Positions 1 through 16,072 of a DNA stretch of 16,072 bases are shown here, in pieces (position 1 is the stretch's first letter; every line of letters begins with the position of its first letter). The notes under the pieces were generated by a model that was not told the origin of the DNA, did no database searches, and saw only the letters and a program-made list of their open reading frames with translations. The position numbers and the translations under genes were made by a program. The stretch lies in assembly GCA_965644295.1 (NCBI GenBank), contig CBFFRP010000610.1:1-16072 (forward strand), written 5' to 3'. This stretch comes from Paraphysomonas bandaiensis. Its lineage: Eukaryota > Protista > Chrysophyceae.

Positions 1-870
1 TTCGTCAGGCACGAACACTTTTTCAGCCTTCGTTGACAACAATTCCATAATCTTAGTTTCACTTTTCATTTCATCGCTGACATGAGTCTCTATCTGCTCA
101 TGATAGTCTTGGAGGGCTTCCTCCCTAGACTTTCCTAAGAATGTCAACGCATCCTTGAATTGAACCGGTAACTCGGTTTCCTCATCCTCTGGGGCAATAG
201 CATCACTCGCTCTTGTCCATGGGTGCACACGGTCATCAGAGTCAACCGTGTCCCCTGCCAGAGATGACAACACATTCGAATTTTCATTATCGGAGACACC
301 CTCGATTTGAGTGTCATGTGCCTCACGCATAACAGCACACATGAAAGGATATAATTTTCCAGTCAGCGCAGGCAACCCCAAAATAATATCATTACTCGTC
401 ATATCAATCACAAAGAATTCACCCGTATATTGATAGGTATGACTCTTTGGATCAGTCAGCACTAAATTTAATCTGACTCCTTCATTGAGATCCTTCACCG
501 TTCTACTATCCGCCAATACCACACGGTGTTTAGCTTTATAAAAACGGCTCGGTTCTAGTTTGTTCCGCAATCTGTCCACCAAATCCCTCGACACATAATT
601 GGCTGAGAGGGCTCCAGTGTCACACAATATTTTTACTAACTCCTCTATTCCAAATTTTCTATCTAAAGTAATCCTTCCTATAGTGTGCGCTGAAGAGAAG
701 CTCTTGGATGAAGGATAGCAGGCATACAGCTTAGCCTGATCCCCGATACAGACATTGGAGGAATTCGCAAACTCATTAAGATCATTAGAATGCACTGAAC
801 ATTCATCATTCTCATCCCGAGTCTTTGAATTGGAATCCTCCTTGTCTGTATCGTCACATCCACCGAACCA
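1..870 (-). CDS. pol: pol N-terminus (aspartic protease), partial, open to the window edge
   Basis: Manual translation of 870->1 has no stops: WFGGCDDTDK...KILCDTGALSANYVSRDLV...FFVIDMTSNDIILGLPAL...KVFVPDE. It is missing from the ORF track because it has no stop inside the window. Confidence 0.8.
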
Positions 871-1635
871 TCAAGGGCGGGAATCACCGAAGTGATCCCT
901 CCTCAAGATGGTCGGTTGTTTGTCCCTCTGCTCCGAACTTCCCGCAGACTTAAGATACGCATCGATCTTGTCCCGCATTTCGGACGCAGAATCCAACAGA
1001 CATTTCGCATTATGATTATAAGGACAGTCTGTTTTGTCGCACTTGCCATACATGATTTTCCTAAGACACCCATACTTATCGGTCTTATTATTCTGAGCAC
1101 CAGTTGGTCTAGAATGCATGGCTGACAGAGACCTATCAGAGTTAAAACGACGCTCCTCATCAACTGCTGCGTCCTTACCCGACATTGGTTTCACATCTGT
1201 CATCATAGCGACTTGTTTATCGTCATGTACCTCCAGATTGCTGGACCGCCAAGTCTCACTCGGAGCATCCCACAAATCATCATCATTGGGTACATACCCA
1301 TCATTATCATCCCACTCATCGTTATAGTTTCCTCCAGACTCATCGTAAGTATCTAGATGTGACACTTGCGAAACCCTTGGTTTAGAATCAACACGACTGT
1401 TCAACGAAGGTTTGTTGGACTGTTGAGAGAATAGTTCCTTTCTCCTCTTAAGATAGTCCTCGTGCTTCTGTTGAAACATCGTAGTCGACTCCATAGGTAA
1501 CTGTCGGTACGCGATGGTTACTTGATAATGATCCAAGAGTACAGCCGAATACTCTTTGAAAAATTCGCTCATAGAGTCAAATTTATTAGTCGACATGCAC
1601 CCCAACACATACTTAACATAGGTCTTACGACCTAT
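871..1635 (-). CDS. gag: gag C-terminal part with CCCH zinc finger (5'-truncated)
   Basis: ORF 871..1641, whose ATG (1639-1641) lies inside the transposon TIR and is not the native start. It has a low-complexity acidic linker, then C-x8-C-x4-C-x3-H (CLRKIMYGKCDKTDCPYNH, 1012-1068), and sits directly upstream of and in frame with the protease. Confidence 0.7.
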   Translation of the reverse strand: MGRKTYVKYVLGCMSTNKFDSMSEFFKEYSAVLLDHYQVTIAYRQLPMESTTMFQQKHEDYLKRRKELFSQQSNKPSLNSRVDSKPRVSQVSHLDTYDESGGNYNDEWDDNDGYVPNDDDLWDAPSETWRSSNLEVHDDKQVAMMTDVKPMSGKDAAVDEERRFNSDRSLSAMHSRPTGAQNNKTDKYGCLRKIMYGKCDKTDCPYNHNAKCLLDSASEMRDKIDAYLKSAGSSEQRDKQPTILRRDHFGDSRP

Positions 1636-1679
1636 GGTCATTTTCTGTTACAAGGGTAAGCATTTTTTTGGTAAGCATT
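1636..1679 (+). repeat. Left terminal inverted repeat
   Basis: GGTCATTTTCTGTTACAAGGGTAAGCATTTTTTTGGTAAGCATT is the reverse complement of 5279-5322 with one mismatch (1668 vs 5290). Confidence 0.95.
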
Positions 1680-1850
1680 CCTTACCAAAAAACGCCGAAA
1701 ATCAATTTCTGTTTACCCTGGTAAGCATTTTCCGGGTAAGTTTTTGAAAATGCTTACCAAAATGCTTACCCTGGAGAGAGAGTGGGGGGGTAAAATTTGG
1801 AATCCTTACCAGGTAGATTTTTTGTCGGGGTAAGGATTTTGGGAAGCATA
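1654..1850. repeat. Left subterminal array of GGTAAG(C/G)ATTTT motifs in both orientations
   Basis: About 10 copies, e.g. near 1655, 1670, 1720, 1735 and 1829 (forward) and 1676-1686, 1747-1758, 1759-1770 and 1801-1810 (reverse). 1705-1731 is a degenerate internal copy of the TIR. Confidence 0.85.
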
Positions 1851-1908
1851 AAAACCTCTAGATGAACATAATATATCCATAGTACATTAATCACATTTTA
1901 TTGATAAC

Positions 1909-3174
1909 ATGAGTGATAGTGAGTCAAGTCAGTGCAGTTTAGACTTCTTGCCTGATGTGGATACATCTTCCACGCAACCCACAAAGAAATATAAGCATCA
2001 GCACCCAGATCCTGTCGACGACACTCTCGTTGAATGCGAACCTGAGGATGAAATGGAATGGTGCGCAAGCGTCTTGTCCTCTCATCGAAGCACGCCTGCT
2101 CAGAAGAAGGATATATATCTCATGATATTCAATTTTGCGTGCTGTAAGACCTTCGAATACCTCGCACAGGAGGTGAAGAGACTACATGCGAAGGAGCGGT
2201 ACTTAATTCTGGACAATGAATTGAGAAATTTCTTCGTTACATACCCTAAAAAGCAGGAGGCCCGTGAGACCATTCTAAAATCATTTCCTGAGCATGCATG
2301 GCCGGAAGGTTTCTTGGAATTTGTGAGTGATTATCTCAATAAGTCAGTGACTAAGGAGTTCACAAATAGCAACACTTGGACAGCGGGACTAAGTGAGGAG
2401 GAGCTCAGACAGGTATACACGGGGCATTTGATTGAATACCAAGTGAAGACTGTAGCTGCACCTGTTAATAATGCCTTGAATCCGCTATGGCAGCCCTTAC
2501 CTAGCGGTGTGCAAGATAGCACCCCTCTACGTCATTATGTACGCCGCAAGTTATGGCATAAGCACTGCCTCGACCTTTCGAAATCTTATCTAAAAGTCAA
2601 ACTTGGGCAAAAGCCGAAAAAGGCGGAGACGCGTTTGGTACTTACTGAAGAGTACACTAAGGAAGATGCACTGGAGGAGATTTATCTGAAACGAATGCAT
2701 AATATGACGTTGGAGTGGAGACCGAAGTGCTGGCTGACCTTTATATTCATGGGCAGACCAGCAGGCGATAGGATGAGCTACCTATTCTCCTCGGGCTCAC
2801 CGTCAAAAGCCATGCCGTATGGAATATCACCTTCTGAAGCCGCTCTTAGTATTGGTGGTAGGGAAGCAAGGAGACATCTACATGAGAGTGTTGGAAGAGG
2901 TTTCGGAAAGCGCAATCCGAGGAAGATGAGACCTCGACCTACATCTCCGGATACTTTCAGTGCCACTACTGATGAGGTGACAATGTTGAAGCATATTGAG
3001 GCCTGCCTTAAGGACGAGATCAAACTTGCTCATGAACTTGGCGCTACTGAGGAGTCTATTACGGAACTGAAGGTAAAGCTGAGTGCAACGTTGAAGGAAT
3101 CGAGAGAGTTCATGGAACAATGTCTTCGGAAAAAGAATGCTATGAATAGTAATCACATTACTACACCTACTTAA
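1909..3174 (+). CDS. Transposon ORF2, 421 aa, putative DNA-binding/accessory partner of the transposase
   Basis: Intact ORF inside the TIRs, convergent with the transposase as in two-gene PIF/Harbinger elements. It has an acidic N-terminus, basic patches and a coiled-coil-like C-terminus. No Myb/SANT or YqaJ motif was recognised by eye. Confidence 0.75.
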   Translation: MSDSESSQCSLDFLPDVDTSSTQPTKKYKHQHPDPVDDTLVECEPEDEMEWCASVLSSHRSTPAQKKDIYLMIFNFACCKTFEYLAQEVKRLHAKERYLILDNELRNFFVTYPKKQEARETILKSFPEHAWPEGFLEFVSDYLNKSVTKEFTNSNTWTAGLSEEELRQVYTGHLIEYQVKTVAAPVNNALNPLWQPLPSGVQDSTPLRHYVRRKLWHKHCLDLSKSYLKVKLGQKPKKAETRLVLTEEYTKEDALEEIYLKRMHNMTLEWRPKCWLTFIFMGRPAGDRMSYLFSSGSPSKAMPYGISPSEAALSIGGREARRHLHESVGRGFGKRNPRKMRPRPTSPDTFSATTDEVTMLKHIEACLKDEIKLAHELGATEESITELKVKLSATLKESREFMEQCLRKKNAMNSNHITTPT

Positions 3175-3301
3175 TTGATTACTGTAATATTATATACAAA
3201 ATAGCAGTAACAATTAATTAATACTATTTCATCCTACATCCTACATGTACTTGAAGAGATAATTTCAATCGAAATGAATCGAACTTAATTATTTACATTA
3301 A

Positions 3302-5110
3302 TTACCAATTCTGGTTCCACAATATCTCAGTGTGAGCAGGAATATCTACGCTTGCTACCAATTTACAGGTATGTAGACAGTCGTCATAAACCAGCACGCA
3401 ATTCGGTGCTGCTTGAGAAGCATGACTTGAGTTGTTGGCTAAGGAAGCCTTGCAATTACCAGAAAAGTTGTTATCCGTGCAGTCTATATATACATTCTCC
3501 TTGCACCTAAAAATATACCTACTTTGTCCGGCATTCTTTTTTTCGACGTACTCTTCATAATTAATCGTTTCGCCGTGGAACTCTGCTACTACATCGCCTT
3601 TGATAAATGACATCCACGAAAACAGACCTCGTCCTGTAGAACGTTCACACTGCTGTGTCTCCGAGTCAAACACCAACAAAGCAGACTGCTTAGTGTAAAG
3701 ACTATGGAAAACCTCCTTAGTCAACCTATGTTGTATTTTAGTCAGTGCGAAGGCATTCTTCTGCCACCCTTCAAATCTGTTGGGCCAATACACTTGACCC
3801 ATTTTGAACTGCGTGTTAAAAGATGTCACTAGCAAATCTCGTAGCACATCGTGGTCATATTCATTGTCCGGAATAATGACAATTGCATCCGAATCATCCG
3901 TAGGGGTAGGCAGGAATGGAATGGTGTTTTCTTCTTCCACTTCTTGTCGTACATATCTCAGTGCATTCATAATTTCCTCTTCAGGAGTATCTGGATGTAA
4001 ATTCGCCCAGTCAACGTTCTCTTCCCACAATTTCCACTCTGCATGATAGGAGGAATCGTATTCCAGTATTATGTTGTGAAGCATACACGCACACTTGAAT
4101 GCCGACTCAATTATAAAGAAGTCATGACACTCAATCATACCAAGTAGATATCTGAATCGATTTTTCAAAATCGCATTGACACATTCAACATCTTTACGGA
4201 TAGACTCAAAAAACTCTGCCCATCTCACTTGATGCATGCTCCATCCCTTGTGTTTGGGGTCCATCATGCAGCCTATTCTTAGGAACCCTCCGTCACACAT
4301 AACCCAAGCTCCTTTTACTGAAATTAAGTTCCCGTCGTTGTCATACAAAGAATATAATACGTCCTGAACTGCACCTTGCATAATTTCAACCATTTCAGGT
4401 ACACCCTTGACCATTAGTTTGTCGTTGCAAGCCCCAAAGAAAGCATCGCTACAAATATTTATTCGGCGCTTGTGATCAACGCCTATTAAGAACGCTAACG
4501 TCGGTCTTCCTTCCTTACCGGTACAGTAATTACCCCATACGAATGGACATTTGTTCCAAAAGACATGCGTACCATCCACTGAGATGAAGCAACCATTCAT
4601 TCCCAGTACTTTGTAGACATCCATCTGCATACGTAAGGCCTCACCAGTTGGTATATACACAAAATCATCGTAAAAGTGATGTACAAACCCAATAACAAAT
4701 GTCTTGAAAATTGTGTGGCAAGTCGTTTGTCCTATACTGCTTAGCTCCGACATAGTATCCGTATCATGGGCTCTAGCCAAAATTCGCAGTGCTACCAGTA
4801 CTCTAAATTTGACAGGAATTGCTGGGGGGAATCGTCTTAGATTAAAGACATTCTTAACTTCGCAAAGTTGAACGATATACTCGAATATAGGATACGGAGT
4901 TCTAAAACGTAGTCGAAACTTAGAACCTAGAAACGTTCTGGGGTCCTTTGTTTCCGGATTCCGAAGCATAAGGCCCCAGGAACTATCTTCGAGATCGGCG
5001 GCAGAGATCTTCTTCTTTCTCTTGTTGGGGTTAAATATTGAATCGGGCTCCGAGTCACAATCATGTGTTAAAGCGTCCACTAAGCTCTCTGTATCAGAAT
5101 ATTCAAACAT
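3302..5110 (-). CDS. Harbinger-like DDE transposase fused to a C-terminal SET-like domain, 602 aa
   Basis: NLS-like NKRKKK; FRLRFR...VALRILA...IGQTTCHTIF HTH region; catalytic SVDGTH (D179), CDGGF (D273) and RKDVEC (E309), giving DD35E; LKNRF and CMLHN follow. The C-terminus (~3302-3700) has GRGLF, GDVVAEFHGE, YIF..IDC, ASLANNS..PNC and VASVDIPAHTEILWN, the SET motif order. Confidence 0.9.
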   Translation of the reverse strand: MFEYSDTESLVDALTHDCDSEPDSIFNPNKRKKKISAADLEDSSWGLMLRNPETKDPRTFLGSKFRLRFRTPYPIFEYIVQLCEVKNVFNLRRFPPAIPVKFRVLVALRILARAHDTDTMSELSSIGQTTCHTIFKTFVIGFVHHFYDDFVYIPTGEALRMQMDVYKVLGMNGCFISVDGTHVFWNKCPFVWGNYCTGKEGRPTLAFLIGVDHKRRINICSDAFFGACNDKLMVKGVPEMVEIMQGAVQDVLYSLYDNDGNLISVKGAWVMCDGGFLRIGCMMDPKHKGWSMHQVRWAEFFESIRKDVECVNAILKNRFRYLLGMIECHDFFIIESAFKCACMLHNIILEYDSSYHAEWKLWEENVDWANLHPDTPEEEIMNALRYVRQEVEEENTIPFLPTPTDDSDAIVIIPDNEYDHDVLRDLLVTSFNTQFKMGQVYWPNRFEGWQKNAFALTKIQHRLTKEVFHSLYTKQSALLVFDSETQQCERSTGRGLFSWMSFIKGDVVAEFHGETINYEEYVEKKNAGQSRYIFRCKENVYIDCTDNNFSGNCKASLANNSSHASQAAPNCVLVYDDCLHTCKLVASVDIPAHTEILWNQNW

Positions 5111-5184
5111 CTTGAATACAGATACGTTTTAAGTAATGATGATGTGATGTGCATATGTTATGTGTGGAGTCTTATATGGGCATC

Positions 5185-5304
5185 AAAAATCCTTACCCGA
5201 AAATCCTTACCACGGAACTGAAATTGAAATTTTGCAGTTTTGGTGGAGGGGAGGGTTAGGATTTTAGGGGTAAGCAAAAATGCTTACCACAAAAATGCTT
5301 ACCC
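5185..5304. repeat. Right subterminal GGTAAG(C/G)ATTTT motif array
   Basis: AAAATCCTTACC at ~5186 and ~5200, GGTTAGGATTTT at ~5254, GGTAAGCA at ~5269, and AAAATGCTTACC twice in the TIR region. Confidence 0.85.
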
Positions 5305-5322
5305 TTGTAACAGAAAATGACC
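5279..5322 (-). repeat. Right terminal inverted repeat
   Basis: AATGCTTACCACAAAAATGCTTACCCTTGTAACAGAAAATGACC, the reverse complement of 1636-1679. Confidence 0.95.
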
Positions 5323-6180
5323 ATACATACATACATACATACATACATACATACATACATACATACATACATACATACATACATACATACATACATACAT
5401 ACATACATACATACATACATACATACATACATACATACATACATACATACATACATACATACATACATACATACATACATACATACATACATACATACAT
5501 ACATACATACATACATACATACATACATACATACATACATACATACATACATACATAACATTCATACATACATACATACATACATACATACATACATACA
5601 TACATACATACATACATACATACATACATACATACATACATACATACATACATACATACATACATACATACATACATACATACATACATACATACATACA
5701 TACATACATACATACATACATACATACATACATACATACATACATACATACATACATACATACATACATACATACATACATACATACATACATACATACA
5801 TACATACATACATACATAACATTCATACATACATACATACATACATACATACATACATACATACATACATACATACATACATACATACATACATACATAC
5901 ATACATACATACATACATACATACATACATACATACATACATACATACATACATACATACATACATACATACATACATACATACATACATACATACATAC
6001 ATACATACATACATACATACATACATACATACATACATACATACATACATACATACATACATACATACATACATACATACATACATACATACATACATAC
6101 ATACATACATACATACATACATACATACATACATACATACATACATACATACATACATACATACATACATACGTACATAC
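5322..6180. repeat. (CATA)n microsatellite, ~210 units
   Basis: Perfect blocks at 5322-5557, 5563-5818 and 5824-6171, separated by identical ACATT interruptions; ends CGTA CATA C. Confidence 0.99.
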
Positions 6181-6314
6181 ACATCCTTTTTTGTATCTGT
6201 TACATTCAGGCATCTGTTGCGTCAGTGTGCTGATAGTCTGACGATCCAGCGGCTGTTATCAAGTTGTATTAATATTCAGTGAGTGTGTGGGCTGTATCAT
6301 TGCGCATATTATAT

Positions 6315-7998
6315 ATGGGTAATTTCGGTGAAGATGTCACACTATCAGCAGGAGGCTGCTCTGCGGCTGGAAGCTACTACACAGATGATATCAACCTCAG
6401 TGACACTGACAGGTGTGAGAATGTTTTTTGCAGAGAATTAGTTTGATATGTATATTTGTAAGGGCCCATGATACTGAGAGCTTCATCAGACACGAAGGCC
6501 GCACCTGGTATCAAGATAAATTACACGAATTGGAAAATGAGCTCTGCCCACCTGGTAGATTTTAGTTGTCGTTAATGCAGGATGTTGTCATTTACGATAT
6601 GTTTAGGAGTTCATGCAGAGTTCAGAGATCTCGGATTGATTGAAACGAAAGTTAATATGATGGAATCAGGAAAGTGGGAAGATTTTGTTGCCAATCAATC
6701 TCGCAAGGGTTTTGTGGAAAAGTTACGCGGCAGTCGTGATCAGTCATCACAGGCGTTCACTCGTTACGACGACGGAGACGTTGACTGTATTTACCAAACG
6801 CGGCCAACGTACACTCGCTGCAGACCTGGTCGATTTAGACCGCATATTAATCTTTCGCATGCGAAACAGCCCAAACCCTTACAGCAGCCCACTAGATGCC
6901 AGGAAAACACACAGCCTTGCAAGCATCCAGGTTATAAGAATCGAGTAGCTGGCCCTACCACAACTTGTCCAAAAGAAATATTTTCTACTCCTTCTCCACC
7001 AATATTTGGCACAATCAAGTGTCTAAAAGAAGGCTCAAACACACATCGCAGCCCAAATATACGACCGAGCACCTCATCCGGACCACGAAGTAATAGTGCA
7101 AGATACATTAGACCCGCTGAACGTCCATCCTCAGCTAGTTCAACCATGAGAGGCAGCTTCCTGACTCAACGCCACATGGGTATTCCTATTTCTACTGCAC
7201 CGAAGCACACATCCCATGCTCGAAGTGGATATGAGAGATACCTGAAAGGTACACTGCTGCATAATCACTGGAGAGATGAAGACCTTATGACTGGAAATGG
7301 TACTGCAAATGTGGTTTCATGATATCACGAACGAATGTACATAATGGGTTTCATAGGAAAGATTTGCTTCCACCCTTTATCGTTTGATGTGCTGGAAACA
7401 CTCTCATTCGGACCTGCCAATAAAGACTATGATAAAATAGGGTCGAATGTAAGTTTTCATTTTTTGTCTTCACCGTTATTATACGTATACACAGAAGCCC
7501 ATGCCTTCTGAGCGGCGGAGTTTAGTTGCAAAAATATATTTATGCCTTCAAAATCAGAGCAAGAACACACAAGTTGTGGTTCAAGACATTCTTAAGTTCT
7601 ATGATGCGGCCAAGCATCCTGCTGTGACATCAGGCCGCGTATCTGCAAATGAACTTCTTCTTAGTCTTCTAGCTGATCTCCTTAATCTGAATGACAAATC
7701 TGAATGTGTTTTTTACAATTCATGTGCTGATTCCTTTCCTGCACATATTCTTGAAGCGGAAGTTTCCGAGGATGATGTCATTCGGCACTACTCATGTGTA
7801 TCTGCCGCCACGAATTCAGACGAATATTTCAAGAAACTCTTGTTTTCTACGTGGCATAAAGTGTGGCCTCTCAAAGAATCCATGTGTAATGGCTATGTAA
7901 AAAGAATTGACACAGTACCCTTCGAGCGAATTATGAACAGTCAGCACGTACCGTCGTACGATTGGGGAGTAAAGAAAACTACCAGGATCATTGTTTGA
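6315..7998 (+). CDS. Spliced host gene with a C-terminal calcyphosin-like (degenerate EF-hand) domain
   Basis: Frame-consistent model with exons 6315-6412, 6463-6554, 6607-7299, 7357-7448 and 7495-7998 (GT-AG introns of 50, 52, 57 and 46 bp; possible extra in-frame intron 7706-7756). The last exon matches the calcyphosin pattern: RRSLVAKIY..L, DILKFYDAAKHPAVTSGR, VSEDDVIRHYSCVSAATNSDEYFKKLLFSTW. Confidence 0.65.
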
Positions 7999-8799
7999 GC
8001 GACACTGTGACCGTATATTGTGTGAGAGAAGCATTCGCAATTGCATTCGAACACTGAAGGCTGTTTTGGTATTGCGTGTTGTTTTTTGCATACGGATTGC
8101 CATGTTATTTCACAGAGGATAGAGTATCAGAAGTGCCAAGAATTAGGACGTTGCCATCTACGAAGTTTAAAATGAAAATAGAAATGTTATTTTGTGTTCA
8201 CAGTTGCAATAATCTGAGGTGAAATCTGTGTAGCTGCTTCCTAAACTACACCCCAGTATTCCGCTTGTCTGTAAGCAACTAAAAGATGTATTTTAAGGTA
8301 TATGAATTATGGCCGTTATTCGAAGAATACAGTAGCAGAAAACAGTGTTATATGAAATACAGATAAGACATGAATTATGTTAGTGAAACTGAAATATATT
8401 GATTCTACAAAATCGTAACTTTCTAAGGTGTGTTAAAATTCATTGGTAGTAGAGGCCGCTATAATGATTTAATGAGAGATGCTGATCACAATTTCAATGA
8501 ATTGAGAGAGTGTGCTGCAACAAGTTGTATCCGAAAGTGACATTGAGTTGATAGACATTAGAGCGACATAAATCAAGCGGGAACATTTAAATCGTAACAT
8601 TTATCGTTCATCATCATTTACTAAATTTATATTTAGCTAAAACTCATTCGTAGATTCTCACCACAACCAATAAATTTCAGTTTGTCGTTTGTCTGAACTA
8701 TCTCATAGCATAATATTTTTTATTTTTAAATTTCAATTAATACATTAATACTGTCTCTGACTACTGTATTATTCAAGCATTCAAGGGGATATATTATTC

Positions 8800-8910
8800 A
8801 ACCTACTAGTCAATTTGGTGGAATTTCCTAGTCATTCCATTTTCGGTGTAAAAACCTAGTCAAAGCCATAAATGACTCAACCTAGCCAATTATAGTATTA
8901 AACCTAGTCG
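8800..8910 (+). repeat. Five spaced copies of an AACCTAGTCA-like motif
   Basis: CTAG cores at 8806, 8828, 8856, 8882 and 8904 with unrelated intervening sequence. Confidence 0.6.
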
Positions 8911-9460
8911 TTCTTATATCCATTGATTACACATTGCGACTGTCTAAGATACGTGCACAAACCACACAACATATTGATGGCTCGTAGAGCATCACAACAA
9001 ACATAACAATTCATTCATATCTACATATCTACATAACAGTGTATGTGTATGTATATGCAGCATATCTGTATAGCTTATTAGTGTACGATGGGTCTCTTAT
9101 CAGTGTTATGAGGAAGAGGAGTGGTCAGTGTAGCTGTGCTGTGGACATACCCCCATGAATATACGTAGACAGACACCTGGAGATCGCTTACCTTCCTTCA
9201 GCGACTTGCTTGTTGAATGAGCGACTGCTTTGACTTCCAGGAGGGCATGAATACCCCATGTTTCTAGACCGATTAAGAAAAAAGAGGGGTTTTCATGTCA
9301 AAGTCTGTGTATTCGTAAAAACAACATCACTGAAATGGACTGCCTTTCCAGGAGCAGATCAAACGATGAGGAGTCCGTCGTACAGTGAAGCCCTTTAATC
9401 TCTCTGCCATGGGATGGATCACTGGCAGTCTCCCTCAATAGTCTCTTGATGCTCCCATTA

Positions 9461-9519
9461 TGACCTGTACACTACAGTGGTTGTGGCCTCTACACTGCAG
9501 TGGTTGTGACCTCTACACC
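9461..9519. repeat. 23-bp tandem repeat, ~2.5 copies
   Basis: TGACCTGTACACTACAGTGGTTG / TGGCCTCTACACTGCAGTGGTTG / TGACCTCTACACC. Confidence 0.85.
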
Positions 9520-9935
9520 GCTGTTGGCCTTACTGACTATCCGTACATCCCTGGCGAGGCATGTGGGAGACATATGTTGCCCAGTATATATATTTACAAT
9601 CTTGAGAGTGCTGATCATAGTGTTATAGGTACCTCAGTACTACAACTGTCCTCGGTTGTGGGACAATAGCCGCTGTTGGCCTTACTGACTATATGCGTAC
9701 ATCACTTGCGAGGTATGTGCGAGACATATTGTCTAGTATATATATTTACAATCTTGTGAGTGCCAATCATTGTGTTATGTACTATCATAGGTACCTCAGT
9801 ACTACTAATGTCCTCGATTGTGGAGCAATAGCCCCCTACTATATTTTTTCTCTGTGCAACTGCGTTTCACTGTTGGCCATAGGTGCACATCACTTGGGAG
9901 GTGTGTACGAGATATATATTGTGTACATATCTTAA
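9518..9935. repeat. Diverged ~152-165 bp tandem repeat: two copies plus a partial third
   Basis: Units start CCGCTGTTGGCCTTACTGACTAT at 9518 and 9670 and share AGTATATATATTTACAATCTTG and ATAGGTACCTCAGTACTAC. A third, decayed copy starts near 9869. Confidence 0.85.
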
Positions 9936-10214
9936 TGTTATCGTCAGGGAACATATTATTGTCAAGCTCCATTATGCCTGAAAGGATTTGCGGATGTCCT
10001 TGCAATAATTCGAGTGCCTGGAGATAAGACAAAATGGGGTTATTTTGGAGGTGTGGTCGAAAGAAATCTTTTTTTTGAAAGAAGTGTGAAATCATGAACT
10101 GCGAGTGCTGATGATGAACTAGCAAGACTGATTCATGAACTGCAACAAGTTTTAACACACATATCACCATATTACACTACAAACCAAAGCATATTATGAG
10201 AACATTGTATTGAT

Positions 10215-10912
10215 ATGATGAGTAGTGATCTGTCTCATTCTGAATCTGGCGAAGAAAGTGGCTTAGACGCTATTGCAACAAAGTTATCTGAGGTGGAACC
10301 TCCATATGTTGCTGAAGGGTCTTGGATTGAAGTCAGTATAAGAGGAATAAGTGACTACAACAAGAAAACAGCATCTCCACATGTTAAAGTGGCTTTGGTA
10401 GACTCATTTTTTGTTAATGTCAAGTGTGTAGTGTACCTGTATGTGATATATGATACTCACATCTATTCTGTTGACAGATACCTCAAAGCGAAATATAGTA
10501 CAGTGGATTTAATTCCTTTGATTTTCCACAAGCTTCGTGGGTTCGCAACGGCAGCAGAAGAAATTGAGGAGACTAAAAGTAGTAGTAGGGCTCTGGAGGC
10601 CCACCCTTGTTTGAAATTAGATTTCTCACGAGGCATTCTCTTCAAGACAACCACTGAGAAATATTGGACAAAAGGTAATATAAAAACTTAATGCAATATG
10701 TTTCCTTTGCGAAGCTAGTAATAATATTATTCCCAGGCTACGAGGTGACTGGCACAAATGAAGAGCTTAAAGTTCCAGTGTTCCGTAGTTCCCGCCAATT
10801 GTTCCCTTTCATTTGCATCGCGGCTGTAAACTTCCCTATGGAATACATCACAGAGTCCGATGTTATTAGGAGGTGGTTGATATTGACAGAAATGTGCGAC
10901 AATATGACGTAA
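10215..10912 (+). CDS. Hypothetical spliced protein-coding gene or pseudogene
   Basis: ORF 10215-10691 can be joined to ORF 10691-10912 by a GTAATA...CCCAG intron (~10675-10736); another short intron is probable, ending GACAG near 10477. No domain recognised. Confidence 0.35.
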
Positions 10913-11282
10913 CCCGGTTTGAAAACCGAAATCACGGCTCGCAGTACAGGTATACCACACAAACACGCAAGTGTAAGAACAATGTATTATTAATGTTGTG
11001 ACTGCTCTAAGCAATAACCTAATGCCCAGTTAATGATTTCCGCCAGAAATCACCACGCAGGTAACACCGCCAGTGCAACAAGATCGTTGGCACCAAGCAC
11101 TTCGGTTAAGCCTAAACAAGTGCATAACACCATAGCATACATGTTACACCCACTCCTACTCCTCAACAACATCACAACCGCAGAGCAAAGTGATACGTTG
11201 GCACGAGGAAGTGCGAGTGACAAGAGTTAACGTTTTTGTTTCCCTGATGGTTGTATTTTTCAGTTTAGTGCATTTGTAGCTC

Positions 11283-13930
11283 TGTAGGATACGGTCTAGA
11301 ATGTACACCGAAATATGAATGAGTACACGAGAACAGTATTATGACTGTAGGGGAGCCTCATAATTTCTTGTCACTAACAATTTCTGTAGTATCTGTCAAG
11401 AGACTTGTTTCTTTGCCTACCTGTAGTGTAGACCGATAAAGAACAACGGGAGTATTGGATCCGTGTCATTGCCAGCCTGTAGTACTGACGACAGTAGAGT
11501 GATCCGTACATTTTTTCTCTACGTGACAAGAAATTAGAATGAGATCCAACAAGAAGTTTCAGAAGCGATTTGAACAAAGGGCTAGGGGTTCGGCGAGCAA
11601 CAGTGCGTCCACGTCTGTGCCAATACTGAGATATGGTGCCAATACCAACTTGGCGACGTTCAAACAGAAGCTAGTGGCCGAGGGAATGGAGAGATATGGA
11701 GACCTGGCAAGGCTAATCGAACTGGACAAGTATTATGAACCGCCGCGTGTAAACCCTGCAGAATATAACTTAAAAAACGACCCCCACGGATTTAACGCTG
11801 AAGATATGAAGGATGCCAGGAAGGCAAGGGCGAAATTGATTAATGAAATGAAGGCGAATCGGACTGCTTTCTATGCATTCATCTACAATCATCTGAGCAA
11901 TGAATCAATTGACGCAATAAAGCTCACACCAGAATACGACAAAATCAACTCGACCAAGGACCCTCTGCTGCTGTGGTTGGCTGTAAAGGAGACTCATAAG
12001 TCAGCAACGAGCTCAAATGTCGAAGCGGTCGTCCGTGCAGAGACTAGGAAGAAATATCAAGACGCAAAACAAGGTCCCTTCGAGAGCATAGTGGGCTACA
12101 AGGAGAGATTCGATTTCCTACTAGATGCGTACAATGACGCCGACAATCCGAGAATGGATGATGAGGACATAGCCATGGATTTCTTTAGGGGATTGGATGA
12201 TGCCCGTTATGGGGAATTCAAGACAAATTATCTAAATGATCTGATGATGGGCACGCAGAAGCCACCTGAGCACGTCAACGATATCTACACTAAAGCATCG
12301 AAGTATCTTACCCCGAGGAGAGGAGCAAAATCGAATGGTGGAGTAGCATTTGTCAGCCAGAAGGAACAATCCACCAAGCAAAGGCGTGCGAGTGAAATGG
12401 ACAGAAAACAGAAGGCCAATGATGACCAGGAGCCGAGACGTCGCGGTAATAGGCCGAGGAAACCCATGGTGTGCTGGGGTTGTGGAGAGCCCGGACACAA
12501 ACTGAGTAATTGTCCCGATAATGTAGAGCCGGAGGAAAAACAGTGCTCGGTCACAACAATGAACGCATATGCATCGAGCGGTGAGCGTTTTGAGTGGTAC
12601 GAGGTGCTTCTAGACAACCAGGCGGACGTATCAGTTGTACACCCGTGGTTGCTGAAGGACGTGAGGCCAGCAAGCAGAAAGTGCACGGTAGCCGGTCTAT
12701 CTGGACACGCCGTAGAACTACCGAACGTGGGAGAGCTGGATTATTTCTTCACATGTAAGACGGCTGAAGACCTACGTGTGAGTGTATTATGCCAGGCCGA
12801 TGTGGAAGATATGTATCCAGTGGCTTATGAACCGGGTGTATCGTACACTGTGTATCTACAAAACAAAGAACTAGTGTTCAGAAGGCGGAACAAAATGTAT
12901 GTAGCTGACATGAGAGACTGGGCAGAAGGAAATGTTAATGTTACAACAACAAGCATGGAAGAACAAAAATACACAAGAGGCGAAGTTGCTAGGGCGAGAG
13001 AAGCTCGAGAACTAATACGCAATTCTGGTTTTGACTCAGAACAAGACGCGATAAACCTCGTGAGTGACGGCAACATCACAGGGGTGCAGCTGACTGCAAA
13101 TGATATCAGAAGGTCGTTCGATATATATGGCAAACCGTGTGAGGCTATCAGAGGAAAACACACCAAAAAGAAGGTACGCAGACAGCACGTGGATATTGAA
13201 TTGAAGGCGTCGCAGCAAAAGAGTCAGCGGTTATATACGGACTTATTCTATGTGAGGAAGCAACCTTTCATGATCACATTGTCGGAGCCTCTTGGACTAA
13301 CTTTGGTGGCGGCACTACCGAGTGAGAGAACAGACGATCTTGGACTAGCTCTGCAAGAGCAAGTGAGTCTATTGCGCAGCCATGGATTTACACCGAGGAT
13401 AGCATACCTGGATCCACAGCCGGGATTTCAACCACTTCGAGGAAAGATTACAGGGGTGGAGATAGACATCAGCGGTGCTGGAGATCATATGGATAGGGTC
13501 GATAGCAAGATAAGAAGGCTGAAGGAGATCATAAGAAGTGTGAATGCGGGTCTACCGTGGAAATTGCCTAATGCGAACGTGGAAGACTTAGTGAAATATG
13601 CAAACAGTCGCATGAATCTGAGAAGACCATCGACAAGTCATTCCATCGTCGCCCCACGAGTAGCTTTCACTGGGAGAAAGCCGAACTACAGAAAGGAACT
13701 AGATATGGCATTCGGAGACTACGTGGAGTGCTACAATCCTAAGGTGAGGAGTAATAATGCCGAGCAGGATCGTACGGAGCCATGCATAGCATTGTATCCT
13801 ACTGGCAATGCTAACGGTAGTTGGGTATTCTTCAATATCAAGACACAGAAGAGAATTCGAAGAACTAACTGGGTAAAGATGCGAACAACACAGCTCATAA
13901 TAGACGCAATGAACAATGCAGCAAAGACGT
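11283..13930 (+). mobile_element. Ty1/Copia LTR retrotransposon (CoDi-like), 5' portion, interrupted before RT
   Basis: Domain order gag-CCHC-protease-integrase in one ORF. The left boundary is tentative (TGT...ACA segment 11283-11379). Confidence 0.8.
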
Positions 13931-13935
13931 ATTGA
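11539..13935 (+). CDS. gag-pol: Copia Gag-Pol polyprotein (Gag, CCHC knuckle, protease, integrase), truncated before RT/RNase H
   Basis: QGPFESIVGYKERF in gag; CWGCGEPGHKLSNC (12472-12513); VLLDNQADVSVV protease; integrase YTDLFYV / YLDPQPGF / HMDRVDSKIRRLKE; downstream FGDYVECY and CIALYPTGNANGSWVFF. Integrase directly after protease is the Copia order. Confidence 0.9.
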   Translation: MRSNKKFQKRFEQRARGSASNSASTSVPILRYGANTNLATFKQKLVAEGMERYGDLARLIELDKYYEPPRVNPAEYNLKNDPHGFNAEDMKDARKARAKLINEMKANRTAFYAFIYNHLSNESIDAIKLTPEYDKINSTKDPLLLWLAVKETHKSATSSNVEAVVRAETRKKYQDAKQGPFESIVGYKERFDFLLDAYNDADNPRMDDEDIAMDFFRGLDDARYGEFKTNYLNDLMMGTQKPPEHVNDIYTKASKYLTPRRGAKSNGGVAFVSQKEQSTKQRRASEMDRKQKANDDQEPRRRGNRPRKPMVCWGCGEPGHKLSNCPDNVEPEEKQCSVTTMNAYASSGERFEWYEVLLDNQADVSVVHPWLLKDVRPASRKCTVAGLSGHAVELPNVGELDYFFTCKTAEDLRVSVLCQADVEDMYPVAYEPGVSYTVYLQNKELVFRRRNKMYVADMRDWAEGNVNVTTTSMEEQKYTRGEVARAREARELIRNSGFDSEQDAINLVSDGNITGVQLTANDIRRSFDIYGKPCEAIRGKHTKKKVRRQHVDIELKASQQKSQRLYTDLFYVRKQPFMITLSEPLGLTLVAALPSERTDDLGLALQEQVSLLRSHGFTPRIAYLDPQPGFQPLRGKITGVEIDISGAGDHMDRVDSKIRRLKEIIRSVNAGLPWKLPNANVEDLVKYANSRMNLRRPSTSHSIVAPRVAFTGRKPNYRKELDMAFGDYVECYNPKVRSNNAEQDRTEPCIALYPTGNANGSWVFFNIKTQKRIRRTNWVKMRTTQLIIDAMNNAAKTY

Positions 13936-16072
13936 ATGTCTTTTTATTTAGCAATAGGCGTTAAAAACCCGTTCCGATATAGCGGCTAGTTGAATACTAG
14001 TCTACTAGTTAGACCTCTACCCATAACTAATCAGCGCAAATTCTATTATCCTACTATTTAACGCTACAGAAGCTGCTTGTGCGTCGCCGCAAGCACCAAG
14101 GTGCAACCACTTCCGTTCTTGATGTTGTGTGTGAGTTCGCCCTGCTCGTGTGTCTGAGGACTCACTGGCGCGTGTTGTCCGGGGGTCTCCCCTTGGGATA
14201 CGGTTCCGCCTGACTCTGAGGTACCGGGTTCTGTATTAAGGTCCTGAGTGTACCGAGCACTAGATGTGTGGACTGAGAGGTTGATGGTGTGGTGGAATGT
14301 GGCGGTGTCGCCATGCACCGTTTGGGCGTTGGGCATAGGTGGAGTTGCCGGAGACGTCGTCGCCTTTGTCTAGGGCCTGTTGGTTTCATATGGTCCGTTG
14401 CTATGGTCCTCTGTGTATGGTTGGTAGGGTTCAGAGGTATGGTGGGCGGTGTTCCAGTCTCGGTTCGTCTGTGGATTCCTAGTAATCTTAGCACCCTTGG
14501 GCGTTTCCGTTTCTGTCTGTGGTTTGGACTCAGCCGCGGTAGTAGCCTTGGGGGGCCTTTCCGTAGGGTCACGTATCTTCTTCCGCGATCTTGGATCATG
14601 AGCTTTGCTGCAGCGAACAGCGGTAGCAGTAATTTGATGATCGCTGATTCGATGCTGCGCAGTCCTTGGGATGTCAGTGATTCATGGATGTGATCTCCAA
14701 AAACCATTTCAAGCTGTGTCATTGTGATGGTACCCGTCCAGAATCTCTCCACCTGTGGCACGGAAGGGTTCCAGGCCCTGCTGGAGAGTCGCTGGAGTAC
14801 AGTGGTGGTCCATTGGGGTAATTCCGGATTCCTCATTTCTTCTAGGAGCGCGTTTTTGTGGCTGTGAAATGCAGACTCCCTTATCTGCGTTATGGTGTCG
14901 TTTGTGCAGTCGAGACACATATGCTTGAGTGAGTCTAGTCTAAATCCGCAGTCAGAGCATACGGCTTTAGCCATGTCGAGTCCGTGTTTGGTTTTCGCCC
15001 GGTTTCTTCCTATGCTGAAGGATTTGTCCCATGTCAGTGCTGCATTTAGTACTCTTTGGCGCAGGTGGGAGCTCACTTTGTCCTTTGATGGTCCACCATC
15101 TGCTTGCGCCAGTTTGCGCGGAAGTAGTGCTCCGCTGTCTTTCCAGTATCCAGGAGCCCGGTCGGGATTGTGACCGTAGCGTTGGTCTCGGAGAGCTGTA
15201 TATGCCTCCAGCGTCCGTTGATTACGGAGGGATTGGAAATCCGTGAGTAGGGGGCTAGTGCGATACGGCCGTCGTTCCCCAGTTAGGCGCCAGTGCCATA
15301 AACCCTCGGTGAGTATTCTCTCGATGGCTTGGTCCACTTCCATGTTACAGACAGTGTAATTTTGTCGTCCGAGTAGTCGATCTACCTCAAGCCAGTCCCC
15401 TCCTGCTACTGCGTCGGCAATGTAAATTCCTTTGTCTTCATATGTCCATTCAGACTCATCAGAGGTGCGTCGTTCGGGGTGTGATCGGACCCAGGCTACT
15501 GTCCTTGTGCAATCGTTATTTGCTGCAATGCTTTCGAGCAGTACACCTTTGGCACGATGCCCCAGTGCCCGACGTCTGGCGGAGAGTGCTTCGTGTGTGC
15601 GTATGCAGACGGCCTTACAGTCCGTATTTATCGGTATGTGTGATGGGAGTCGCGCAGACAGTATAAGCGCCATTGCTGCTCCCATGAGCTCGTATGCATA
15701 CGGGCCAAGTCCAGGCACGTCGCTGAAGGGTGTCTCTAATCGCAGTATTTTTGTTGTACCGTTCTTCCATTCATCCTCCGGGGGGAGCCAGACTGCCGCC
15801 GCTCCTCCATAATGTGCCCATCTTGTACGTGGGTTTACACGCGTAATGCGGCGCGGGGATAGGGCTGTAGGCGTGTATGAGCCGTCGGTGAAGATTGCCT
15901 GATATGTATCCGCGGTTACATCATCCAGTTCTAATGTGCGGATAATGTTGGTCAGGGTGTTGGTATCTTGAGGTTCCGGACTGTCGGGTTGTTGGAGAGT
16001 AAGGCCAACCTCCGTACCCCATTCCCGCAGACTTAAGGCAAAGTGGTGGTAGTTTGGGTACGGCGCGATAGT
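13931..16072 (-). mobile_element. Non-LTR retrotransposon (LINE), 3' portion, antisense to and interrupting the Copia element
   Basis: RNase H plus C-terminal CCHC ORF, then a ~220-bp 3' UTR with AATAAA (minus strand, ~13944-13949) ending where the Copia ORF breaks. The exact junction base is uncertain. Confidence 0.75.
14162..16072 (-). CDS. LINE polyprotein C-terminus: RNase H and zinc knuckle (partial, open to the window edge)
   Basis: The frame is open from 16072. RNase H motifs IFTDGS, AYELMG, INTDCKA, WVRSHPE and GIYIADAVA (~15410-15896); CSDCGFRLDSLKHMCLDC (C-x2-C-x8-H-x4-C, 14906-14959); basic low-complexity tail. Confidence 0.82.
   Translation of the reverse strand, partial: TIAPYPNYHHFALSLREWGTEVGLTLQQPDSPEPQDTNTLTNIIRTLELDDVTADTYQAIFTDGSYTPTALSPRRITRVNPRTRWAHYGGAAAVWLPPEDEWKNGTTKILRLETPFSDVPGLGPYAYELMGAAMALILSARLPSHIPINTDCKAVCIRTHEALSARRRALGHRAKGVLLESIAANNDCTRTVAWVRSHPERRTSDESEWTYEDKGIYIADAVAGGDWLEVDRLLGRQNYTVCNMEVDQAIERILTEGLWHWRLTGERRPYRTSPLLTDFQSLRNQRTLEAYTALRDQRYGHNPDRAPGYWKDSGALLPRKLAQADGGPSKDKVSSHLRQRVLNAALTWDKSFSIGRNRAKTKHGLDMAKAVCSDCGFRLDSLKHMCLDCTNDTITQIRESAFHSHKNALLEEMRNPELPQWTTTVLQRLSSRAWNPSVPQVERFWTGTITMTQLEMVFGDHIHESLTSQGLRSIESAIIKLLLPLFAAAKLMIQDRGRRYVTLRKGPPRLLPRLSPNHRQKRKRPRVLRLLGIHRRTETGTPPTIPLNPTNHTQRTIATDHMKPTGPRQRRRRLRQLHLCPTPKRCMATPPHSTTPSTSQSTHLVLGTLRTLIQNPVPQSQAEPYPKGRPPDNTRQ

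Follow-up and report, generated by a model that had tools for sequence, protein, structure and literature searches.

A PIF/Harbinger transposon of Paraphysomonas bandaiensis whose transposase carries a C-terminal SET-fold domain

We analyzed a 16,072-nucleotide stretch of DNA from Paraphysomonas bandaiensis, referred to here as the window. It contains a 3.7-kb PIF/Harbinger element (positions 1636-5322) with two converging open reading frames (ORFs) between terminal inverted repeats (TIRs). The left TIR (1636-1679, plus strand, beginning GGTCATTTTCTGTTACAAGGGTAAGC) and the right TIR (5279-5322, minus strand) are each 44 nt long, and the flanking TAT (1633-1635) lengthens the inverted repeat to 47 nt (1633-1679 and 5279-5325, 98% complementary). 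Repeats of 44 to 47 nt with 98% identity fit a PIF/Harbinger transposon and bear out the near-perfect TIRs that a first-pass annotation had placed around the transposase ORF. We set the element proper at 1636-5322, starting with GG, on the basis of the other termini in the genome, where a GG start was found at 27/27 termini. Beside the right TIR is an ATA (5323-5325), with a (CATA)n microsatellite immediately after it. On the left, a subterminal array at 1655-1845 consists of GGTAAGC(ATT) motifs that point in either direction (starts at 1655, 1670, 1720, 1752, and 1764, among others; repeats I2, I7, D5, and D6), and a right subterminal region with GGTAAG(C) motifs spans 5190-5278. These arrays are candidate binding sites for the element's own proteins.

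One of the two ORFs is a transposase-SET fusion gene (3302-5110) that encodes 602 amino acids (aa) and a stop. Translation confirmed the single uninterrupted frame of the first-pass annotation and placed it on the minus strand, which that annotation had not given. On this one polypeptide, Pfam recognized Plant_tran at aa 153-352 (E = 3e-15), DDE_Tnp_4 at aa 178-346 (E = 5e-10), and SET at aa 493-599 (E = 3.7e-7; 30.9 bits versus a cutoff of 22.4), the combination of DDE_Tnp_4 with SET that had been proposed as a check. The DD35E catalytic core (3956-4660, minus strand, aa 151-385) carries the triad D179/D273/E309, which has the DD35E spacing and is invariant across 13 aligned family members. 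The transposase is therefore of the PIF/Harbinger type with an intact D-D-E triad, and its core is complete, as first described. An acidic, poorly conserved linker (3857-3955, minus strand, aa 386-418), also noted before and evident in the translation, joins the core to the SET part. The dN/dS ratio is 0.02 to 0.05 in the DDE core and has its top value within the protein in the linker (0.12 to 0.20). Ahead of the SET domain lies a conserved helical segment (3656-3856, minus strand, aa 419-485; DHxxLxxLLxxSFxxQxxxGQVYWP...), with model helices H6-22, H34-39, and H42-56 and a pN of 0.045 to 0.07. The same segment is present in SET-less sister transposases, whose proteins stop just past it.

The SET-fold domain occupies 3305-3655 (minus strand, aa 486-602), and all of the SET motifs listed in the first-pass annotation (GRGLF, GDVVAEFHGE, YIF..IDC, ASLANNS..PNC, and ASVDIPAHTEILWN) were present in order. 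The Pfam SET match was above threshold in 6 of 13 family members and below it in 7. A family profile compared with the Protein Data Bank (PDB) matched EZH2, MLL, SETD8, NSD, ASH1L, and SETD7 at E values of 7e-8 to 1e-3. The AF2 model of the SET module had a pLDDT of 83.8 and a pTM of 0.76, and Foldseek matched it to MLL3 (5f6k_E; E = 1e-8, probability 1.0, TM 0.69), with a probability of 1.0 to SETD8 and NSD as well. Pfam, the PDB profile (E = 7e-8), and Foldseek all place the domain in the SET family, and in answer to a doubt raised earlier, the modeled C terminus does fold as SET (pLDDT 84, Foldseek probability 1.0).

The GxG motif is kept in the window copy (G493 and G495). At the NH-motif position, which we read from the alignment to LINHS of SETD8, the Asn is invariant and the His is replaced by Asn (NN) in the window copy and by Ser (NS) in the family, and no member of the family alignment (n = 13) has the His of an N-H-(S/C) cofactor motif. 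The SETD8 alignment also showed a Phe at the position of the SET8 active-site residue Tyr245. The window copy ends in TEILWNQNW, with Gln at position 600 in place of the conserved Tyr-Gly and the stop 2 residues later. A W-x-Y-G..H tail was found in 12/13 relatives, and the window copy alone lacked the otherwise invariant C-terminal Tyr of E-L-x-x-x-Y. Alternative frames past the stop, read by eye, did not restore a Y-G..H tail. Since no RNA-library contig lies on 3302-3425, this 3' end is without confirmation by independent reads. The first-pass description of the gene as intact thus holds for the uninterrupted ORF and the DDE triad but not for the end of the SET domain, which is WNQNW and a stop instead of W-x-Y-G..H. 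Because the catalytic Tyr-Gly and the tail downstream are missing, catalysis by the SET domain of the window copy is probably impaired, and the domain would at best serve for binding. In the family as a whole, conservation of GxG, the Asn, and the C-terminal Tyr while the His was lost suggests that the domain most likely acts as a lysine methyltransferase whose cofactor pocket is atypical.

Marine metatranscriptome contigs were colinear with the gene on 3510-3926 and 3938-4172, which comprise the end of the DDE core, the linker, and the start of the SET domain, and further metatranscriptome contigs matched 4401-4551 and 4671-4821, all at 99 to 100% identity. The SET part was not spliced out in the contigs that cover the linker-SET junction, for which an RNA check had been suggested; these contigs are strandless and could include DNA carry-over.

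The second ORF (ORF2; 1909-3174, plus strand, 421 aa) lies tail-to-tail with the transposase gene. Six relatives' elements contain homologues of ORF2 with 29 to 37% identity, also converging on the transposase gene. Its AF2 model was all-alpha (pLDDT 69.6). ORF2 matched no Pfam family, a Foldseek search of its model against the PDB returned nothing below an E value of 0.5, and a VIA wide search returned only generic helical hairpins at residues 346-421 (Z ≤ 9.9, under the chance level for helical models). No Myb, SANT, or trihelix domain was found by Pfam or by structure matching of the whole model with its domains unseparated. The sole match of a word search was a 99% twin. A DNA-binding role for ORF2 is only an analogy.

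Public protein clusters (50% identity) that share the fusion number at least 40, nearly all of them from metagenome or sequencing-run assemblies. Twelve full-length relatives with 32 to 51% identity aligned end to end, and the SET module was present in about 60 of 190 retrieved proteins, at least 35 of them cluster representatives that ranked among the top 150 matches. In the ESM Atlas, one cluster of 53 eukaryotic members bears the automatic label DDE/Plant_tran/SET. A word-based search with the SET region alone (aa 440-602) gave no match, which we ascribe to the sensitivity of the tool because full-length and HMMER searches did find the family. In an unrooted tree built from the transposase core with the SET columns excluded, 42 SET-bearing and 6 short rows fell on one side (SH-aLRT 86) and 43 short rows fell on the other; the branch dividing SET-bearing from SET-less transposases has moderate support. 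The presence of SET required 7 changes on this tree versus about 30 with shuffled labels, and 0/500 shuffles gave a value as low. These results are consistent with a single old origin of the fusion. The first-pass annotation had named absence or decay of SET in sister copies as a refutation, but SET was kept in sister families, both in the alignment of 13 and in the tree. Four close pairs had a pN of 0.09 to 0.15 in the SET part versus a pS of 0.47 to 0.66. The dN/dS check on SET that had been called for gave 0.09 to 0.18 (roughly 0.1 to 0.2) in relatives, and the SET part is under purifying selection.

The same architecture was also found inside TIRs elsewhere, in relatives with TAA/TTA duplications and a homologous non-Myb ORF2. 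The TIRs of these elements are 30 to 44 nt and their lengths 3.4 to 3.8 kb, and TAA or TTA adjoins 10 of the 13 readable ends. One element (P0003) occurs in identical form with 4 different left flanks and another (P0001) with 3. The relatives' lineage is still transposing in its hosts, and identical proteins at 3 to 4 insertion sites beside TAA/TTA show that it is mobile and not domesticated. The window copy is the only full copy in the 62.5-Mb genome, and its flanks, TAT and ATA, form no clean direct 3-bp duplication. Compared with TWA as the target-site duplication (TSD), relatives L093 and L096 have a clean TAA on both sides, versus TAT/ATA in the window, and two solo ends in the same genome adjoin TTA. 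Recent movement is thus demonstrated for the relatives and not for the window copy, given its status as sole full copy and flanks that are not a direct repeat. The earlier statement that the ORF belongs to a recently mobile element rather than a domesticated gene stands for the lineage but not for this copy.

The first-pass annotation had allowed that the architecture might already be catalogued in Repbase, and at least in part it is. HarbingerS, Phytophthora Harbinger transposons encoding a SET methyltransferase, were listed there in 2014 (Kojima & Jurka, Repbase Reports 2014;14:2243-2250), with families that include HarbingerS-9_PI and HarbingerS-1/2/3_PSo. Passages on HarbingerS in the secondary sources (PMC12730594; bioRxiv 10.1101/2025.02.11.637652) refer to SET "genes incorporated" or to "an accessory gene," and an in-frame fusion is unmentioned in those passages. 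SET-carrying Harbingers have therefore been known since 2014, and the window element, a Harbinger-type element encoding a SET domain, is likened to HarbingerS by description only. Published trees relate HarbingerS to Harbinger2/Pangu, a group whose elements are described as ~3.5 kb long, with TIRs that begin GG or AG and a second ORF that contains no known motif. The GG start of the TIRs, the length, and the two ORFs with a motif-less second one all fit the window element. Pangu/Harbinger2 elements are defined by a 5'-ANT-3' target-site duplication (PMC4482050), which is ruled out here by the TAA/TTA flanks of the relatives and the TAT/ATA of the window copy. HarbingerS differ in having oomycete hosts, whereas this element comes from a free-living marine protist and its family is known almost entirely from metagenome and sequencing-run assemblies. 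They differ also in that Han et al. detected no TSD for HarbingerS-9_PI, whereas relatives here have TAA/TTA TSDs. Our literature search found no description of a Harbinger transposase fused to SET.

The primate protein SETMAR/Metnase, a fusion of SET with the Hsmar1 mariner transposase, also combines SET and a DDE/D transposase in one polypeptide. SETMAR, a host gene, originated through exon capture of a mariner copy that was immobile; its SET is N-terminal, and it lacks a functional TIR pair. In the window element, by contrast, a Harbinger-type transposase bears the SET at its C terminus and is encoded between TIRs together with a partner ORF, and relatives of the element are still moving. 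The chromovirus (Ty3/Gypsy) integrases have a C-terminal chromodomain fused to the integrating enzyme, which steers insertion. Should the SET module prove to be a binder, these integrases would be its closest functional parallel, although they pair a retrotransposon integrase with a chromodomain reader and not a DNA transposase with a SET fold. Enzymes acting on epigenetic marks are also borne by the TET/JBP Harbinger lineage (PHISTA) and by KDZ/Plavaka elements of fungi and red algae, with a proposed anti-silencing role (PMC12730594; bioRxiv 10.1101/2025.02.11.637652). Like the window element, these are DNA transposons, one of them a Harbinger lineage, that carry such an enzyme, but theirs is a separate 5mC dioxygenase gene, whereas here a SET fold is fused to the transposase. 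Among stramenopiles, transposon-borne SET domains also occur in Proto-Helentron-Pi and MuDR families of Phytophthora (PMC4067079; PMC12730594), where the SET is a separate, Clr4-like ORF of ~153 aa with cofactor sites reported as conserved (PMC4067079). The domain described here differs in being fused, in having a fold closest to those of MLL, SETD8, and NSD, and in lacking the NH His.

Based on these results, we consider it likely that 1636-5322 is a structurally complete, potentially autonomous PIF/Harbinger transposon of the SET-carrying (HarbingerS) kind, in which the family SET domain is most likely a methyltransferase that is impaired in the window copy. If the element behaves like other Harbingers, the subterminal motifs would be recognized by ORF2 and the N terminus of the transposase, and the DDE core would cut and paste the element into TWA sites. 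The SET module, carried along by the transposase, may work on the chromatin of the donor or target site, and the element could benefit if silencing were countered or insertion sites were chosen or marked in this way. A bolder reading, which we think unlikely, is that the in-frame fusion is a distinct, undescribed architecture, set apart from HarbingerS with a separate SET gene, and that the active transposase writes a histone-lysine methyl mark at the excision or insertion site. If true, this would be the first still-mobile transposase with built-in chromatin writing, widespread in marine protists. We give somewhat more credence, tentatively, to a pseudo-methyltransferase throughout the family, a binder of histone tails, nucleosomes, or proteins that would tether the transposase to a chromatin state or host complex and write no mark. 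The missing His in 13/13 members, the Phe at the equivalent of SET8 Tyr245, the subthreshold Pfam SET matches in 7/13, and the open frame of the window copy despite loss of the catalytic Tyr all point that way, and the strong constraint on the domain is equally compatible with binding. However, the C-terminal Tyr-Gly, GxG, and Asn are kept in 12 to 13 of the 13 members at ~30 to 50% identity, as catalysis would demand. Some active SET/PR enzymes lack the His, for example PRDM9, where the motif reads N-C, and a Phe in place of Tyr at the position of EZH2 Y641 alters product specificity without abolishing activity.

It is very improbable that the ORF is a domesticated, SETMAR-type host gene that merely lies between old repeat ends. 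The single full-length copy and the lack of a clean TSD would suit such a gene, but an immobile host gene would not be expected to retain element ends or a partner. Here the two TIRs share 98% identity, the subterminal motif arrays match, the DDE triad is intact, ORF2 is intact and conserved alongside the transposase in six other elements, relatives have TSDs and identical copies at multiple sites, and the genome holds decayed copies and solo ends of the family. The least probable reading, with next to no weight, is that this one element recently captured a fragment of a host SET gene for itself or that the SET part is a chimera of assembly or gene calling. Several large host SET proteins (C661, C476, C339, and C463) do resemble the module weakly, but the best match of the host's large SET genes reached only E = 1e-10 over the SET core versus 1.9e-76 for the element, the architecture is colinear in dozens of independent assemblies at 32 to 51% identity, and an RNA-library contig crosses the linker-SET junction. 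For practical purposes, this reading is already refuted.

Transposons with their own chromatin- or DNA-modifying enzymes are rare: VANC in VANDAL, TET/JBP in KDZ/Plavaka and PHISTA, and SET in HarbingerS. The action of transposable elements on host silencing is seen most clearly in them. We found no functional study of any transposon-borne SET in the literature searched. The family described here is a compact two-gene system of 3.7 kb in which an old SET fold under selection is physically tied to the transposase, a natural, still-mobile counterpart of the domesticated SETMAR fusion. Comparisons can draw on natural variants that have or lack the catalytic Tyr and on sister transposases without SET, and the family would allow a direct test of histone methylation or binding in target choice or escape from silencing. 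It is abundant in metagenome assemblies, which suggests that it plays a part in the dynamics of protist genomes.

The host genome also contains 22 left-end copies, which we ruled out as separate insertions. All 22 have one common flank (ATGGAAAAC-TGA), so they go back to a single old insertion that was multiplied as part of a larger repeat and give no evidence of activity. A joint named X1 links position 2729 to position 3426. An intron was ruled out for this joint, which has GT-AG on neither strand and shows CT microhomology, and it is therefore a deletion derivative (2730-3425). SET-like frames were also present at C20 and C199.

Translation of the window gave an uninterrupted ORF of 602 codons at 3302-5110 on the minus strand, and all the motifs quoted for this ORF in the first-pass annotation were present in its product. 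Pfam searches found Plant_tran (aa 153-352; E 3e-15), DDE_Tnp_4 (aa 178-346; E 5e-10), and SET (aa 493-599; E 3.7e-7, 30.9 bits versus a cut-off of 22.4) on this one polypeptide, each above its curated cut-off. The catalytic triad (D179, D273, and E309), spaced as DD35E, does not vary across an alignment of 13 family members, the window protein and 12 relatives. The ORF lies within an inverted repeat of 47 nt that is 98% complementary (1633-1679 and 5279-5325), which bears out the near-perfect TIRs described earlier. Since 27/27 termini of the window-element family in the genome start with GG, we place the element proper at 1636-5322 (3687 bp). A second ORF (ORF2; 421 aa, 1909-3174, plus strand) is convergent with the transposase gene, and GGTAAGC motifs in both orientations are found only in the first ~130 nt and last ~55 nt of the element. 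The original observation of a Harbinger-like element with a SET-bearing transposase is confirmed, with corrections, and its interpretation as a recently mobile element with a possible anti-silencing role is partly supported.

A profile of the C-terminal module from the 13 members matched solved structures of the methyltransferases EZH2, MLL1-4, SETD8, NSD1-3, ASH1L, and SETD7 with E values from 7e-8 to 1e-3. The AlphaFold2 model of window aa 415-602 had a mean pLDDT of 83.8 and a pTM of 0.76, and Foldseek matched this model to MLL3, MLL1, SETD8, NSD2, and SET7/9 with a probability of 1.00, the top match being 5f6k_E (E 1e-8; target TM 0.69). The profile, the model, and the structure search show that the C terminus has a SET fold, so the first-pass annotation is not refuted on this point.

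When aligned to SETD8, the window motifs GRGLF, AEFHGE, SLANNS, and TEILWNQN correspond to GRGV, VEYHGD, RLINHS, and EELLYDYG, respectively. A Phe occupies the position of the SET8 active-site Tyr245, and the best single-sequence match of the window SET is 3f9z, the SET8 Y245F mutant. The His of the cofactor motif is replaced by Asn in the window copy, and the position is Ser in nearly all relatives in the family alignment (..ANSP..). The final Tyr-Gly is present in 12 of the 13 family members and is Gln-Asn in the window copy, in which a stop follows two residues later and the 5-15 residue tail of the relatives is missing. Judged from these alignments, the family retains the GxG, the Asn, and the C-terminal Tyr with an atypical cofactor pocket, and the tyrosine required by SET enzymes is absent from the window copy. 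There are PR/SET enzymes that are active without the His, such as PRDM9, and EZH2 Y641F is still active, so the family-wide changes are no proof of inactivity. SET activity is, however, usually abolished when the C-terminal Tyr is lost. Across the family, the module probably acts as an atypical lysine methyltransferase; in the window copy, it is probably catalytically impaired.

A word-based search returned 12 full-length relatives (584-686 aa, 32-51% identity, 91-99% of the query covered), all alignable with the window protein from the N terminus through the end of the SET. An exhaustive HMMER search with the 13-member alignment added many more. The C-terminal module was present in ~60 of the 190 proteins retrieved in all, and among the top 150 HMMER matches it was carried by at least 35 proteins that each represent a 50%-identity cluster. 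A eukaryotic cluster of 53 members in the ESM Atlas is automatically named DDE/Plant_tran/SET. All the relatives were assembled from metagenomes or sequencing runs (JGI, ENA, and Logan), except one that is from an NCBI assembly. About 46 related transposases without SET end near profile position 448, just past a conserved helical segment, and a large SET-less sister group (P0090-P0175) consists of Harbinger transposases of ~460-510 aa that end directly after the ..GQVYWP.. helical segment. Because the sisters end right after these pre-SET helices, we assign the helical segment to the transposase and consider the SET to be appended to it. A maximum-likelihood tree was built from profile columns 100-440, which cover the transposase core and not the SET; P0016 was left out because of its many gaps, as were rows whose completeness was uncertain. 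The tree split 42 SET-bearing and 6 short rows from 43 short rows (SH-aLRT 86), and the SET label changed 7 times versus a mean of ~30 with shuffled labels, with 0/500 shuffles as low. This result, from an unrooted tree with moderate support, is consistent with one old SET acquisition followed by diversification and a small number of losses or truncated gene calls.

The same architecture occurs inside TIRs in the relatives' contigs. Those with P0001, P0003, P0004, P0006, P0009, and P0017 have the layout of the window element, with the transposase gene convergent with a second ORF of ~400-520 aa that is 29-37% identical to ORF2. Where contigs hold both ends, the elements are 3.4-3.8 kb long with TIRs of 30-44 nt and a GG start, and the TIR at locus L101 (GGTCATTTCTC...) is similar to the window TIR (GGTCATTTTCTG...). 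Clean duplications of TAA flank the elements at L093 (GGGCATTTC..) and L096 (GGGCCAATTC..). The identical P0003 protein is encoded by elements with four different left flanks (L088-L091) and P0001 by elements with three (L092-L094), and nearly all these flanks adjoin TTA or TAA. Identical proteins at different flanks indicate that SET-fused elements transposed recently in their hosts. This evidence of recent mobility applies to the relatives rather than to the window copy itself. The relatives duplicate the classic Harbinger TWA target site, and their TAA/TTA flanks rule out the ANT duplication of the Pangu group (PMC4482050). Two P0003 elements on contigs from different samples have reciprocally mismatched flanks (TTA left and GAA right at L088; GAA left and TTA right at L090), a pattern compatible with ectopic recombination of two copies.

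ORF2 matched no Pfam family and had no significant match in the PDB. Its model is all-alpha; the core (~aa 45-285) is confidently predicted, and the C terminus forms a helical hairpin. Myb/SANT, the usual Harbinger partner, was not detected in ORF2 by Pfam or structure searches, and in this it resembles the published Pangu/Harbinger2 second ORF (PMC4482050). ORF2 may represent a new kind of accessory protein in Harbinger elements, and by analogy it might bind the GGTAAGC arrays and recruit the transposase.

In the 62.5-Mb genome (669 contigs), the window copy is the only full-length one. Four decayed relatives (C297, C66, C186, and C532) have 52-69% amino acid identity and contain stops, and three solo ends adjoin TTA, TTA, and AAA. 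A second, P0013-like lineage is represented by three near-identical decayed copies, C149:39084-40268 (L038), C324:287666-288772 (L039), and C464:38534-39683 (L041), with DDE pieces carrying an in-frame TAG, the pre-SET helices, and then a stop; SET is absent from all three. Elsewhere, two identical 108-codon open frames (C20:137819-138112 and C199:521530-521823), far from any DDE match, match positions 41-135 of the C-terminal-module profile, the last helix and the N-terminal half of SET. The left 1.1 kb of the element (TIR, subterminal array, and a patchy ORF2 part) is present in 22 copies that are 86-97% identical (C402:36633, C191:35803, C66:330600, C79:149810, C667:41469, and ~17 more; loci L003-L025 and L061-L087). 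These copies share a single outside flank, ATGGAAAAC-TGA, which rules out 22 transpositions and indicates one old insertion amplified within a larger repeat. The window copy is structurally complete. Its flanks, TAT and ATA, prolong the inverted repeat and form no direct duplication; the left flank is unique sequence, and a (CATA)n microsatellite of ~860 bp (5323-6180) begins at the first base past the right TIR. This adjoining (CATA)n may account for the missing clean target-site duplication.

We made Nei-Gojobori estimates for four close pairs among P0003/4/5 and P0001/2 (82-84% amino acid identity). The dN/dS ratios, which are rough because synonymous sites are near saturation, were 0.09-0.18 for the SET part, 0.02-0.05 for the DDE core, and 0.12-0.20 for the linker. 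In the SET part, pN was 0.09-0.15 versus a pS of 0.47-0.66, and pN was 0.045-0.07 in the pre-SET helices. The pN/pS contrast is clear even so, and the decay of the SET part that would have spoken against the first-pass annotation does not occur in sister families.

Contigs from marine metatranscriptome libraries, which carry no strand information and may include DNA carry-over, are colinear with the window element at 99-100% identity. One (3510-3926; 3 mismatches) spans the linker and the first 40 SET residues, another (3938-4172; 0 mismatches) covers the end of the DDE core, and contigs of another study lie at 4401-4551 and 4671-4821. None of these contigs has a joint that removes the SET, and the window copy is probably transcribed. 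No RNA-library contig was found at 3302-3425, so the unusual 3' end of the transposase gene is read from the genome assembly. One contig of run X1, which is labelled with the likely source organism, joins 2729 to 3426, skipping 696 nt and removing the 3' ends of both genes. The skipped stretch has no GT-AG on either strand and a 2-nt CT microhomology at its borders, so the contig looks like an internally deleted element copy, absent from this assembly, and not like a splice product.

Most likely, the element is a cut-and-paste Harbinger whose transposase carries a selected, chromatin-directed SET module. SETMAR, a domesticated, immobile mariner fusion with an N-terminal SET, is the opposite case. 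SET-carrying Harbingers are already catalogued in Repbase as HarbingerS (2014), and the Phytophthora families HarbingerS-9_PI and HarbingerS-1/2/3_PSo are placed near Harbinger2/Pangu in PMC12730594. Secondary sources term their SET an incorporated or accessory gene (PMC12730594; bioRxiv 10.1101/2025.02.11.637652), and no mention of its fusion to the transposase was found in them. SET genes also occur in Phytophthora MuDR families (PMC12730594), and in a Phytophthora proto-Helentron the SET gene is a separate 153-aa ORF (PMC4067079). The literature searched contained no description of a Harbinger transposase-SET fusion. The window element fits the descriptive definition and is HarbingerS-like, as compared through secondary descriptions; relative to these, the fusion in frame, its wide occurrence among metagenome and sequencing-run assemblies, and the altered SET motifs appear to be new.

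Three other long ORFs in the window, at 871-1641 (minus strand, adjoining the left TIR), 11539-13935 (plus strand), and 14162-15718 (minus strand), had no Pfam match at E 0.01. The region at 9458-9833 contains a 23-nt tandem triplet, and a unit of ~152-162 nt is duplicated there (repeat families D2-D4 and D7).
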